Part shown: in pieces, positions 1 through 64,000 of the stretch
Layout of the letters: each line of letters opens with the position of its first letter
How positions within the stretch are numbered: the stretch's first letter is position 1
Source: Escherichia phage BME3
Direction: 5' to 3' (one strand)
DNA length: 64,000 nucleotides
Sequence record: PP239276.1
Position numbers and translations under genes: made by a program
The notes under the pieces: model-generated
Seen by the model: only the letters and a program-made list of their open reading frames with translations
Databases searched by the model: none
What the model was told of the DNA's origin: nothing

Positions 1-9625: not shown

Positions 9626-9710
9626 ATGGTAGCTAAGGTGAGACTCGAACTCACAATCCCTTGGGGCAATACGTTCTAAGCGTATCGTGTATACCATTCC
9701 ACCACTTAGC
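9626..9710 (-). tRNA. tRNA-Leu (anticodon UAG), type II
   Basis: 85 nt with long variable arm; anticodon arm ATACG/CTTAGAA/CGTAT; T-arm GTGAG/TTCGAGT/CTCAC. Confidence 0.6.
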
Positions 9711-9787
9711 CATAAAAATACACCACTGTAAGAAGCCTCAATGTGCTATTGACAGTTAACCAAGTCTACTCCTTGGATGGTGATATT

Positions 9788-9862
9788 TGGTGCAGAGAGA
9801 TGGTAACGATCCATCCTTTCTACCTTTTCAGGGTAGCACTAATCCGTCTCAGCTATCTCTGC
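9788..9862 (-). tRNA. tRNA-Phe (anticodon GAA)
   Basis: Acceptor GCAGAGA/TCTCTGC, anticodon arm CTACC/CTGAAAA/GGTAG; T-loop ATCGTTA is non-canonical. Confidence 0.5.
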
Positions 9863-9867
9863 AAATT

Positions 9868-9943
9868 TGGTCAGTGCGGCAGGACTCGAACCTGCGACCT
9901 GAAGCGTCCAAGGCTCCCACGCTACCAACTGCGCTACGCACTG
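9868..9943 (-). tRNA. tRNA-Pro (anticodon UGG)
   Basis: Perfect acceptor CAGTGCG/CGCACTG, D-arm GCGC..GCGT, anticodon arm GGAGC/CTTGGAC/GCTTC, T-arm GCAGG/TTCGAGT/CCTGC, CCA encoded. Confidence 0.7.
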
Positions 9944-9950
9944 TAAATCT

Positions 9951-10025
9951 TGGCTGGAGATCTAGGAATCGAACCTAGTCATCACGACTTCAAAGGCCGT
10001 TGCCTTCCCACTAGGCTAATCTCCA
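9951..10025 (-). tRNA. tRNA-Gln (anticodon UUG)
   Basis: Acceptor TGGAGAT/ATCTCCA, anticodon arm ACGGC/CTTTGAA/GTCGT, T-arm CTAGG/TTCGATT/CCTAG. Confidence 0.6.
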
Positions 10026-10124
10026 ATAAAACTAAAAATCACTTAAAAAGAACCGCTAGAGTTTGAAGGAGAAAACCATGAGCGAAAAGAGAAATTTTCT
10101 CTAGCGATTCCATTTAAATAATCT

Positions 10125-10199
10125 TGGAGCGAGTAACAGGACTTGAACCTGCACCTGGAGGGTGGAAACCTCATATGCTACCATTAACACTATACCCGC
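10125..10199 (-). tRNA. tRNA-Gly (anticodon UCC)
   Basis: Acceptor GCGGGTA/TACTCGC, anticodon loop TTTCCAC, T-arm GCAGG/TTCAAGT/CCTGT. Confidence 0.55.
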
Positions 10200-10254
10200 T
10201 TAACAATATTACTCTAACATATTATTAGCCCCTTTGTCAAGAGGCTTTTGATAT

Positions 10255-10584
10255 TTATTTTAAAATAGTAGATGAACCACGTCTGTTTAGATATGCAATA
10301 GTAAAGTCCAAATCACCTATTTCTTCAGGTTCCCACTGACCTTCTAAGCCATAACAAGAACAATGATATGCGTGTACTTCATAAAACAAAGATGTTTTCA
10401 TATCATAAAAATAAACGTGAGATTCACCTTCATAATATGCACAATCATAAGTGGCAGAAAGAATTACAATGTTATCCTTATCTAACTCTACTTCATAATA
10501 TCTTTCAACATCTTCAATATGATCAAAACCATCGAAAACATTGATATTAAAATATTTCTCTAACTCTTTTTCTGTCACATACAC
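10255..10584 (-). CDS. hypothetical protein embedded in tRNA cluster
   Basis: 109-aa ORF with GTG start preceded by AAGGAG RBS; Cys/Tyr/His-rich; no recognisable motif. Confidence 0.5.
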   Translation of the reverse strand: MYVTEKELEKYFNINVFDGFDHIEDVERYYEVELDKDNIVILSATYDCAYYEGESHVYFYDMKTSLFYEVHAYHCSCYGLEGQWEPEEIGDLDFTIAYLNRRGSSTILK

Positions 10585-10601
10585 TCCTTTAGAGTTAAAA
10601 T

Positions 10602-10676
10602 TGGTGCTCCCACAAGGACTCGAACCCTGATAAGTTGCTTACAAGGCAACCGTAATAGCCGTTATACGATAGGAGC
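10602..10676 (-). tRNA. tRNA-Thr (anticodon UGU)
   Basis: Acceptor GCTCCTA/TGGGAGC, anticodon arm GTTGC/CTTGTAA/GCAAC, T-arm CAGGG/TTCGAGT/CCTTG. Confidence 0.65.
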
Positions 10677-10682
10677 AATACT

Positions 10683-10759
10683 TGGACTCGACAGGATTCG
10701 ATACCTGCAATTCCAGAAGCCTCTTGGCGACTGGGGGTTTACCTTAACTCTACAAGTCC
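10683..10759 (-). tRNA. tRNA-like element (non-canonical: 8-nt T-loop, no clear anticodon arm)
   Basis: Acceptor GGACTTG/CGAGTCC and T-stem GCAGG/CCTGT enclose an 8-nt loop TATCGAAT; the interior forms a long hairpin (CCAGTCGCC-AAGA-GGCTTCTGG) rather than D/anticodon arms. Confidence 0.3.
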
Positions 10760-10766
10760 ATAATTC

Positions 10767-10851
10767 TGGCGATGGATCAAGGATTTGAACCTTGCTAGAA
10801 CTTTCGTTCACGGATTAACAGTCCGTCGCCCAACCACTAGGCCAATCCATC
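10767..10851 (-). tRNA. type II (long variable arm) tRNA with GUU (Asn) anticodon; Ser-like body
   Basis: 85 nt; acceptor GATGGAT/ATCCATC, discriminator G, 3-bp D-stem GCC/GGC, anticodon arm ACGGA/CTGTTAA/TCCGT, variable hairpin GAAC-GAAA-GTTC, canonical T-arm CAAGG/TTCAAAT/CCTTG. Confidence 0.5.
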
Positions 10852-10858
10852 TTTAATT

Positions 10859-10945
10859 TGGTGCAGGTAGTTGGACTCGAACCAACGAAGCCCAGAAGGG
10901 CAAGAGATTTACAGTCTCCAGCAATTGCCGCTATGCGATACCTAC
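10859..10945 (-). tRNA. tRNA-Tyr (anticodon GUA), type II
   Basis: 87 nt; acceptor GTAGGTA/TACCTGC, anticodon arm GGAGA/CTGTAAA/TCTCT, long variable arm, T-arm GTTGG/TTCGAGT/CCAAC. Confidence 0.6.
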
Positions 10946-10950
10946 GTGTT

Positions 10951-11026
10951 TGGTACATCGTGAAGGATTCGAACCTTCGACCTTGGAGTTAAAAGCCCCT
11001 TGCTCTACCAACTAAGCTAACGATGT
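10951..11026 (-). tRNA. tRNA-Lys (anticodon UUU)
   Basis: Perfect acceptor ACATCGT/ACGATGT, D-arm GCTT-AGTTGGTA-GAGC, anticodon loop CTTTTAA, T-arm GAAGG/TTCGAAT/CCTTC. Confidence 0.65.
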
Positions 11027-11150
11027 ATAAATTATCTTTAAAATAGCCAGTGTTTGCGGCACTTGACTATGGGATATCGGTAAGATGGTGGGGCCATCTG
11101 CCGAAAGTTTACTCTGTTAAAGTAAGATGACAAGCTACATTAAAGATAAC

Positions 11151-11236
11151 TTGGCGGTAGATGTAGGACTTGAACCTACACGCCGTTTCCGACGACAGTT
11201 TAGCAAACTGTTGTGGCTACCATTTCACCAATCTAC
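11151..11236 (-). tRNA. tRNA-Ser (anticodon GCU), type II
   Basis: 86 nt; acceptor GGTAGAT/ATCTACC, discriminator G, 3-bp D-stem GTG/CAC, anticodon arm ACAGT/TTGCTAA/ACTGT, long variable arm. Confidence 0.65.
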
Positions 11237-11245
11237 CGTTCTTAA

Positions 11246-11446
11246 TTATTCAAAACAACCGGAATCTTTTTGTTCTGCTTTTACCATACGAATATTTTTA
11301 CCATCTTCAGATTGTTGAAGATTAGAATACTCATAAATAACTTTATTATCTACAATCTTAACTCCGGTAACAACCTGTCCAATAGTTTTATAATTCATAA
11401 AGCTCCTAGTTGAATTTGGAGGAAGATAATGGAGTCGAACCATCAC
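11246..11446 (-). CDS. small hypothetical protein
   Basis: Track ORF overlaps tRNA-Ser(UGA) 3' end; AGGAG RBS before internal MNYKTIGQ suggests a ~50-aa product starting near 11398. Confidence 0.3.
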   Translation of the reverse strand: MMVRLHYLPPNSTRSFMNYKTIGQVVTGVKIVDNKVIYEYSNLQQSEDGKNIRMVKAEQKDSGCFE

Positions 11447-11506
11447 CGTATCGCTACAATGGGCCAGGGTTCAAACCTGGTTGCGCACCGCTGCGCCCTA
11501 CCTTCC
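11417..11506 (-). tRNA. tRNA-Ser (anticodon UGA), type II
   Basis: 90 nt; anticodon arm CCAGG/TTTGAAC/CCTGG, long variable arm, T-arm GATGG/TTCGACT/CCATT. Confidence 0.6.
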
Positions 11507-11569
11507 CGTTATCATACTTTAAATCTAACATAAAACTATGTTGCTTGTCAAGTAGTTTTTAAAACTTTT

Positions 11570-11651
11570 TGGCCGGGGTGACAGGATTCGAACCTGCATA
11601 CTCCAATTACTCGGTTAACGCCTGATTAGAAGTCAGGTGAGATACACCCCG
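11570..11651 (-). tRNA. tRNA-like element with Arg-type anticodon arm (UCU); D-arm not resolvable
   Basis: Acceptor CGGGGTG/CACCCCG and canonical T-arm; stem-loop CCTGA/CTTCTAA/TCAGG sits only 7 nt after the acceptor, followed by a 23-nt extra region. Confidence 0.35.
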
Positions 11652-11723
11652 TTTTCACAGTAACTATAACAAAAAACTAAGTAAATGTCAAGATATTTTT
11701 TACTAAATTGCTATTTAAATTGA

Positions 11724-11829
11724 AGCCTAGTTATGGAATCGAACCATATTTCGTATTTAGTTAGACAAAGCGATCTAACATATTTTTCAGGCTTTGATGG
11801 CCTCGGAATTACCAAATACCCTACCAGGC
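11724..11829 (-). tRNA. tRNA-like element (over-long, 8-nt internal loop; possible pseudo-tRNA or structured RNA)
   Basis: Canonical T-arm TATGG/TTCGATT/CCATA and 7-bp acceptor pairing spanning about 106 nt; interior contains hairpin GTTAGA-TCGCTTTG-TCTAAC instead of a canonical anticodon arm. Confidence 0.25.
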
Positions 11830-11831
11830 GT

Positions 11832-11917
11832 TGGTGCAAGTGGAGGGATTCGAACCCTCAATCATTTAAGCGTTGCGTTTTAAGCACAATGTGTATCACC
11901 AATTCCACCACACTTGC
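11832..11917 (-). tRNA. tRNA-Leu (anticodon UAA), type II
   Basis: 86 nt; perfect acceptor GCAAGTG/CACTTGC, anticodon arm TTGTG/CTTAAAA/CGCAA, long variable arm, T-arm GAGGG/TTCGAAT/CCCTC. Confidence 0.6.
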
Positions 11918-11948
11918 ATATAGGAGATGCATAGCACCTCCTTTTAAA

Positions 11949-12024
11949 TGGTGGTTCCCCAGGGTTACAATCCCTGCCCTCGACACTTATGAGGTGTGCG
12001 CTCTCGTCAGTGAGCTATGGAACC
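11949..12024 (-). tRNA. tRNA with CAU anticodon (third CAU species; Met/fMet/Ile2)
   Basis: Acceptor GGTTCCA/GGGAACC, D-arm GCTC..GAGC, anticodon arm CACAC/CTCATAA/GTGTC; T-loop ATTGTAA is non-canonical. Confidence 0.5.
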
Positions 12025-12031
12025 TTGAATA

Positions 12032-12298
12032 TTAAGCATACTGGGTCATTTCACCAGCTTCGCGTTTCTCCAGAAGAACTGTAATCAAAGCAATAGCTGC
12101 TTCTTCTTCGTGAGGAAGCCCCATTTCATCCAGAAGAGCAAGGAAGTCAATTACCAAACTTTCTGTTTTAAGGCTCACGCTACCATTTTCGTTTTCAGTA
12201 AGAACTGATTCAGGTTCAAAAATAAAGATTGCTCCACCTTTATTATCAATCAATACGTGCTTCTCAATCAATTCTTTACCATAAGTACGTTCTGTCAT
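12032..12298 (-). CDS. hypothetical protein
   Basis: 88-aa ORF with AAAGGAG RBS; acidic C-terminal half; no motif recognised. Confidence 0.5.
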   Translation of the reverse strand: MTERTYGKELIEKHVLIDNKGGAIFIFEPESVLTENENGSVSLKTESLVIDFLALLDEMGLPHEEEAAIALITVLLEKREAGEMTQYA

Positions 12299-12478
12299 AG
12301 TTTTCTCCTTTTTGTTTAACTTGTGCTTATCTTAGCAAATAACTAGCTATGTTGTCAACTAGTTTTTACAATATTTTTTCTTGATCTGTAACCTAGTGTA
12401 TAACCACATACAAAAGATACAATAGCAATAAAAACAGATAAGCCAAAAATAATTTCTGTAGACATACTGTTTCCTTAA

Positions 12479-12700
12479 TTATGTGAAATCTAATTCCTCC
12501 TCTGGTGCTGTGTAATTTAGAAGAAGATCAGTTACACTTTGATGTTGATAAACCCTTTCGGGACTGTCATCGAATGCCAAACTTGTACAAATCGAGCATA
12601 GATCCGACTCTTGAATATTACCATTCCTGTCTCTACGGGAGTGATTAGTCAAGTGTCTGTTACAGGCTCGGCAACGAAAATAAAAATTATGTTGTTTCAT
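12479..12700 (-). CDS. small zinc-ribbon protein with NrdB-like C-terminal tail
   Basis: 73 aa; CRAC...CSIC (four Cys); C-terminus ...APEEELDFT shares EEELDF with the C-terminus of the nrdB product in this window. Confidence 0.5.
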   Translation of the reverse strand: MKQHNFYFRCRACNRHLTNHSRRDRNGNIQESDLCSICTSLAFDDSPERVYQHQSVTDLLLNYTAPEEELDFT

Positions 12701-12771
12701 AAATCCTTCGTGAAGCCCATCCAGGGCAGTTATAGGCTCTCCTTACCTTAATCTTATCACGAAGTTTTTAT

Positions 12772-14505
12772 TTAGTCAACCTGGATGGTTCCCATAGTAC
12801 GAAGAACCTCTACGTCAACACGGTTGCGGATATCAGTGAATGTTTCATCACGTCCTTCTACTTGTGGTGTAATAACCTTACCATCTTTGAAGATAACTTG
12901 TAACTCATTGTCTTCATCCTGGATATCTTTAAAAGAAAGATTATCTACAAGAGAAAGATTACCATTAGTATCCTTAACAACCTTAATAAAACCTTTTGCA
13001 GAGCGTTTACCAGGATCAGTTTTAGGCTCCTTACTTACCAAAATTTCGTGTTCACCGATGATGCTACCTGTTGCTTTAACAGCAAAGCCAAAAGTATCTC
13101 GTGTATTGAACTGATAAGTATAACTACCAACACCAAATACAATATTGGAAGCAGCAAAGCCTTTCTTCTTCAGTCGGCGTAAGATTTCGTGTTCTCGTTC
13201 AACAGTAATAGAATCACCATAAATCATACCGATGTGCTGATCAAGAACCTTGTAGCCTTTTCGGTTGATAGTACCGCCAAACACTTCCCAAAGGATTTGA
13301 ATAGAACCTACTGCTTCACAATAAGGAATCTCATAAGTTTCATCAATACAATCAGCAACGCTACAATCCTGAAGAACATTGTAATACTTATTAACATCAG
13401 CCAAATGAACTACTTCAGTGGCTGTCGCAATACCATTATTTAAAAGGTCTTCATAGTTATCAAAAGATTCAACATTGTATCCTGCAACAACTTTAACCGG
13501 ATCTCCTGAATCTGGACGAATAACAAGACGACCATTTCGTGACATAATGGACTCTTTCAATTCTACCAGAATGCGAGTCAAGACAGCCCAGTAATCATAA
13601 GAATCTGCTACATATGAACAAAAACCTTCTGGAACAATTTCTTCAATATAGCGGCGAAGAAACTCTTTCTCTGCTACATAACGAAGCCCATCAACATCAT
13701 CTTTAAGATGTGGGAAATGTTTCTTCAGATCTTCAACAATAGCTCCAATGTTAGTCGTTGCTACTGAATGTTCTGTTGCCGGAATAGAACCTGCAACAAA
13801 TTGATCATAATCAATACCATAATAATCATGCACAGTTTCAATAGCCAGAATATTATCTGTTCCTGTGAAAGATGCCAAATGAGCGATACCACTCTTATAA
13901 CCATCTTCGATATTGCTTAAGCCACGTAGACTAAAATCATGACACTGGAAATTAACGTGATCAATGTTATCACACGTTGCCATCGCATACGCCATAGCGA
14001 TACGCTTATACTGAAAAGCTGCTGTGGCATTAGTCATTGTCTTCCAAGTTTCATCTGACAAGAGTGTTTCAACATAGTTAGTTAACCAAAAGAATTTTTC
14101 TAAAGTGTTATGCACAGTAAACACAGGAACACCAATAGGGCACAAAACACCTTCTGGCAGAGATCGAACTTCTAGCGGAAGATAACCTAAATCGTGCAAT
14201 TCTCCCCAACATTCAGCAGAAGGAGCAGAAGCACCTAATGCATTTTTAGACATACGATAAAATTTATTTACTGCTGCACTACGAGACATTTTAAAGAAGC
14301 TGTCCCACATAGTTACAAGAGCATCAGTAACTGCTCGACGAATACCTAAAACAATAACACCACGTGCTTCACGATCTGCATAATGTGCAAAGTTTTTATC
14401 ATTACGAGGAGTTAAATTAGAGAAAATGAGTTTTGTATTTTGGTTGTACATCTGCTTGTGACCAGGTTTATACCAATCAGTAGCAAAAGGTGCAAAAATA
14501 TTCAT
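12772..14505 (-). CDS. nadV: nicotinamide phosphoribosyltransferase-like protein (NAMPT family; NARP1 Namat-like)
   Basis: 577 aa; NAMPT hallmarks TDWYK, PEGVLCPIGVPVFTVHNT..FWLTNYVET, HDFSLRG, IRPDSGDP. Confidence 0.85.
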   Translation of the reverse strand: MNIFAPFATDWYKPGHKQMYNQNTKLIFSNLTPRNDKNFAHYADREARGVIVLGIRRAVTDALVTMWDSFFKMSRSAAVNKFYRMSKNALGASAPSAECWGELHDLGYLPLEVRSLPEGVLCPIGVPVFTVHNTLEKFFWLTNYVETLLSDETWKTMTNATAAFQYKRIAMAYAMATCDNIDHVNFQCHDFSLRGLSNIEDGYKSGIAHLASFTGTDNILAIETVHDYYGIDYDQFVAGSIPATEHSVATTNIGAIVEDLKKHFPHLKDDVDGLRYVAEKEFLRRYIEEIVPEGFCSYVADSYDYWAVLTRILVELKESIMSRNGRLVIRPDSGDPVKVVAGYNVESFDNYEDLLNNGIATATEVVHLADVNKYYNVLQDCSVADCIDETYEIPYCEAVGSIQILWEVFGGTINRKGYKVLDQHIGMIYGDSITVEREHEILRRLKKKGFAASNIVFGVGSYTYQFNTRDTFGFAVKATGSIIGEHEILVSKEPKTDPGKRSAKGFIKVVKDTNGNLSLVDNLSFKDIQDEDNELQVIFKDGKVITPQVEGRDETFTDIRNRVDVEVLRTMGTIQVD

Positions 14506-14576
14506 AGTTATGTCTCCTTGTTTGTTAGTGTGGGAGTATCTTACTAAGCATACTCCCTATTGTCAACACTTATTAT

Positions 14577-15470
14577 TTAAAAATTCCACACGTATGGAGA
14601 TACAATTTGTTGTTGCAAATCTGACTGATTCTTAACAAGAACACCGGAATCTTCTTGGATGTTATCTTCCCACACATTAAGAGAATGAATGCAGTCAAAG
14701 TGCTCACTTAACTCTTTAAGACCTTTAGAAAAGATACCGTGTGTAACATATAGCTCAATCTTACCTGCGTTACGAGCACGTAGCACTTTAGCCAATTCGA
14801 TAAAAGTTCTACCACCATCACAGATATCATCTACGATCATCAGGTTACGCTTATTGAAATCCTGTACAGAAATGTCTGTACGAACAATAGCACCTGTTGC
14901 AGTATCTCTAACCTTCTCTGCACAGAACACATCTAAAGACATTTTCTTAGATAATTTAAATATTTTCTTAAGAGCACCACCATCAGGACTAACAAGAGCA
15001 AAATTCTCCATACGTAACTTCCACTTTAAAGTTTCGTAAGCAATCTCTTCTTGAGGTATTACATAGAGTCTGTCAAACACTGCTGGAGTAACATCGCTAT
15101 GTGGATCAGCAACGATAACACGTGAGAAATTTAATGAATTAATTATAGAAGCAAATGCTTTAACTCCGAATGCTTCCCCAGGCTCACACACTCTGTCTTG
15201 TCGTGCATACGGTACATACAGCATGAGTAAATCAACACAATATGGTTTATGATATAGCATATTGTCCAATGCATTCTTAGTCATAACCAAAGTCATCAAG
15301 TCTTTAGCAGATCTTACTTCTAAAGAGAGTAAGATTCTGTCTGTAGCATGATTGAAACCTGATAGATTCGTATCTAGTTGAACATGTTGTTCTCCACCAG
15401 AGAATGTAAAGACTTTAACGTCTACATCAGTAACATAACAGTCAACACCATGTAGAATACTAACTTTCAT
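14577..15470 (-). CDS. prs: ribose-phosphate pyrophosphokinase-like protein (PRPP synthetase family; NARP1 Adps-like)
   Basis: 297 aa; Prs motifs PYARQDR, LVSPDGGA, MIVDDICDGGRT; directly upstream of the NAMPT-like gene on the same strand. Confidence 0.85.
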   Translation of the reverse strand: MKVSILHGVDCYVTDVDVKVFTFSGGEQHVQLDTNLSGFNHATDRILLSLEVRSAKDLMTLVMTKNALDNMLYHKPYCVDLLMLYVPYARQDRVCEPGEAFGVKAFASIINSLNFSRVIVADPHSDVTPAVFDRLYVIPQEEIAYETLKWKLRMENFALVSPDGGALKKIFKLSKKMSLDVFCAEKVRDTATGAIVRTDISVQDFNKRNLMIVDDICDGGRTFIELAKVLRARNAGKIELYVTHGIFSKGLKELSEHFDCIHSLNVWEDNIQEDSGVLVKNQSDLQQQIVSPYVWNF

Positions 15471-15880
15471 TATTTATCTCCTTAGTTGAGTTAGGACTTT
15501 ATGTTCTCTACTCTACATACAGATAGATCTAAAGTCAATAGATATTTATTATTTAATTAATAATAAAATTAATAAAGAATCTATTGTTAGTATAGAGCAT
15601 GTATGTTAGTATTATAGACATAACATAGTGCTATATGTAGACTACTCAGTTGTCTGTTAGATCATGTATCACAAGATTAGATAACACCCCCCTCGCTGCG
15701 CTCGGCGTTTTTCGGGGGTTAGGGTAGCATACTTTTTTGAGTTTGTCAACACCTTTTTAGATTATTTTTAAATACAACCTAAACCTCCTAAAAACGATTG
15801 TAACGAGTTTTACTGTGAGGTAAGGTGATTGCATATCTTAGAGGCTATTAGCTCGTTACAGAGCTATACAGGAGGGAATA

Positions 15881-16249
15881 ATGAGGGTCACACGTTACGT
15901 TAGAAGTGAAACAATAGATGGAGGCATAATGTATGCTTTCTACGATGATAAAACTTTTTGTTCTGCGTTCTATGAAGAAGACTTGTCTACGGAATGGCAA
16001 CAAATCATCTTCTTACTTGACATTTTGAAAAGAAGAGATAACTTTGAAGGTATTGAGTGGACAGCGGGAAGCAAAGTTATCGTTGCAGGTTTAAGCAAAC
16101 ATGAATTGCTTGACTTAGACTGTAAACTTTGTAATTATCAATTCTCAAAACGTTTACCATTAGAAAGACAGTTAGGAGTTGAGATTCATGTTGACTTGGG
16201 CGATGGAGTATCCTATACTCTCAACAATCATAGTGCTGACATTAATTAG
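15881..16249 (+). CDS. hypothetical early protein
   Basis: 122-aa ORF, first gene of plus-strand block after the ~410-bp divergent intergenic region; GGAGGG RBS. Confidence 0.5.
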   Translation: MRVTRYVRSETIDGGIMYAFYDDKTFCSAFYEEDLSTEWQQIIFLLDILKRRDNFEGIEWTAGSKVIVAGLSKHELLDLDCKLCNYQFSKRLPLERQLGVEIHVDLGDGVSYTLNNHSADIN

Positions 16250-16315
16250 TGGAATCACAAAGTGCGTCACAAGCATTTGCGATTGTTTAACACATTTTAA
16301 ACAAAGGAAAAATAA

Positions 16316-16513
16316 ATGAATCAAACTATGCAAACAATCTATAGAGTCATCCTTGGTGAGTTCCATGTTGTTAAGTCAACATTGAATTATGAAGAAGCTA
16401 AAGAGAATTTCTTGCTATGGGTTGAAGCCTTCTCTGAAGTTGAAAAGGTAAGTTACAATTGTGTAACTTTAACTGCTGATCACGTACCTGTATTGGAGTT
16501 TATTAAGAAATGA
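16316..16513 (+). CDS. hypothetical protein
   Basis: 65-aa ORF with AAAGGAAA RBS. Confidence 0.45.
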   Translation: MNQTMQTIYRVILGEFHVVKSTLNYEEAKENFLLWVEAFSEVEKVSYNCVTLTADHVPVLEFIKK

Positions 16514-16749
16514 AAAAAGAAATTTTAACTGATGTAACATATTCTTGTATTAGCAAAGGCGGTTTATATCGTGTAGTTGGTTTTCCTAAACCAGCGGGTG
16601 TATCTAAAGTATTTGATCCTGTTGTGATCTACGAAGATGTAAGGACTGGTCAACAGTATTGGCGATTCCAGCAAGATTTCTTACACCGCATGGAGGTTGT
16701 TGATGGCGAAAACACCGAAGAAGCGATCCGTAACAAAGCGCGCATCTAA
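16510..16749 (+). CDS. hypothetical protein
   Basis: 79-aa ORF; start overlaps previous stop. Confidence 0.4.
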   Translation: MKKEILTDVTYSCISKGGLYRVVGFPKPAGVSKVFDPVVIYEDVRTGQQYWRFQQDFLHRMEVVDGENTEEAIRNKARI

Positions 16750-17038
16750 AGATGGGGCGGCAAAAGCCGCTCCTAAGAAACAAAAATTTGACACAGAGGC
16801 TTTTGTCTTTGATACTCCAATAGAAAAGATAGAAGAAGCTCTTGCTAAATTTGAAGCACGTGATGCAGATCCTATGGCAGATCCTTTCACAGAAGATGAA
16901 TTGTACTGGTTTGGCTGGTGGGTTTTGAATCTACCAGAAGCTAAAAAACGAGGAATGAAGTCAGTTCCTATTTGCGCAAAAGAGTCGGCTGTGTTAGGTT
17001 TATACGAGAAGCCTAAAAGAAGGAGCAAAAAGAAATGA
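16697..17038 (+). CDS. lysine-rich basic protein (possible DNA-binding)
   Basis: GGAGG RBS 6 nt before ATG at ~16703 (MAKTPKKRSVTKRASKDGAAKAAPKKQKF...); C-terminus KPKRRSKKK; histone-H1-like composition. Confidence 0.5.
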   Translation: MLMAKTPKKRSVTKRASKDGAAKAAPKKQKFDTEAFVFDTPIEKIEEALAKFEARDADPMADPFTEDELYWFGWWVLNLPEAKKRGMKSVPICAKESAVLGLYEKPKRRSKKK

Positions 17039-17313
17039 GAAAAACTTATCTGAAGTGTTTGTCTGTTGTGCAAAATGAATGGTATTCAGGTTTGCTGACA
17101 GCAGGTAAGAAATATGAAGTGCTCAATAAACCAGGGGCAAGATTTTCATTAATTAAGAACGACGAAGGCACTGAAATGCTTATTTCAGTTGCAGATTCTG
17201 TGTATGGCACTTTTGAGTTGGTCTATGAATATGTACCAATTATTCTTGAATACAGCGGTACAAACAAGCCTTACACAGCTTTAGATGTGATCAACAACAA
17301 AAGGAATAAGTAA
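17035..17313 (+). CDS. hypothetical protein
   Basis: 92-aa ORF, start overlaps previous stop. Confidence 0.5.
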   Translation: MRKTYLKCLSVVQNEWYSGLLTAGKKYEVLNKPGARFSLIKNDEGTEMLISVADSVYGTFELVYEYVPIILEYSGTNKPYTALDVINNKRNK

Positions 17314-17504
17314 TGTTTCTTATTTATTCAGGTAAAGCCAAATACATGCAAGGTGTAAAGCGTGTAGAAGTAGTAGATACTGTAACTATAGGAAAATCCT
17401 TTATTCTTTATTTGTTTTATATCAATGGAGAAAGATTTGCTGTTTCTAAGAAGTTGGTAGATAATGGTAAAACTTGGAAAGAAGAGAAACAGGAAGGGGG
17501 TTGA
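17313..17504 (+). CDS. hypothetical protein
   Basis: 63-aa ORF. Confidence 0.4.
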   Translation: MFLIYSGKAKYMQGVKRVEVVDTVTIGKSFILYLFYINGERFAVSKKLVDNGKTWKEEKQEGG

Positions 17505-17848
17505 TAGTGGCTAAAATTCTTTGGTTAGACGATTTAAGAGATCCTAAAGATTATGGTTATGAGGATGCCATTTGGTTAAAATCTTTTGGGGATTGGTTAT
17601 CTTTTGTTTCAGATGAAGATAATTTCAATAATATCTCAGAGATACACTTCGATAATGATCTTGGAGAAGATCAGGAAGGATATCATGCATTCTTAGACGT
17701 AGAATGTATGTTGTATGCGGGTGAATGGGATGCTCTTAAAACTATCTATGTCCATACATCAAACCCTTCTGCTGCTGGTAAATATATGTTAGCTAAGGAA
17801 AATTTTATTTCATCTTATGGTGTTGAAATTAAGCGTGTTAACTATTAA
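17474..17848 (+). CDS. hypothetical protein
   Basis: 124-aa track ORF; likely GTG start near 17507 (MAKILWLDD...). Confidence 0.45.
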   Translation: MERRETGRGLIVAKILWLDDLRDPKDYGYEDAIWLKSFGDWLSFVSDEDNFNNISEIHFDNDLGEDQEGYHAFLDVECMLYAGEWDALKTIYVHTSNPSAAGKYMLAKENFISSYGVEIKRVNY

Positions 17849-18003
17849 GTAGGTATTATGCATTACTCAGTTTGGTCAGAGCAAGAAGAGGATGAAGGGC
17901 GTTTTATCTATAAAGAGGAAGAAAACTGTAACGATACGAGTAATGATCTTTTACTTCCTGATTACAGTTTTTTCGCTGATAGATTAAAAGAGTACGGAGA
18001 AAA

Positions 18004-18366
18004 TTGATGTGCGCTACTAATCAACATGATATTTGTTACCAACCTCTTACTTGGCTTGGTGAGGATCACTATGCTCAACGTGTTATAGTCTGCGCTGCGA
18101 ATAAGTATATTCTCAATAATGGCGAAGAGTTAATTATTCCTTGTGTTAGGCATGCAAATCCTGTACTATCTGCACAACTTAATGTTTTAAAAGATGCAGG
18201 ATTGATTGATAAACTGTTTTGCTTACCTGATAATCAAGGGTTTATTGATCAGTATTATAACTGGTGGAGTCGCAAAGATGCTTATATCATTGCAGATAAC
18301 GCCAAACAAATTAACTACGAAAGAAATGGTCACAACAGTGAACTATTCAGCGAGGGATTATACTAA
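18004..18366 (+). CDS. hypothetical protein
   Basis: 120-aa ORF directly upstream of the phosphoesterase gene. Confidence 0.5.
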   Translation: MMCATNQHDICYQPLTWLGEDHYAQRVIVCAANKYILNNGEELIIPCVRHANPVLSAQLNVLKDAGLIDKLFCLPDNQGFIDQYYNWWSRKDAYIIADNAKQINYERNGHNSELFSEGLY

Positions 18367-18917
18367 TGTTTATTACAAGTGATTTGCATTTTATGCACAA
18401 ACGTATCCGAGAGTTTGCTCCTGAATATCGCCCGTGGGAAGATATGGAGCATATGACAGAAGCACTGATCGAAGCATGGAATAAATGTGCCACAACACCA
18501 GGAGTAAAGATGTACCATCTTGGGGACTTCTGTTTCGGGACTGAAGAAGATACCCGTAAGATTGCTTCCCGTCTCCAAGGAGATATTACTTACTGTGTTG
18601 GGAACCATGATTATAGTAAACACAGAAAAGTGCTTGCAGAGTATGGAGAAGTGGTTTATTATGACGAAGTGAAATATCAGAAGCTGTTCTTCGTCTTAAG
18701 TCATTACCCTATGGCTGCCTGGAATAAACAAGGGCATGGATCAATCATGCTACACGGACACTCTCACGGATCATTCCCTGACCATTTGTATGGGAAGATG
18801 TTGGATGTTGGTTGGGATGCACACGGGAAAATCTTGCATTTTGACGAAATCATCTCTATTATGGATAAGCGTGATATTGTTGTTGTAGACCATCATAAGA
18901 TAATCAAAGGAGATTAA
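18366..18917 (+). CDS. calcineurin-like metallophosphoesterase (candidate RNA 2',3'-cyclic phosphodiesterase / 3'-phosphatase)
   Basis: 183 aa; metallophosphatase motifs DLHF, GDFCFG, GNHD, HGHSH. Confidence 0.75.
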   Translation: MFITSDLHFMHKRIREFAPEYRPWEDMEHMTEALIEAWNKCATTPGVKMYHLGDFCFGTEEDTRKIASRLQGDITYCVGNHDYSKHRKVLAEYGEVVYYDEVKYQKLFFVLSHYPMAAWNKQGHGSIMLHGHSHGSFPDHLYGKMLDVGWDAHGKILHFDEIISIMDKRDIVVVDHHKIIKGD

Positions 18918-18918
18918 G

Positions 18919-19851
18919 GTGGCTAAGTTCAATTGTGATGACCTGATTGCAAAAGGTTTAGTGCATAAAAAAGAAGTTAAATCTGGAGAGTATGCTGGTC
19001 TTGCTGTACTTAAATACAAAAACAATGTATTCTGGGATAACTTGTGGAACGTTGACAAACGACTTTTAGATTGTCGTGGGTTGGTTGTTGATTCAGAAGA
19101 CAATGTTGTTATTTGGCCTTTTACTAAAATCTTTAATCGTTTTGAAAATGGTACAGATCTTCCAGCAGACGAAATTGTAGATGCTGTCCGTAAAGTAAAC
19201 GGTTTTATGGCATCTGTAGGTGTGTACAAAGGGAAACTTGTTGTATCAACAACAGGGAGCCTAGAATCAGATTTCGCAATTATGGCAAAGAACCGTATTG
19301 TTTCCGAGTGTGACGACATAGAGTATTTCATTAAGTGGACAGAAAGTGCAAAAGCAACTTTTCTTTTTGAAATCTGTGATCCTTCTGATCCACATATTGT
19401 CGAAGAAGAACCAGGCGCATACTTAATTGGAGCAAGAATTCAAAATCTTGATGGGACAAGTTTCATGTTACCTGAAGGTGTTCTTGATGGGATTGCATCT
19501 GTTACAAAATTTAAACGTCCTGAAGTTTATCCGATGATTAAATTTTCAGATGTTGTTGAAATGTCTAAACATTGTAAACACGAAGGGTTTGTAGTTCGTG
19601 AAACAAACTACCCGTTTAACTTACTGTTAAAGATTAAGTCACCATACTATCTTGCTAAAAAATTCCTTATGCGTGGTGGCAATAAGAAGTGGGATATGAT
19701 TTGGGACAACCCAAACAATGCTAAACAAATTGTTGACGAAGAATATTATACTTTGCTAGAATGGCTTCGAAACAACTTTACGAAGGCTCAATGGGCTGCT
19801 CTCGATCCACAAGAGAGACGTAAAGAAATAGAAAACTTCTTTGGAGGCTAA
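18919..19851 (+). CDS. RNA ligase-like nucleotidyltransferase
   Basis: 310 aa; covalent nucleotidyltransferase motif I KVNGF, motif IV EGFVVR, motif V LKIKS; too short for an OB-fold DNA ligase, and a separate DNA ligase is present. Confidence 0.6.
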   Translation: MAKFNCDDLIAKGLVHKKEVKSGEYAGLAVLKYKNNVFWDNLWNVDKRLLDCRGLVVDSEDNVVIWPFTKIFNRFENGTDLPADEIVDAVRKVNGFMASVGVYKGKLVVSTTGSLESDFAIMAKNRIVSECDDIEYFIKWTESAKATFLFEICDPSDPHIVEEEPGAYLIGARIQNLDGTSFMLPEGVLDGIASVTKFKRPEVYPMIKFSDVVEMSKHCKHEGFVVRETNYPFNLLLKIKSPYYLAKKFLMRGGNKKWDMIWDNPNNAKQIVDEEYYTLLEWLRNNFTKAQWAALDPQERRKEIENFFGG

Positions 19852-20256
19852 ATGAAACAACTTATCATTTTACGTGGTGTTTCAGGCGCAGGTAAATCTA
19901 CAGTAGCAGAAATTATCTCTGAAAATCATTGGCCTATTTGTGAGGCAGATCAATACCACTACACTGAAGATGGTGTGTATGAGTGGAAACAAGAGAATAT
20001 CCATAAAGCACACCAATGGTGTCGTGTCAAAGTACAAAAATATATGCAGTATGGTGTTGAAAAGATTATTGTCTCTAACACTTCAACCACAGAGAAAGAA
20101 CTTAAACCTTATTTAACTCTTGCTGAAGAGTTTGGTTATCAAGTTATCTCTTTAGTAGTTGAAAATAGGCACGGTAACGACTCAATTCATGAGGTTCCAC
20201 AACATATTCGTGATCAGCAAGAGAAACGTCTTCGCAGTTCACTTAAACTACAATAA
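19852..20256 (+). CDS. polynucleotide 5'-kinase-like P-loop kinase
   Basis: 134 aa; Walker A GVSGAGKST at N-terminus, overall layout resembling the kinase domain of T4 Pnk; start 1 nt after the ligase-like gene stop. Confidence 0.65.
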   Translation: MKQLIILRGVSGAGKSTVAEIISENHWPICEADQYHYTEDGVYEWKQENIHKAHQWCRVKVQKYMQYGVEKIIVSNTSTTEKELKPYLTLAEEFGYQVISLVVENRHGNDSIHEVPQHIRDQQEKRLRSSLKLQ

Positions 20257-20265
20257 GGAGAGTGT

Positions 20266-20586
20266 ATGGAAATTTATTCTGGTGAAGGTAAGTATTTTAC
20301 AGTAGTCGATAATGGTGAAATTATTATTTATCGCTACGGAAGTGAGTGGAGGAACGAGACAGGAGACGGCTATATCTTATCTTTGCTCCGTTTGATTAAT
20401 GATCTTACGGAAGAACTTGAAGAAACAAAACGTTCATATGATGACCAAGTAGATTCATTAGAAAACATTATTTCAGATCTAAATGAAGAAGTTTGTTATT
20501 TGAGTGGACAAGTTTCAGAGTTAACACTGGAATGTGAAGATTTAGGTGATGTTATTGCAGATTTAAATGAACGTCTTAAGGATTAA
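20266..20586 (+). CDS. hypothetical coiled-coil protein
   Basis: 106-aa ORF; heptad-like acidic C-terminal half. Confidence 0.5.
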   Translation: MEIYSGEGKYFTVVDNGEIIIYRYGSEWRNETGDGYILSLLRLINDLTEELEETKRSYDDQVDSLENIISDLNEEVCYLSGQVSELTLECEDLGDVIADLNERLKD

Positions 20587-20589
20587 TAT

Positions 20590-20814
20590 ATGAGTACAGC
20601 TATCTATGTTAAAGGTGTAAGCGAAGATCAACAAATGTTATTCTCATTTGGTGAGAATACTGAAATGGAAGATATGTTTAATGATATCCTTGATGCCCTT
20701 TCTTCTGAAGGGTTCACAATGATTACATACTTTATGGCAACATCTTCTGAATATGTTGATACAGATCTTGAAGACTTGATGGAAGAAATTCAAACTCTTG
20801 TGTATAATTGGTAA
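20590..20814 (+). CDS. hypothetical acidic protein
   Basis: 74-aa ORF. Confidence 0.45.
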   Translation: MSTAIYVKGVSEDQQMLFSFGENTEMEDMFNDILDALSSEGFTMITYFMATSSEYVDTDLEDLMEEIQTLVYNW

Positions 20815-21011
20815 GGTTAACTATGACATTTATTGAAGAACTAACGAGAATTGCAAACGCGCCTAACAGTAGTGAAGATCCTTACTTTATGGTGGATGAT
20901 TACACTGGTGGTAATATTGATGATGCCTATGAACTAGGCAGACTACACGGTGAAATTGAAATGGCTAAATGGGTTCTTTCGCAACTGGAGGTTAAAGATG
21001 AAACAAACTAA
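20808..21011 (+). CDS. hypothetical protein
   Basis: 67-aa track ORF; probable start at internal MTFIEE with RBS. Confidence 0.4.
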   Translation: MVRLTMTFIEELTRIANAPNSSEDPYFMVDDYTGGNIDDAYELGRLHGEIEMAKWVLSQLEVKDETN

Positions 21012-22113
21012 TCCTACATTGTATGGTAAAACTTCTACAGGTAAAATTAAACAGTGGTCAGTCTATACCGAAGGTAGTGTTGTAACTGTTGCTCATGGTC
21101 AATTAGGTGGAAAGATTACTAGCAAATCTTATACAGCAGAACCTAAAAATATTGGTCGCTCAAATGAAACAACAGCAGAAGAACAAGCTGAAATAGAAGC
21201 TCTTGCCAAATGGACAAAGCAACTTAAGAATGGGTATTATAAAACAAAAGAGGAAGCTGAAAACCATGTTCCTTCTACACCCATGAAATGTCAGGATTAT
21301 AAAGATTATGCTGATCGTGTTTTGTTCCCAGGTTATGCACAATATAAATTGAATGGTCTACGTTCAATGATTAACATGCAAGGTGAATGTTTATCTAAAG
21401 CTGGGGAGGTATATAAACTTCCACCTCACTGGGAAGAAATTCCAACCTTCATTAAAGAAGTAGTTAGTCATCCTCTTGACGGTGAAGTTTTTGCTGGTTT
21501 GGGTGTCCTTAGCCTTCAACAAATTAATAGTGCGTGGAAAAAGCATAATGCTAACACTCCGCTTCTTAAATACTATGTATATGATGTTCCTGTGCCATCT
21601 GTACCATTTGAGAAGAGGGTTGAAGTTTTGGCTGCTCTAAAAGACGTTGTTGAAGATAAAGGTTTAGATGAACTTATTTGTGTAGTACATACAGAGTACA
21701 TTGAAAACCAAGAGCAGTTTGATGAATTCTATGCAAAAGCTCTGCGTGAGAAAGCGGAAGGTGTTGTGTATCGTAATGCACAAGGTGTTTACGAGTTTGA
21801 TAAACGTTCTTATGATGTTATTAAACGTAAACCACGGCAGACGCTGGAAGTTAAGGTGGTAAGTGCAAAACGTGATAAAAATGGTGACGGGGTATTGACA
21901 GGTGAGATGGAAAATGGTAAAGTAGTCGAATTCCTGATGCGTAAGGATTCAGATGAAACCATTAACTATCGTAAAGAAGAAAATGCTTTGACACTTATTG
22001 GTCAATTTGTTGAAATAGAGTACGAAGAATTTTCAGACGAAGGTATTCCTACCAAGCCTGTTGGGGTACGTGTACGTAAGATGATTCCAGGTACTTGGGA
22101 ACCAGCAGAGTAA
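20950..22113 (+). CDS. ATP-dependent DNA ligase
   Basis: Motif I KLNGLR, motif IV EGVVYR, motif V DVIKRK, C-terminal OB-like region; GGAGG RBS before internal Met at ~20998 (MKQTNPTLYGK). Confidence 0.75.
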   Translation: MKLKWLNGFFRNWRLKMKQTNPTLYGKTSTGKIKQWSVYTEGSVVTVAHGQLGGKITSKSYTAEPKNIGRSNETTAEEQAEIEALAKWTKQLKNGYYKTKEEAENHVPSTPMKCQDYKDYADRVLFPGYAQYKLNGLRSMINMQGECLSKAGEVYKLPPHWEEIPTFIKEVVSHPLDGEVFAGLGVLSLQQINSAWKKHNANTPLLKYYVYDVPVPSVPFEKRVEVLAALKDVVEDKGLDELICVVHTEYIENQEQFDEFYAKALREKAEGVVYRNAQGVYEFDKRSYDVIKRKPRQTLEVKVVSAKRDKNGDGVLTGEMENGKVVEFLMRKDSDETINYRKEENALTLIGQFVEIEYEEFSDEGIPTKPVGVRVRKMIPGTWEPAE

Positions 22114-22301
22114 GAGGTAATATGGTATTAGTAACAGTTCTTATGATGTTAATTGCTATTGCAATTATAATGTTAGCCTCGTTTCCAGTGGATAAATGGT
22201 ACTGCAATTTTTGTAGATTTGTTGTTTTCCTCTGTGCTGGGGCGTATATGGGCGAATCGGTAGTTCGCATTAGTGTTTTGTTAGAACAATATTTTAAATA
22301 A
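22095..22301 (+). CDS. small membrane protein
   Basis: Two hydrophobic helices (LVTVLMMLIAIAIIMLA; FVVFLCAGAYMG); probable start near 22122. Confidence 0.45.
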   Translation: MGTSRVRGNMVLVTVLMMLIAIAIIMLASFPVDKWYCNFCRFVVFLCAGAYMGESVVRISVLLEQYFK

Positions 22302-22310
22302 GGAGAAACA

Positions 22311-23033
22311 ATGATCGAGAATTTTTTCAAACAAGTAAAAGTGGACAATAGCTTCTTTATCAAAGCTGCCGATCAAATTGTTGCTTGGAATGCTAAGGCA
22401 CGCGGTGGAGTAACCCCAGAATTTACTCAAGAGATGTTTGAAGCTCAACTTTCTTTTGTACGAGAAGAACTTAAAGAGTTCCAAGCAGCAGCACAGGAAA
22501 ATGATCACGTTGAATTACTTGATGCAGCAGCAGATATTTTTGTAGTAGCATCCTACCTGGCGTTTATGTTCTTTGGTAAAGAAGGTGTTGATAAAGCTCT
22601 GGAAATGCCGACAGGAGATGTTCTGGCAGAAAACATTTACGATGTTATCATCGAATTTGATAAAATGGTAGAAAATGACTTGCAATTTGCACTAATGTCT
22701 CTTACACTTACACGTATGGCACGAGATACTTTGGTGCGTTCTGTTTATAACGAGAAGAAAGTTATGCGTGAAGTGTTGAATAGCAATGAGTCCAAGTATC
22801 CTACCAAAAAGCAACTCCTAGCTATTTGGGAAACTAAGGATATTATTGAAGCTCTTGAAAAAGAATGTGATGCTATCGAGATGCGAAGCAAAGATCGTGC
22901 AGAAGGTTCTTACACTGGAGTACATGCTGTATATAACGAAGTTCAAAAGGTGTACGTATTCTTTGATGACAAAGGTAAAATTATGAAACCATCTACCTTT
23001 GTTAAACCTAATATCGCAGCAATCATTGCTTAA
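22311..23033 (+). CDS. MazG-like all-alpha nucleoside triphosphate pyrophosphohydrolase (possible dCTPase/dUTPase)
   Basis: 240 aa; EELKEFQAAAQEND..ELLDAAADIFVVASYLA resembles MazG/dimeric dUTPase EExxE..D motifs. Confidence 0.5.
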   Translation: MIENFFKQVKVDNSFFIKAADQIVAWNAKARGGVTPEFTQEMFEAQLSFVREELKEFQAAAQENDHVELLDAAADIFVVASYLAFMFFGKEGVDKALEMPTGDVLAENIYDVIIEFDKMVENDLQFALMSLTLTRMARDTLVRSVYNEKKVMREVLNSNESKYPTKKQLLAIWETKDIIEALEKECDAIEMRSKDRAEGSYTGVHAVYNEVQKVYVFFDDKGKIMKPSTFVKPNIAAIIA

Positions 23034-23035
23034 GA

Positions 23036-23062
23036 AATAAAGCCCCTTCGGGGGCTTATTGG
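23036..23062 (+). terminator. intrinsic terminator
   Basis: AAGCCCCTTCGGGGGCTT hairpin followed by ATTGG/T-rich tract. Confidence 0.55.
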
Positions 23063-23069
23063 AGGTATT

Positions 23070-23348
23070 ATGTTAACAGCAGAAGATATCTTTAAACACG
23101 GTTTGCGTCAGGTAATCAAATCCTTGAAGAATGCAGGTATTGAAGATATCACACAGGAAATTGTTGGTTTAGAAAAAGAAGGTAAGAGAACAGAGTTTAA
23201 GTTTTACACAGAAGAACAGTGGTTGAGTAATCCGCAAAATAAAGCTAATGAAGCTGTTAGTCTGTTTGGTAAATCTTATAAAGGATTTAAATATCCTGAT
23301 CATATTGTCGAATATGATGGTGTAAAATATTTTGTAGTTGTTATTTGA
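23070..23348 (+). CDS. hypothetical protein
   Basis: 92-aa ORF with GGAGG RBS. Confidence 0.45.
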   Translation: MLTAEDIFKHGLRQVIKSLKNAGIEDITQEIVGLEKEGKRTEFKFYTEEQWLSNPQNKANEAVSLFGKSYKGFKYPDHIVEYDGVKYFVVVI

Positions 23349-24243
23349 GGAGAAAACTATGTTTGCTAAAAATTTCAAATCTTGCGTAACCCTGATTTCT
23401 GGTGATGGTCTGTCTATTTCCGCACTGAACACAGTAACAGATAAACCGCTGGATTTTGTTGTGGCACAGGGTCAACAAGCACATACCATTGGTCTTGTTC
23501 GTTTTGAAGATGATGGTTCCTATGTAAAAGTGTTCTCTGGTTTAGAGGTTATTAAAGTAGGGCAGTCTGTTAAGAAAGTTAACAAGAAGAAAGTTAAACG
23601 CATTCTTAATGAAAAACTCCAGGAGATGGAACAAGAGTTTATTGCTGCAAACCCTACTAAAGAATTCTTCCTGGACAAAGAAAGTAAAAAGGCAATTGAG
23701 GCTGATATCGTGTTTTCTCTGCTCCCAGAAACAGAGGCAGATGATTTCTATAACTATGTTGTTGTAGACACTGAAAACAGTATTACCTACGTTCTTAATG
23801 GTACTAAGAAAATTAGTGAAGATATTGCTGTGTTTCTTCGTGAGGTGTTGGGTACTTTCCCAGTCCTGCCGTTTAGTGTACACGAAGAAGCCATTATTAA
23901 AGGTTTTGATACCATCTTAGAAGAACATGAGGCTGAACGACTGACACTTGGTAATTATATTAAACTTGAAGATTCTGAAGGTGTGGTTGTATGGAGTAAA
24001 GAATCCCTTTATGAATCTCGTGCAGTAGAACTTATGGAAGATGGTAAGCACGTTGTTGCCATTGGCCTGGAATATGACGGTTTCGTTAACTTTATTGTTG
24101 ATAAAGAATTTAAGTTGAGTGGTATTAAATTCCCTAAATACTTTAACGATGAAGAAGGATCTTTTGAAGCATCTGTTCTTCTGTGCTTTAATGAAATCCG
24201 TGGTATTATGCAAGACCTTATCAAGTCAACTATTCAAAAATAA
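23338..24243 (+). CDS. hypothetical protein
   Basis: 301-aa track ORF; GAGGAG RBS before internal Met near 23359; acidic, no motif recognised. Confidence 0.5.
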   Translation: MLFEEKTMFAKNFKSCVTLISGDGLSISALNTVTDKPLDFVVAQGQQAHTIGLVRFEDDGSYVKVFSGLEVIKVGQSVKKVNKKKVKRILNEKLQEMEQEFIAANPTKEFFLDKESKKAIEADIVFSLLPETEADDFYNYVVVDTENSITYVLNGTKKISEDIAVFLREVLGTFPVLPFSVHEEAIIKGFDTILEEHEAERLTLGNYIKLEDSEGVVVWSKESLYESRAVELMEDGKHVVAIGLEYDGFVNFIVDKEFKLSGIKFPKYFNDEEGSFEASVLLCFNEIRGIMQDLIKSTIQK

Positions 24244-24246
24244 TAC

Positions 24247-24276
24247 TTGACTTACTAATTTAATATGTGTTAATAT
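24247..24276 (+). promoter_or_regulatory. sigma70-like promoter (TTGACT-N18-TAATAT)
   Basis: Consensus-like -35 TTGACT and -10 TAATAT upstream of the secreted-protein gene; followed by an imperfect hairpin and AAGGAG RBS. Confidence 0.4.
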
Positions 24277-24530
24277 GCCTACCTACTCAGTTAGGTGGGC
24301 TTTTAAGGAGACACACCATGAAAAAACTTCTTGTCGGTTTACTTTTAGTAATCAGTTCTTATTCTTATGCTGGTCAAATAACTTTAATTAATTCTGGAGA
24401 ACAAGTTTCTGGAAGTACAAAATACTGTTTTTACTCTAACGGTATGTACGACAAGGTTATAGAGGTTTCTGCAAGTCGTCAGTGTCCCTACACACGAACA
24501 TTCTCAACAGAGAGTTCAGATGATGAATAG
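24267..24530 (+). CDS. small secreted protein
   Basis: Internal Met near 24318 with AAGGAG RBS begins MKKLLVGLLLVISSYSYA (signal peptide, SYA-G cleavage site); ~70-aa mature product with 2 Cys. Confidence 0.5.
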   Translation: MLICLPTQLGGLLRRHTMKKLLVGLLLVISSYSYAGQITLINSGEQVSGSTKYCFYSNGMYDKVIEVSASRQCPYTRTFSTESSDDE

Positions 24531-24622
24531 GAGGTAATATTAGCGGTTACATTTTAATCCAACCGGAAGACCTGCACAAATATGTTGACGAGAACACAAT
24601 TCTTGCAATAGACTACGATCAA

Positions 24623-25657
24623 GTGGCGTTCCAAGCGTCTTCAGCTTTAGAACAAAGAAAAATCCACGCTGTACACAAGGCTTCCGGTAATGTAAAAGAG
24701 TTTGAAACAAGAACAGATTTTTGGGGTAAATCTTCAAAAAATATTGGAGGATGGTTAGGAGCACTTAACGCGCAACGCGAAGCTGCTGGTAAGAAGTTGT
24801 TCTCTAGAGAAGATTTTGAAATAAAAGATGTTCAAATAGTCCCAGATAATATTTCTTTTACGTTTCAAGCTGCAAAGACAAAAATAACCCAGATGATGGA
24901 TCACCTAAAACTTCAAAAGTATTGCGGTGTCATCGGGGTAGGAAAAACCTTCCGGCATTCTTTCAAAATGCCAAAAGAATATAAATCAGAACGATCAGAT
25001 TTAAGACCAATCCATTTATCAGATACTAAAGATTATTTAGTTGAAAAACATAACGGTGACGTTGTTACTAGTATTGAGGCAGATGATGCTTTAGAAATCT
25101 ATGGATATGCAGGGTATAAAGCCTACAAGGAAACTGGTAAGTTTTCTCATATTGTAGCATCTATCGACAAAGATAGCTTGCACACACCAAGTTTACTCTT
25201 TAACTTTTATAAAGAGGATGGTGTTTATAAAAATCCTTGTATTATTCTGATTGATGAATCTATCGGTGATATCTGGATCGTAGAAAAAGGTAAGAAAAAA
25301 GAAATTAAGGGTTGGGGTAGTTACTGGTTAGCTTATCAAATGCTAATGGGCGATAAGACAGATAGTATTCGACCTTACCAAGATTTCGATGTTAAGTTTG
25401 GAGATATTACTTGCTTTAATCTTATTTCCAAATGTAAAACACAGGCTGAACTTTTTCAGACAGTTAAAGATCAGTATTATGAATGGTTCCCAGATGGCGT
25501 TAAATTTACTTCTTGGGATGGTGAAGAAGTAGAAATGACAACTGATGAATGGATAGAGACAATTTTTCAGTTGGTATATATGAAACGTTGGGCGAATGAT
25601 GAAACAACTTTTGAAAGTATGCTACAAGCGTATATTTCAGAGCAGGAGGAACATTGA
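24623..25657 (+). CDS. RNase H / flap-endonuclease-like 5'-3' exonuclease (T4 rnh-like)
   Basis: 344 aa; motifs align to T4 RNase H: IEADDALEIYG (EADD), ILIDESIGDIW (DxD), LMGDKTDSIRP (L-GDK-D helix-hairpin-helix region). Confidence 0.65.
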   Translation: MAFQASSALEQRKIHAVHKASGNVKEFETRTDFWGKSSKNIGGWLGALNAQREAAGKKLFSREDFEIKDVQIVPDNISFTFQAAKTKITQMMDHLKLQKYCGVIGVGKTFRHSFKMPKEYKSERSDLRPIHLSDTKDYLVEKHNGDVVTSIEADDALEIYGYAGYKAYKETGKFSHIVASIDKDSLHTPSLLFNFYKEDGVYKNPCIILIDESIGDIWIVEKGKKKEIKGWGSYWLAYQMLMGDKTDSIRPYQDFDVKFGDITCFNLISKCKTQAELFQTVKDQYYEWFPDGVKFTSWDGEEVEMTTDEWIETIFQLVYMKRWANDETTFESMLQAYISEQEEH

Positions 25658-26616
25658 GTAAATTAACAGACGAACAGAAAGCCTTGATTGTATCTATGAA
25701 AGCACAAGGTTATTCTTCGCGTAAGATTGCACAAGAGGTGTTGGGAAGTTCTACTAAGAAGAGCACAGTAAATGATTACTTAGCTCGTGTAAATTCACCA
25801 CATCGCGGTGCTCCGCAAGATAAAGGTGGGCCAGTAATTAAAATTATTGACGTAGAGACAGCACCGGAGATTGTGTATAGCTTCTCACGTTTCAAAGCCT
25901 TTATTGCACCTGAACAAGTTATTCGTCGAGGTTACTTGCTTTCCTATTCATCTGCTGATTTAGAAACAGGAGAAGTAGAAGGTAAAAACCTTAGCAATTA
26001 CCCTCTGTTTGACATAGATCATACAGATGATTGGGAATTATGTCAAGATCTGTGGCACTTGCTTGACGATGCAGATATTGTGATCGCACACAACGGTATT
26101 AAGTTTGATAAGGCTTATATTAACCAACGTTTTGCTTTTCACGGTATGGAGCCACCATCGCACTATGTTGTAATTGATACACTCAAGGCAGCTAAGAAGC
26201 AGTTTGCACTACCTTCTAATGCGCTTAAAGAAATGTGTTTGTATTTTGATACAGAAAACTTTAAACTTGACAATGAAGGTTTTCCTTTGTGGAAAGCATG
26301 TTGTGAAGGAGACAGACACGCCTTCTTCCGTATGCAAACATACAACGATGGTGATGTTGTTTCTCTTAGAGATCTTTACATCAAACTTCGTGCGTGGATT
26401 CCACAACATCCTAACGTATCTGCATTCTATGACGATGAAAAACTTCGTTGTCCTCGTTGCGGTAAAGAGCACCTTGAAGTTGTTCCTGGTAAGGTTTACA
26501 CAACAGCGGTTAGTACATTCCAAGTACTAAGATGCACATCATGTAATAGCCTGTCTCGTGGACGTGTTAATTTGCGTAGCAAAGAGAAGCGTGTAAACAC
26601 TGTTATTGGAATTTAA
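25654..26616 (+). CDS. DEDD-family 3'-5' exonuclease with N-terminal HTH and C-terminal zinc ribbon
   Basis: TTG start with AGGAGG RBS; Exo I IIDVETAP, Exo II VIAHNGIKFDKAYI, Exo III YNDGDVVSLRDLY; C-terminal CPRCGK...CTSCNS. Confidence 0.65.
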   Translation: MSKLTDEQKALIVSMKAQGYSSRKIAQEVLGSSTKKSTVNDYLARVNSPHRGAPQDKGGPVIKIIDVETAPEIVYSFSRFKAFIAPEQVIRRGYLLSYSSADLETGEVEGKNLSNYPLFDIDHTDDWELCQDLWHLLDDADIVIAHNGIKFDKAYINQRFAFHGMEPPSHYVVIDTLKAAKKQFALPSNALKEMCLYFDTENFKLDNEGFPLWKACCEGDRHAFFRMQTYNDGDVVSLRDLYIKLRAWIPQHPNVSAFYDDEKLRCPRCGKEHLEVVPGKVYTTAVSTFQVLRCTSCNSLSRGRVNLRSKEKRVNTVIGI

Positions 26617-26621
26617 TAAAA

Positions 26622-26646
26622 AGGGGCGAAAGCCCCTTTATTTTTG
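26622..26646 (+). terminator. intrinsic terminator
   Basis: AAGGGGCGAAAGCCCCTTTATTTTT; same hairpin sequence recurs at ~39710 and ~51716. Confidence 0.6.
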
Positions 26647-26654
26647 GAGGATTT

Positions 26655-27056
26655 ATGACTACAGCACTGGATATTCAAATTGATGGTGATCACTACAAAC
26701 GTATGCGTATGCAACCTTTGGAACTTGCATATCTAATTGGTGCAACTCCTTGTTTCACTAAGTTAGCTAAGTATGCTTGTCGAAACAAAGGTGATCGTGT
26801 GATCAACCTAAACAAAGCGATTCACGTTATTCATATTGAAAAAGAATTGAGTGATAAGTATTACAATATGTTGTATGAAGCCTACCCTAATCTAAAAAAC
26901 CCTGTAAAAATTGAGTTAGCTAATCAGCTAATTGATTTATACACAGACGATGATCTTGTTCGTAAGGCTTTAAAAGCAATGTATAAAGGTAAGTATATTG
27001 AAGCAGCAGATGCTATTGAACAATTGAAGGAGAGTGTAGATGGCTTCTCACGGTAA
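26655..27056 (+). CDS. DUF3310-like phage protein
   Basis: 133 aa; DHYKRMRMQPLELAYLIGATPCF..LAKYACRNKGD matches the HY..QP.E...G..F..AIKY..R pattern recalled for DUF3310. Confidence 0.4.
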   Translation: MTTALDIQIDGDHYKRMRMQPLELAYLIGATPCFTKLAKYACRNKGDRVINLNKAIHVIHIEKELSDKYYNMLYEAYPNLKNPVKIELANQLIDLYTDDDLVRKALKAMYKGKYIEAADAIEQLKESVDGFSR

Positions 27057-27234
27057 ACAATACGGAGAGGGTGAAGTATATAAAATATACAATAAACGTG
27101 GAGATAAACTCCTATATACAATCACAATCCCAGAAAACATGTGTAAGGCTGGTTTAGACCGTATGCTTTTCTTTAAGTATAACATTCCACCTGGAGATTA
27201 TGTAGCTAAAAAGGTGAGCACTATTGGAAAATAA
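27040..27234 (+). CDS. hypothetical protein
   Basis: 64-aa ORF. Confidence 0.35.
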   Translation: MASHGKQYGEGEVYKIYNKRGDKLLYTITIPENMCKAGLDRMLFFKYNIPPGDYVAKKVSTIGK

Positions 27235-27799
27235 AGAACCTAAAGTTATTTGGGGAGATGGAACACCTTGGAAAACTCAAGCAGCCTTTTATACATATTT
27301 AAGGGGTTGCTTAAGGAAAGCATGGGTGAGACACCCGAATAAGATAAAAAAGATCCAATCTGTACGATTTAAAGCCGATAGGTTGGACAAAGATGGCAAT
27401 GTAGTTTTAGATAAGAAAACAGGCAAACCGAAACAGGTTTGGAATTGTAAATGTGAATTGTGTGGACATACAGGAGGTATGAAAGACTTTCAAGTAGACC
27501 ATATTAATGCAGCAGGTACATTAACCTGTTATGAAGATATCCCAAGTTTTGTTTTACGCCTATTGTATGTAACAGAAGACGACCTGCGTGTAGTTTGTAA
27601 GCAGTGCAACGCTATCCTGGCTTATGCTGACAAGCACGATATGACATTCAGGGAAGCAAAAGCGGAGAAAGAAGCGATAGCTTTATGCCAGTCTAAAAAG
27701 GATAAAAATTGGCTGACGAAGCGCGGAATTTCACCAGAAAGTACAATAACTAAGCGAAGAAAACAGATAGTAAAAATTCTTCTTGACGAAGAGAAATAA
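27224..27799 (+). CDS. HNH homing endonuclease
   Basis: 191 aa; CELCGHTGG...VDHINAAG...CKQCN (HNH with flanking Cys pairs); free-standing between nucleotide-metabolism genes. Confidence 0.6.
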   Translation: MENKEPKVIWGDGTPWKTQAAFYTYLRGCLRKAWVRHPNKIKKIQSVRFKADRLDKDGNVVLDKKTGKPKQVWNCKCELCGHTGGMKDFQVDHINAAGTLTCYEDIPSFVLRLLYVTEDDLRVVCKQCNAILAYADKHDMTFREAKAEKEAIALCQSKKDKNWLTKRGISPESTITKRRKQIVKILLDEEK

Positions 27800-27844
27800 T
27801 AAAGTATTATCGCTCCCACAAATGGGAGCGTTAGAGGAGAAAAT

Positions 27845-28408
27845 ATGGCTAAACTTTATTTCCGATATAGTCCAATGAACAGTGGTAAAAGCACACATCT
27901 GCTACAAACAGCTTGGAACTATAAAGAAAGAAATATGAAAGTTCTTCTTTTAACTTCAGCTTTAGATACCAGATCTGGTTGTGCTATTGCTTCTAGGATA
28001 GGTATTAAAGAGGAAGCAAAACCAGTTAAAACAAAAGAAGATATGCTGGAAATTTATACACAGCTTAAAGAAAATCCAGTAGATGCAGTATTTGTGGACG
28101 AATCACAATTCCTAACTAAAGATATGGTTGACATTCTTGGAGATGTGGTAGATAATTACGATATTCCTGTATTCTGCTATGGACTTAAAACAGATTTTGC
28201 TACAGAATTGTTTGAAGGTTCTGAACGGTTATTAGCCATAGCAGATTCAATTACGGAATTGAAAAGCATTTGTAAATGTGGAAGAAAAGCTATTTTCAAT
28301 GCTAGACTTATCGACTCTAAAGAACAGATTGTTATTGGGGGAGAAGACATTTACGAAACGATGTGTAGAAAATGTTATAACAGGAGAAATAATGCGTCTA
28401 GTATGTGA
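27845..28408 (+). CDS. tdk: thymidine kinase
   Basis: 187 aa; P-loop SPMNSGKST, VDESQF, C-terminal CKCG...CRKC zinc ribbon typical of Tdk. Confidence 0.85.
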   Translation: MAKLYFRYSPMNSGKSTHLLQTAWNYKERNMKVLLLTSALDTRSGCAIASRIGIKEEAKPVKTKEDMLEIYTQLKENPVDAVFVDESQFLTKDMVDILGDVVDNYDIPVFCYGLKTDFATELFEGSERLLAIADSITELKSICKCGRKAIFNARLIDSKEQIVIGGEDIYETMCRKCYNRRNNASSM

Positions 28409-28982
28409 TTGGGATTTAGTAATAGCTCCTGCGGATATAGAATGGTTAAATTGGTTAAATGCGGTAAGTAGATCTAATATCGAATTTGATAAGACACATA
28501 AAACTGTGCATTATGATATTACGAAATATTTCCCTGATTTTAAAAAGCAATTTGGTGTAGATCCTTACTCTTTTTGGGATAACCAACATCTATATGATAC
28601 TATGGGAGTAGTACCTAATAGTACAGATGTTGTTCATCGTATAATTGCAAATGGAGCTAATATATCTATAGCAAGCCACACTAAGGGTGGACACCTTAGT
28701 TCTAAATATAGACACGTAACACGGTCTTTAGATAAAGTGGATTTTAGTAGAACATCTGGTAATGGTTTTTTCGCAACAAAAGAAAAATACTTATTGCCTT
28801 GCGACGTAACTATTGATGATAGGGCTGAAAATCTTGTCCTGTTTCCAGATGAAACATTGAAAATATATTTCAACACTATTTACGAAGATCCATACTTGGA
28901 AGAATTAAAGAAACTTCCTAATGTAATTATCACTGGTTTAGATAATCAGTGGGAAGAAATTGAAAGTATTTTACTACCTTAA
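28278..28982 (+). CDS. putative HAD-superfamily 5'(3')-deoxyribonucleotidase
   Basis: AGGAG RBS before internal Met near 28392 (MRLVCDWDLVIAP, DxD-type HAD motif I-like); adjacent to tdk; weak assignment. Confidence 0.4.
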   Translation: MEEKLFSMLDLSTLKNRLLLGEKTFTKRCVENVITGEIMRLVCDWDLVIAPADIEWLNWLNAVSRSNIEFDKTHKTVHYDITKYFPDFKKQFGVDPYSFWDNQHLYDTMGVVPNSTDVVHRIIANGANISIASHTKGGHLSSKYRHVTRSLDKVDFSRTSGNGFFATKEKYLLPCDVTIDDRAENLVLFPDETLKIYFNTIYEDPYLEELKKLPNVIITGLDNQWEEIESILLP

Positions 28983-28991
28983 GGAGAAATA

Positions 28992-29963
28992 ATGACAGAT
29001 TCTATTTCAGCAAAAATTATTGCACACTCTCAAACATCTGAAGGTAAGGATATTGTTACCTTTGAACTTGAATATCCTCGCATCATTCACTCTGAATTGA
29101 TGACGCATCGTTTGTTTTCTCGTAATGCTGCATCAAGTCGAGCTATCCCTGTTAAAACTCTAATTGAAATGGTACGGCAATCTCCAGCACGTCCTTATCG
29201 TTTTGGTGCTAACCAACCAGGTATGCAAGATAAAGGCACGGATCACGATGCCCTGATTGATGCAGGTTACACTGCAAAAGAATGGTGGGACTTGGCTGCG
29301 CTAAGTGCTGCACGTTTTGCAGAAGAGTTTGCCCTTGCTGGTTATCATAAACAGGTTGCAAACCGCCTACTAGAACCATTTCAGCGTATGAAGACTGTAG
29401 TAACCACTACAGAGTTAGAAAACTTCTTGTGGTTGCGCGTAGATGCTGATGCAGATCCTACTATTGAGGCTCTTGCTAAAGAAATTAAAAAACTGTATGA
29501 ATCTTCTGAACCATATCTTCTTTTCCCAGGGGAATGGCATACACCTTACGTTAATCGTGATCGAGATCCAGAAACTGGTATGATCCGTTATTTCTTGGGT
29601 GAAACCTTCTCCAACGAGAAAATGTTGACAGAAGACGAAGCAAAAGCTATTTCAGCTTCTTGTTGCGCTCAGGTAAGTTATCGTAAATTGAATGATACTA
29701 AAGATAAAGCATTAGATATCTATTCTCGTTTGCTGTCTGGACAAAAGGTACATGCATCTCCGTTTGAACACCAGGCAACGCCAATGAAAGAAATGGATCT
29801 GTCAGGATTAAAACAACAGAAAGATGGTATTAATATGCCTCCGTTCCCTTCTTCTTGGGAGGAAGGTATTACACATATGGATCGTAAACATCGTTTGTGG
29901 AGTGGAAACTTCTGTGGTTGGATTCAACATCGTCAACTTTTGACTAACCATACAAAATGGTGA
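28992..29963 (+). CDS. thyX: flavin-dependent thymidylate synthase (ThyX family)
   Basis: 323 aa; ThyX signature region ELMTHRLFSRNAASSRAIP (xHR-x7-S-SR). Confidence 0.8.
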   Translation: MTDSISAKIIAHSQTSEGKDIVTFELEYPRIIHSELMTHRLFSRNAASSRAIPVKTLIEMVRQSPARPYRFGANQPGMQDKGTDHDALIDAGYTAKEWWDLAALSAARFAEEFALAGYHKQVANRLLEPFQRMKTVVTTTELENFLWLRVDADADPTIEALAKEIKKLYESSEPYLLFPGEWHTPYVNRDRDPETGMIRYFLGETFSNEKMLTEDEAKAISASCCAQVSYRKLNDTKDKALDIYSRLLSGQKVHASPFEHQATPMKEMDLSGLKQQKDGINMPPFPSSWEEGITHMDRKHRLWSGNFCGWIQHRQLLTNHTKW

Positions 29964-29980
29964 TCAACTTAAAATTATAG

Positions 29981-30038
29981 TTGACTTTTAATTGAGATTC
30001 GTGTAGTATAGGCTAACGTTAGGAGAGCTATGCTCTCC
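29981..30038 (+). promoter_or_regulatory. sigma70-like promoter (TTGACT-N17-TAGTAT) with downstream perfect hairpin
   Basis: -35 TTGACT, 17-nt spacer, -10 TAGTAT; then GGAGAGC-TAT-GCTCTCC inverted repeat and GAAGGAG RBS before the 30061 ORF. Confidence 0.5.
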
Positions 30039-30060
30039 TTAAAAGAGAGAAGGAGAATTT

Positions 30061-30471
30061 ATGTCACTAATTAATACAACCATTTGGGCGACCGTAAGTA
30101 TGTCTACCATTAAGGCTACACCGATCTGGAAAGAAATGGCTAAAAAGCACGGAGGAAAAATTCCTCACGAGTATCATAACACTACATTGCGAGCAGCATT
30201 AGTAATGCTTGGTATGTCTACCGATGGACATTATACAGTAGAACGTGGTGTTAATATTCGTAGTAACAACAATCGACGTGTGGTGTTTGCAAATACTACA
30301 TTGTATACTTTCCCAGTTCGACAAGACTATAAATATAAGCGAATCTATCAGGGTGTAGATATTTTGCACTTTGGAGAAGAAGATTTTACAGGTTGGGGTA
30401 GCTCTCATATCAAAATGGAAGACTTCGGAAATGAACATGATCCATCACGAGATGATGATTCTGAATTCTAA
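30061..30471 (+). CDS. hypothetical protein
   Basis: 136-aa ORF with strong RBS. Confidence 0.5.
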   Translation: MSLINTTIWATVSMSTIKATPIWKEMAKKHGGKIPHEYHNTTLRAALVMLGMSTDGHYTVERGVNIRSNNNRRVVFANTTLYTFPVRQDYKYKRIYQGVDILHFGEEDFTGWGSSHIKMEDFGNEHDPSRDDDSEF

Positions 30472-30732
30472 TTGAGAGGCCAAATGACAGAAAGTAATAA
30501 ATATGAAGGCTGTGAAATTGAAGTCTATTTTGATGAAACATTAGGTTGCAATGTAACAGTTATCCTTGATACATCTAAAAGATTATCCCCAAAAAGACAA
30601 GAAGCAGACCGCAAAGCAAAGGCAAAAGGTTTTGAAGGTATAGATCATTTTGAAGGTTTTCTATACGCAAATGGCTTATATAATGAGATGCGTGGCGGTT
30701 ATGATGTAGATGTTCTAAACATGCACAATTAA
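30472..30732 (+). CDS. hypothetical protein
   Basis: 86-aa ORF immediately upstream of nrdA. Confidence 0.45.
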   Translation: MRGQMTESNKYEGCEIEVYFDETLGCNVTVILDTSKRLSPKRQEADRKAKAKGFEGIDHFEGFLYANGLYNEMRGGYDVDVLNMHN

Positions 30733-30743
30733 TAGGAGAGGAA

Positions 30744-33005
30744 GTGACTCAGTATCTAAGCAAATCTATCCGTTATGTAACAAAAACAAACGGCAAGAAA
30801 GAAGAATTTAATCCAGAAAAACTTCGTAAATGGTCAGAGTTTGCTGCTGGTAAATTAAATTGGTCTGAAATTGAACTCGAAGCTGTTAAACGTTGTTACG
30901 ACGGTGTGCCTACTCGTGATTTACATAAAGCTATGATAGCAGCATGTATTGATAAGAAAGATCAGGCATATAGTGATATGGCAGGTCGGTTACTTCTTGG
31001 TATGATCTATAAACAGGCTCATGGGGGATATCACAATATCCCCTCCCTCCTGGATTTCTACAATATGTCTGTAAGTAAAGGCTATTGGGGAAAAATGGAT
31101 TATACAGAAGAAGAAATTATTGAGATTGGTAAAATTGTCAATCACGATAAAAACCTAACTTATGGTTATTCCGTACTGCGCCAGATGGTTGATAAGTATC
31201 TTGTGAAAGATGCGATCAATGATGTTGTTTTTGAATCACCACAGTTTTTATTCATTGGTGTAGCAATGAAGGTAATGGAAATTCAACCAAAAGATCGCAG
31301 AGTAGAAGACATTAAACGTCTATATACCTACGTAAGTGATCTTAAGATTAATTTACCATCGCCTTATTTAACAACTTTGCGTACTAAGATTAAAGGTAGT
31401 GCTTCTTGTTGTCTGTTTAGAGCAGATGATACAGCAGAATCTTTAGCAATTGCTAACTATCTTGCTCATGAATATACATTGAATAATGCAGGTATTGGTG
31501 TTAACCTACAAACCCGTGCTACAGGACAAGGTGTTAAGAACAACCGTATCGTTCACGGTGGGCTTTTACCATATCTGAAATGGATGGAAACAAGTGTTGG
31601 AGCATCAAAACAAGCAAGTCGTGGTGGAAGTGCAACAGTAACGTTCACAATATTAGAGCCTGACTTTGAAGATCTGGTACGTTTGAAAAACCCAACTACG
31701 GTTAGTGAAAAACGAGTAGATAAACTTGATTACTCTATTGTAGTAAACAATGCTTTCCTGCGACGTGCAGCAAAAGGTAAAGATTGGATGTTAGTCAGTT
31801 ATGACGAAGCACCAGAACTCTATGAGGCGCTTTATAAAAGCGAGGAAGAGTTTGAAGAAGTATATGAAAAAGTTAGTCGCAAACGAATTAAGAAGAAGTT
31901 TGTAAAAGCACGAGATCTTCTGGCAGAAATTATTACACAAAGAGCAGAGACAGGACGTATTTATATGTTCTTTGCGGATAATGTTAATAAGCATACTCCG
32001 TTTAAGGATGTTATTTACCAGTCAAACTTGTGCCAAGAAATTTTCTTACCTACGAAAGCATTTCACAATATGACTGATCTTTTCACAGGTGAGAATACAG
32101 AAGATCAAGAATTGGCATTATGCTTCCTGTCTTCTATTGTAGCTGGTCGTGTTACACCAGAAGAATATGAAGATGTTGCATATTATACCGTTCTAACTAT
32201 TGATAATGTTATTGAAACAATGCAGTATCCGTTTAAACATAACGAAATCACTGCTAAAGCACGTAGGTCTATCGGTGTAGGTATTACAAACCTTGCACAT
32301 TATCTGGCAAGTAATTTTGTTACTTATTCAGATCCTTACGGCAAAAAACTAATTCACGAATTAGCAGAAAGACATTATTACTGGTTAGCAAGAGCTTCTC
32401 TTCGTTTGGCAAAAGAGAAAGGTAATGCAGAATGGATGCATAAAACCAAGTGGCCTGAAGGATGGTTGCCTATTGATACCTACGCTAAAGCTGTAGACGA
32501 TATTGGCAATTTTAAACTTAAAATGGATTGGGAAGGTTTACGACAAGATATCATTGCACAAGGTGGTATCCGAAATAGCGTATTAGCAGCTATTGCTCCA
32601 AATGAGTCCAGTAGTCTTGTAAGTAATACGACTAACTCTGTGTATCCTGTACGAGATACTATAGTTTATAAACAAAGCCAAAAAGGTAATGTTCTGTTTA
32701 TTGTGCCAGATTACGATAAACTAAAAGATATTTACCAATCGGCTTGGGATACGCCAGATAAAGATATGGCTGAAGCATATGGTCTGTTGACTAAATTCTT
32801 AGATCAAGGTGCATCATGTGATAAGTGGATTGACTACTCTAAGATGGAAGGTGGTCGTTTATCCATTAAATCAGAAATGCAATATATCCTTCAGTTTGCA
32901 AAACTTGGTGGTAAATCTTTGTACTATCTAAATAGTAGAACAAAATCGGCAACCTCACTCGCTCAAGAGGATGAAGAATCCGGTTGTGAGGCTTGTAAGA
33001 TGTAA
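30744..33005 (+). CDS. nrdA: ribonucleoside-diphosphate reductase alpha subunit (class Ia)
   Basis: 753 aa; N-terminal ATP-cone (VTKTNGKKEEFNPEKLRKW), large catalytic core, C-terminal redox Cys pair ...ESGCEACKM; GTG start with AGGAGAGG RBS. Confidence 0.9.
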   Translation: MTQYLSKSIRYVTKTNGKKEEFNPEKLRKWSEFAAGKLNWSEIELEAVKRCYDGVPTRDLHKAMIAACIDKKDQAYSDMAGRLLLGMIYKQAHGGYHNIPSLLDFYNMSVSKGYWGKMDYTEEEIIEIGKIVNHDKNLTYGYSVLRQMVDKYLVKDAINDVVFESPQFLFIGVAMKVMEIQPKDRRVEDIKRLYTYVSDLKINLPSPYLTTLRTKIKGSASCCLFRADDTAESLAIANYLAHEYTLNNAGIGVNLQTRATGQGVKNNRIVHGGLLPYLKWMETSVGASKQASRGGSATVTFTILEPDFEDLVRLKNPTTVSEKRVDKLDYSIVVNNAFLRRAAKGKDWMLVSYDEAPELYEALYKSEEEFEEVYEKVSRKRIKKKFVKARDLLAEIITQRAETGRIYMFFADNVNKHTPFKDVIYQSNLCQEIFLPTKAFHNMTDLFTGENTEDQELALCFLSSIVAGRVTPEEYEDVAYYTVLTIDNVIETMQYPFKHNEITAKARRSIGVGITNLAHYLASNFVTYSDPYGKKLIHELAERHYYWLARASLRLAKEKGNAEWMHKTKWPEGWLPIDTYAKAVDDIGNFKLKMDWEGLRQDIIAQGGIRNSVLAAIAPNESSSLVSNTTNSVYPVRDTIVYKQSQKGNVLFIVPDYDKLKDIYQSAWDTPDKDMAEAYGLLTKFLDQGASCDKWIDYSKMEGGRLSIKSEMQYILQFAKLGGKSLYYLNSRTKSATSLAQEDEESGCEACKM

Positions 33006-33381
33006 TGAAACTAGGGGGCTTTGTCCCCCTTTCTTAAGGAGGAATATGCCTACATTAGTTGTATTACCTGGAGCAACACCACAAAGACGCTGGGGAAATT
33101 ATACACTGGTAGATAGTAAAGATTTTACATTCGATTGGTGTTGTCATTATATTGCAGGTTTTCAATTTTCCAGTGTTGAAATATGGGCTTCCAATGATCC
33201 CATAGCTACCTGGTATGCTTTAACCAGGGCAAGGTATGAGGGAGAGGTTACTGTACTACTCACAAAGAGTGTATGGGATGCATTAGAGAAGGCTTACATA
33301 GAGCATGGTATGGAGAGAGAACACATTGATACAATAAAAGCAATGTGCGATATTGTGGAGGATTTAAATGGCAGCAATTAA
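32971..33381 (+). CDS. hypothetical protein between nrdA and nrdB
   Basis: AAGGAGG RBS before internal Met near 33046 (MPTLVVLPGATPQRRW...); ~111 aa, Trp/Cys-rich. Confidence 0.45.
   Translation: MKNPVVRLVRCNETRGLCPPFLRRNMPTLVVLPGATPQRRWGNYTLVDSKDFTFDWCCHYIAGFQFSSVEIWASNDPIATWYALTRARYEGEVTVLLTKSVWDALEKAYIEHGMEREHIDTIKAMCDIVEDLNGSN
33013..33035 (+). promoter_or_regulatory. GC hairpin between nrdA and the next gene (attenuator or terminator)
   Basis: AGGGGGC-TTTG-TCCCCCT hairpin followed by TTCTT. Confidence 0.4.
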
Positions 33382-34453
33382 CTTATACAACGACACTTAC
33401 AAAGAAGGTTTCTACCCTGTGTTTTTGGGAGAACAGTTAGGTATTTTTGATTCTATTAATGTAACATACCCAGAAATGCATCGTCTGTATAAACTACAAA
33501 AACAGCAAGATTGGGATGAAAACGAAGTAAACTTAGATCAGACACGAAAAGATTTCGTAGCTTGTTCTAAAAGCAACTATGATGTTATGATCAAAAACCT
33601 ATCTTTCCAATGGGAAAATGATTCACTTGCTAAATCAATCATCACTTTGTTTGCACCATTTTTAAGCAACAACGAAGCATGTGCAATGATGATGAAGCAA
33701 TCAGAAATGGAAGTTTTACACGCTTTGACATATTCTGAAATTATTCGTCAGTGTATCCCTAATCCAAATGAAGTTATCGATCAGATTATGGAGAACGAAA
33801 GAATCTTCCAGAGGATGGGTATAGTTGAAGAGATAATGAGTGATCTGGCAGAGGCAGGGCATAAGTATGCTCTAGGTCTGATTGAGAAGGATGATAACCT
33901 TCGTCTACTGATTCTGAAAGGAATGATTGCACTTATAGGTCTGGAAGGCATTCAATTCATATCATCTTTTGCTGCAACATTTGCCTTAGCAGAGCAGCAA
34001 CTGTTTGTAGGTGCAGCTAAACTCATTCAAAAAATTATGTTGGATGAACTATTGCACGTTAAAATGGATTATGCTATTATTGATGCACTGCTGAAAGATC
34101 CTGTCTGGAGAAAAGTATACGAAGATAATATCGACGTTCTGACAGAAATTCTTGACACGGTAGTTGGACAAGAGGAAGATTGGTGTGACTATCTGTTTAG
34201 TGAAGGAAGGATTATCGTTGGTGGTAACGCAGAGCTGTTCAAACTTTGGGTTTACTTCAATGCTGCGCCTATCTATCGAAGACTGAAAATGAAACACAAA
34301 TTCCGTGCACCGAAGAAAAGTCCACTGCCTTGGATGGATGTTTGGTTAAATCCAGATCAAATTCAAGCAGCAGCACAGGAGATCCAAATTACAGCTTACA
34401 AACTGAATTCAGCAAATAAAGATGTAAGTGATGACGAGGAGTTAGACTTTTAA
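33368..34453 (+). CDS. nrdB: ribonucleoside-diphosphate reductase beta subunit (class Ia)
   Basis: 361 aa; ferritin-like helices with paired E..H ligand contexts; acidic C-terminal tail ...DVSDDEELDF expected to dock onto NrdA. Confidence 0.8.
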   Translation: MAAINLYNDTYKEGFYPVFLGEQLGIFDSINVTYPEMHRLYKLQKQQDWDENEVNLDQTRKDFVACSKSNYDVMIKNLSFQWENDSLAKSIITLFAPFLSNNEACAMMMKQSEMEVLHALTYSEIIRQCIPNPNEVIDQIMENERIFQRMGIVEEIMSDLAEAGHKYALGLIEKDDNLRLLILKGMIALIGLEGIQFISSFAATFALAEQQLFVGAAKLIQKIMLDELLHVKMDYAIIDALLKDPVWRKVYEDNIDVLTEILDTVVGQEEDWCDYLFSEGRIIVGGNAELFKLWVYFNAAPIYRRLKMKHKFRAPKKSPLPWMDVWLNPDQIQAAAQEIQITAYKLNSANKDVSDDEELDF

Positions 34454-34671
34454 TGAAACTACTTTGTGTTGGATTAATTTCTGACTTCAAAGACGTTTTC
34501 GAAAAGGGAGCCTCTTACGAGGCTTCCGAATTACAGAATGGCTTCTGTGATGTTTACGGTAAACGTTTAAAAAAGAATGGTGATCATTGGCTAGGAGTTA
34601 TGTCTTGCGGTCACATTATAGTTAATGGTGTAGCCAAGTTTGAAATTATCAAAGGAGAAAAAGATGATTGA
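34453..34671 (+). CDS. hypothetical protein
   Basis: 72-aa ORF, start overlaps nrdB stop. Confidence 0.4.
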   Translation: MKLLCVGLISDFKDVFEKGASYEASELQNGFCDVYGKRLKKNGDHWLGVMSCGHIIVNGVAKFEIIKGEKDD

Positions 34672-34846
34672 TTTTGTTGATGTAGATATTAATTCTGACT
34701 TAACAGAAGATGAAGGTGGTGCTTTTGTGTGTTCAGATGGAGAAAAATGTTTTACTCTGATGGTAGAAACTTATGATGGTATCACAGAAATTCTGTTAAC
34801 AGAGAATGAGTTAAAACAGATGTTAGAAAAGATTGAGGAGCTTTAA
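34640..34846 (+). CDS. hypothetical acidic protein
   Basis: Probable start at internal MIDFVDVDIN with AAAGGAG RBS (~34664). Confidence 0.4.
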   Translation: MKLSKEKKMIDFVDVDINSDLTEDEGGAFVCSDGEKCFTLMVETYDGITEILLTENELKQMLEKIEEL

Positions 34847-34848
34847 TA

Positions 34849-34995
34849 ATGGATGATGTAAGTATTTGTCCTATCTGCGGTGGTACTGGGAATTTTATTG
34901 TTAGTATGGAACAATTTATTCCTTGTTGGAATTGTAACGGCTTAGGTTTCGTTCATACAGAAGAAAAAGAAGAGGAGGAAGATAGTGGGGGTTGA
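34849..34995 (+). CDS. small zinc-ribbon protein (48 aa, below ORF-track cutoff)
   Basis: Hand-translated MDDVSICPICGGTGNFIVSMEQFIPCWNCNGLGFVH...; CPxCG...CWNCNG; GAGGAG RBS. Confidence 0.35.
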   Translation: MDDVSICPICGGTGNFIVSMEQFIPCWNCNGLGFVHTEEKEEEEDSGG

Positions 34996-35311
34996 TATTG
35001 CATGGCGTATGTTACAGGGTGCACCTTTTAATAAATGGGAAGAGGCTGTAGGAGAAGATCCTAAAATTGAAGAAGAATTTGGTGGAGATTTGAACTGGTT
35101 CTTACAAGAAGGTCTTGATTTAAGTCGTATCTCTCCTTTCTATGATGCTGATGAATCTTATTGCATATATGGCATTTATTTAGAAGGTGGCGAAGGAAGT
35201 ATAGCTGTAGATCTTGAGCAACTAAATAAGAATGCAAAAGAAGCCTACGCACAACTTCTTGAAAAATATAACATTGAAACGGAAACTATTATTTCTCAAC
35301 ACGTTTGGTAA
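34985..35311 (+). CDS. hypothetical acidic protein
   Basis: 108-aa ORF. Confidence 0.45.
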   Translation: MGVDIAWRMLQGAPFNKWEEAVGEDPKIEEEFGGDLNWFLQEGLDLSRISPFYDADESYCIYGIYLEGGEGSIAVDLEQLNKNAKEAYAQLLEKYNIETETIISQHVW

Positions 35312-35522
35312 GGAGGATAGTAGAATGATGCTAGATCGACTGATCAATGCTCCTCGCGTAACAGTAAGTCCAAAAACATTTGCATCACTTTTAGAAGATG
35401 CTAGAGAGGTTTATAACTTTACTGAAGAAGAGATTCCTGTTCCTGTTGAAAAAGGTTCCAGATGGTTGTTTTATGAAGGTATTATTTTTACTGAAGGGAA
35501 TAATTGGAAGGAGACTAAATGA
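35232..35522 (+). CDS. hypothetical protein
   Basis: AAGGAGG RBS before internal MMLDRLINAPR near 35326; ~65 aa; directly upstream of rfbB. Confidence 0.4.
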   Translation: MQKKPTHNFLKNITLKRKLLFLNTFGKEDSRMMLDRLINAPRVTVSPKTFASLLEDAREVYNFTEEEIPVPVEKGSRWLFYEGIIFTEGNNWKETK

Positions 35523-36508
35523 AATACTTAGTAACAGGTGGTTTAGGCTTTATTGGAAGTGCAGTAGTTCGTTTCCTGGCTAAAAATACTAAGAATGATA
35601 TTTACGTTATAGATAAATGGGGTTACGCTTCAGACCCTAGAAATTTATCAGAAACACCTAATGTAAAGTTTTGTCGTGTTGACTTGACAAATGCTCAGTT
35701 AACTGCTAAGATTGTGGCAGATGTTAATCCAGATTATATAATGCATCTTGCAGCAGAAAGTCACGTAGATAATTCAATAGCATCACCGAGTGTTTTTATA
35801 AATTCAAATATTGTTGGAACATTTAATCTTCTAGAAGCTGTTCGTTTAATGGGAGATAAATCAAATCTTAAAATGTTTCATCATATTTCAACAGATGAAG
35901 TGTATGGTGATATGGAAGAAGGGGATTATCCGTTTACAGAACAGAATCCTTATAAGCCAAGTAGTCCATATGCTGCATCTAAAGCTGCAAGCGATCATTT
36001 GGTAAGAGCGTGGCATCGTACTTATGGTATTCCGACAGTTATAACAAATTGTTCAAATAATTTTGGAGCATATCATCATCCAGAAAAACTAATACCTAAA
36101 ACGATAACAAATATCTTAATGCATAAACCAATCCCTGTTTATGGTAATGGTCTTCAAGTAAGAGACTGGTTATACGTTGACGATCACGCAGAGGCATTAC
36201 ACCTAGTAGTAACTAAAGGCAAATCTGGAGAAACATATAATATTGGGAGCAGAAACCCTAGAACTAATATTGATGTAATCTATATGATTTGTGATTATAT
36301 GGATGCGGTATATCCATCTGAAACAGATGCTTGTAGCCTCATTGAGATGGTTACAGATAGGCCTGGGCATGATCTAAGATATGAAGTGAATCCTTATAAG
36401 ATTGAAAAGGAATTAGGGTGGAAAGCTAAAGGCACATTTGAAGAAAAACTTTATTCAACCATTGATTGGTATGTAGATAACAAAGAGTGGTGGGAAAATA
36501 AAGTTTAA
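35519..36508 (+). CDS. rfbB: dTDP-glucose 4,6-dehydratase
   Basis: 329 aa; SDR extended family: N-terminal [12 protein letters not shown] Rossmann motif, catalytic YAASKAASD (YxxxK). Confidence 0.9.
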
Positions 36509-36516
36509 GGAGGAGT

Positions 36517-37386
36517 ATGAAAGGTATTATCTTAGCAGGTGGTAGTGGAACAAGACTTTACCCAGTTACTAAAGGGGTTAGTAAACAACTATTACCAATT
36601 TACGATAAACCTATGATTTATTATCCACTCTCTGTCCTAATGCTTTCTGGAATTAGGGAAATACTAATAATTACAACACCAGAAGATCAAATTAATTTTG
36701 TAAATCTTCTAGGTGATGGTTCTTCTTTTGGTATTTCCCTACAGTATGCAATACAGGATAGCCCAAAAGGTTTAGCAGAAGCGTTTATTATTGGTGAGAA
36801 CTTTATTGGTGAAGATTCTGTAGCACTTGTGCTAGGTGATAATTTATTCTTTGGTCAGAGTTTTGGTAGCATTTTAGATTCTGCTAAAGAACATATTGAA
36901 AAGAATGGTGGAGCTAATATTTTTGGGTATCACGTAAATGATCCTGAAAGATTTGGTGTTGTTGAGTTTGATTCTGAAGGTACAGTGGTGAGTATTGAAG
37001 AAAAACCAAAAGCACCAAAAAGCAACTATGCAATTACAGGCTTGTACTTTTACGATAATTCTGTTATACAGAAAGCTAAGAGCGTTAAACCTTCTGCTAG
37101 AGGGGAGTTAGAGATTACAGATATAAATGAGATGTACTGGAAAGAAAAGACTTTACGTGTCTGTAAACTAGGAAGAGGTTTCACTTGGCTGGATACAGGA
37201 ACACATGAAAGTCTTATGGAAGCATCTCAATTTGTTCATGCGATAGAAAAGCAACAAGGTATGAAGGTTGCATGCCTAGAGGAGATTGCTTTTAAAAATG
37301 AATGGATTACTTTAGACTCTGTAAAAAGTTCTGGAGAGGTTTTAAGTAAAACAGACTACGGTAAGTATTTACTTAAATTAAAATAA
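36517..37386 (+). CDS. rfbA: glucose-1-phosphate thymidylyltransferase
   Basis: 289 aa; [18 protein letters not shown]...[16 protein letters not shown] signature of RmlA. Confidence 0.9.
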
Positions 37387-37398
37387 AGGGGGAATTAA

Positions 37399-37953
37399 AT
37401 GATTCAAGCAACAAAAATCGAAGATTTGTTGATCATTCAACCTGACGTTTACGGAGATGAACGTGGCTTTTTCTTAGAAAGTTTTAATCAGGCTTTATAT
37501 GATCAATACATAGGTAAACAAAACTTTGTCCAGGATAACCACTCACGTTCTATTCGAGGAGTTCTACGTGGGCTTCATTTTCAAAAGAAAAACCCACAAG
37601 GGAAGTTAGTACGTTGTGTTCGTGGTGAAGTTTATGATGTTGCTGTAGATATTAGGGTTGGTAGTCCAACATTTGGAGAATGGGTAGGTGTTCTCTTATC
37701 TGAAAAGAATAAAACACAATTTTGGATTCCTCCTGGTTTCGCTCATGGCTTTGTTGTGATTAGCGACATTGCTGATTTTGAATATAAATGTACAGAATAT
37801 TACGATCCGACTTCAGAGTGTAGTCTTGCGTGGAATGATCCAGATATCAATATAGATTGGGGTTTTGATTTAATCTTTAATGATATTAATTTTAAACCTA
37901 TCTTGTCACAAAAAGATCAGCAAGCCAAAACACTAAAGGAGATCATATTTTGA
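37399..37953 (+). CDS. rfbC: dTDP-4-dehydrorhamnose 3,5-epimerase
   Basis: 184 aa; cupin RmlC motifs DERGFFLESFN, RGLHFQ, FWIPPGFAHGF. Confidence 0.85.
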   Translation: MIQATKIEDLLIIQPDVYGDERGFFLESFNQALYDQYIGKQNFVQDNHSRSIRGVLRGLHFQKKNPQGKLVRCVRGEVYDVAVDIRVGSPTFGEWVGVLLSEKNKTQFWIPPGFAHGFVVISDIADFEYKCTEYYDPTSECSLAWNDPDINIDWGFDLIFNDINFKPILSQKDQQAKTLKEIIF

Positions 37954-38780
37954 CAAAATTTTTAATCTTTGGTTCAAAAGGTCAATTAGGACAGTCTTTG
38001 GCAAAAGTTGCGCCCGAAGATGTTATTTTGATTGAAGCAAGTGATGTAGACATTACCAACTTTAAAGATGTTATGAATAGTCTTGTACAGCATGTACCTG
38101 ATGTTGTTGTGAATTGTGCGGCTTACACGGCAGTAGATAAAGCTGAAGAAGATGTTAACACCTGTATAAATGTTAATGCATACGGTGCAACAAACATTGC
38201 CAAAGCATGTAATGATTTACTGATACAGTTTGTACATATTTCAACAGACTATGTTTTTGATGGGCATGTCGCTGGCACAGAAGATAGTAAAACAAACCCC
38301 TTGAACACCTATGGTTACAGTAAACAATTAGGTGAAACTTTAGTACAAACAGTTTGTCCTACAGCACTTATTATCAGAACAGCTTCTGTTTATAGTGAGT
38401 TTGGACATAACTTTTTGAAAACTATGTTGGAACGCTACAACGGTGGTCAAAAAGAATTTAATGTAGTATGTGATCATTTATCATGTCCTACTTATGCACC
38501 TGATCTGGCAGAAACAATTTTTAAACTTGTAAAAGATGGTGTAAATAGTAAAATTGTACACTATGCAGGTGCAGATTATATTTCTTGGTATGATTTTGCA
38601 CGAAAGATATTTCTTGTTATAGATTTATCTGTTACAGTTAATCCTGTATCTGCTTCAACCTATAATTCTAAAGCAGTCAGACCAGCAACATCTTATTTAA
38701 AAACAGATCCTACTTTAAATCCGCGAAGTGTTGATAGCGGTATTGTAAGAACTTTAACTATACTTTTAAACAAGGAGTGA
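37950..38780 (+). CDS. rfbD: dTDP-4-dehydrorhamnose reductase
   Basis: 276 aa; N-terminal FGSKGQLGQ Rossmann motif, SDR-like YGYSK, operon position after rfbC (4-nt overlap). Confidence 0.75.
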   Translation: MTKFLIFGSKGQLGQSLAKVAPEDVILIEASDVDITNFKDVMNSLVQHVPDVVVNCAAYTAVDKAEEDVNTCINVNAYGATNIAKACNDLLIQFVHISTDYVFDGHVAGTEDSKTNPLNTYGYSKQLGETLVQTVCPTALIIRTASVYSEFGHNFLKTMLERYNGGQKEFNVVCDHLSCPTYAPDLAETIFKLVKDGVNSKIVHYAGADYISWYDFARKIFLVIDLSVTVNPVSASTYNSKAVRPATSYLKTDPTLNPRSVDSGIVRTLTILLNKE

Positions 38781-39043
38781 AAATGAATTTTATTATCTAC
38801 GGTAAACCAAATTGTCCTTTCTGCACTAACGCTAAAATTCTGCTAGAACAGCGTGAACAGGATTTTAAATACCTTACCTTAGATGAAGACTATTCTTTAG
38901 ATCAGATTCAGAATCTGGTTTTAGAGAAAACAGGTGTTCTGCCACGTACCTTTCCTCAAATTTTTGTGGAAGATGGTGAACATCTAACCCACGTAGGAGG
39001 TTTTTCTGAACTACGTGAATTCATGGCTCAGATTGCGGAGTAA
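38777..39043 (+). CDS. glutaredoxin
   Basis: 88 aa; thioredoxin-fold active site YGKPNCPFC near N-terminus; likely RNR reductant. Confidence 0.7.
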   Translation: MKMNFIIYGKPNCPFCTNAKILLEQREQDFKYLTLDEDYSLDQIQNLVLEKTGVLPRTFPQIFVEDGEHLTHVGGFSELREFMAQIAE

Positions 39044-39047
39044 CAAT

Positions 39048-39191
39048 ATGAAAGGTAAACAGAAACGTAAGATCTTTTCTCGTGCTTTGGCAACAGAGCT
39101 TAAGTCCCAAACTAAAAAGACGAAGCCTAAACGTGAAATGTCTCCTGAACACCTACTGTTTCAAGAGCTAGATCATGGGGAGGGCGACTAA
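39048..39191 (+). CDS. small basic protein (47 aa, below ORF-track cutoff)
   Basis: Hand-translated MKGKQKRKIFSRALATELKSQTKKTKPKREMSPEHLLFQELDHGEGD; coordinates approximate. Confidence 0.3.
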   Translation: MKGKQKRKIFSRALATELKSQTKKTKPKREMSPEHLLFQELDHGEGD

Positions 39192-39203
39192 TATAAGGAA
39201 AAC

Positions 39204-39704
39204 ATGGCTAAAGTAGTTGATGTGTTTGATATGTTACGTTTTGATGAAGGACTAAAGCTAACTGTATATACTGATACCGAAGGGTATTGGACGGTTGGTA
39301 TTGGACACCTTCTGACAAAACGCAAAGATAAAGCAGAAGCTATACGCATTCTTGATAACTTAGTAGGTAGAAAAACCAATGGGGTTATTACTGAAGCGGA
39401 AGCTAGAAAAATCTTTGAGAGTGACGTAAAGAAAGCGATACAACAGATCCATTCAAGCACCATATTATCTCCTATTTACGATAAAGTAAGTCCTAATCGT
39501 AAAATGGCTATTATCAATATGGTATTTCAAATGGGATTGAAAGGTGCAGAATCTTTCAAAAATAGCTTGACTTTAGTGAGTAATTCATATTATACTCAAG
39601 CCTCTATAAATTTACGTAAAAGTAAATGGTATCGCCAAACGCCTAATCGCGCAGAGCGTGTAATTCAGGTACTTAAAACTGGAACATTAGACGCTTATAA
39701 CTAA
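39204..39704 (+). CDS. T4-type lysozyme (GH24 endolysin)
   Basis: 166 aa; MLRFDEGLKLTVYTDTEGYWTVGIGHLLTK nearly identical in pattern to the T4 lysozyme N-terminus (catalytic E, D, T). Confidence 0.9.
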   Translation: MAKVVDVFDMLRFDEGLKLTVYTDTEGYWTVGIGHLLTKRKDKAEAIRILDNLVGRKTNGVITEAEARKIFESDVKKAIQQIHSSTILSPIYDKVSPNRKMAIINMVFQMGLKGAESFKNSLTLVSNSYYTQASINLRKSKWYRQTPNRAERVIQVLKTGTLDAYN

Positions 39705-39709
39705 ACAAA

Positions 39710-39728
39710 GGGGCGAAAGCCCCTTTTA
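39710..39728 (+). terminator. intrinsic terminator
   Basis: GGGGCGAAAGCCCC hairpin plus T-run after the lysozyme gene. Confidence 0.6.
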
Positions 39729-39742
39729 TAAGGAGTGCAAAC

Positions 39743-40495
39743 ATGGGAAATAAAACCGCAAAGGCTCGTCGTCAATCAGCAGCCAATGATGACAAACGTG
39801 CCAGTCGTTATGCGGCTAAAGCAGTAGGAAATGATGATTACCGTCTTGATGAATTTACCCCTGTTGGGAATCAAGAAGCTATTGTAAGAAGCATGGTTTG
39901 GAATGATTTAACCATTGTTAATGCCCCAGCAGGAACAGGAAAAACGACAACAGCACTGTGGAAAGCATTGCAAATGCTTAAAGCTGGTGATTTCAGAAAG
40001 TTGATTTTCCTTAAAAACCCGACAGAAGTAGGTGATGATCAAATTGGTTTCTTATCTGGAGATAAGACTGATAAACTGGCAGCACACTACGAATCAACTA
40101 AAAGAATTTTCCAACAGTTTATGACTGCAAATAAATTGGAAAACGATATTGCAAGTGGCAAAATTGAACTTAATATTCCAAACTATGCACTAGGTGCTAC
40201 CTGGGATAACAGTATTATTCTTATTGATGAAGTTCAACTTATGTCACCAAATACAGTAAAACTTCTTCTTGAGCGAGCAGGTCTTAATACACGTATTGTC
40301 ATTATGGGTGATGTTAATCAAACATATGCAATTAAACGAAGAGCTAACGGGTTAGGTGATTTGTTAGATCGTGTTGTTCCTATTAATGAAGAAGGAGAAA
40401 GGGAAGCTATTGTAGATTTTATTGGTTATGTTGAAATGACAACTGCTGATAACCAACGTTCCCGTTTGTCTCAGTTCATCACGGAAGTATACTAA
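39743..40495 (+). CDS. phoH: PhoH-like ATPase
   Basis: 250 aa; Walker A NAPAGTGKTTTA, Walker B ILIDEVQ, PhoH-typical length. Confidence 0.85.
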   Translation: MGNKTAKARRQSAANDDKRASRYAAKAVGNDDYRLDEFTPVGNQEAIVRSMVWNDLTIVNAPAGTGKTTTALWKALQMLKAGDFRKLIFLKNPTEVGDDQIGFLSGDKTDKLAAHYESTKRIFQQFMTANKLENDIASGKIELNIPNYALGATWDNSIILIDEVQLMSPNTVKLLLERAGLNTRIVIMGDVNQTYAIKRRANGLGDLLDRVVPINEEGEREAIVDFIGYVEMTTADNQRSRLSQFITEVY

Positions 40496-40531
40496 TAATT
40501 ACAAGGCAAGGATGCCTGTTATGGAGGTTAA

Positions 40532-41026
40532 ATGACGCTAATTGAGATTGATCGCAATGGTATTGATGAATGCTATCAAGCTGGCTTAGTTAAGCCGAAT
40601 GAGTTTAGACAGATTTATATTGACAAGATTGAAAAAGAAATATCTCTTCGTTTAGAGAACATGACAACTTTGCAAAAAGTTCAGATGTTTTTTAGTTGGT
40701 TAAAAGGCGAGGATTGGCTAACTAAATATTACCAGGAATTATCTGATAGTCAAGAAGGCTTGTTTGAGTGTATAATAAATATAGCTGGGTCTAATTCAGA
40801 ATTACTCCTGATTGATGAAGAAGATTCTAAACTTCTTTTTCTTAGCAGTATCTTTCACAAGAAATCTATGTTAGTAAGAAATTGCAGTGATTTACTAAAT
40901 CATCCACTAACAAGAACTAATAAAATTCTTGTGGATAAAGAAACACTAAGAGCTATTGATTACCTCCGTAAATATGTAAGCGGTGGTAAAGCAGTCCTTA
41001 AAACACTACAGGAGGAAGTACAATGA
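40532..41026 (+). CDS. hypothetical protein
   Basis: 164-aa ORF. Confidence 0.5.
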   Translation: MTLIEIDRNGIDECYQAGLVKPNEFRQIYIDKIEKEISLRLENMTTLQKVQMFFSWLKGEDWLTKYYQELSDSQEGLFECIINIAGSNSELLLIDEEDSKLLFLSSIFHKKSMLVRNCSDLLNHPLTRTNKILVDKETLRAIDYLRKYVSGGKAVLKTLQEEVQ

Positions 41027-41676
41027 CAACAATTATTGCAACACGTAACAAAATTCTGTCTGACGGTAAAGTAACAGTAGGTAGTCGTGTAGACACTTTA
41101 AATTTCAAGAAAGTGCGTAAAATTGGGGATTACCTTGTTGGTGGTGCAGGACGTCTGTCTTCTATCCTGACTTTCTTTTCTTGGTTCGAACAAAACTTAC
41201 AATGCCAAGCAGCACAAGAGACAATCCCAGGTTTGGTGATCCAGTCAGATCCTGACAAAGAAGATGAAGAGTTTGTGGCATTGGTTGTTCACCCAGACGG
41301 TAAAATTTATATGCACGAGGGTAATAATCCCACGCGAGCATATCCTTTAACTGAAGATTATTATGCTGTTGGTAGTGGGGCAGATTTTGCTTTAGCAGCT
41401 TTAGACGCTGGGGCATCCCCAGAAGAAGCGATGGAAGTTGCAAAACTGCGAGATGCTTTTTCAGGCGGTGAAACTTTTATCGAAGAGATCGAAGAACAAC
41501 TGGAGTTAACAGCGGAAGATATTCTGAACTTTAGCAAGGAGCAACTAATTAGTATGCTGTTGACTGGTGATCCTGATAGTGATGAAGCTGAAAGTATTTT
41601 AGCAGAAATGAAAGAATCACAAGAAAAAGTATTGACAGTCTCTGAAAAACTTGATAAAGTGTCCTCTGATAATTAA
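41023..41676 (+). CDS. HslV / 20S-proteasome-beta-like Ntn-hydrolase (putative threonine peptidase)
   Basis: 217 aa; Thr immediately after Met (MTTIIATRN), KVRKIGDYLVGGAG, AVGSGADFALAALDAG resemble HslV; acidic C-terminal extension. Confidence 0.6.
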   Translation: MTTIIATRNKILSDGKVTVGSRVDTLNFKKVRKIGDYLVGGAGRLSSILTFFSWFEQNLQCQAAQETIPGLVIQSDPDKEDEEFVALVVHPDGKIYMHEGNNPTRAYPLTEDYYAVGSGADFALAALDAGASPEEAMEVAKLRDAFSGGETFIEEIEEQLELTAEDILNFSKEQLISMLLTGDPDSDEAESILAEMKESQEKVLTVSEKLDKVSSDN

Positions 41677-41686
41677 TCTAGTATAA

Positions 41687-41704
41687 ACCCCCAGCAAGGG
41701 GGTT
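41687..41704 (+). terminator. intrinsic terminator
   Basis: CCCCCAGCAAGGGGG hairpin followed by TTATT. Confidence 0.55.
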
Positions 41705-41717
41705 ATTAGGAGGAGAT

Positions 41718-42146
41718 ATGTTACCAGTACCTGTAACCTTTGTAGAAAAAGCCTACTACTCTTTAGAACAAAACTGTAAAAGAGCTAAAAATTTTATTGA
41801 AAGTTTAGCAGAACAGCGTTACACTGTATCTAAAAAGGGATGGTTCAGAACTTCACAATATTCAGTCAACCCTTTCGGAGAAGTTCGTGTGCTGTATGGC
41901 AACACAGAAAATATCTTAGAAAGAATGTTAGAACTAGATAGGATCTCCTCCTGTGATTATCAACTGTTGAAATTTTACGATTTGTCAGAAAACTTTAAAA
42001 ACTTTCTTGACGATTTATGTAAACGAAAAACAGAAGAAGATACAATACCAGTATCTATGGAAGAATTAACGTTCTTAAGAGATATTATGGTTTTTGAAGA
42101 AGACCCTGAAATCACAAAAGAGGAGATTTTAAGTAGTGGCAAATAA
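41718..42146 (+). CDS. hypothetical protein
   Basis: 142-aa ORF with AGGAGG RBS. Confidence 0.5.
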   Translation: MLPVPVTFVEKAYYSLEQNCKRAKNFIESLAEQRYTVSKKGWFRTSQYSVNPFGEVRVLYGNTENILERMLELDRISSCDYQLLKFYDLSENFKNFLDDLCKRKTEEDTIPVSMEELTFLRDIMVFEEDPEITKEEILSSGK

Positions 42147-42645
42147 GTATGATCGTCCACCAACTGATTACTATCCTACTCCACAAAAATGTATAAATGC
42201 ATTATTTAGTGTAATAGATTTTAATAACCTTAAAGAAGAAGGTTTTATTTTTGCAGAACCGTGTAAAGGCGCTGCTGCTGCAATTTATCAACATTTTCCA
42301 GAAGGATCAGAATATTGTGAGTTAGAAGAAGGGAAAGATTATTTTAACCATGAATGGCATACTAAGCCGGATATTATAATCACAAATCCCCCATTCAAAC
42401 TTGCACTTGAGTTCTTGCAAAAGAGCTTAAAAGAAGCAGACGTTTGCATATACTTGTTGCGTCTTGGGTTCCTAGAGTCTATTAAACGAAGGGAATTCCA
42501 TAAACAGAATCCACCAACAAATTTGATTGTTCTTTCTGAACGCCCATCTTTTGTTGCAGGTGGTACTGATAAGACAGCATATGCTTGGTACGTCTACGAC
42601 CCAAAAAACAGGCTGGGTTTAACTCAACCTTTCTATTTTGTTTAA
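42136..42645 (+). CDS. DNA N6-adenine methyltransferase (putative)
   Basis: 169 aa; catalytic IITNPPF (motif IV, NPPF/DPPY type) and upstream FAEPCKGAAAA SAM-binding-like segment. Confidence 0.6.
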   Translation: MANKYDRPPTDYYPTPQKCINALFSVIDFNNLKEEGFIFAEPCKGAAAAIYQHFPEGSEYCELEEGKDYFNHEWHTKPDIIITNPPFKLALEFLQKSLKEADVCIYLLRLGFLESIKRREFHKQNPPTNLIVLSERPSFVAGGTDKTAYAWYVYDPKNRLGLTQPFYFV

Positions 42646-42889
42646 GAGGAGCATTTTTATGACCGAGAAATTTATTGTTACTATGGAACTCACCTTTGAT
42701 GAAGAAGATTTTGATCTTCATGTATCAACTAAAGCAGATAACATTCACACAACACAGAGTGTTGCAATCGCTATGTTCTTTAAACAAGCAATTGCAAAAC
42801 AAGCTGAAGTATGTGCTGGTTTAGCTGTAGAGTATGCAGAAGTTGTCAAGGTTCTTGAAAGTGCTCGTAACGGCGATTGGGATGAATAA
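42638..42889 (+). CDS. hypothetical protein
   Basis: Probable start at MTEKFIV with GAGGAG RBS. Confidence 0.45.
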   Translation: MFKRSIFMTEKFIVTMELTFDEEDFDLHVSTKADNIHTTQSVAIAMFFKQAIAKQAEVCAGLAVEYAEVVKVLESARNGDWDE

Positions 42890-43092
42890 TGGCATACAAT
42901 TACTATCTGGTATATTTTAACGAAACTAAGAAAAAAGACACAGGAACTAATGTTTATGCGGAATCCGAAGAACACGCAAAAGCTATTGGTTCAGTGCTTC
43001 TTTCTAGAATAGCAGGTGAAGAAATTCCTGTAGAGGCTATCTTTGCAGAAGTTGATCCTGATATTCAAGAAGATGATATTACCACTACTTAA
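42889..43092 (+). CDS. hypothetical protein
   Basis: 67-aa ORF. Confidence 0.4.
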   Translation: MAYNYYLVYFNETKKKDTGTNVYAESEEHAKAIGSVLLSRIAGEEIPVEAIFAEVDPDIQEDDITTT

Positions 43093-43095
43093 CTG

Positions 43096-43141
43096 TTGAC
43101 TTTAACGTTAAGGTAGTGCATACTTCCTGTAACAGAACAGG
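43096..43141 (+). promoter_or_regulatory. sigma70-like promoter (TTGACT-N17-CATACT) with downstream hairpin
   Basis: -35 TTGACT, 17-nt spacer, -10 CATACT; then CCTGT-AACAGA-ACAGG hairpin and AGGAGG RBS before the recombinase gene. Confidence 0.5.
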
Positions 43142-43149
43142 AGGGTATT

Positions 43150-43812
43150 ATGAAGTTTGTACTGTATCATCGACTTTCTAAGAAGAAACAACAAGGCAAC
43201 CAGTATGGTATAGAATCACAGGAAGCAGATATCCAACGCTTCCTGGATTCACAAGAAAATTATACTATTGTAGGTAGCTTTGCAGAGTTTTATTCTGGTA
43301 AAGGCGATTGGAAGCAACGTAGAGAGCTTGTAAAAGCTGTTAATCTTTGCAAAGAAACAGGTGCTACACTTGTTGTTGCTAAGGTTGACCGTCTTGGACG
43401 TAACACAGCTTCTGTTGCAACCTTGTTAGAGATGATTAATGTACGAATAGCAACTATGCCCTCCGCTGAAAATATGATAATAAATATTTTAGCAGTTCTG
43501 GCAGAAGAAGAGGCTCGTGCAATATCTGATCGTGTTAAGAAGAGCCTTAAAGTAGCAAAAGCGAAGGGAACGCTTCTTGGTGCAGCAAACCCTAAATACA
43601 AAAGAACAGATTATACGAAAACGGAAGAAGCAAAACGCTCAAAAGAGTTTGCGCTTTCTTTAAAAGATTCTTTAGTTGCATACAGAGCTTGTAAAACGCC
43701 ATATATGACGATTGCAAAACATCTGAATGAATCAGGAAAGAGAACTATTCGTGGGAGTTTGTTCGATGCCAAAGCGGTACAACGTCTTTGTGCAAAATTG
43801 AATATTAAATAA
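43150..43812 (+). CDS. serine recombinase (resolvase/invertase family)
   Basis: 220 aa; catalytic-domain motifs LYHRLSKKKQQ (Ser nucleophile), VVAKVDRLGRN; C-terminal HTH-like segment. Confidence 0.7.
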   Translation: MKFVLYHRLSKKKQQGNQYGIESQEADIQRFLDSQENYTIVGSFAEFYSGKGDWKQRRELVKAVNLCKETGATLVVAKVDRLGRNTASVATLLEMINVRIATMPSAENMIINILAVLAEEEARAISDRVKKSLKVAKAKGTLLGAANPKYKRTDYTKTEEAKRSKEFALSLKDSLVAYRACKTPYMTIAKHLNESGKRTIRGSLFDAKAVQRLCAKLNIK

Positions 43813-43821
43813 GGAGGAAAC

Positions 43822-44025
43822 ATGGCAGTTCAATCTTTTGAGGAGACTGTTAAAAAACAATTCCTATCGAAGCGAGCGATGGTTGAATTTTTGCATTTTC
43901 TCGAAGTAGATAGGGTACTTATTGAGACTACACCAGATGGTAACTGGCAAGTCTCGTATATTGCCACCAGGCATATCGTAGACAGTACGAAAGAAGAAAG
44001 TTCGGAAGTTACGGTTGCTAGTTAA
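43822..44025 (+). CDS. hypothetical protein
   Basis: 67-aa ORF with AAGGAGG RBS. Confidence 0.4.
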   Translation: MAVQSFEETVKKQFLSKRAMVEFLHFLEVDRVLIETTPDGNWQVSYIATRHIVDSTKEESSEVTVAS

Positions 44026-44036
44026 AGGAGTTAAAT

Positions 44037-44609
44037 ATGCGTTTAGCTTTTAACGGGAAGATAAGCACAGCAAACATATTGTCAGCAGTAGGATTATTAG
44101 GTAAAAAATTCACACCTTTCAGTTTACCAGTTTGTGTAGATTTTGATCATGTGTTTGATATTAATAATCCTTCACGTTGTATTGCCAGAAGTAATATTGA
44201 TAATCCAAGCGAAAATCTGTTTTATATTACTAAACCATCCCAAGCAATTTTGAATCAATGGGAAGCAGGTCTGATTAAACCAGGTAAATATTTTGCATTA
44301 CTACCTTGTAAATCATTGGCTATAGAGGACAGTCTAAACTATGCAAACAATCTTGTTGTTACAGCATTCATTGTCTCAGAAAAAGAAGAAACTGCGGTAC
44401 TTGCAAACACTGTTAAATCTTTGTATGATGCTTTGGGTGTTACTTACACTACCTTCGTTTGTGAAGATATTCCACATTGCGTTGAATTCGTGGTGAATGG
44501 TGTAACTGTATGTCGTGTAGAAACAACTCAAGACGAAGACGTTTTTATTACTGTAGCCGATGTAATATCTGAACCTGTGTTTAGCTACGCAGTTTCATTA
44601 ACACATTAA
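44037..44609 (+). CDS. hypothetical protein
   Basis: 190-aa ORF. Confidence 0.5.
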   Translation: MRLAFNGKISTANILSAVGLLGKKFTPFSLPVCVDFDHVFDINNPSRCIARSNIDNPSENLFYITKPSQAILNQWEAGLIKPGKYFALLPCKSLAIEDSLNYANNLVVTAFIVSEKEETAVLANTVKSLYDALGVTYTTFVCEDIPHCVEFVVNGVTVCRVETTQDEDVFITVADVISEPVFSYAVSLTH

Positions 44610-44619
44610 GGAGAAGGGG

Positions 44620-44946
44620 ATGAAAATAACGACAGAACAGGCTTTAATAGACAAAGGAAGGGAAATCTTAGAAAGTCATTTGGAGGATATTCAAAGGACT
44701 CCAGGGTATCTCGGCTGGCGTATACAAGAAGCCGTCGATTTTCTACCCCGTAAAAATAAAGAGATTGAAGTGAGATCTCTATTCCTCCTTGTTAAAGTAG
44801 ATGGTGACGCTATATACAAAGACGTAGCGTCTCACATTGAACAAATAGAAGAAAAAGCCTACAAAGAATTTGCAGATCTTGTTGTAGAACATAATATAGA
44901 AGGTAAAGTTAATATCTTTATACTTATGGATTTTGAGGAGAGTTGA
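44620..44946 (+). CDS. hypothetical protein
   Basis: 108-aa ORF. Confidence 0.45.
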   Translation: MKITTEQALIDKGREILESHLEDIQRTPGYLGWRIQEAVDFLPRKNKEIEVRSLFLLVKVDGDAIYKDVASHIEQIEEKAYKEFADLVVEHNIEGKVNIFILMDFEES

Positions 44947-45689
44947 TGCTAGTATATCAAGAAATTAGTGTAAAAGATGATCAAGACCTGTTTATTATTG
45001 GTGATTTACATGGTTGCTTTGATTTGTACCAGAAAGGTGTTAATACTTTAGGTATCCGAGATCAAGATGTTGTTGTATCTTTAGGCGATCTTACAGATCG
45101 CGGCAAGCAGAATTTTCGTTGTGTTGTTGAATTCACCAGAAAGCTAAATCGTTATGGTATTCGTGGAAATCATGAAGATATGATGATTAAAGGGTTGCTA
45201 GAAGGTGATAGACGATATTACGAATGTTGGTTTCAGAACGGAGGCCATACAGTTCTAGACGAGTGTGGAGAAGAGGGTGCAACTGCTCTTGCTTTGATGC
45301 TAGAAGATTTACCTGTTGTACTTGTTGTCAATTATCGTAATATGAAACTAGGCTTTATTCACGGGGGATATCCTTCAGTTTTGGAACATTTACCAGTGAC
45401 GGAAGTTTTGCCATTTTGTTCGAATATGAATAAAGAGCAAGTTTCTCGATTCACAGAATCTTTAATGTGGGATCGTGATATGATAGACTGCGCACTTGAA
45501 GGGATTCTTCTTCCTAGGGTTTCAGGAGTAGATTATGTATTTCACGGGCATTCTTATGTTCCTAAACCTGTAATTAGCAGTAATAGGGTATATATGGATA
45601 CAGGATCTTGCTTCAATGGTAATTTAACCTTTGCATATTTTGATGATTCAAATACGTTACAATTTTATTCTACTTTAGAGGAGGACTAA
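44943..45689 (+). CDS. PPP-family Ser/Thr protein phosphatase (lambda-phosphatase-like)
   Basis: 248 aa; GDLHGCFD, GDLTDRG, RGNHE, HGGY, FHGHS metallophosphatase motifs in canonical order. Confidence 0.8.
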   Translation: MMLVYQEISVKDDQDLFIIGDLHGCFDLYQKGVNTLGIRDQDVVVSLGDLTDRGKQNFRCVVEFTRKLNRYGIRGNHEDMMIKGLLEGDRRYYECWFQNGGHTVLDECGEEGATALALMLEDLPVVLVVNYRNMKLGFIHGGYPSVLEHLPVTEVLPFCSNMNKEQVSRFTESLMWDRDMIDCALEGILLPRVSGVDYVFHGHSYVPKPVISSNRVYMDTGSCFNGNLTFAYFDDSNTLQFYSTLEED

Positions 45690-46009
45690 TGTATAAAATC
45701 ACAATTAAAGAGACAGTAGGAAAACTTACGAAAGAAACTACTATTGAGACGGAAGATGTTGAGTTAGTTAAAGAGCTTTTATTTCCAAAACCAGAAATAA
45801 AAGATAATGATGAACAGTTGGATGAAGATAATGAGACAGCAGGTGATAAATGGAGGAAACAACTAGATGAGATTTGGAAAAAGCCTCAAGTAACGCCTCC
45901 ATTTGATCCTCGTAGACCTTATAATCCTTGGGAAATTGGAAGCCCTTGGTTTACGTACCCTATTACTCCAATTGTTAATCCAATTGTTACTCCCAATATT
46001 ACTTGTTAA
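45689..46009 (+). CDS. hypothetical protein
   Basis: 106-aa ORF; Pro-rich C-terminus. Confidence 0.4.
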   Translation: MYKITIKETVGKLTKETTIETEDVELVKELLFPKPEIKDNDEQLDEDNETAGDKWRKQLDEIWKKPQVTPPFDPRRPYNPWEIGSPWFTYPITPIVNPIVTPNITC

Positions 46010-46598
46010 GGAGAAAACCATGAGCGATTTATTCTACACAGGTGTTGGTAGCAGAGATATTACAGACGAAGAATGGGATACTATGGTAGCTGTTGCAAAA
46101 TGGTTATCTACATGGTTCATTTTACGATCTGGTAAAGCAGAAGGTGCAGATTCCGCATTTGAATGCGGGGTGTATGATAGTGGAAACAATACAAAGAAAG
46201 AAATATACATTCCTTGGCCTTCGTTTAAAGGTAATGAGATAGAGGGAGAGGTTATTGTTCTTGACAGACCAGATAGTGTAAACTATGCTCTAACCTTGCA
46301 ATATGCAAAAGAATTGCATCCAGCTTGGGACAGATTATCTCAAGGTGCTAAAAAATTACATCAAAGAAATATCCACCAAGTTCTTGGCAGAGATCTTGAG
46401 AATCCAAAACCATCTTGTTTTCTTTTAGCTTGTGCAAATACAGATAAAAATGGAGATCCTTTAGGTGGTACAAGAACAGCTTGGATGTTGGCTAAAAAGT
46501 TTAATGTTCCTTGTTTTAATATTCGAGGTAAAAGTAAAAAACAAATTTTCGAATTTATTAAACCTATTTTAGAGGAGAATGGTCTTGTCCAGAAATAA
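45903..46598 (+). CDS. DprA/SLOG-like Rossmann-fold protein
   Basis: AAGGAG RBS before internal Met near 46017 (MSDLFYTGVGSRDIT...LRSGKAEGADSAFE); GxGSR and SGxAxGxD resemble DprA/SMF/LOG family. Confidence 0.45.
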   Translation: MILVDLIILGKLEALGLRTLLLQLLIQLLLPILLVKEKTMSDLFYTGVGSRDITDEEWDTMVAVAKWLSTWFILRSGKAEGADSAFECGVYDSGNNTKKEIYIPWPSFKGNEIEGEVIVLDRPDSVNYALTLQYAKELHPAWDRLSQGAKKLHQRNIHQVLGRDLENPKPSCFLLACANTDKNGDPLGGTRTAWMLAKKFNVPCFNIRGKSKKQIFEFIKPILEENGLVQK

Positions 46599-47103
46599 TA
46601 TAAGCATCATTAAAGATAGCTTTATTGATGTAACAAACGATATTGTACCTACAATACAATATATAGTTGAGGCACAAGGTTTAAACTTTATACGTGATAA
46701 AGTTAAGATTGTTTTTCATAACACTCCAGGTTTTGTAACAGTGGGTTCAACAAAAACGCCGTGCTCTACAGATCTGATTACTTTAGACAAAAACTTAACA
46801 CAAGAAGAAGTAGAAATTCTTAACCTCTATTGGTTAGGTTTTAAAAGATACGAGGATACAGCTTTATCCAGAATGTCAACTATTTTAGCTAATATTCTGG
46901 TTCGGAAAATTTCTAAAATATGGGATGAAGAAAACCCAGATGAAATAGTTTTACACTTTGCTAAACCGGAAGACGGGGCATATGATATAGACACATCTGA
47001 AATGGCTTATGGGTTTATTATTTCTGGTAATGTATTACAGATGGAATCTTTATTGTATGTTGAGACAGTAAAACACAATAACAACTACGAGGAGGTTGTA
47101 TGA
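46579..47103 (+). CDS. hypothetical protein
   Basis: 174-aa ORF. Confidence 0.5.
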   Translation: MVLSRNNISIIKDSFIDVTNDIVPTIQYIVEAQGLNFIRDKVKIVFHNTPGFVTVGSTKTPCSTDLITLDKNLTQEEVEILNLYWLGFKRYEDTALSRMSTILANILVRKISKIWDEENPDEIVLHFAKPEDGAYDIDTSEMAYGFIISGNVLQMESLLYVETVKHNNNYEEVV

Positions 47104-47357
47104 AAGGTTTAGAGTTTAACTTTGTAGATGCGTGGGAAGGATGGGATGAACTAGGAGTAGGGGATTTATGTTTTTATGATGTTACCTTGAAGGAAGAATA
47201 CAAACATCTAGCTCCTAGTGAAGATTGCGATGTGATTCTATCTATTCTATTAAGTCAGTCTATAGTGCAATTTGATTTTCTAAAAGGTAGTGAGTGTATT
47301 GAAAGTAAAGCATTCCGTTTAGAAGTTTCTCTTGGTGAAGAAGTTCCTGTAGAATAA
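47100..47357 (+). CDS. hypothetical protein
   Basis: 85-aa ORF. Confidence 0.45.
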   Translation: MKGLEFNFVDAWEGWDELGVGDLCFYDVTLKEEYKHLAPSEDCDVILSILLSQSIVQFDFLKGSECIESKAFRLEVSLGEEVPVE

Positions 47358-47360
47358 TAT

Positions 47361-47384
47361 AAACCCGCTTCGGCGGGTTTTTTG
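47361..47384 (+). terminator. intrinsic terminator
   Basis: AAACCCGCTTCGGCGGGTTTTTTG. Confidence 0.6.
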
Positions 47385-47413
47385 TTGACAACACCAGTTT
47401 TTTCAAATAAACT
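47385..47413 (+). promoter_or_regulatory. sigma70-like promoter (TTGACA-N17-TAAACT)
   Basis: Perfect -35 TTGACA directly after the terminator, 17-nt spacer, -10 TAAACT; upstream of the 47443 ORF. Confidence 0.45.
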
Positions 47414-47442
47414 ACAGAAAAACAGAAGAGGAGAAGATTAGC

Positions 47443-47856
47443 ATGTACTATAGCGACTATTTTGTAAACCCAACAAAAGAACAACTTCAATCAGCAGTGG
47501 ATAAGATGCAGATTGTAGTTAAAGAATGTGAGAAAATAAGAAAACAACTACAAGAGGAGACTGTTGTTGTTAATAAATGGTTTGGTCTTAGGAAGAAAGT
47601 TGTTAGCAAACACAATATCATCCTTGAAAAAGCAAAAACGACAGGAACTAGTTATGCCTTACAAGCCTTGTTACTAAATTACATTGATATAGAACAACAT
47701 TCTCTTCTGCACTGTTGGCTTAACAGCCCTGGTATTGAGGATCTCTTGTTCTGGTTATCGTGTGAATCTGTACTTTTAAATGAGAATGAGGCTTACCGTT
47801 TAAACTTCTGCCTCAAGGTAGAGTTACCAGCTAGTGTTAAGGAGAAGAAGCAATAA
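47443..47856 (+). CDS. hypothetical protein
   Basis: 137-aa ORF immediately upstream of the C5-methyltransferase gene. Confidence 0.5.
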   Translation: MYYSDYFVNPTKEQLQSAVDKMQIVVKECEKIRKQLQEETVVVNKWFGLRKKVVSKHNIILEKAKTTGTSYALQALLLNYIDIEQHSLLHCWLNSPGIEDLLFWLSCESVLLNENEAYRLNFCLKVELPASVKEKKQ

Positions 47857-48845
47857 TGAAAGTTTTAAGTCTTTTTGATGGTATGTCAGGAGGAATGCTT
47901 GCACTAAAAAGTGCAGGTATTGAAGTAGATACATATTATGCTTCAGAATTAGACAAATTTGCCATAGCTGAAAGCCAAGCAAATTTTCCAGATATTATTC
48001 AGTTAGGTGATGTTACAAAATGGAGAGAATGGGATATCCCGTGGGGAGAAATTGATCTTTTGTTAGGTGGTAGTCCGTGTCAAGGCTTCTCTTCTTCTGG
48101 TAAGGGTTTGAACTTTCAAGATCCGCGATCTAAACTGTTCTTTGAATATGTTGAAATTCTTGAACATATTAAAAAGTTTAACCCTAATGTTAAGTTCATG
48201 CTTGAGAACGTTAAGATGAAGGTGGAGTGGGAAAACGTGATCACAAGTTACTTAGGTGTTGATCCCGTATTCATTAACTCCGCAGATTTCACGGCACAGA
48301 ATAGACAACGTTTATACTGGTGCAACTGGGAAATAAAACCTTGGGAGATTACCAATGAAGTGTTGCAAGATATCATTGAAGATGATAGTATTGTAGACAG
48401 AGATAAGGCTTATTGCATAGATGCAAATTATGCCAAAGGTGGTAATATAGAACAGTATTTTGAAAAGAGTCGCAGACAACTTGTTTTTTATCCGGCAGCA
48501 ATATATGGGCGTAGAATTAATGAAAATGGCAAACGTAGTACATCTAAAACTGATCGTTTGGTACATTGTTTGGAAGTTCAGGACAGTGAAAAAACTCGTT
48601 GCCTCACAACTGTACCTAAAGACGTACTATTAGCCTACATTCCACCTGGAAGATATCTAGATGCCTTTGAAAAATTGAGTGAAGGCGTACATTATAGAAA
48701 ATTAACGGTTAGAGAGTGTTGCCGCTTGCAAGGTGTGCCAGATGACTACTTTAAGGTAAGTAGTAACACACAAGCATATAAGATGTTAGGTAACGGTTGG
48801 ACTATACCTGTCATTGCACATATTCTTAAATGTATGGAGGAATAG
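47856..48845 (+). CDS. DNA cytosine-5 methyltransferase
   Basis: 329 aa; motif I LSLFDGMSGG, motif IV GGSPCQGFS, motif VI ENV, C-terminal motifs; classic C5-MTase order. Confidence 0.85.
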   Translation: MKVLSLFDGMSGGMLALKSAGIEVDTYYASELDKFAIAESQANFPDIIQLGDVTKWREWDIPWGEIDLLLGGSPCQGFSSSGKGLNFQDPRSKLFFEYVEILEHIKKFNPNVKFMLENVKMKVEWENVITSYLGVDPVFINSADFTAQNRQRLYWCNWEIKPWEITNEVLQDIIEDDSIVDRDKAYCIDANYAKGGNIEQYFEKSRRQLVFYPAAIYGRRINENGKRSTSKTDRLVHCLEVQDSEKTRCLTTVPKDVLLAYIPPGRYLDAFEKLSEGVHYRKLTVRECCRLQGVPDDYFKVSSNTQAYKMLGNGWTIPVIAHILKCMEE

Positions 48846-48968
48846 TGGAAACATTGTGGAAAGGCTGGAAGACTGCTCTGATAGCTTTTATAATTCCATT
48901 AACTTTTCTTGGTTGGTGTTTTTGGGAATTTATCTTTTGGTTAATTTCCCATATACATTGGGGGTAAT

Positions 48969-49577
48969 ATGACTCAAAAAGTTGCATATCAAGTAGATCG
49001 TGAAGATGGTGAAGGTAGTGTTGTAGTTTTTGATACACATGGTCTTGCAGCAAGACGCAAAGGTGCTTGTCTACTGGACATTGGTGGTGAAGATGAATAC
49101 TGCACTGTACGTAGAGTAAAAGAATTTGATCAATATGCTGAAAAAGGTTTTGTACCCGTGAAAGCACTATTAGAAGCTGGATGGTGGATACCTAGTGCAC
49201 ATGATTATGATATTTTGGAAGATACAGATGAATTCAACAGCGAGGATTTTGTTTTTTCTCTGGATGAAAAATGCGTTTGGAAAAACTGGGATGAAATGGA
49301 ACGCCATGCTTATTTTATAAACGAAGCATTAGATCGTAAAACTTGGTTTGAAAATACAGTTAAAGCAGCGTATCCTCAATTTACTTTTACACAGTTTTGG
49401 GGTGGCCCACATCATATTACTCATACAGCATATTTCGAGTTCCCAGGCTCACGTTATAAAGGTACTGTTTATTGGGATTGGGACGAGGACAAAGAACCTT
49501 CTGCTCAAGATTTCCGTTGCTATGTTTGTCAAGGTGATCAAGAAGCCCTTGACAAGTACCTTAAAAGTCTGGTATAA
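48969..49577 (+). CDS. hypothetical protein
   Basis: 202-aa ORF. Confidence 0.5.
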   Translation: MTQKVAYQVDREDGEGSVVVFDTHGLAARRKGACLLDIGGEDEYCTVRRVKEFDQYAEKGFVPVKALLEAGWWIPSAHDYDILEDTDEFNSEDFVFSLDEKCVWKNWDEMERHAYFINEALDRKTWFENTVKAAYPQFTFTQFWGGPHHITHTAYFEFPGSRYKGTVYWDWDEDKEPSAQDFRCYVCQGDQEALDKYLKSLV

Positions 49578-49578
49578 T
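49549..49578 (+). promoter_or_regulatory. sigma70-like promoter (TTGACA-N18-TATAAT)
   Basis: Perfect -35 and -10 hexamers embedded in the 3' end of ORF 48969..49577. Confidence 0.45.
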
Positions 49579-49595
49579 CTGTAAAACTTAACCAA

Positions 49596-49618
49596 AGCCC
49601 CAATCAGGGGCTTTATTT
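49596..49618 (+). terminator. hairpin terminator/attenuator
   Basis: AGCCCC-AATCA-GGGGCT followed by TTATTTAT, ~20 nt downstream of the promoter -10. Confidence 0.5.
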
Positions 49619-49631
49619 ATGTGGAGGATAT

Positions 49632-50165
49632 ATGGGTTTTGATGATATGTTATTATATGAGGAGGCTTGTGTGAAAGAAGCTATGGCTTTACCAGTTTTA
49701 TCTATTGATATTACAACAGTAGACACTTTTTCAGATTGTGAAACGTGTGGATCGTATTCGTCTATTGTACATGAAGTCAGTGGTGATTTAGGCACTTACG
49801 AAGATGGAGATTATGCAAGTTGTTTAGGTGATAATCTAGATGGTGAAGTGGTGAATGTTGCAAACTGGATTGCTTCTAAGTTAAAAGAAAGAAATCGTCC
49901 GTTCCCTAATCTTCTTACACCAGAAGCTATGCTTAAAGCTGAACAAGAGATGTATGATTATGGTTATAAAGTAGATTATGACTATAATGATCCTAAATAT
50001 AAAAAATTGAGTGACAAGTATTGGGAACTAGCTAACGCTTATGATAAATACTACTCTACAGAAAACATTGTTAAATTGTTTTTAGATTTTGGAGTAGAAA
50101 TTAATTGGGATTTCGAAGAGGAAGAGCGTTACGACGCATCTTCTTGGGAGGACGAGGGTGAATGA
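49632..50165 (+). CDS. hypothetical acidic protein
   Basis: 177-aa ORF with GGAGG RBS. Confidence 0.5.
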   Translation: MGFDDMLLYEEACVKEAMALPVLSIDITTVDTFSDCETCGSYSSIVHEVSGDLGTYEDGDYASCLGDNLDGEVVNVANWIASKLKERNRPFPNLLTPEAMLKAEQEMYDYGYKVDYDYNDPKYKKLSDKYWELANAYDKYYSTENIVKLFLDFGVEINWDFEEEERYDASSWEDEGE

Positions 50166-50902
50166 TAGAACGAAAACCCTTACCAGATAGAGATTACTTG
50201 TTATCAAGGTTTAGTGTGGAGAATGGTCGTCTTGTTTGGAAACCTAAACCTTCTACAACAAAAGAGAACAAAAGGTGGAATAGCAGATACGCAGGGAAGA
50301 TTGCAGGGACTATTGATAAAGTTGGTTACTCTCATGTCAAAATAGATGGTATTGTATACTTGGAGCACAGAATTTGTTTTAAAATGTATCATAATTACTG
50401 TCCAGATGTTATAGACCATGACGACGGCAATAAACTTAATAATGCGGAAAGTAATTTGTTGGATAGTAACTATTTATTAAATAATAACAATAGACACGTG
50501 GATGGGTTAGAAGGTATTTATGAAAAGGATGGTGTTTTTCTTTGGGTTATAAACTACAACCAAGAAACTTTCTCTGTTTCAGGTTTCAAAACTAAAGAGG
50601 AAGCTATTGTAGCTAGAGCTTTAGCAAAACAAGAAATTTTGAAAGGATCTTATATCAAAAAAGAAAAGAAGCGTATAGATAACACTTCAGGATTAAGCTG
50701 TGTGTTTGTGGCGACAAGAGAGAGAACATTCTTTTTCAAGTTTGTGTTTGACAAGACCACGTATTGCAAATATGGTTTCAACGATCCAGAGAGATGTGCT
50801 ATAGCTCTGGAGAAGCTAAGATTAAAGGTGATGAAAGAAAAATATAAACCTGCAAATAAAAGCATTTGCGAAAAATATAAGGAGGAGATTTATGCCGCGT
50901 AG
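50162..50902 (+). CDS. HNH homing endonuclease (HNH plus AP2-like DNA-binding region)
   Basis: 246 aa; HVKIDGIVYLEHRICF...IDHDDGNKLNNAESNL HNH core; C-terminal basic region. Confidence 0.6.
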   Translation: MIERKPLPDRDYLLSRFSVENGRLVWKPKPSTTKENKRWNSRYAGKIAGTIDKVGYSHVKIDGIVYLEHRICFKMYHNYCPDVIDHDDGNKLNNAESNLLDSNYLLNNNNRHVDGLEGIYEKDGVFLWVINYNQETFSVSGFKTKEEAIVARALAKQEILKGSYIKKEKKRIDNTSGLSCVFVATRERTFFFKFVFDKTTYCKYGFNDPERCAIALEKLRLKVMKEKYKPANKSICEKYKEEIYAA

Positions 50903-51707
50903 AGTCATATTCATAACTGGCGCAGGACTATCTGTGGATAGCGGTATCCCAGCTTTTAGAACAGATACTTCTTCAGGGGAGGCGTTATGGTCTTCTTATG
51001 ATCTTTCTGAGGTCTGTAATATTTTCAACTTCCGTGACGGTTATCAGCAAGAACAAGGTGTTCTTGATGCTATGGGTGGTTTAGATGCGGAAGGATATAA
51101 CCTCTACCGTAAAACTCACGACTTTTACAATAAACGTCGCGTGGAATTAGAGAAAGTTGACCCGAATCCAGCACATCTTCAGATTGGAGAATGGTTCAAA
51201 AAATATGGCCCAGAACGAATTATTAACATTACTACTAACGTAGATGACCTCCTTGAACGAGCAGGAGTAGATAGGGAAGAAGTGCTACATGTGCACGGTT
51301 TTCTTCCTGAAATTACTTTTCAAAGAAAAGCTGGACAACCTACAATTGTAAAAGATGTTGGTTATCAAGCCATAGATGTAGATGACTACCATTATGTAAA
51401 ACCTAATGTAATTTTCTTTGGGGAAGCTGCTCCACTTTACACAGATATGTATCATATTTTTGATACACTGACGGCTCAAGATTTGGTTGTAGTAGTAGGA
51501 TGTTCAAACCAAGTTATCAATTTTAATTGGGAATTATTCCCTGCACTTAATATGGGTACAAAAATGATCGTTGTTAACCCAGGAATTAATTACGAAGAAA
51601 CTCTTCTTTACGAAGATAGAGGAGTCTTTGTTTATAGAGAAAAGGCAGCAGATGCTTTTAGCAATCCTGCTTTCATAAAAATGATAGAAGATCATTTGAC
51701 TAAATAA
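50892..51707 (+). CDS. Sir2-family (sirtuin-like) protein lacking zinc-binding module
   Basis: 271 aa; ITGAGLSVDSGIPAFR, TTNVDDLLERAG, HVHG, FFGE, VVVGCS sirtuin core motifs; no CxxC...CxxC zinc module. Confidence 0.7.
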   Translation: MPRRVIFITGAGLSVDSGIPAFRTDTSSGEALWSSYDLSEVCNIFNFRDGYQQEQGVLDAMGGLDAEGYNLYRKTHDFYNKRRVELEKVDPNPAHLQIGEWFKKYGPERIINITTNVDDLLERAGVDREEVLHVHGFLPEITFQRKAGQPTIVKDVGYQAIDVDDYHYVKPNVIFFGEAAPLYTDMYHIFDTLTAQDLVVVVGCSNQVINFNWELFPALNMGTKMIVVNPGINYEETLLYEDRGVFVYREKAADAFSNPAFIKMIEDHLTK

Positions 51708-51715
51708 CTTAACCA

Positions 51716-51735
51716 AGGGGGCGAAAGCCCCTTTT
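51716..51735 (+). terminator. intrinsic terminator
   Basis: GGGGGCGAAAGCCCC hairpin plus TTTTCTT. Confidence 0.6.
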
Positions 51736-51751
51736 CTTATAGGAGAATATT

Positions 51752-52009
51752 ATGACCACAGAACAAATCGTTAAAGACCATTTTATGATGCACTACGTTT
51801 ATTACTTCAATAACAATCAACAGAAAGGTGAGGGATTTTGTTATCTATCCGCACAACAAGGTTTTGGTATCCGTCAAGCAGATATTAACGGGGCAGTGGC
51901 TGGGATTACAAAAGGCTTGGTTGAAAACCTTAAAGACAATGTTGTTGTTGTCCCAACGTGCATCTCTTATCTCTCAACCTGCCCTGAAGAAGATTTTATG
52001 CATTCCTAA
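51752..52009 (+). CDS. hypothetical protein
   Basis: 85-aa ORF, last gene of the plus-strand block. Confidence 0.45.
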   Translation: MTTEQIVKDHFMMHYVYYFNNNQQKGEGFCYLSAQQGFGIRQADINGAVAGITKGLVENLKDNVVVVPTCISYLSTCPEEDFMHS

Positions 52010-52078
52010 AACCTCCTGTAACGCATTCTAACGCACTTTTTATTTTAGTAATACGTTTCCCTATCTAATGCAAACAAA

Positions 52079-52111
52079 AGCCCCTAGAATCGCTTCTAGG
52101 GGCTTTATTTT
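52079..52111. terminator. bidirectional intrinsic terminator at convergence point
   Basis: AGCCCCTAGAA-TCGC-TTCTAGGGGCT hairpin flanked by A-run and T-run, between converging plus and minus blocks. Confidence 0.6.
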
Positions 52112-52184
52112 AGTCTTCTGTAAAATATCCTATGACAACAATGATAAAGATGATTAACACTACAATACTCTCTAGTAAATTCAT

Positions 52185-52406
52185 CTATAGATCTCGTTCA
52201 TATAGTTCAATTATCAATTCATCCTCTGCTGTTATTGTACCAATTTGCCAAGTGTGAAGATAAACCTCAGTATAAGAGTGTATCTTACTATCTAACAAGC
52301 ACAACCACGTATTGTTGCTTACCTTTTCTTGAATATGAACCTTAACCACGAAAGGGTGAGGGTTATCTACTAAGAAACCAATACTACCTTCTACAACTAC
52401 AGACAT
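52185..52406 (-). CDS. hypothetical protein
   Basis: 73-aa ORF; last gene of the minus-strand small-gene block. Confidence 0.45.
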   Translation of the reverse strand: MSVVVEGSIGFLVDNPHPFVVKVHIQEKVSNNTWLCLLDSKIHSYTEVYLHTWQIGTITAEDELIIELYERDL

Positions 52407-52466
52407 AATACCTCCTATTGTTTATGTTAGAAGTGTTTATAACAGATAAAGAGCATATATACAAGA

Positions 52467-52487
52467 AAACCCGCCGAAGCGGGTTTA
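52467..52487 (-). terminator. intrinsic terminator
   Basis: AAACCCGCTTCGGCGGGTTT hairpin with T-run on minus strand, directly after ORF 52491..52814. Confidence 0.45.
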
Positions 52488-52490
52488 GTG

Positions 52491-52814
52491 TTATACAATG
52501 TGTTTTGTTTTAACGTGCGAAGATTTAAAAATCTTATTATGTAATGCAATACAGTTATCACGGAACACGTAGTAGTTAACAACATCTGGTTTATCAACAC
52601 AGAGTGTAGCCACGACTTTAATAGGTATAGATACATTCTCACGAAGAGTAACACTACCTTTCAAACGTTCAGATGAAATGTGAATCAAACCTTCTTTTTC
52701 ATCAATGATAACTTCTTTAACATTTTTGAAATTATAACAAGAGTTGTCAACATAAGATACCCTTGCTTTTGTTTGCTTCTGTTTAGGACGAGAACCAGTG
52801 TTTATTTTTTGCAT
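52491..52814 (-). CDS. hypothetical basic protein
   Basis: 107-aa ORF; K/R-rich N-terminus. Confidence 0.5.
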   Translation of the reverse strand: MQKINTGSRPKQKQTKARVSYVDNSCYNFKNVKEVIIDEKEGLIHISSERLKGSVTLRENVSIPIKVVATLCVDKPDVVNYYVFRDNCIALHNKIFKSSHVKTKHIV

Positions 52815-52822
52815 AGTTTTCC

Positions 52823-53110
52823 TTATTTGCTTTCACGAGCAAAATAATAATTTTCATATTCATTACGTGTAACGATTTCTGGATGATCAGGTTCACCGTA
52901 ACTAAGTTTAACTTCAGGATACACTTTGGTGTTGAATAGACACGTAACACCTCTCATATAATATCCTGTAGGACTTAAAACAACATCATCTTCACTTACA
53001 CTTGAGAATTTTATTTCACCATTAGTATCTTTGACGACAATAAGAGCATGTTCAGGCCAATCAAGATTCTCTTCTTTTAGTTTTTCATAAACTTCTTGTA
53101 CTAGTTCCAT
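52823..53110 (-). CDS. hypothetical protein
   Basis: 95-aa ORF with RBS. Confidence 0.5.
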   Translation of the reverse strand: MELVQEVYEKLKEENLDWPEHALIVVKDTNGEIKFSSVSEDDVVLSPTGYYMRGVTCLFNTKVYPEVKLSYGEPDHPEIVTRNEYENYYFARESK

Positions 53111-53120
53111 ATTGCCTCCT

Positions 53121-53294
53121 CAGATTACAAATTTTTCTTCTTCTGGTTTCTCGTAGTTGGGAGAATAAACGTGGGATGGATTAAAACCTTTAAAGCTACC
53201 TCGCCCTTTTCGTGGACAATTGAATGTTTTAGCTTTGTGATCACCAAAAGATTTACCACAATGTACACATTTATAATTGGTATCTTTGAACATT
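53121..53294 (-). CDS. small zinc-finger protein (57 aa, below ORF-track cutoff)
   Basis: Hand-translated MFKDTNYKCVHCGKSFGDHKAKTFNCPRKGRGSFKGF... with AAAGGAGAG RBS; preferred over the overlapping track ORF 53125..53322. Confidence 0.4.
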
Positions 53295-53449
53295 TTACTC
53301 TCCTTTGAAAGATAGGCTGCACAGCAGTACAGCCTTTTTAAAAATTAGTGTTTAAATTTTTCGATTACTTCGTCAACTTTAGCGATGATAACATCTTGGT
53401 ACTTGTGACCAAAATAACCAACAACAACACCAACAATAAACGTCATCAT

Positions 53450-54094
53450 TTACTTCTCCTTTTTAACTATAATGGCTTCTTCATTCAGAGTAAACAGCAA
53501 GGAAGATGTATCACCAACACACCTTGCACCTGGAATGAGTTCTAAAATTTTAGAGGATATAGCAATAGTAGTGTCATCCAGTACGTATTCTCCAGGTAAC
53601 AATCTTAATGTTATTGGAAAATCTACAGATGCCAAACCAGAGAACATCCCATCATTCAGAAGAATAACTTCTAAACTGCTATCTTCTTGTTGTGCATTAT
53701 GCACTTTTTCAGGTAAGAAGTCAATACATTGATTTAAAATTTCTACATCTAATTCTACACCAGTCCTAGCCTTATAAACTCTAGCCAAATCTATGATCCG
53801 AGAATCAATGCTGGCGTAAGGAGATTCCAAGTGTTTTGGGTCAATAGGAGCAACGCGCAATTTACCATCGAGAGATATCCACGTTACAATCCACATTTCA
53901 CCAACCCCAGGTTGATCTCGTGCAGTAAGGAATTCTACTAATGCTCCAGGATTAGGCATTATGTAATCTTGTGTGATCAACATGTTCTTTACTCGCAAAA
54001 GCATTCCTGGCTTTAGTAAGCCCTTCTCACCACTCCAATATTCTTTCATTTTTACTCCTGCTTTAATGTCGTAGTTCACTAAACTTACAAACAA
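53450..54094 (-). CDS. hypothetical protein
   Basis: 214-aa track ORF; AGGAG RBS before internal MKEYWSGEKG suggests start near 54049. Confidence 0.5.
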   Translation of the reverse strand: MFVSLVNYDIKAGVKMKEYWSGEKGLLKPGMLLRVKNMLITQDYIMPNPGALVEFLTARDQPGVGEMWIVTWISLDGKLRVAPIDPKHLESPYASIDSRIIDLARVYKARTGVELDVEILNQCIDFLPEKVHNAQQEDSSLEVILLNDGMFSGLASVDFPITLRLLPGEYVLDDTTIAISSKILELIPGARCVGDTSSLLFTLNEEAIIVKKEK

Positions 54095-54335
54095 AGTGAA
54101 CGTTAAGAAAAGTTAGTTTTCGATCTGGTGTAAACTCTGTTACTGTTTTATACACCTGTGCAATACCGAACCTGTTGACAGCAGGTACTGACAATTGGCT
54201 TATACATTTCATAGCTGATAGTTTTGCCTCTTCTTCAGATGCAAAATAAGTAAACATACCTTCTTCGTCAACTATAATTTCTTGTGTAACACAATCTACA
54301 AAACAAAAGAAAACATTAGGTAATTTTTCCGACAT
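54063..54335 (-). CDS. hypothetical protein
   Basis: 90-aa ORF. Confidence 0.45.
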   Translation of the reverse strand: MSEKLPNVFFCFVDCVTQEIIVDEEGMFTYFASEEEAKLSAMKCISQLSVPAVNRFGIAQVYKTVTEFTPDRKLTFLNVHFVCKFSELRH

Positions 54336-54336
54336 A

Positions 54337-54549
54337 TTAGTTGTTCCTGTACTTAGAGAACAAAGTATTGACTAACCAGTCAGCAAACAGTAATCCAAGT
54401 GTACCAATACCGTAACCGATAAGCATAATGTAAGGCACTGCCTTATTTTCATTACCTGTCATTACTTCAGGAAAAATCAAAAACACAATACCGTTACCAA
54501 CGATAATCCAGAACATAAGAAACACAAACATACGAAGCAACATTGTCAT
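54337..54549 (-). CDS. small two-TM membrane protein (holin candidate)
   Basis: 70 aa; two hydrophobic helices (FVFLMFWIIVGNGIVFLIF; YIMLIGYGIGTLGLLFADWL) and charged C-terminus; not adjacent to endolysin. Confidence 0.4.
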   Translation of the reverse strand: MTMLLRMFVFLMFWIIVGNGIVFLIFPEVMTGNENKAVPYIMLIGYGIGTLGLLFADWLVNTLFSKYRNN

Positions 54550-54550
54550 A

Positions 54551-54733
54551 TTATTCTTCCTCCTTCACTTCTTCAACTTTACGAAGCATACGTTTATCAA
54601 ATGTAGCTTTCTGTAGTTGTTCATTAACATCAAACCACACCACTTCGCAAGTATCATAGGTAGATACCATTACAGTCATTAACATTTCTTCACTGGCAAG
54701 ACGTACAATATCACCTGTTTTAATATTTACCAT
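54551..54733 (-). CDS. hypothetical protein
   Basis: 60-aa ORF. Confidence 0.4.
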   Translation of the reverse strand: MVNIKTGDIVRLASEEMLMTVMVSTYDTCEVVWFDVNEQLQKATFDKRMLRKVEEVKEEE

Positions 54734-55137
54734 AACTCCTCCAGAAGTTTACCAAGTTTAGTTTTAAATTCATTATCCCACGCTATACGAACTATGTCAA
54801 GATCACCTTGTGCATTACGTTTTGTATCTAAGTAGTAACCACCATGCTCATAGCGGTGTTTTATATGTTCGATCAGACGTTCTTTACCACTCTTAGATAA
54901 ATAATCATCAAACTCCCCATTGAAAAGGTCTAAGATTGTTTGTCTATTATCTCCTAATTGAGTGATTCTAAAACTAATCAAACATCCCTGTAAACCTATG
55001 TCTGTTTGTTTAAGAGAAAACCCATGACCAAAGCCGCCTGTAACTATAACAAGCGGTTTTCCTGTGATAGAGCTTTTAATAACATCTTGCTTAGGTTCTG
55101 CCAAAGATGTTAGAAACTCTTTTAACCATTTGAACAT
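54727..55137 (-). CDS. hypothetical protein
   Basis: 136-aa ORF; PLVIVTGGFGHGF segment. Confidence 0.5.
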   Translation of the reverse strand: MFKWLKEFLTSLAEPKQDVIKSSITGKPLVIVTGGFGHGFSLKQTDIGLQGCLISFRITQLGDNRQTILDLFNGEFDDYLSKSGKERLIEHIKHRYEHGGYYLDTKRNAQGDLDIVRIAWDNEFKTKLGKLLEELW

Positions 55138-55147
55138 AAACCCTCCT

Positions 55148-55238
55148 GTGTGGCGTGGCTTTGCCTAAGCGCCGAAGGCGCGGATCAAATATAAGCTGAA
55201 TTTATTACGCCCAGGTAGCCAGGGCGCATAAATATCAG
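55148..55238 (-). promoter_or_regulatory. GC-rich double hairpin element in AT-rich intergenic region
   Basis: GCGCC-GAA-GGCGC and CGCCC-AGGTAGCCA-GGGCG stem-loops within ~90 nt. Confidence 0.35.
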
Positions 55239-55242
55239 AAAT

Positions 55243-55491
55243 TTACCATCGAATAACTATTCGAGTAAAGTTTTCATCGTAATGAGATGTTTCTGTATCA
55301 ATAAAAGTTGAAAAACCTTCAGCATCCAAGCTAACTTTTGCGAAAGTTGGATAAAGCGTGTATATAGCAACTTCTCTGTCTCCATCTTTAGCTGCTCTCT
55401 CAATATACGCGTAGATATTTTGTAAACTCTCCTTTGCTTTGTTAAGTTCTGCGTTTTCTGCCAGTTCTCTCATTTTATCTGCTACAGTCAT
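55243..55491 (-). CDS. hypothetical protein
   Basis: 82-aa ORF. Confidence 0.45.
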   Translation of the reverse strand: MTVADKMRELAENAELNKAKESLQNIYAYIERAAKDGDREVAIYTLYPTFAKVSLDAEGFSTFIDTETSHYDENFTRIVIRW

Positions 55492-55760
55492 TTGTCAGTA
55501 TCCTTTTCAATAAATCCTGTGGTTTTACAAGGCACACATTCATACATCTGTCCAACATCTGCAACTACCCAACCCATTCCATTGCAATAAGGACAGATTG
55601 TTTTGTTCTCTTTAGCATACACAGCCAGAAGTCTTTCTTCTAGCTTGTTGTAATCAGCAAGAAGAACATAGTCTCCTTCTGGATCTGGTACAATATCACA
55701 TTGACCAGCAGCACCTTGGCTGTACACCTCTAAATCATATCGTGTAACCATTATTCCCAC
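55488..55760 (-). CDS. hypothetical protein (CDIVxDPxG family, copy 1)
   Basis: 90 aa; shares QCDIVPDPEGDYVLLADY with the 59590..59814 product (ACHCDIVEDPNGEMVYYEDY); also CPYCNG...CVPC. Confidence 0.45.
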   Translation of the reverse strand: MGIMVTRYDLEVYSQGAAGQCDIVPDPEGDYVLLADYNKLEERLLAVYAKENKTICPYCNGMGWVVADVGQMYECVPCKTTGFIEKDTDK

Positions 55761-55969
55761 TCCGCAATCAGTTTTGGATTTTCTGCACGAGAATAGAATG
55801 TTGTAATGTCACCGTAAGTGTACTCTTGTTCCGACAGTTTTACAAGAGAGATCATTTCACGATCTGGAGTACCAGGAATCCAGTCAAATACAGCAACACC
55901 ACGTGGTGTTACATAGAAACCAGATGTATTACCCGTAAACTTATCTTTTCCTTTATATAATTTGTACAC
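55751..55969 (-). CDS. hypothetical protein
   Basis: 72-aa ORF. Confidence 0.45.
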   Translation of the reverse strand: MYKLYKGKDKFTGNTSGFYVTPRGVAVFDWIPGTPDREMISLVKLSEQEYTYGDITTFYSRAENPKLIAEWE

Positions 55970-56176
55970 TTTCTACTCCTCATAGATAGAACCTATTAAA
56001 AACCTGCTATCAATCGGTATAAACAGTTTTACTTTTCGTAAAAAACATGCTACCCTAATCTTATATACCGAGCGATAGCGAGGTAGAGAATATTCCATGT
56101 TATACATGGAAAGAGTATATGTAATGTTACTAACTCTATAACTAACTATATACTCTTAATATCTTACTTACTACTC

Positions 56177-56440
56177 TTATTGAAGTTCAAAGATATCCCC
56201 ATCTCCATCATATCCATACTCTAACTCTCCTGTATCATATAATACAATAAAGTCTGTATCATCTTCAATAAAAGATCTAGCATAATCTACTAACTCTTCA
56301 TTATCTTCATAACCTTCCAGGTACTCAATACGACCATTGATACACTTAGCTGCAACAATTCCTGGGCCATTGCTTGGAGTCCACTCACTGTATACCCGCA
56401 TGCCTAATTCTTTAATCATTGTTTGTCTCCTCATAATCAA
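56177..56440 (-). CDS. hypothetical acidic protein
   Basis: 87-aa ORF. Confidence 0.45.
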   Translation of the reverse strand: MIMRRQTMIKELGMRVYSEWTPSNGPGIVAAKCINGRIEYLEGYEDNEELVDYARSFIEDDTDFIVLYDTGELEYGYDGDGDIFELQ

Positions 56441-56636
56441 CGTAATTGTAACACTTATTCTTTAAGAAATCTTCTGCTTGTTTATTATGTTTTAGAATGG
56501 TGCACTTCTCTATGTTATGTTCTACATTGTTGTGTAGCTTGTATAAGTTAGCTGCACCATACAGAATACCAATTAACAAAAGCAAAAAGATTGCTGTTGA
56601 TAACAAAAATTGTTGCAACTTGTTTACAGACTTCAT
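56412..56636 (-). CDS. small membrane-anchored protein (family B, copy 1)
   Basis: 74 aa; N-terminal TM, C-terminal KCTILKHNKQAEDFLKNKCYNYVDYE paralogous to 59824..60072 (QCIVFKHQRDAEKFLALDCNRYVSYQ). Confidence 0.45.
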   Translation of the reverse strand: MKSVNKLQQFLLSTAIFLLLLIGILYGAANLYKLHNNVEHNIEKCTILKHNKQAEDFLKNKCYNYVDYEETNND

Positions 56637-56859
56637 GAACCCTCCTTATCGTTAGTACACATTGATACTAACAAGAAGTTAAGATCGTGTCAACATCTTT
56701 GTGTTAATTTTATCCACTGTTCACATTCTTCTTTTGTGTCATACTCTACAGGCTTTCCTGTATCATTTCCACAACCATCTCCGAACGTAGCCCACCAGGA
56801 GAATAGAAAACAAGTTTCTCTTACTCTCCACTTATTAGCATAGGGCACAACATAATAAC

Positions 56860-57111
56860 TCATAAGGTTGTGATCCTTAGCTCATTTTTTAAGGTATGTC
56901 TCACACACTCTTTGAAATTGTTATCAATATACACCACACGTACTCCATGAGGTGTGTCTTTACATTCAAACACATTATATACAGTATCAGATAAGACATG
57001 TTGTACGTTTACTTGTCCAATGCCATTTTTAACCACAACCATTACTTTCAGTAAACTTGTATGGTTTTTAACTTCATCTGCTACGTATGCTACAACATCT
57101 TTGATATTCAT
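56860..57111 (-). CDS. hypothetical protein
   Basis: 83-aa ORF. Confidence 0.45.
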   Translation of the reverse strand: MNIKDVVAYVADEVKNHTSLLKVMVVVKNGIGQVNVQHVLSDTVYNVFECKDTPHGVRVVYIDNNFKECVRHTLKNELRITTL

Positions 57112-57407
57112 GGTTTCTCCTGTTTAAGTACGATATAGGATTGACGAGATTTCCATCGCCCTATCTTAACAAGGCAAATAATGCCTCTCTTTAACAAATA
57201 TTTCATATCTTCGTCATAAGCTGTTTGCAATTGCCACTTACTGTTAACAGGAAGCGAACCATGTACCCTTAAATGAGCTAACAAATACTTTCTTCGCTCT
57301 TTTCCATAAGGCAGGTATTGCCATTCTTTCTTTGATACAGGTTCATGTACTTTGCGATGCCAGTAAGTAAGGTGTCTTCTTTTATGTAAACCCCTATTCC
57401 TTACCAT
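57108..57407 (-). CDS. hypothetical basic protein
   Basis: 99-aa ORF, R/K/H-rich. Confidence 0.45.
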   Translation of the reverse strand: MVRNRGLHKRRHLTYWHRKVHEPVSKKEWQYLPYGKERRKYLLAHLRVHGSLPVNSKWQLQTAYDEDMKYLLKRGIICLVKIGRWKSRQSYIVLKQEKP

Positions 57408-57646
57408 TATACCTCTACCTCCGTTACCCCAGGATCTCTAGTCCAAGTGTAGTAGAGCATACCATCTTCTTTCAGTGCAATGCGATCACTTTCGTCTCGA
57501 AGATATAGGTCACATACTACGCGCAGTTGCGGATCTGATCCGAGTAGTTCTGAAACAATAAGGTCATCACCGCTCATACGAGCAACAATCACTGCATATT
57601 GACCAGTATCTGCATCAAAAATTGGTTGTCCGATGTTTAATTGCAT
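57407..57646 (-). CDS. hypothetical protein
   Basis: 79-aa ORF. Confidence 0.45.
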   Translation of the reverse strand: MQLNIGQPIFDADTGQYAVIVARMSGDDLIVSELLGSDPQLRVVCDLYLRDESDRIALKEDGMLYYTWTRDPGVTEVEV

Positions 57647-57918
57647 TGTGTTGTCTCCTTATTCAGTACGTTGTTTTGTGCTGCGCACCAGCACTCATAA
57701 AAACCTTGGGTTAATGGCATAGTGTAATTTCCAGAAGGATCTCTTTCGAGATCCCCATCTGCATAACAACCACTACCTAAGAACCATTTTTCAAAATCGG
57801 ATAAATCATCCCAATCTACACTATTTTTCATATTATACTGTCTTATACCCGACAATGGCAACCTGATTCGTAGGCTTCCAACGACCAATAATCTCACCAG
57901 AAATCTCTGTGCTACCAT
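57637..57918 (-). CDS. hypothetical protein
   Basis: 93-aa track ORF; probable start at internal MKNSVDWDD near 57831. Confidence 0.4.
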   Translation of the reverse strand: MVAQRFLVRLLVVGSLRIRLPLSGIRQYNMKNSVDWDDLSDFEKWFLGSGCYADGDLERDPSGNYTMPLTQGFYECWCAAQNNVLNKETTQCN

Positions 57919-58324
57919 TTATGTATTGGTAATGGGTATCATCATGATTAACCCATGCCATAACGTCAAGAGTAGGGGTTTTGACGTGTACCAGTAATGT
58001 AGCCCATTCTGGGGCTTCTTTAATATCTACAGAATCTTGCCAATCTTCTTCGATATGCCAAGTAGGTTCACCATCAACATCTGTAACGAAGAAACGAGCT
58101 TTCATACGTTTAAAGAACATTGGTGTATACCCGTGATCGCACTCTGGGATAAAATCATCCATTGTCTCGTCATAGGTGAAATATTGTCCATCTTTGTAAT
58201 GAAAAGATGCGCAAAACAGTTCATTACGAGCAGGAACATGCCATACAGCTACAAAACTACGACCATGTGGATAATGTTTAACCTCTTGCATAGTTTTCTC
58301 CTTATTTTTATTCAAAAGAATCAA
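57833..58324 (-). CDS. hypothetical protein
   Basis: 163-aa track ORF; AAGGAG RBS before internal MQEVKHYPH near 58291. Confidence 0.5.
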   Translation of the reverse strand: MILLNKNKEKTMQEVKHYPHGRSFVAVWHVPARNELFCASFHYKDGQYFTYDETMDDFIPECDHGYTPMFFKRMKARFFVTDVDGEPTWHIEEDWQDSVDIKEAPEWATLLVHVKTPTLDVMAWVNHDDTHYQYINGSTEISGEIIGRWKPTNQVAIVGYKTV

Positions 58325-58751
58325 TTCGATTTTGTTCTATGTCAATTGCAGCATCTAAGATAAGTTTTAACGCTTCAAATTGCAAGTCTTCTTCTAAAGA
58401 GAAGACATATAAAACAACGGACTCCAAGTAAGACAGCACCCCAAGACTAAGAGTTGCAATCTCTACTCCTGCATCGGAGAAGCCTGTTTGCAAAACTTCT
58501 TTGAAGAAACGTTGTTTATCAACAATAGCAGATAAAATAAGCGTTTTACGCTCCTCTGCTGATCGCACTGTGCTGTATATGTTGCTAAAAGAGTCCAGCC
58601 ACATTTTGATCATACCTTGGCGGTACATAAGGATTTCAATATCAGCCAACATATTATTTATCCTCTGGAGAGAGATTTGTATTAATTTGATAGTAAAAAT
58701 CAAAATCCTTGTGTTGATCGCACCATTCTTGAGCCTCTTTAAATGACGCAA
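58308..58751 (-). CDS. hypothetical protein
   Basis: 147-aa ORF. Confidence 0.45.
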   Translation of the reverse strand: MRHLKRLKNGAINTRILIFTIKLIQISLQRINNMLADIEILMYRQGMIKMWLDSFSNIYSTVRSAEERKTLILSAIVDKQRFFKEVLQTGFSDAGVEIATLSLGVLSYLESVVLYVFSLEEDLQFEALKLILDAAIDIEQNRIDSFE

Positions 58752-58826
58752 ATTGCATAGTGAATGTTGCCATCCATGTGTTCATATTTTTATTGAACTT
58801 GTCGATAAAAAATGTTTGCATTTTCA

Positions 58827-59411
58827 TTACACATCCTCCATTTGGAACATCTCTTTGTGGTTAGAATAGATCTGTTTGAAAATCTTGTCAAGACGTTCAT
58901 ATGATTCTTTATGCTCTTGTTTCCATCCTTGATTTCGGATTTTATCTGCCAGGTCATAAACCTCGCATAAAACTTTGGCAAAGTTGGTATTATTTATAGC
59001 ACAAGCCTCAAAACCTTGAACTAAACCCTCTACATCGTACCACGTATAGTCAGAGTCACTAGGAGGCTTTCCTGCATCGGCTAAACGTTGCCTCACCCAT
59101 TCGATACGTTTTTCATTCAAATGGCACTTACCTTCTCTACACTCTTGTTCTAATTCTTCTTTAGATTCATTGAATGGGTGAAGGACAGGTAGCTCTGCTT
59201 TTTGCAATTGCTCCAGATATTCTCCTACAATGCGCATAGCTTCACTGTGTGTACACTTTCTACCTGTGTGCCAGTAACGGAAGATACTTTCTGTTAAACA
59301 GATGTTTTTACTAAACATCGCATTGTCTTTAACATTCGATCTATTAACCCAGTCTATATAATATACATAAAACTGCAATAATTCATAACTGCTTGGTATA
59401 ATTTTACTCAT
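58827..59411 (-). CDS. hypothetical protein (family A, copy 1)
   Basis: 194 aa; shares LHPFN and RIEWVRQRL-type segments with the 60035..60385 and 62125..62547 products. Confidence 0.5.
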   Translation of the reverse strand: MSKIIPSSYELLQFYVYYIDWVNRSNVKDNAMFSKNICLTESIFRYWHTGRKCTHSEAMRIVGEYLEQLQKAELPVLHPFNESKEELEQECREGKCHLNEKRIEWVRQRLADAGKPPSDSDYTWYDVEGLVQGFEACAINNTNFAKVLCEVYDLADKIRNQGWKQEHKESYERLDKIFKQIYSNHKEMFQMEDV

Positions 59412-59589
59412 AACCTCTCCTTAATTGTGCAAAATGTTATCGATCAGTATGACTAATAATACGAGGATAGAAGGGAGTAGGAATAGAAATCTTAACATTA
59501 TGTGATGCGTGTGAGAAGCGGCTTTAGCGCCAGCCGCCAGTAAGCCTACTAATCCTACAATAAAGAGGAGTTGTTCAGGGACACCCATA

Positions 59590-59814
59590 TTATGAAACAC
59601 TTGGATACTCCGTAAGTTCGGCTAATAGTTGGATATGTGGACACGTGAATTGTTGTCCTGGATAGCGTGAGCTAATATCATCCAGTAAAGCAATCACAGC
59701 ATTGTGCAATGCTTCGTAATCCTCATAATACACCATCTCTCCATTAGGATCTTCAACAATATCACAGTGACAAGCGTGAGCAGTACACGCATCCCATTCC
59801 AGACGTTTTACCAT
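59590..59814 (-). CDS. hypothetical protein (CDIVxDPxG family, copy 2)
   Basis: 74 aa; paralogous to the 55488..55760 product. Confidence 0.45.
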   Translation of the reverse strand: MVKRLEWDACTAHACHCDIVEDPNGEMVYYEDYEALHNAVIALLDDISSRYPGQQFTCPHIQLLAELTEYPSVS

Positions 59815-59823
59815 AAATCCTCC

Positions 59824-60072
59824 TTACTTATACATTTGATAAGATACATAGCGATTACAATCAAGTGCGAGAAACTTTTCAGCATCTCTTTGATGCTTGA
59901 ACACAATACACTGTTCTTTTTTAGCTTCACTTTCACGAGCTTCTCTTGCCATATACTCGCCTAAACGAATGATACCAGAGAATAACACGTATGCAAGAAT
60001 AAGACAAAGAGTGATTGCACAGAAAGTTTTAAACTTAACCATTGTATTCCTCCATATCACGAATACGATCAA
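59824..60072 (-). CDS. small membrane-anchored protein (family B, copy 2)
   Basis: 82 aa; TM helix then Cys-containing C-terminal domain paralogous to 56412..56636; GGAGG RBS before internal MVKFKT. Confidence 0.45.
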   Translation of the reverse strand: MIVFVIWRNTMVKFKTFCAITLCLILAYVLFSGIIRLGEYMAREARESEAKKEQCIVFKHQRDAEKFLALDCNRYVSYQMYK

Positions 60073-60385
60073 TCACCCATTGTACACGTTCTTTGTTAAG
60101 GTGTGCAATGCCTAACTCTGTTTCCGTAAAGTAATGTGAGAAATCTGTATTAAATGGGTGTAAATGGTTCAAACCCGCTTTCTTAAACTGTTCCTTCATT
60201 TCCTCTCGTACAGAGGACTGGAGGTTTGCTACATTCTCAACATCTTTTATCCAAGCGATATTGTATAAGAAGTCTACAAGACACGTGCAAAGACCATAAT
60301 GCTTTTTGCTAAAGTTTGTATCTTCTTGTTCTAACCACCATTCATAAAATTGTAGCAAATAGGGGCTGCTTTTCATGTTACACAC
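60035..60385 (-). CDS. hypothetical protein (family A, copy 2)
   Basis: 116 aa; LLQFYEWWLEQ, GLCTCLVDFL, LHPFN, RVQWVIDRI shared with the 62125..62547 product. Confidence 0.5.
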   Translation of the reverse strand: MCNMKSSPYLLQFYEWWLEQEDTNFSKKHYGLCTCLVDFLYNIAWIKDVENVANLQSSVREEMKEQFKKAGLNHLHPFNTDFSHYFTETELGIAHLNKERVQWVIDRIRDMEEYNG

Positions 60386-60398
60386 TTTATTATTCTCC

Positions 60399-60698
60399 TT
60401 AATGCCAATCTACGATCACTGAATCTACAAAACCCTCTTTGGTGTTTAAAGCATACACCTTACTAAGCCCACGCTCTCGTAGTGCTTCCATAGCAAGATC
60501 AATCAAATCAACTTGGCGTTTCCTTGCTTGTTCATTTGTCGGATAGTCATCCAAACCGAAAACAGATGGTTTAAATGCTTTGGAGTATTTGCCAGTCTTA
60601 GCCTGGTCATAACAGTCCTGAATAACTTCATCAATAGGAAACCATAAGCCTTCTCCACTTTGCTTTGCAATACAACGCAGTTTTTCTGTAACAGTCAT
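60399..60698 (-). CDS. hypothetical protein
   Basis: 99-aa ORF. Confidence 0.45.
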   Translation of the reverse strand: MTVTEKLRCIAKQSGEGLWFPIDEVIQDCYDQAKTGKYSKAFKPSVFGLDDYPTNEQARKRQVDLIDLAMEALRERGLSKVYALNTKEGFVDSVIVDWH

Positions 60699-60907
60699 TC
60701 TTCCTCTCCTTTCAATTTACACTCAAAGATACCATTCTTAATGTTATCTGTCAAATAAAGACTATCTTCTATCTCTTCTTTTGTATACACATAAGCCTCC
60801 TTTTCCACGTCTGTCAGACCTTGCATCGGAGCTAGTAGCCACCAGCCCCGCCAGTCAAACATAGGAGACTTATCAGATACACGAAGAATGTATCTGTCAT
60901 TACACAT
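60695..60907 (-). CDS. hypothetical protein
   Basis: 70-aa ORF. Confidence 0.4.
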   Translation of the reverse strand: MCNDRYILRVSDKSPMFDWRGWWLLAPMQGLTDVEKEAYVYTKEEIEDSLYLTDNIKNGIFECKLKGEEE

Positions 60908-60910
60908 ATA

Positions 60911-61363
60911 TTATACGATGTTCACACTAATATCTGCAACACCAACAAGAGAATAGATTTCAACTACACTCTGTGTACGATCCAGCTTGTAACGTTTCGC
61001 CTCTTTTTCAACTTCCTCACGGTAGATAGTTTCCATGATCGGAACTCCATCCACTACAAGCAGGTATTTCTCTTCGTGTTTACTTTTTGGTGCTTCCTCT
61101 AAGACTTCTACAAAATACTCAAACTCACTTTTGGCAAGCAACGTGTAACACTGAAGAAAGTCTCCTTCATTTTGAGCGATAATTTCTTGTTCTCCTGTTA
61201 AGGATTGCAAAGCAGTGACACCATACCAATCATCCACATCTAATACACGAAAATAGGAATCACCTAAAAAAGAAGCAATCCTGCTATTGCACTCAGACAT
61301 GTTAGCAAACTTACGGATATAAGATGGGTTTTTAAAACGATACACTTTACCAATTTCAAACAT
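60911..61363 (-). CDS. hypothetical protein
   Basis: 150-aa ORF. Confidence 0.5.
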   Translation of the reverse strand: MFEIGKVYRFKNPSYIRKFANMSECNSRIASFLGDSYFRVLDVDDWYGVTALQSLTGEQEIIAQNEGDFLQCYTLLAKSEFEYFVEVLEEAPKSKHEEKYLLVVDGVPIMETIYREEVEKEAKRYKLDRTQSVVEIYSLVGVADISVNIV

Positions 61364-61378
61364 TACACAACTCCTTTT

Positions 61379-61639
61379 TTAAACAGTATATTCGTGTGGA
61401 AGGAAAACATAATCTTCTCCTTCAACAACATCAACTACTTCCCACTTCCAGCCAGGTACTTGGCTCATTGTCTTGAATGACACATAAGCAACTCCGCTGT
61501 AAGCGATATCGGCATCTAACATAAGAGGGAAAGCAACGTGTGTCAACCCCAGATAACCACAATTATTTTCAATATACACCTGAATGCTTTTCATGTTATG
61601 CTCCATTAAAGACGGGGCGTGTAGCGTTACGTTCATCAT
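61379..61639 (-). CDS. hypothetical protein
   Basis: 86-aa track ORF; true start probably an internal Met. Confidence 0.45.
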   Translation of the reverse strand: MMNVTLHAPSLMEHNMKSIQVYIENNCGYLGLTHVAFPLMLDADIAYSGVAYVSFKTMSQVPGWKWEVVDVVEGEDYVFLPHEYTV

Positions 61640-62054
61640 TCACTGTAATAAGGTTTTTCATAACCATAACACCCTGAATATAGCCTAGCCAACGATGGCG
61701 TTTGGTTTCAGACATACCATTACACCCATCCTGAATTTCATTCAACATCCACAGTAAGTGGGGAACACCTGTTTCACTAGTATCTGGATCTTCTACAGAA
61801 CTAAGAATAGTTTCATAGCGTTCACAAATTTCTGGGTAGAATTCATAATCCTGTTGTACATCTCGCATTTCTTGAATGAAGTGACGAGCAATAGGTTTTC
61901 CACGAAAATATTCATTGAGGAAATCAATAACACACATCTCACTGCCTGTCACCACGGAAGGCTTTCCTGTGTTAAATTGAACACTCACACCGCATTCTTT
62001 TACCAGATTATGTACACGCTCCGTGTTAGCAAGATACAAAGATACAGTTTTCAT
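61596..62054 (-). CDS. hypothetical protein
   Basis: 152-aa ORF. Confidence 0.5.
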   Translation of the reverse strand: MKTVSLYLANTERVHNLVKECGVSVQFNTGKPSVVTGSEMCVIDFLNEYFRGKPIARHFIQEMRDVQQDYEFYPEICERYETILSSVEDPDTSETGVPHLLWMLNEIQDGCNGMSETKRHRWLGYIQGVMVMKNLITVNDERNATRPVFNGA

Positions 62055-62124
62055 TTACACCTCTCATTAGTAGTTTGTTATGCGCGATATTGCATATCTT
62101 ATGGAACACAGTGTACAGGCATTT

Positions 62125-62547
62125 CTATTCAATGCAAGCATTATTTGCATCTTCGATTCTGTCTTTCACCCACTGCAATCTCTTTGGGTTGGTATGGCAA
62201 GAATGTGTCTTACCTTCGTCTTCATAACACAGAAGATCATAATTAAAGGGTAGGAAGGAGGATAGCCCAGCACACGTGAATTGCAGTTTCATCTCTTCCA
62301 GCGTTTTGCTACGAACCATCTTGAAATGTTCTATATCTTCTTGCGTAGGTTTTTTCTTTGACATAGTGGTTGCCAGGTAATCCATAAGGCAATTACACAA
62401 ACCAACATTCTCACGATGCATTGAGGAATGATCTTCCATCCATGCTTTATAGAATTCTAACAGCAGTGGACTGCTAAGAGGAACACACATATCAGACTCC
62501 TTTATAAATTTACGTTTCATGCCACACATAATACAGCGTCTTTTCAT
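62125..62547 (-). CDS. hypothetical protein (family A, copy 3)
   Basis: 140 aa; LLEFYKAWMED, GLCNCLMDYL, LPFN, RLQWVKDRI; first gene downstream of the repeat-containing non-coding region. Confidence 0.5.
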   Translation of the reverse strand: MKRRCIMCGMKRKFIKESDMCVPLSSPLLLEFYKAWMEDHSSMHRENVGLCNCLMDYLATTMSKKKPTQEDIEHFKMVRSKTLEEMKLQFTCAGLSSFLPFNYDLLCYEDEGKTHSCHTNPKRLQWVKDRIEDANNACIE

Positions 62548-62721
62548 CTATTACAAGAACAGTAACATAGGAACATCATTAATGAAGGAATTAGTATAGG
62601 TATTCCCTATCAATTATTCTATATATACCTATTATTTTTAACACACCCATTTGTACATAATATAGACAAATAAATATCTATGCCACAAAAATTTTCCGGT
62701 ATACCCGATTTATTTCGACAC

Positions 62722-63139
62722 ACCCCCTTTTCATAAGCGTAAAGTCAATAATATCAATAACTTGCCGCAAAATACTGCTCGCTTGCGAGAGGTGCTTAAC
62801 GCGATTTTCAGCGCCCCCCGATTTCTGCCGACCGTCCCCCTCAAATATCAATGAGAATAATTATCATTTGCATTATCATTCAATGACTTATAAGACTTTT
62901 GATTATTTTCTGAGCGAAAAAGGTGCTACTCACAACAAAACAGATAAATTCTAAGTAAATCAATGACTTGGCAAGTCTAAACATCTATATACACCTTGCC
63001 AAATGAAATGATCCTGCGTGAAATAGTGCTACCCGTGGAAGATAGCTGATAATGATTATCATTTGCATATTTTCTATACTATAAAACGCCCTAAAAATCA
63101 AGATAATTCTACTTTATTGCGCTTTTAAGAAAGTAGGCT
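62722..63139. repeat. direct repeat copy 1 (~417 bp)
   Basis: Near-identical to 63584..64000 (about 3 mismatches, all near the 5' end); contains inverted repeat TTGGCAAG-N21-CTTGCCAA and hairpin CTCGC-TTG-CGAG. Confidence 0.8.
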
Positions 63140-63140
63140 C

Positions 63141-63212
63141 AACAAATAGGGAGATACATTGCAACAAATAGGGGTAATTTTATCCAACAAATAACAACAA
63201 ATAGTAAGTTAT
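63141..63212. repeat. iteron-like short direct repeats (CAACAAATAG x4)
   Basis: caacaaataggg...caacaaatagggg...ccaacaaataa...caacaaatagtaag within ~70 nt between the two large repeat copies. Confidence 0.6.
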
Positions 63213-63439
63213 ATGGGGCAATAGTATGAAAAATCATCTATTCAGATATAAATAATTTTGCGCAATAGTAGTAATATTTTCTTGACAAGAAAGATTTCTT
63301 TGTGTTCACATAGCGCCCCCTGGAAGGTGGCGCATTATGATCATCGGTGTCATTATTCACGATGTTTACTATTGCATAGCTCATTATTTAGCTTATATTA
63401 TAGCCAATGTTCTAAACATTAGCTAATAATAACGCACCG

Positions 63440-63540
63440 CAACAATGTAAGGGAATACAATATACCATGTATATTGTTGCGCTTGCAATTGTTGCAAGCT
63501 ACATAAGCACAAATAATAACTATCGGTGATAGTTATTATG
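63440..63540. promoter_or_regulatory. cluster of perfect palindromes (candidate operator/origin elements)
   Basis: GCTTGCAA-TTG-TTGCAAGC and AATAACTATC-GGT-GATAGTTATT lie within ~60 nt; coordinates approximate. Confidence 0.45.
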
Positions 63541-63583
63541 TGGGGTGTGTAGTTGCGTTATTATTAGCCGCCTATGTGTCCGG

Positions 63584-64000
63584 CACCCTTTTCATAATCG
63601 TAAAGTCAATAATATCAAAAACTTGACGCAAAATACTGCTCGCTTGCGAGAGGTGCTTAACGCGATTTTCAGCGCCCCCCGATTTCTGCCGACCGTCCCC
63701 CTCAAATATCAATGAGAATAATTATCATTTGCATTATCATTCAATGACTTATAAGACTTTTGATTATTTTCTGAGCGAAAAAGGTGCTACTCACAACAAA
63801 ACAGATAAATTCTAAGTAAATCAATGACTTGGCAAGTCTAAACATCTATATACACCTTGCCAAATGAAATGATCCTGCGTGAAATAGTGCTACCCGTGGA
63901 AGATAGCTGATAATGATTATCATTTGCATATTTTCTATACTATAAAACGCCCTAAAAATCAAGATAATTCTACTTTATTGCGCTTTTAAGAAAGTAGGCT
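63584..64000. repeat. direct repeat copy 2 (truncated by window end)
   Basis: Matches 62722..63139 base-for-base over its visible length apart from ~3 substitutions; may extend beyond the window. Confidence 0.8.

Follow-up and report, generated by a model that had tools for sequence, protein, structure and literature searches.

A zinc-less phage sirtuin of class III descent as a candidate NAD+-dependent lysine deacylase

What does a sirtuin without zinc ligands do in a phage that also encodes enzymes of NAD+ salvage? The question is raised by the sir2 ORF of Escherichia phage BME3 (PP239276.1), which we analysed within a window of 64,000 nucleotides, the whole stretch of DNA considered here. 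The ORF (50892..51707, + strand) begins with ATG and encodes a zinc-less class III-type sirtuin of 271 aa. An earlier note, made from the sequence alone, had recognized a sirtuin core and proposed that it resembles ADP-ribosylating or NADase-type Sir2 domains rather than deacetylases.

The gene carries its own expression signals. An AGGAGG ribosome-binding site read from the sequence (50880..50885, + strand) lies 6 nt 5' of the ATG, and a terminator-like hairpin followed by a T-rich tail (51715..51733, + strand) lies directly 3' of the stop codon. Promoter-like sites occur upstream at 49549 and 50748, and sir2 may be expressed as a short unit that runs from these sites to the terminator at 51715. 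The surroundings on the + strand comprise nucleotide-metabolism and DNA-modification genes. An HNH homing endonuclease gene (50162..50902, + strand; PHROG 99, E=3e-34) overlaps the start of sir2 by 11 nt at its 3' end. The HNH gene is mobile, has inserted between sir2 and the ORF upstream of it, and is not a functional partner. The upstream ORF (49632..50165, + strand; 177 aa, PHROG 9509) has no function assigned and occurs only in this phage subfamily. In relatives that do not have the HNH insertion it overlaps the start of sir2 by 13 nt, and the two are therefore translationally coupled. The families PHROG 8514, 9509 and 15991, which are the immediate neighbors of sir2, have no known function and are all confined to this subfamily.

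The ORF is a real, intact sirtuin gene, and its similarity to SIR2 is no chance match. It scores 73.8 bits with Pfam SIR2 (PF02146; gathering cut-off 24, E=2.2e-20) in an alignment that spans positions 1-178 of the 180 in the model, and residues 2-270 match the PHROG 2162 "Sir2" profile (E=9e-100). The gene is under purifying selection, with dN/dS values of 0.09 relative to Escherichia phage muut and ~0.19 relative to relatives at 72% nucleotide identity. Phage muut is ~98% identical to the window and its copy is already annotated as Sir2. Homologues are present in 984 of 50,697 phage records (~2% of sequenced phage genomes), and the carriers include T5-like, rV5-like, phi92-like and KVP40-like phages. 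Identity is 52% to the homologue of SP15 and 49% to that of the rV5-like phage AlexBoehm, and the clade is restricted to phages. The BME3 protein is an ordinary, already annotated member of this phage sirtuin family. Domain fusions in longer relatives consist only of duplicated SIR2 domains or WG repeats and are therefore uninformative on function, and almost no cluster names were found for distant sirtuin representatives. A literature search found no biochemistry or enzyme assay for any member of the clade.

All strings that had been quoted as evidence of a sirtuin NAD-binding core are present: GAGLSVDSGIPAFR (50919..50960, + strand; residues 10-23), TTNVDDLLERAG (residues 114-125), HVHG (residues 133-136), FFGE and VVVGCS (residues 200-205). 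Conservation was scored across 121 sequences, the relatives of the BME3 sirtuin. In the first motif, conservation is 98% or higher at G10, A11, G12, S14, F22 and R23. The catalytic H135-G136 (51294..51299, + strand) is retained in 121 of 121 sequences, and the FGE loop, a substrate-loop motif (F175-F176-G-E178; 51414..51425, + strand), is conserved across the relatives. GAGxS, F22/R23, N116, D118, F175-F176-x-E178, G203-x-S205, N229 and Y79/R82/R83 are likewise invariant. The earlier note had named missing catalytic residues as the sign of an inactive scaffold; every catalytic position is in fact invariant. The NAD-pocket and catalytic set of sirtuins (GAGxS, FR, N-x-D, HG, GxS, N) is complete and at least 98% conserved (n=121), with a single change, of Gln to Thr before the Asn.

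This change falls in T114-T115-N116-V117-D118 (51231..51245, + strand), the counterpart of TQNID, where the canonical Gln is an invariant Thr throughout the phage clade. TTNVD was found in none of the best 80 cellular matches. A literature search on SIRT5 Q140L/N141V mutants, which affect the same position as T115/N116, found nothing. The widely conserved V-Y-P that follows GTS is also replaced in the phage clade, by V-I-N-F-N. These phage-specific changes at positions that contact substrate or NAD are an observation that runs counter to a deacylase.

The BME3 protein contains two cysteines (residues 42 and 204), neither of them in the segment aligned to the zinc ribbons of Sir2-Af2 and CobB. 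This bears out the claim that a Cys4 zinc module is missing. The former zinc-ribbon module (residues 136-173; 51297..51410, + strand) contains three predicted beta-strands (pLDDT ~96), and in the predicted structure the ribbon has retained its shape while the four cysteine ligands have been lost. Cysteines are likewise missing in 45 of the best 80 cellular class III-like matches, and so the loss of zinc is not diagnostic of class. Indeed, bacterial chromosomes commonly encode class III-like sirtuins that lack the zinc site but are otherwise canonical in their motifs. These cellular relatives fall below the NCBIfam cut-offs and therefore cannot be called curated CobB equivalogs. A preprint on Sir2La was considered as an example of an active zinc-less deacylase and was set aside, as its text is silent on zinc.

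Zinc-less NADases do exist in the form of defense Sir2 domains, and NAD+ is central to the conflict of phages with their hosts, with this phage investing in its salvage. A NADase or modulator of immune signals would hydrolyze NAD+ or cyclic ADP-ribose isomers and thereby shut down the host or blunt a Thoeris-type defense. We regard this as very improbable. No PADLOC defense family was matched at E up to 1, the Pfam scan of the protein returned PF02146 only and no SIR2_2-type or other domain, and ThsA, DSR and HerA-type Sir2 are missing from the top PDB sequence and fold matches. No sensor or partner (SLOG, HerA, pAgo, TIR) is fused or adjacent to this single-domain protein. A phage that rebuilds NAD+ would gain little from a constitutive NADase, and a plain hydrolase would not need the conserved YxxR and FGE substrate loop.

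Comparisons of profile and fold place the protein elsewhere. A search with the clade profile ranked CobB first (1s5p, E=2.6e-25), followed by Sir2-Af2 (class U), Sir2-Af1, SIRT5 and Sir2Tm. The AlphaFold model (pLDDT 91.1, pTM 0.89) likewise has CobB as its first Foldseek match (E=1e-16, TM 0.85), and the top matches CobB, Sir2-Af1, Sir2-Af2, SIRT5 and PfSir2A are all deacylases. Both profile and predicted fold put the BME3 protein nearest to CobB and SIRT5, which are class III deacylases. The class assignment that the earlier note had proposed as a check came out class III-like, with CobB as the best match.

The class III YxxR motif supports this placement. In SIRT5 and CobB, its Tyr/Arg pair holds the carboxylate of succinyl and malonyl groups. 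The phage motif F78-Y79-N-K-R82-R83 (51123..51140, + strand) aligns with FYNARR of CobB (Y92, R95), in a register that was fixed by the PDB mutant entries Y92A (6rxs) and I131C. Y79 and R82 of this acidic-acyl recognition motif are invariant, which suggests recognition of an anionic group. The Cys4 zinc-binding module of class III is a feature that the BME3 sirtuin does not share. Its scores with the NCBIfam CobB models all fall well short of the cut-offs, which counts against a deacylase: the best of the CobB equivalogs (NF040867, NF001752-5) reaches 97.6 bits against a cut-off of 243, and the prot_deacyl_CobB model 82.8 bits against 320.

On these grounds, we infer that the BME3 sirtuin is a NAD+-consuming enzyme of class III (CobB/SIRT5) descent and tentatively read it as a NAD+-dependent lysine deacylase, with a probability of roughly 40%. 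An acyl-lysine of a host or phage protein would enter the cleft between the Rossmann and small domains. Its acyl oxygen would attack C1' of the nicotinamide ribose of NAD+, which N116 and D118 would hold in place, and nicotinamide would be expelled. H135 would then activate a ribose hydroxyl, and the intermediate would be resolved into free lysine and O-acyl-ADP-ribose. There is no candidate for the acylated substrate, a further observation against a deacylase. In a speculative version that would reconcile a deacylase with the RNA-repair context, the enzyme would prevent non-enzymatic acyl groups from persisting on the catalytic lysines of neighboring RNA and DNA ligases.

The nicotinamide released by such a reaction could be recycled by the phage itself. 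Family matches in the window confirm the NAMPT/Prs pair that had been attributed to this genome: a NAPRTase-family ORF identified as NAMPT (12772..14505, - strand; E=2.6e-37) and the ribose-phosphate pyrophosphokinase Prs (14577..15470, - strand; PHROG 619, E=6e-91). NAMPT/Prs may thus convert nicotinamide back to NMN, a coupling that we infer. The pair lies ~30 kb from sir2 in the window. In other lineages the pair lies beside the sirtuin, as NAMPT does in L062 and L060, and some functional tie to NAD+ salvage is therefore plausible. The phage NAD+ reconstitution pathway NARP2 consists of NAMPT and an NMN adenylyltransferase (PMC13464706). The first is present in the window, and the second (NMNAT) is unannotated in positions 1-66 kb of muut, a statement at the level of annotation only. 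In the T5-like phage DaisyDussoix, NadR/PnuC (NARP3) is unannotated in the region of 60-90 kb, and NAD+ salvage is therefore not a demonstrated property of all carriers. A 314-aa candidate for NadR/PnuC in this phage proved to be a Band_7 protein.

An ADP-ribosyltransferase would reprogram the host by using NAD+ to attach ADP-ribose to a host protein, a nucleic acid or a small molecule. The intact NAD pocket and the remodeled substrate-contact positions are consistent with such an activity, which is seen in some sirtuins and is robust in one class alone, SirTM (PMC4518038). The discovery of CobB itself rested on a phosphoribosyl-transfer activity, according to a work cited in PMC9503650. In SirTM proteins QG replaces the catalytic HG, the zinc domain is kept, a GVGx[NT]TP motif is present, and a macrodomain is either fused to the sirtuin or encoded beside it (PMC4518038). 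All three of these features that were tested (QG, zinc domain and macrodomain) are missing from the BME3 sirtuin: H135-G136 is kept in every relative, the zinc domain is gone, and no macrodomain gene was found near sir2 in PHROG and Pfam scans or in the muut annotation, where the neighbors are the HNH gene and ORFs of no assigned function. A reversing enzyme (Macro, ARH or NADAR) is unannotated in the 66 kb of muut that cover the window, and the nearest relatives are deacylases. We consider this reading improbable. The resemblance to ADP-ribosylating or NADase-type domains proposed in the earlier note is thus not upheld, given that class III deacylases rank first, that the SirTM and PADLOC comparisons fail and that zinc loss does not define a class.

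Gene context points to a different alternative. Across 20 lineages, the clade is linked to RNA-end-repair genes as well as to NAMPT/Prs. In phages of the Vequinta/Mydo type, the sirtuin gene is embedded in a module with an Rnl1 ligase, cREC (PF20274) and an AAA_33 kinase, with a metallophosphoesterase alongside. T5-like phages carry a HAD_SAK_2 'Swiss Army Knife RNA repair' phosphatase (PF18143, E=7e-18) at a median of 280 bp downstream of the sirtuin in 27 of 27 loci, a count that covers the loci of lineages 0 and 3. A jumbo contig of 608 kb encodes Rnl1 two genes upstream of the sirtuin, and lineage L062 has a RlaP gene 4.4 kb upstream. A published survey places a jumbo-phage sirtuin beside 2H, Nudix-cREC and PIN (PMC9503650). 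In at least three independent lineages, the gene context thus points to RNA-end processing rather than protein modification, as it does in that survey, an observation against a deacylase.

Such contexts underlie the proposal that these sirtuins repair RNA in the manner of Tpt1/KptA, with an RNA 2'-phosphate that attacks C1' of NAD+ (Iyer, Burroughs, Anantharaman and Aravind 2022). The substrate could be, for example, a tRNA resealed after cleavage by an anticodon nuclease of the host, and the Y79/R82 anion site would hold phosphate instead of carboxylate; in a variant of the idea, the phosphate ends of RNA would be capped with ADP-ribose. A role in RNA repair is the main rival reading, somewhat less probable than a deacylase. 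Genes from different families of RNA-end processing adjoin the sirtuin in syntenic contexts that are independent of one another, the clade is phage-specific with remodeled substrate positions, and sirtuin-carrying phages have tRNA arrays, with 16 tRNAs in the window. The two-step mechanism of sirtuins is chemically parallel to that of Tpt1 (PMC11417386). A literature search found no experimental test of RNA repair by phage sirtuins.

The BME3 genome itself fits this proposal less well. Its RNA heal-and-seal module (17474..20256, + strand) comprises four genes, namely cREC (17474..17848), a metallophosphoesterase (18366..18917), an Rnl1-type RNA ligase (18919..19851) and an AAA_33 kinase (19852..20256), all on the + strand. 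The module is intact without the sirtuin, which lies ~30 kb away, and no RNA-end-processing genes were found within 10 kb of sir2 in the window. By analogy with T4 Pnkp/Rnl1, the kinase, phosphoesterase and Rnl1 would already form a complete heal-and-seal set. Healing and sealing by the T4 enzymes leaves no 2'-phosphate. The Rnl1 ligase is also mostly missing in T5-like carriers, with 15 Salmonella-phage records that have the ligase versus 289 that have the sirtuin.

Protein composition argues in the same direction. The BME3 sirtuin (pI 4.84) and the entire clade (median 4.9) are acidic, and basic protein substrates therefore suit them better than RNA. The conserved basic residues R23, R82/R83, R123 and K170 align with Arg or Lys in CobB or Sir2-Af2. 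Exceptions are the invariant R4 and the nearly invariant K224 and R249. Moreover, 'RNA-repair-type' enzymes can also act on breakdown products of NAD, as with a Poa1p-like Macro phosphatase that takes part in the reconstitution of NAD+ by phages (bioRxiv 10.64898/2026.01.28.702374). The phosphatase of this RES/phosphatase preprint was considered as a family neighboring the sirtuin and rejected, since it is a Macro domain and not one of the neighbor families. It is conceivable, if rather unlikely, that the TTNVD clade is the first group of sirtuins with RNA as its physiological substrate, removing 2'-phosphate or ADP-ribosylating at repaired tRNA breaks, fueled by NAMPT/Prs and directed against anticodon nucleases.

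If the BME3 sirtuin is a lysine deacylase, as we prefer, phages reset the acylation of host or phage proteins during infection. If it is an analog of Tpt1, RNA repair becomes part of sirtuin chemistry, which then connects the NAD+ salvage of phages to defenses that damage tRNA. Either answer would aid the reading of NAD-centered conflict between phages and hosts and refine the default label 'Sir2 (NAD-dependent deacetylase)'.

Among known systems, defense Sir2 NADases (ThsA, DSR1/2, Sir2-HerA, Sir2-pAgo) share with the BME3 protein a zinc-less Sir2-type Rossmann domain and an active-site Asn and His. Unlike these, the BME3 sirtuin is a stand-alone enzyme of a lytic phage, with neither a sensor nor a partner domain. 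SirTM has the same sirtuin fold and general mode of NAD+ binding. Tpt1/KptA could have analogous chemistry, in which a nucleophile attacks C1'' of NAD+ and the ribose 2''-OH attacks next, and like the phage sirtuin it is associated with RNA ligases. Its fold is unrelated: the predicted BME3 structure is a sirtuin-type Rossmann fold and not the PTS_2-RNA fold with its Arg-His-Arg-Arg tetrad.

The KVP40-like Vibrio phages encode a Sir2/CobB homologue with 36-37% identity to the BME3 protein. This type has lost the zinc ligands, keeps the catalytic His, co-occurs with phage NAMPT and was read as a deacetylase (Skliros et al. 2016, PMC5107563). These phages pair NAMPT with NMNAT (NadV/NatV type), whereas the BME3 window has NAMPT and Prs and no annotated NMNAT. 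PHROG 2162/VOG1363 corresponds to the 'distinct clade' of Iyer et al. 2022 (rV5, Mydo, SP15 and Serratia phage BF); the BME3 protein is a member and shares its invariant residues. In this Justusliebigvirus lineage, sir2 has left the ligase/cREC/kinase block and now lies ~30 kb from it, behind two lineage-specific ORFs and the HNH insertion. The zinc-less state, the link to NAMPT and the RNA-repair hypothesis were all in print already, in 2016 and 2022.

The closest comparison is with CobB-type deacylases. The BME3 protein differs from them in the missing Cys4, the Thr in place of the TQNID Gln, V-I-N-F-N in place of V-Y-P, its acidity, an extra variable insert at about residues 48-71 and an identity of only ~22-25%. 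It has GAGxS, FR, N-x-D, HG, FGE, GxS, N and FYxxRR in common with CobB, SIRT5, Sir2-Af1 and PfSir2A, and its predicted model has the same two-domain architecture, including the three-stranded sheet of the small domain.

The ORF at 50892..51707 on the + strand (ATG start, 271 codons) follows an AGGAGG site, read from the sequence 6 nt upstream, and precedes a hairpin with a T-rich tail (51715..51733). Its product matches Pfam SIR2 (E=2.2e-20) and, over its full length, PHROG 2162 "Sir2 (NAD-dependent deacetylase)" (E=9e-100), and these scores place the predicted sirtuin assignment far above chance. The window is about 98% nucleotide-identical to Escherichia phage muut and relatives (Justusliebigvirus, Stephanstirmvirinae), and muut-type records already annotate the orthologous gene as a Sir2-family deacetylase. 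By tblastn, 984 of 50,697 phage records contain a homologue, among them T5-like phages (about 52-56% identity), rV5-like phages (49%), KVP40-like Vibrio phages (about 37%), Mydovirus-type Klebsiella phages and jumbo phages. When one genome per species was searched for 185,579 bacterial and archaeal species, the best match was only 35% identical, so the clade as defined here is essentially phage-confined. The gene is real and correctly located, and is one ordinary representative of a large phage family.

The sirtuin motifs quoted in the earlier note all occur in the product, and the Cys4 module is indeed missing. The only cysteines, C42 and C204, lie outside the segment aligned to the CxxC...CxxC zinc ribbon found in Sir2-Af2 and CobB. 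In an alignment of the query with 120 relatives (identity down to about 52%; a 54-sequence subset was also used), GAGxS, F22-R23, N116, D118, H135-G136, F175-F176-x-E178, G203-x-S205 and N229 are conserved in at least 98% of sequences. The alignment register was anchored on PDB entries of CobB point mutants, Y92A (FYNARR to FANARR) and I131C (TQNID to TQNCD), which fix the pairs Y79=Y92, R82=R95, T115=Q129, N116=N130, D118=D132 and H135=H147 (query=CobB). Comparison with muut gives a dN/dS of 0.09, and comparison with relatives of 72% nucleotide identity gives about 0.19. Given this conserved catalytic set, anchored register and low dN/dS, the inactive scaffold that the earlier note would have seen in a missing catalytic His, Asn or Asp does not apply: H135, N116 and D118 are among the residues at least 98% conserved. 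As far as sequence can show, the product is an intact enzyme.

Ranking the PDB by clade profile places E. coli CobB first (E=2.6e-25), followed by Sir2-Af2, Sir2-Af1, SIRT5 and Sir2Tm, with class I sirtuins lower. An AlphaFold2 model built from 54 homologues (mean pLDDT 91.1, pTM 0.89) is poorly defined only in the cofactor loop (residues 23-32). Foldseek against the PDB again returns CobB first (E=1e-16, TM 0.85 normalised to target), then Sir2-Af1/Af2, SIRT5, Hst2 and PfSir2A. The class III signature Y-x-x-R (Y79, R82) is invariant in the clade, as is R83. SIRT5 uses the motif to bind the carboxylate of succinyl or malonyl groups (cf. the title of PDB entry 3riy). At the former zinc ribbon, the model shows with high confidence (pLDDT about 96) a three-stranded sheet (136-144, 152-155, 168-173), so the module is predicted to be retained with the metal ligands alone lost. 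The product is a divergent relative of class III deacylases. The first reading of a sirtuin with a complete NAD pocket stands, but by profile and predicted fold the nearest class is CobB/class III, not the ADP-ribosylating or NADase-type Sir2 proteins.

The clade also has features of its own. Where TQNID has its conserved Gln, the clade has an invariant Thr (TTNVD), V-Y-P after GTS is replaced by V-I-N-F-N, and the proteins are acidic (query pI 4.84; clade median 4.9). An NAD+-dependent lysine deacylase, possibly preferring acidic acyl groups, is the reading for which homology argues, and we put its probability at about 40%. It draws on the fold, a catalytic set with no residue missing, the YxxR motif and the FGE loop. 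A further point is the acidic surface charge, well matched to basic proteins as substrates.

The sirtuin gene is the last but one in a long + strand block of early/middle functions, which includes ribonucleotide reductase, dTDP-sugar enzymes, DNA methyltransferases and a Ser/Thr phosphatase. Directly upstream lies an HNH homing endonuclease ORF (50162..50902, + strand; PHROG 99, E=3e-34; Pfam HNH_3). This gene is a mobile insertion. It sits exactly at the junction between the sirtuin gene and an overlapping PHROG 9509 ORF, and recreates an 11-nt overlap with the sirtuin start. Salmonella phage UAB_1 does not carry it, and there the 184-aa PHROG 9509 ORF overlaps the sirtuin start by 13 nt; many other relatives also lack it and yield two-piece matches. 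PHROG 9509, PHROG 8514 upstream of it and PHROG 15991 downstream have no recognisable domains and accompany the sirtuin solely inside this phage subfamily. A perfect sigma-70 consensus lies at 49549 (TTGACA, 18 nt, TATAAT, upstream TG). A terminator-like hairpin scoring on both strands (49594..49614) lies 16 nt past it, an odd arrangement in which a promoter would fire straight into a terminator. Another hairpin (52077..52106), with a 13-bp stem and a terminator score on both strands, separates the end of the + strand block (52009) from the - strand block (nearest ORF end 52185).

Gene context was compared across 59 IMG/VR loci, the window and three GenBank loci, grouped at 70% sirtuin identity into 20 lineages with all flanking ORFs clustered. 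In Vequinta/Mydo-type myoviruses, the sirtuin belongs to a block that runs from NAMPT(/Prs), a metallophosphoesterase and Rnl1 RNA ligase through cREC and/or an AAA_33 kinase to the sirtuin, an ATP-dependent DNA ligase and a MazG-like gene. The window carries a homologue of every member except the sirtuin at 12.7-23 kb; its sirtuin is found about 28-30 kb further downstream. T5-like phages have a HAD_SAK_2 "Swiss Army Knife RNA repair" phosphatase at a median of 280 bp downstream of the sirtuin in 27/27 loci (lineages 0 and 3), and a 608-kb jumbo contig has an Rnl1 ligase two genes upstream. Also on jumbo contigs, a nucleoside 2-deoxyribosyltransferase-like gene (PF15891) follows the sirtuin (L063, 10713..11198), and an Rnl1 ligase and an arginase-family gene precede it (L064, 7582..10708). 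Two distant lineages provide an independent link to NAD salvage: in L062 (8051..10699), the gene directly upstream on the same strand is NAMPT, with an RlaP gene 4.4 kb away, and in L060 (4723..10442), Prs and NAMPT are divergently adjacent. Neither locus has an RNA ligase near the sirtuin. Neither RNA-end-processing genes nor NAMPT/Prs are universal. T5-like carriers largely lack Rnl1 and NAMPT; no NadR or PnuC is annotated in 60-90 kb of one of them, phage DaisyDussoix.

Gene context argues for a role linked to RNA-end repair and NAD+ turnover. The window encodes a complete RNA heal-and-seal module (17474..20256, + strand: cREC, metallophosphoesterase, Rnl1-type ligase, P-loop kinase) adjoined by 16 tRNA genes (9147..12024, - strand), together likely a countermeasure to host tRNA nucleases. 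Most viral sirtuins form a distinct clade (rV5, Mydo, SP15, Serratia phage BF) with a predicted KptA/Tpt1-like RNA-repair role (Iyer et al. 2022, PMC9503650). We infer that a sirtuin could, in principle, catalyse both steps of the Tpt1 reaction and hold the phosphate at its Y79/R82 anion site. The RNA-end-repair neighbours favour such a function, but we consider it somewhat less probable than the deacylase: the clade is acidic, its alignment shows few clade-specific conserved basic residues, and in this genome the sirtuin has parted from an intact RNA module whose kinase/phosphoesterase/Rnl1 set would, by analogy with T4, be complete without it. Moreover, phage NAD+ reconstitution makes use of a Poa1p-like Macro phosphatase, an enzyme from the pathway for tRNA-splicing by-products (2026 preprint, bioRxiv 10.64898/2026.01.28.702374), so "RNA-repair-type" neighbours should not be read too literally. 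We speculate that the predicted deacylase reconciles both lines by guarding the catalytic lysines of adjacent RNA and DNA ligases.

The NAMPT/Prs pair described earlier is real (12772..14505 and 14577..15470, both - strand). The annotation of the 66 kb of phage muut that match the window includes no NMN adenylyltransferase, so the pair does not appear to form a complete NARP2 (NAMPT plus NMN adenylyltransferase) as published; conversion of NMN to NAD+ would fall to a host enzyme or to a phage enzyme that has escaped recognition. Our context results independently reproduce the observations of Iyer et al. 2022 (PMC9503650) and add NAMPT/Prs as a second recurrent neighbour. The family is already annotated and discussed in print, as are the zinc-less state and the NAMPT link. 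A KVP40-type homologue lacks zinc ligands, keeps the catalytic His, co-occurs with phage NAMPT/NMNAT and was proposed to deacetylate host Acs (Skliros et al. 2016, PMC5107563). Literature searches for experimental work turned up no biochemical or genetic test of phage sirtuins.

Zinc loss by itself is nothing special: of the 80 cellular class III-like sirtuins that matched best (bacterial loci L067-L146), 45 have 0-1 Cys in the ribbon segment. The motifs of these 45 are otherwise canonical, and the Gln is present in 80/80. Zinc-less examples come from Marinobacter, Flavobacterium, Chitinophaga, Neisseria mucosa and Haemophilus (including Haemophilus parahaemolyticus), and score about 190-215 bits on NCBIfam CobB models, under the cut-offs. 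Among the 150 representatives that ranked best when 1.84 billion proteins were searched exhaustively (P0113, P0121-P0269), Thr in place of the TQNID Gln co-varies strongly with loss of the four zinc cysteines (T/no Cys 34, T/Cys4 7, Q/no Cys 8, Q/Cys4 72; Fisher p=1e-15), and the zinc-less T-type has a lower median pI than the Q/Cys4 type (5.05 vs 6.38, p=1e-7).

The step from zinc-less to ADP-ribosylating or NADase-like therefore finds no support, given how common zinc loss is, the missing SirTM traits and the lack of defence-model matches. An NADase or signal degrader is very improbable, as defence-type NADase Sir2 models in PADLOC gave 0 matches at E up to 1 and no defence-type Sir2 NADase is among the PDB sequence and fold matches listed. 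ADP-ribosyltransfer is also improbable, if less remote. SirTM, the sole sirtuin class with robust ADP-ribosyltransferase activity, is defined by QG in place of HG, linkage or fusion to macrodomain genes and class-specific motifs, and keeps its zinc domain (PMC4518038). The phage protein, in contrast, has no zinc and no Macro neighbour, and it keeps HG.

Follow-up and report, generated by a model that had tools for sequence, protein, structure and literature searches.

The 415-bp sequence that is present twice at the end of the stretch of Escherichia phage BME3 DNA analysed here (64,000 nt of record PP239276.1, hereafter the window) is the terminus module of this phi92-like myovirus (Justusliebigvirus). 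It consists of about 343 bp that we identify, with high confidence, as the direct terminal repeat (DTR) of the phage, and of 72 bp of flanking sequence. The DTR is annotated in phages phi92 and UAB_1 and has been reported for BME3, so in its core this finding is not new; the second, inner copy has not been reported before but may be non-biological. What we offer is mainly the clarification of an annotation, in which a conspicuous repeat is recognised as a known phage terminal repeat and not as a new regulatory system.

Self-comparison of the 64-kb window aligned 62725-63139 with 63586-64000 in the same orientation, with 412 identities over 415 bp (99.3%), and detected no third copy. A first-pass annotation had described a near-identical direct repeat in two copies with about three substitutions near its 5′ end, which agrees with these results; the period of 862 bp given there is corrected to a start-to-start offset of 861 bp. 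There are exactly three mismatches between copy 1 and copy 2 (62737/63598, G>T; 62758/63619, T>A; 62765/63626, C>A), all of them no more than 41 nt from the left edge of the repeat and inside the 72-bp flank. Copy 2 is cut by the window end, as had been stated, and this is also the genome end, position 64000 being aligned to base 1 of phi92. The smaller motifs that had been listed within the repeat are all present in amended form. The inverted repeat, TTGGCAAG at 62968-62975 with CTTGCCAA at 62995-63002, has a spacer of 19 nt and not 21. The hairpin written as CTCGC-TTG-CGAG is a 5-2-5 palindrome, CTCGC-TT-GCGAG (CTCGCTTGCGAG, 62778-62789), and it shares the flank (62725-62796) with tandem TCAATAA repeats. 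The repeated motif reads GA(G/T)AAT(A/G)ATTATCATTTGCAT and occurs in copy 1 at 62853-62873 and 63048-63068. The features of the region are as follows.

62125-62547, minus strand: first early ORF beside copy 1
62725..63139, plus strand: copy 1, 415 bp, the inner copy, adjoining the leftward early genes
62725..62796, plus strand: 72-bp flank of copy 1, just outside the left DTR boundary, in the ancestral state
62797..63139, plus strand: D1, the 343-bp homologue of the phi92 DTR in copy 1, placed by alignment to the phi92 DTR
63140..63585, plus strand: spacer B, 446 bp, between the copies and followed by copy 2 across a novel junction (63585/63586)
63586..64000, plus strand: copy 2, the terminal copy, 415 bp; it ends with the window, at a base that aligns to phi92 base 1
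63586..63657, plus strand: 72-bp flank of copy 2, in which 63598, 63619 and 63626 are private transversions
63658..64000, plus strand: D2, the DTR homologue of copy 2, 343 bp, lying at the genome end and without a difference from D1 (100% identity)

The identification of the core as a DTR comes from comparison with annotated relatives. The record of Escherichia phage phi92 annotates a 343-bp DTR at 1-343 and 148270-148612 (features PHI92_DTR-L and PHI92_DTR-R), that of UAB_1 annotates a DTR at 1-343, and the paper describing BME3 (genome of 147,371 bp, accession PP239276) reports 342-bp DTRs determined with PhageTerm. Base 1 of phi92 aligns to window position 63139 and also to 64000, while phi92 148612 aligns to 62797. 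Over the full 343 bp, D1 and D2 are 95.9% identical to the phi92 DTR. In alignments the terminal base of the window corresponds to base 1 of phi92, W22, PHB05, VEcB, PD114 and UAB_1, and the PD06 record ends at the same terminus base; at least six records start or end exactly there. Only copy 2 lies at this physical end, copy 1 being internal. Since the last base of the window corresponds to the phi92 terminus, the window ends at the genome end and copy 2 is the terminal DTR copy; copy 1, beside the early genes, is taken to be the native one. Of the functions that had been proposed for the repeat, a genome-end structure is thus the one supported, the 343-bp core being a full-length homologue of the phi92 and UAB_1 DTR with copy 2 at the terminus. 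The BME3 module shares with the DTR of phi92 and UAB_1 the same two boundaries, the same place beside small early genes and the same genome-end base. It differs in that phi92 and the other relatives have one copy per genome unit, whereas BME3 has a second copy together with the 72-bp flank, lying 861 bp inward from the same end.

We compared this arrangement with related genomes. About 60 genomes of Justusliebigvirus (phi92-like) phages match the region at 92-97% identity, and copy 1 matches the single copy in about 55 relatives at 95-97% identity. In the orientation of the window, the order in the relatives is early genes and their leader (A), the 72-bp flank, the DTR (D), spacer B and region C, the last being conserved, AT-rich and beginning with TAGGCTGCTAATGATACGC. 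In the BME3 window the flank and DTR recur after B, in place of region C. From its sequence, the record is most simply described as holding a head-to-tail duplication of an 861-bp unit (72-bp flank, DTR and B) across the terminus: the unit at 62725-63585 is followed at once by 63586-64000 with a single novel junction, the second unit being visible for 415 bp only, up to the genome end. A query spanning this B/flank junction (63585/63586) was split into two pieces in 40 of the 40 relatives listed. Among the relatives listed, the module lies at one place per record, apart from records carrying the DTR at both ends (phi92, UAB_1) or an inversion. The exact junction sequence was not found in viral, metagenome or genome contig collections, and the module occurs once in each of three metagenome contigs whose neighbouring gene product is identical. 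Exact look-up of two window proteins gave no match, and that of a third led only to contigs not from BME3, again with a single copy. Three window proteins are exact matches to UniRef entries found in no phage but BME3. The duplication is not mentioned in the BME3 paper.

The three substitutions that separate the copies are private to copy 2. Among 59 relatives none matched the copy-2 flank better than 77/80, and the substitutions fall at positions where none of the 59 differ. They lie in a 191-bp block (62725-62915) that spans the left DTR boundary and shows zero variation among six aligned relatives, its surroundings being about 5% divergent. The T>A change disrupts the second TCAATAA repeat and the C>A change disrupts a TTGC-C-GCAA palindrome. 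For three substitutions to cluster this close to the junction has a probability of (41/415)^3, or about 0.001, and all three are transversions, compared with 39 transitions to 17 transversions in the natural variation of the region (P about 0.03). A degenerate pattern over the three variant positions had one match in IMG/VR and none in metagenomes, a sparse sample. We considered the import of the variants from another lineage and rejected it: no relative has any of the copy-2 variants, and all BME3-specific states are common to the two DTR cores. The view that the extra copy is an artefact of assembly gains some support from where the three substitutions lie and from their type.

We think it slightly more likely than not, and likelier than fixation in the phage, that the extra copy arose during assembly or finishing. 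One plausible route is that a contig with redundant or erroneous ends, or a low-abundance chimeric path, was circularised and later opened again, DTRs being attached at that step. Contig ends overlapping by the 861-bp unit and treated as a circle would produce exactly the order seen here, A, flank, D and B joined to the variant flank and D. The BME3 genome was assembled from Illumina 150-nt paired-end reads with BBNorm and SPAdes in Geneious. According to the PhageTerm paper, mistakes are often introduced by assemblers at contig edges, and the output genome is reorganised at the termini and completed with the repeats. Consistent with such an origin, the structure is confined to one record among about 60 records and three contigs. 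The three private transversions cluster within 41 nt of the joint at otherwise invariant sites, and the 343-bp cores are without any difference.

Several points speak against an origin in assembly or finishing. Because the junction lies away from any physical end of the DNA, it is not accounted for by simple end-joining or by pasting of the DTR. The overlap that SPAdes normally leaves in a plain cycle is that of a k-mer, and not 861 bp. Isolated errors beside abundant correct k-mers should moreover be removed by SPAdes read correction, which suggests that the three surviving variants had the support of several reads. For a contig in which the repeat occurs twice, the reported PhageTerm call is 'Multiple' termini, yet a clean DTR was reported by the authors. 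The account of how the record was constructed draws on a methods paragraph and on the export step of PhageTerm, and is tentative.

A comparable case is the record of Klebsiella phage FKP3 (PP895363.1), in which a 317-bp terminal repeat is present three times, at 1-317, 501-817 and 141961-142277 (the last 317 bp). From the flanks of these copies it seems that the contig had not been rotated to the terminus when the DTR was pasted onto its two ends. Errors in finishing therefore do occur around this repeat, and the pasting-like structure of a second record of the genus lends weight to an artefactual origin in BME3. Both phages have an additional DTR copy, 100% identical and a few hundred bp away from the genome end, and in each case one record of the genus is concerned. 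The extra copies of FKP3 have exact DTR boundaries, whereas the BME3 unit extends 72 bp further, includes spacer B and carries three variants.

The main alternative to an artefact is a genuine 861-bp tandem duplication of flank, DTR and B that became fixed in BME3, which we regard as quite possible if not the favoured explanation. Here the concatemer would carry two packaging-terminus modules, of which one or either would be used. The changes in the copy-2 flank would then stem from error-prone template switching at the junction, or would have been selected to disable a redundant cleavage or recognition site. A novel junction away from the physical ends is what illegitimate recombination would give, and the three private variants imply that copy 2 is no computational copy of copy 1. 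These variants strike conserved motifs (the TCAATAA repeat and the TTGC-C-GCAA palindrome), and given read error correction the survival of three stray errors seems unlikely. Headful measurement does not limit packaging in DTR phages, which should therefore tolerate the additional 861 bp. Against fixation, the duplication is absent from about 60 relatives and three metagenome contigs, and a perfect 861-bp tandem repeat should recombine away quickly. The contrast between no differences in 343 bp and three in 72 bp needs special pleading. The three changes are, moreover, all transversions and all beside the junction.

It is also conceivable, albeit improbable, that the lysate was heterogeneous, and that minority molecules with the duplication, or a small circular by-product of 861 bp, were threaded into the consensus by the assembler; part of this probability is shared with that of an artefact. 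Such a mixture would account for a real junction with private variants as well as for its absence in all relatives, and a chord in the assembly graph that led from the end of B to the flank would yield A, flank, D, B, variant flank and D. On the present data it looks the same as an artefact or a fixed duplication. The inner copy should be treated as unverified, and if it is an artefact, as we favour, the BME3 record is 861 bp too long. Were the duplication real, BME3 would be a natural two-terminus variant, and the three flank mutations would mark bases important for recognition by the terminase.

We also considered whether the two copies could be a functional design kept by selection, that is, early-promoter or regulatory cassettes in duplicate, or a repeat belonging to a replication origin. 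Such an interpretation can appeal to a promoter-like sequence facing the early genes, to palindromic operator-like sites and to the iteron-like CAACAAATA repeats that lie between the copies.

62974..63002, minus strand: promoter-like TTGGCA-17-TAGACT, facing the early genes and lying inside TTGGCAAG-N19-CTTGCCAA; second copy from 63863 to 63835

In the alignment, phi92 has a perfect TTGACA at the same −35 position. However, the limits of the identical core are exactly those of the annotated DTR, and a generic scan for σ70 promoters found no enrichment (11 found, 8.7 expected from shuffled sequences). Possession of two copies is not conserved, since relatives that share the early genes have one. 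With about 60 relatives and three contigs being single-copy and without the junction, duplicated early promoter or regulatory cassettes, which the first-pass annotation had offered as one possible reading, are not supported as a design, and we judge the whole proposal very unlikely. A generic scan for terminators found none. Small ORFs within the repeat, annotated by some pipelines, were considered as genes and provisionally rejected, the curated phi92 record having no CDS there.

The two DTR boundaries, as defined by the phi92 annotation, lie in similar sequences (the slash marks the cut).

62794..62800, plus strand: left DTR boundary, GCT/TAAC, with the cut between 62796 and 62797; the motif occurs again at 63655-63661 in copy 2
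63137..63143, plus strand: right DTR boundary, GCT/CAAC, with the cut between 63139 and 63140; copy 2 ends at ...GGCT

Their contexts, GGTGCT/TAACGCG and TAGGCT/CAACAAA, both conform to GCT/YAAC on the same strand, and this motif has only nine occurrences on both strands of the 64-kb window. GCT/YAAC is a candidate cleavage motif. FKP3 has the same two motifs 344 bp apart (counted from the sequence), and its annotated repeat falls short of them by 14 nt and 13 nt, which we take to reflect loss of ends during library preparation. The 32 nt around the left DTR boundary, including the CTCGCTTGCGAG palindrome, are identical in FKP3, which is otherwise about 78% identical in the region.

By analogy with T7-type phages with short DTRs, replication concatemers of BME3 would carry one DTR between genome units. 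The packaging nuclease (terminase) would cut at both DTR boundaries, each within GCT/YAAC, and copying of the DTR would then provide each virion with one at either end. Also within the DTR are the leftward σ70-like promoter and a pair of operator-like palindromes, which face the early genes. In common with T7-type packaging (PhageTerm class 'DTR (short)'), BME3 has a short exact repeat of a few hundred bp and sequence-defined ends. The T7 terminal repeat has repeat arrays beside it, and in BME3 an array of short direct repeats (CAACAAATA) likewise lies directly beside the repeat. Unlike T7, BME3 is a myovirus of about 147 kb with unrelated sequence, and the putative cleavage motif GCT/YAAC at both boundaries is an observation of the present analysis. 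Features of the packaging site that can be tested are GCT/YAAC at the two boundaries (a distance of 343-344 bp in phages of E. coli and Klebsiella), the 191-bp block, which is free of variation in the aligned relatives, and Fur-box-like palindromes in the DTR. Full-text searches gave no description of the boundary motif, of the Fur-like sites or of the structured element in spacer B (both below).

Spacer B contains further elements. Four CAACAAATA repeats (63140-63203) start exactly at the right DTR boundary, outside the repeat, and their number varies among relatives through insertions and deletions. They look like iterons or terminase-binding repeats. At 63279-63291 there is a perfect 6-1-6 palindrome, TTCTTG-A-CAAGAA, which contains the consensus TTGACA and is kept in all aligned relatives; a role as operator, or as a weak rightward promoter lying upstream of a structured element, is conceivable. 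This element (63422-63568, plus strand, 147 nt) has a perfect 15-bp closing stem, GCTAATAATAACGCA with TGCGTTATTATTAGC, and two inner hairpins. Folded as RNA it has a free energy of −66.2 kcal/mol (z = −7.3). It is conserved in six E. coli-phage relatives and in FKP3, with three compensatory pairs and, in four sequences, a change from U-A to U-G. Rfam covariance models gave no match at E≤1 in 62000-64000. The element could act as an RNA or a DNA structure beside the genome end.

Two palindromes within the DTR resemble the Fur box of Enterobacteria (19-bp GATAATGATwATCATTATC; 7-1-7 unit TGATAATnATTATCA).

63047..63061, no strand assigned: palindrome TGATAATGATTATCA, 15/15 to the Fur 7-1-7 consensus; second copy at 63908-63922
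62852..62866, no strand assigned: palindrome TGAGAATAATTATCA, 14/15 to the 7-1-7 consensus; second copy at 63713-63727

Against the 19-bp consensus, 63048-63066 scores 17/19. There are four 7-1-7 sites with no more than one mismatch in the 64 kb, all inside the DTR copies, where 0.03 would be expected by chance. One relative has three more sites (no more than two mismatches, two of them overlapping) at 5441-5513 in region C, which brings its total to five sites in 9 kb compared with 0.16 expected. The Fur-like sites are palindromic and conserved in position in E. coli and Klebsiella members, and region C of relatives holds two or three more. In the Klebsiella relative the DTR palindrome persists with symmetric changes (TGAGAAT-C-ATTCTCA), which argues for a dimeric binder that is not necessarily Fur. 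It is a tentative and rather doubtful suggestion that each DTR copy has two working Fur operators, one perfect and one with a single mismatch, 195 bp apart and bracketing the leftward early promoter. If so, this virulent, phi92-like phage might gate early transcription or genome-end events on host iron, or might titrate Fur. This interpretation of the sites stands whether or not the 861-bp duplication is real.

A second copy of the module in phages AMO3598 and pEC-M2929 was considered and rejected, the match at two places being a 104-bp inversion without duplication in AMO3598 and presumably in pEC-M2929 as well. In phage vB_EcoM_AMO3598, 5199-5302 corresponds to window 62926-63029, a 104-bp segment of the DTR that is inverted at 97% identity and holds the TTGGCAAG/CTTGCCAA inverted repeat and the promoter-like site; the match statistics of pEC-M2929-1AR.1 are identical to those of AMO3598. 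In a related phage, the independent ENA contig NODE_3_length_127335, which has a SPAdes-style name, breaks (positions 1-160) in the AT-rich region C, about 155 nt from the boundary between B and C, suggesting that this region is hard to assemble.

Follow-up and report, generated by a model that had tools for sequence, protein, structure and literature searches.

The stretch at 63140-63583 of the window (the whole length of DNA analysed, 64,000 nt of Escherichia phage BME3, PP239276.1) was read as a T7-style concatemer-junction and terminus-recognition region, lying in unique right-end DNA and adjoining a short direct terminal repeat (DTR); on sequence evidence, this preferred reading was given about an even chance. 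Conserved, sequence-specific repeat boundaries and short repeats in the flanking unique DNA, two marks of a T7-type junction, were both found. An initial annotation had proposed a replication origin or a set of operators at this place. Its view of the stretch as a dense cis-acting control region was upheld, but a terminal-repeat junction with a structured element fits the data better than either.

Genomic locus

Phages of the phi92-like and phAPEC8-like groups are common isolates and feature in therapeutic cocktails. The window belongs to a Justusliebigvirus genome (phi92-like, Stephanstirmvirinae), runs in the orientation opposite to phi92, and was matched over 63140-63583 by a nearest record of 95.8% identity. 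In all relatives a non-coding region of 1.5-2 kb occupied the locus, with the first early gene on one side of it and the last right-arm gene on the other, and the flanking genes on both sides, which specify small hypothetical proteins, were on the window - strand. The region was conserved in relatives, a point on which the initial annotation had let its own proposal depend, and its description of the stretch as non-coding also held. Open reading frames inside the stretch were 32-56 aa only, a PHROGs search with them returned marginal matches alone (E 0.0065 and 0.09), and indels in the corresponding stretch of relatives were not multiples of three and broke the frames. Coding potential of the small frames was rejected on the marginal matches and the frame-breaking indels. 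The features of the region are collected in Table 1.

A GC-rich hairpin (GCGCC...GGCGC) was present within AGCGCCCCCTGGAAGGTGGCGCA at 63313-63333 and was conserved in Justusliebigvirus; in Phapecoctavirus, a run of CGCCCCC likewise comes after the boundary.

Table 1. Coordinates of features in and around the stretch (window numbering; in boundary motifs the bar marks the repeat boundary).
Feature	Position	Strand	Basis and remarks
Large repeat copy 1	62725-63139		72 nt of left-end spacer plus DTR homologue; repeated at 63586-64000 with three mismatches
Outer DTR boundary motif, GGTGCT|TAAC	62791-62800	+	Putative cut or nick between 62796 and 62797
DTR homologue (343 bp in phi92)	62797-63139		Alignment of phi92 DTR, matching again at 63658-64000; holds two Fur-box-like sites
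Inner DTR boundary motif, TAGGCT|CAAC	63134-63143	+	Boundary between 63139 and 63140; overlaps iteron 1
Iteron array, 4 copies	63140-63204	+	Start-to-start spacing 22, 23 and 10 nt; span 65 nt
GCAATAGTA repeats, two (63218, 63262)	63218-63270	+	Degenerate kin of iteron core in AT-rich patch; conserved in Justusliebigvirus
TTGACA hexamer followed by AAAGA-TT-TCTTT	63283-63301	+	Possible, unsupported promoter; conserved in close relatives; not called by consensus scan
Structured element core, three-way junction	63422-63568	+	Fold z-score and covariation
Helix P1	63422-63436/63554-63568	+	Three compensated pairs
Helix P2	63439-63451/63482-63495	+	Genus-specific tip hairpin 63458-63466/63470-63478
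Helix P3	63498-63504/63547-63553	+	Opened by last two bases of the GCTTGCAA-TTG-TTGCAAGC palindrome
Helix P4	63516-63524/63528-63536	+	Palindrome AATAACTATC-GGT-GATAGTTATT (63515-63537)
Hairpin P5, 5' arm and loop	63570-63585	+	GCCTATG-TGTCCGG-CATAGGC in relatives; three covarying pairs; truncated here by duplication junction
Large repeat copy 2	63586-64000		Cut by window end; base 64000 is the inner DTR boundary

Boundaries of the presumed terminal repeat

A 343-bp DTR is annotated at both genome ends of phi92, and the annotation of Salmonella phage UAB_1 gives the same 343 bp with the same boundary. Both annotations stop exactly at |CAACAAATAG, and the window reads ...AAGTAGGCT|CAACAAATAG at this point. 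The phi92 DTR was aligned to 62797-63139, and the DTR homologue therefore ends exactly where iteron 1 starts; the DTR of this phage is accordingly a presumed one, placed by homology to phi92. In published work, a DTR of 342 bp was given for BME3, whose packaging was stated to have been determined with PhageTerm (PMC12210895), and one of 317 bp for the Klebsiella phage FKP3, placed in Justusliebigvirus (PMC11663894); a "short DTR" was given for UAB_1 (PMC11350853).

The letters across the two boundaries in the window were GAGAGGTGCT|TAACGCG (outer, 62796|62797) and AAGTAGGCT|CAACAAA (inner). GCT|TAACGCG at the outer and GCT|CAACA at the inner boundary were found wherever the fetched sequence spanned both (genomes, IMG/VR or metagenome contigs), so that one motif, GCT|YAAC, stood at both boundaries in every Stephanstirmvirinae genome examined. 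The pair was present in Justusliebigvirus, Phapecoctavirus, Klebsiella and Citrobacter relatives, and uncultured clades, with 319-412 nt from the outer to the inner motif; in phAPEC8 (Phapecoctavirus) the boundaries read AGAAGTGCT|TAACGCG and GAAGGTGCT|CAACATA. The phi92 and WPEC4 records stop at the outer boundary, and those of PD06, PHB05, VEcB, W22 and NWU are linearised at the inner one. NWU and WPEC4, both Phapecoctavirus and from other laboratories, terminate at homologous points (...GTGCT|CAACATATCG versus AACGCGAATTTTC), 328 nt apart. Several of the records that start at a boundary may merely have been oriented after phi92. That (G)TGCT|YAAC is shared by two positions fixed by annotation and is conserved across clades argues against chance and for real, sequence-specific processing sites. 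A rule of GCT|TAACGCG, ~320-410 nt, GCT|CAACA would place genome ends from sequence alone and would correct arbitrarily linearised records.

Copies of the boundary motif

The initial annotation had counted four iterons within ~70 nt. The cluster was real and occupied 65 nt, but consisted of three exact copies of CAACAAATAG (63140, 63162 and 63195) and one near copy, CAACAAATAA, with one mismatch (63185). The 64 kb contained no further exact copy, where ~0.26 were expected from base composition on both strands, and the cluster is far beyond chance.

Iteron 1 starts exactly at the inner DTR boundary and forms the right half of the boundary motif. Iterons 2-4 are without the GCT half and, because it is missing, are not full cut sites. 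In relatives the iteron core (C-AACAAAT-R-R) always followed the boundary directly, and the iteron segment was 20-75 nt long. One copy was counted in PD06, UAB_1, alia and PHB05; two in phi92, cardinal, ESCO8 and one IMG/VR contig; three in KKP_3264; four in the window and J-01; and five in W22. Spacing was always 10-11 or 22-24 nt, and the spacers diverged freely while the core was kept. Phapecoctavirus usually carried one boundary copy, CAACATATCG or CAACATTCC, and a second full GTGCT|CAACAT copy was located 56-67 nt downstream in WPEC4, Citrobacter phage Tr1 and two contigs (L027 and L036). As judged from these comparisons, the invariant part is one boundary copy, and the array is a lineage-specific, unstable, helically phased expansion.

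Folded element downstream of the iterons

Both longer palindromes reported initially, GCTTGCAA-TTG-TTGCAAGC (63481-63499) and AATAACTATC-GGT-GATAGTTATT, were confirmed as perfect. A third, given as AAAGA-TTT-CTTT, was found to read AAAGA-TT-TCTTT (63290-63301); with arms of 5 nt it is trivial. Perfect inverted repeats with arms of 8 nt or more numbered three in the stretch, all of them different, against ~0.2 expected from the window's own density, and the two palindromes were enclosed by a perfect 15-nt long-range inverted repeat (the arms of P1 in Table 1). The 161 nt had fold z-scores of -7.3 (+ strand) and -6.7 (- strand), and in intact relatives the element extends over ~170 nt (63422-63591).

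Covariation was scored in 19-20 distinct homologues from at least four clades. In the plain MAFFT alignment the five-helix structure was paired in 95.5% of cells, and 15 pairs were changed on both sides, in 70 cells versus 22.5 in shuffles; none of 500 shuffles was as good, and slid controls gave at most six such pairs. In the model-fitted alignment 98.2% of cells were paired and 78 were double-change cells. Compensatory changes were found at six of the nine pairs of P4 (e.g., GGGATAATC/GATTATTCC in L023). The sequence of GCTTGCAA-TTG-TTGCAAGC was invariant in all relatives apart from its three loop bases, and this loop (columns 73-75) covaried with upstream columns 25-27 (TTG/CAA, TTA/TAA, TAA/TTA and TCA/TGA), which indicates that the left half and loop of the palindrome form the 3' arm of P2. 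A plain GCTTGCAA-TTG-TTGCAAGC hairpin, as in the first RNAalifold drawing, was set aside since the loop covariation favours the longer P2; in the modelled structures both folds of this segment are possible, including a switch between them.

Wobble cells were strongly asymmetric (98 G·T versus 1 A·C), so the + strand would be the one that folds, antisense to the flanking genes. A cruciform was rejected, since one of its strands would have ~9% A·C mismatches. By covariation and wobble asymmetry, the palindromes form helices within a conserved single strand (RNA or ssDNA) whose folding is strand-specific.

The spacer from the inner boundary to the folded element was 225-375 nt long. The order of boundary motif, repeat, boundary motif with phased copies, spacer and folded element was fixed, and these parts were kept as a unit in all relatives. 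The element was searched against 5,426 E. coli genomes with no match, and against GTDB genomes with five pattern matches, attributable to chance, and zero covariance-model matches; no model match was obtained in the first 9 kb of rV5 (Vequintavirinae), whose record start is not its non-coding region. It is a well-supported element, absent from Rfam, with a fixed place beside the genome end. As an RNA, it would add a new member to the phage non-coding RNAs; as DNA, it would be a candidate fold-back or priming structure for repeat duplication.

A short motif, (T/G)GCTAAT(R/T)AT, was present in three to seven + strand copies within ~250 nt of the element in Phapecoctavirus and the Klebsiella/Citrobacter relatives (L008 2208-2632, L005 2386-2674 and L009 2251-2627), against a background of ~1 per 4.5 kb per strand. 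In the window it lies at 63422 and 63563, as an inverted pair formed by the P1 arms (GCTAATAATA). Throughout the subfamily, these copies may provide a second group of binding sites.

Duplication in this genome

The initial annotation had placed the stretch between two large repeat copies. The repeat itself was confirmed (62725-63139 and 63586-64000, period 861 nt, three mismatches), but the window stops within copy 2, so both the apparent end of copy 1 (63139) and the left edge of the stretch (63140) are set by the window and not by the repeat. Copy 2 differed from copy 1 at the equivalents of 62737, 62758 and 62765 only, all within the first 41 nt. The duplication covers the end of the spacer, the terminal repeat, the iterons and the folded element (62725-63585, repeated from 63586), and its junction falls inside P5: relatives continue with ...GGCATAGGCTGCTAATG, and the window moves to copy 2 after GGCA. 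Relatives have a single repeat copy, the unique stretch and then different sequence, and the junction GTGTCCGGCA|CCCTTTTCATAA (63585|63586) was in no record of the phage collection searched. No other genome among these records shares the 861-bp duplication, for which a true rearrangement, a recombinant or mixed population, and an assembly artefact are all possible sources. The stretch 63140-63585 may be duplicated past base 64000, and the source record probably starts with the second copy of the unique stretch.

A direct repeat of 21 nt (CCTATTATTTTTAACACACCC / CCGATTTATTTCGACACACCC) was located at 62628-62648 and 62705-62725, within the spacer that separates the terminal repeat from the first early gene, and a similar pair was seen in phAPEC8. 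The left breakpoint of the 861-bp duplication is the end of its second copy.

Reading of the region

Iteron 1 is the right half of the boundary motif, and one copy is enough in several viable relatives and genera; on these grounds end recognition and processing was put first among the readings. From the anatomy we infer that a terminase or its small subunit, making the genome ends, would recognise GCT|YAAC at both boundaries, and the motif with its phased repeats offers a concrete candidate terminase recognition site. The extra phased copies of CAACAAATAG would be auxiliary binding sites that load or orient the end-making enzyme. The folded element would join the same end-processing step, either as + strand RNA or as + strand DNA displaced from the boundary nick, and might serve as a fold-back or priming structure for duplication of the repeat. 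Several points weigh against end processing: iterons 2-4 are not full cut sites; records that start at the boundary may follow the orientation of phi92; tandem 22-bp iterons with an AT-rich patch are classic origin anatomy too; the conserved G·U pairs favour RNA, which has no obvious packaging role; and neither a promoter nor a terminator was found for an RNA.

In a bolder and rather improbable form of this reading, the region would be a genome-end module of Stephanstirmvirinae, in which site-specific nicking or cutting at GTGCT|YAAC, on either side of the repeat, is coupled to the ~170-nt strand-specific fold (a new RNA or displaced + strand DNA); the fold would prime or guide repeat duplication or start replication from the genome end, and the phased iterons would tune enzyme loading. 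If real, such a module would be a previously undescribed one.

A replication origin is an unlikely but serious alternative. A phage or host initiator would bind the phased 22-bp iterons, which repeat every ~two helical turns, and open the AT-rich patch that follows them (63200-63279, GC 0.24); the + strand fold downstream, on the strand exposed by a rightward fork or by extension from a nick, would be a single-strand initiation or priming site. The fold would be exposed on the lagging-strand template or on the strand displaced from a GCT|CAACA nick, in an arrangement like the paired double- and single-strand origins of rolling-circle replicons. The clustering of the GCTAAT(R)AT motif around the element in all genera is consistent with an origin as well. 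The iterons, however, number 1-5 among phages 79-93% identical here and usually one in other genera, which is unusual for an initiator array: at least three phased iterons conserved among relatives would mark an iteron origin, and PD06, UAB_1, alia and most Phapecoctavirus have one. Comparably AT-rich patches were found elsewhere in the region. A DnaA-box-like sequence between iterons 2 and 3 (TTATCCAAC, 63178-63186) agreed at seven of nine positions but was absent from J-01 and other relatives, and is probably fortuitous. The exact coincidence of iteron 1 with the repeat boundary is not predicted by an origin. The origin half of the earlier proposal was retained at lower confidence, iteron 1 being half of the boundary motif and one copy sufficing in viable relatives.

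It seems improbable that the fold belongs to a stand-alone + strand non-coding RNA gene, antisense to the flanking operons and with a regulatory or decoy role unrelated to the ends, the iterons being a separate matter. Five near-invariant G·U positions and one-sided changes from A-U to G-U and from U-G to C-G are typical of RNA, and the fold is strand-specific. At the Rfam gathering threshold only tRNAs passed in the window, with no family for the element, and in relaxed scans every match to the window or to phAPEC8 had E above 1, so that an RNA here would be new. Against it, counts of sigma-70 promoters and of intrinsic terminators in the window and J-01 were no higher than in shuffles, and no terminator was found after P5, which is without a U-tract. 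The constant order and limited distance from the DTR boundary in all clades suggest instead a linkage to the ends, and expression data were not found in the literature searched.

A multi-operator region is very unlikely; in it, early phage repressors or activators would bind the palindromes and iterons as double-stranded DNA and control promoters in or beside the terminal repeat. The sequence invariance of GCTTGCAA-N3-TTGCAAGC and of the P1 arms (GCTAATAATA, inverted), the TTGACA hexamer with its small palindrome at 63283-63301, and the Fur-box-like sites that flank the region are in keeping with operators. The operator view of the palindromes nevertheless gave way to a folded single strand: P4 and P5 change in sequence with compensation, the palindrome loop varies in step with a segment far from it, symmetric double-stranded sites cannot give a 98:1 excess of G·T over A·C, and promoter-like sites were not enriched. 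Half-site conservation in the invariant GCTTGCAA palindrome does not by itself discriminate between the two views. Finally, that the iterons are functionless slippage at a hot spot and the repeat structure a mis-assembly is hardly credible and largely refuted, since the 10-mer core is conserved with its phasing while spacers diverge and the boundary motif and folded element are conserved across genera, even though iteron copy number is unstable and a mixed population or mis-assembly could yield an 861-bp duplication unique to this genome.

Comparison with described systems

The T7/T3 concatemer junction reportedly has a 160-bp terminal repeat flanked by short-repeat arrays (SRL/SRR), with pac sequences close to its right end and a hairpin intermediate that depends on a palindrome and is said to have been proposed to prime repeat duplication. 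The present region resembles it in its presumed short exact DTR, in short direct-repeat arrays in the unique DNA abutting the repeat, in a hairpin-forming sequence a few hundred bp inside the right end, and in ends that would arise by sequence-specific processing of concatemers. Unlike T7, with which it shares no sequence similarity, this phage is a 146-kb myovirus; both boundaries here have one explicit motif in common (GCT|YAAC), the iterons (1-5) are on one side only, and the ~170-nt multi-helix, strand-specific, covarying element has no known counterpart in T7.

Lambda cos is alike in that a nick or cut site (cosN) is flanked on one side by repeated short terminase-loading sites (R1-R3 of cosB), a role that the iterons here would share; lambda, however, has cohesive 12-nt ends and not a 343-bp repeat, and its R sites lack this tandem, phased arrangement. 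With iteron origins (lambda ori, P1 oriR, R6K and RK2) the region has in common tandem direct repeats at ~22-bp spacing beside AT-rich DNA. It differs from them in that copy number is not conserved and one copy is enough in some relatives, in the lack of a conserved DnaA box, and in a first repeat that coincides with a presumed genome-end boundary.

The ssoA of rolling-circle plasmids, ssiA/ssiB of RSF1010 and the G4-type origin are 100-200-nt, orientation- and strand-specific folded DNAs near a nick site. The folded element matches them in size, in its strand-specific fold and in its closeness to a putative nick site, whereas no conserved sso motifs were identified here and the high G·U content fits RNA better; to our knowledge, this phage has no rolling-circle Rep protein. 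The injection-stop region of T5 is non-coding, rich in direct repeats and palindromes, and located inside a 10-kb terminal repeat at the first-entering end. It too is a repeat- and palindrome-rich non-coding stretch tied to a terminal repeat, but the element here is outside the 343-bp repeat and at the end opposite the early genes.

Additional sites around the region

Two Fur-box-like sites were located inside the terminal repeat (63048-63066 and 62853-62871), duplicated at 63909-63927 and 63714-63732. On the - strand, GCAAATGATAATCATTATC matches the E. coli Fur consensus at 17 of 19 positions, and a weaker copy (15/19) lies 195 nt off. At up to three mismatches, four matches were found in the 64 kb (two sites, each on both strands) versus 0.05 expected. 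Equivalent sites were present in other genera (L001 7392, L006 1997 and L005 2921), and a third site to the right of the folded element leaves the region flanked by such sites. From their sequence, these sites could serve host Fur control, titration of Fur, or binding of a phage protein.

GT-rich repeats (GTTGTT and TTAGTTGGTTG) were seen on the + strand in L005 (2700-3000) and L006 (2700-2980), on the right side of the folded element and downstream of the final gene of the right arm; this repeat region is absent from the window. As a - strand transcript the repeats would be C/A-rich and G-poor, like a Rho-utilisation site.

A tRNA cluster was located on the - strand at 9147-12024. ARAGORN called 16 genes, matching the count published for phage BME3 (PP239276), and Rfam called 14 tRNAs in the window, including one at 11573-11651 that ARAGORN did not list.
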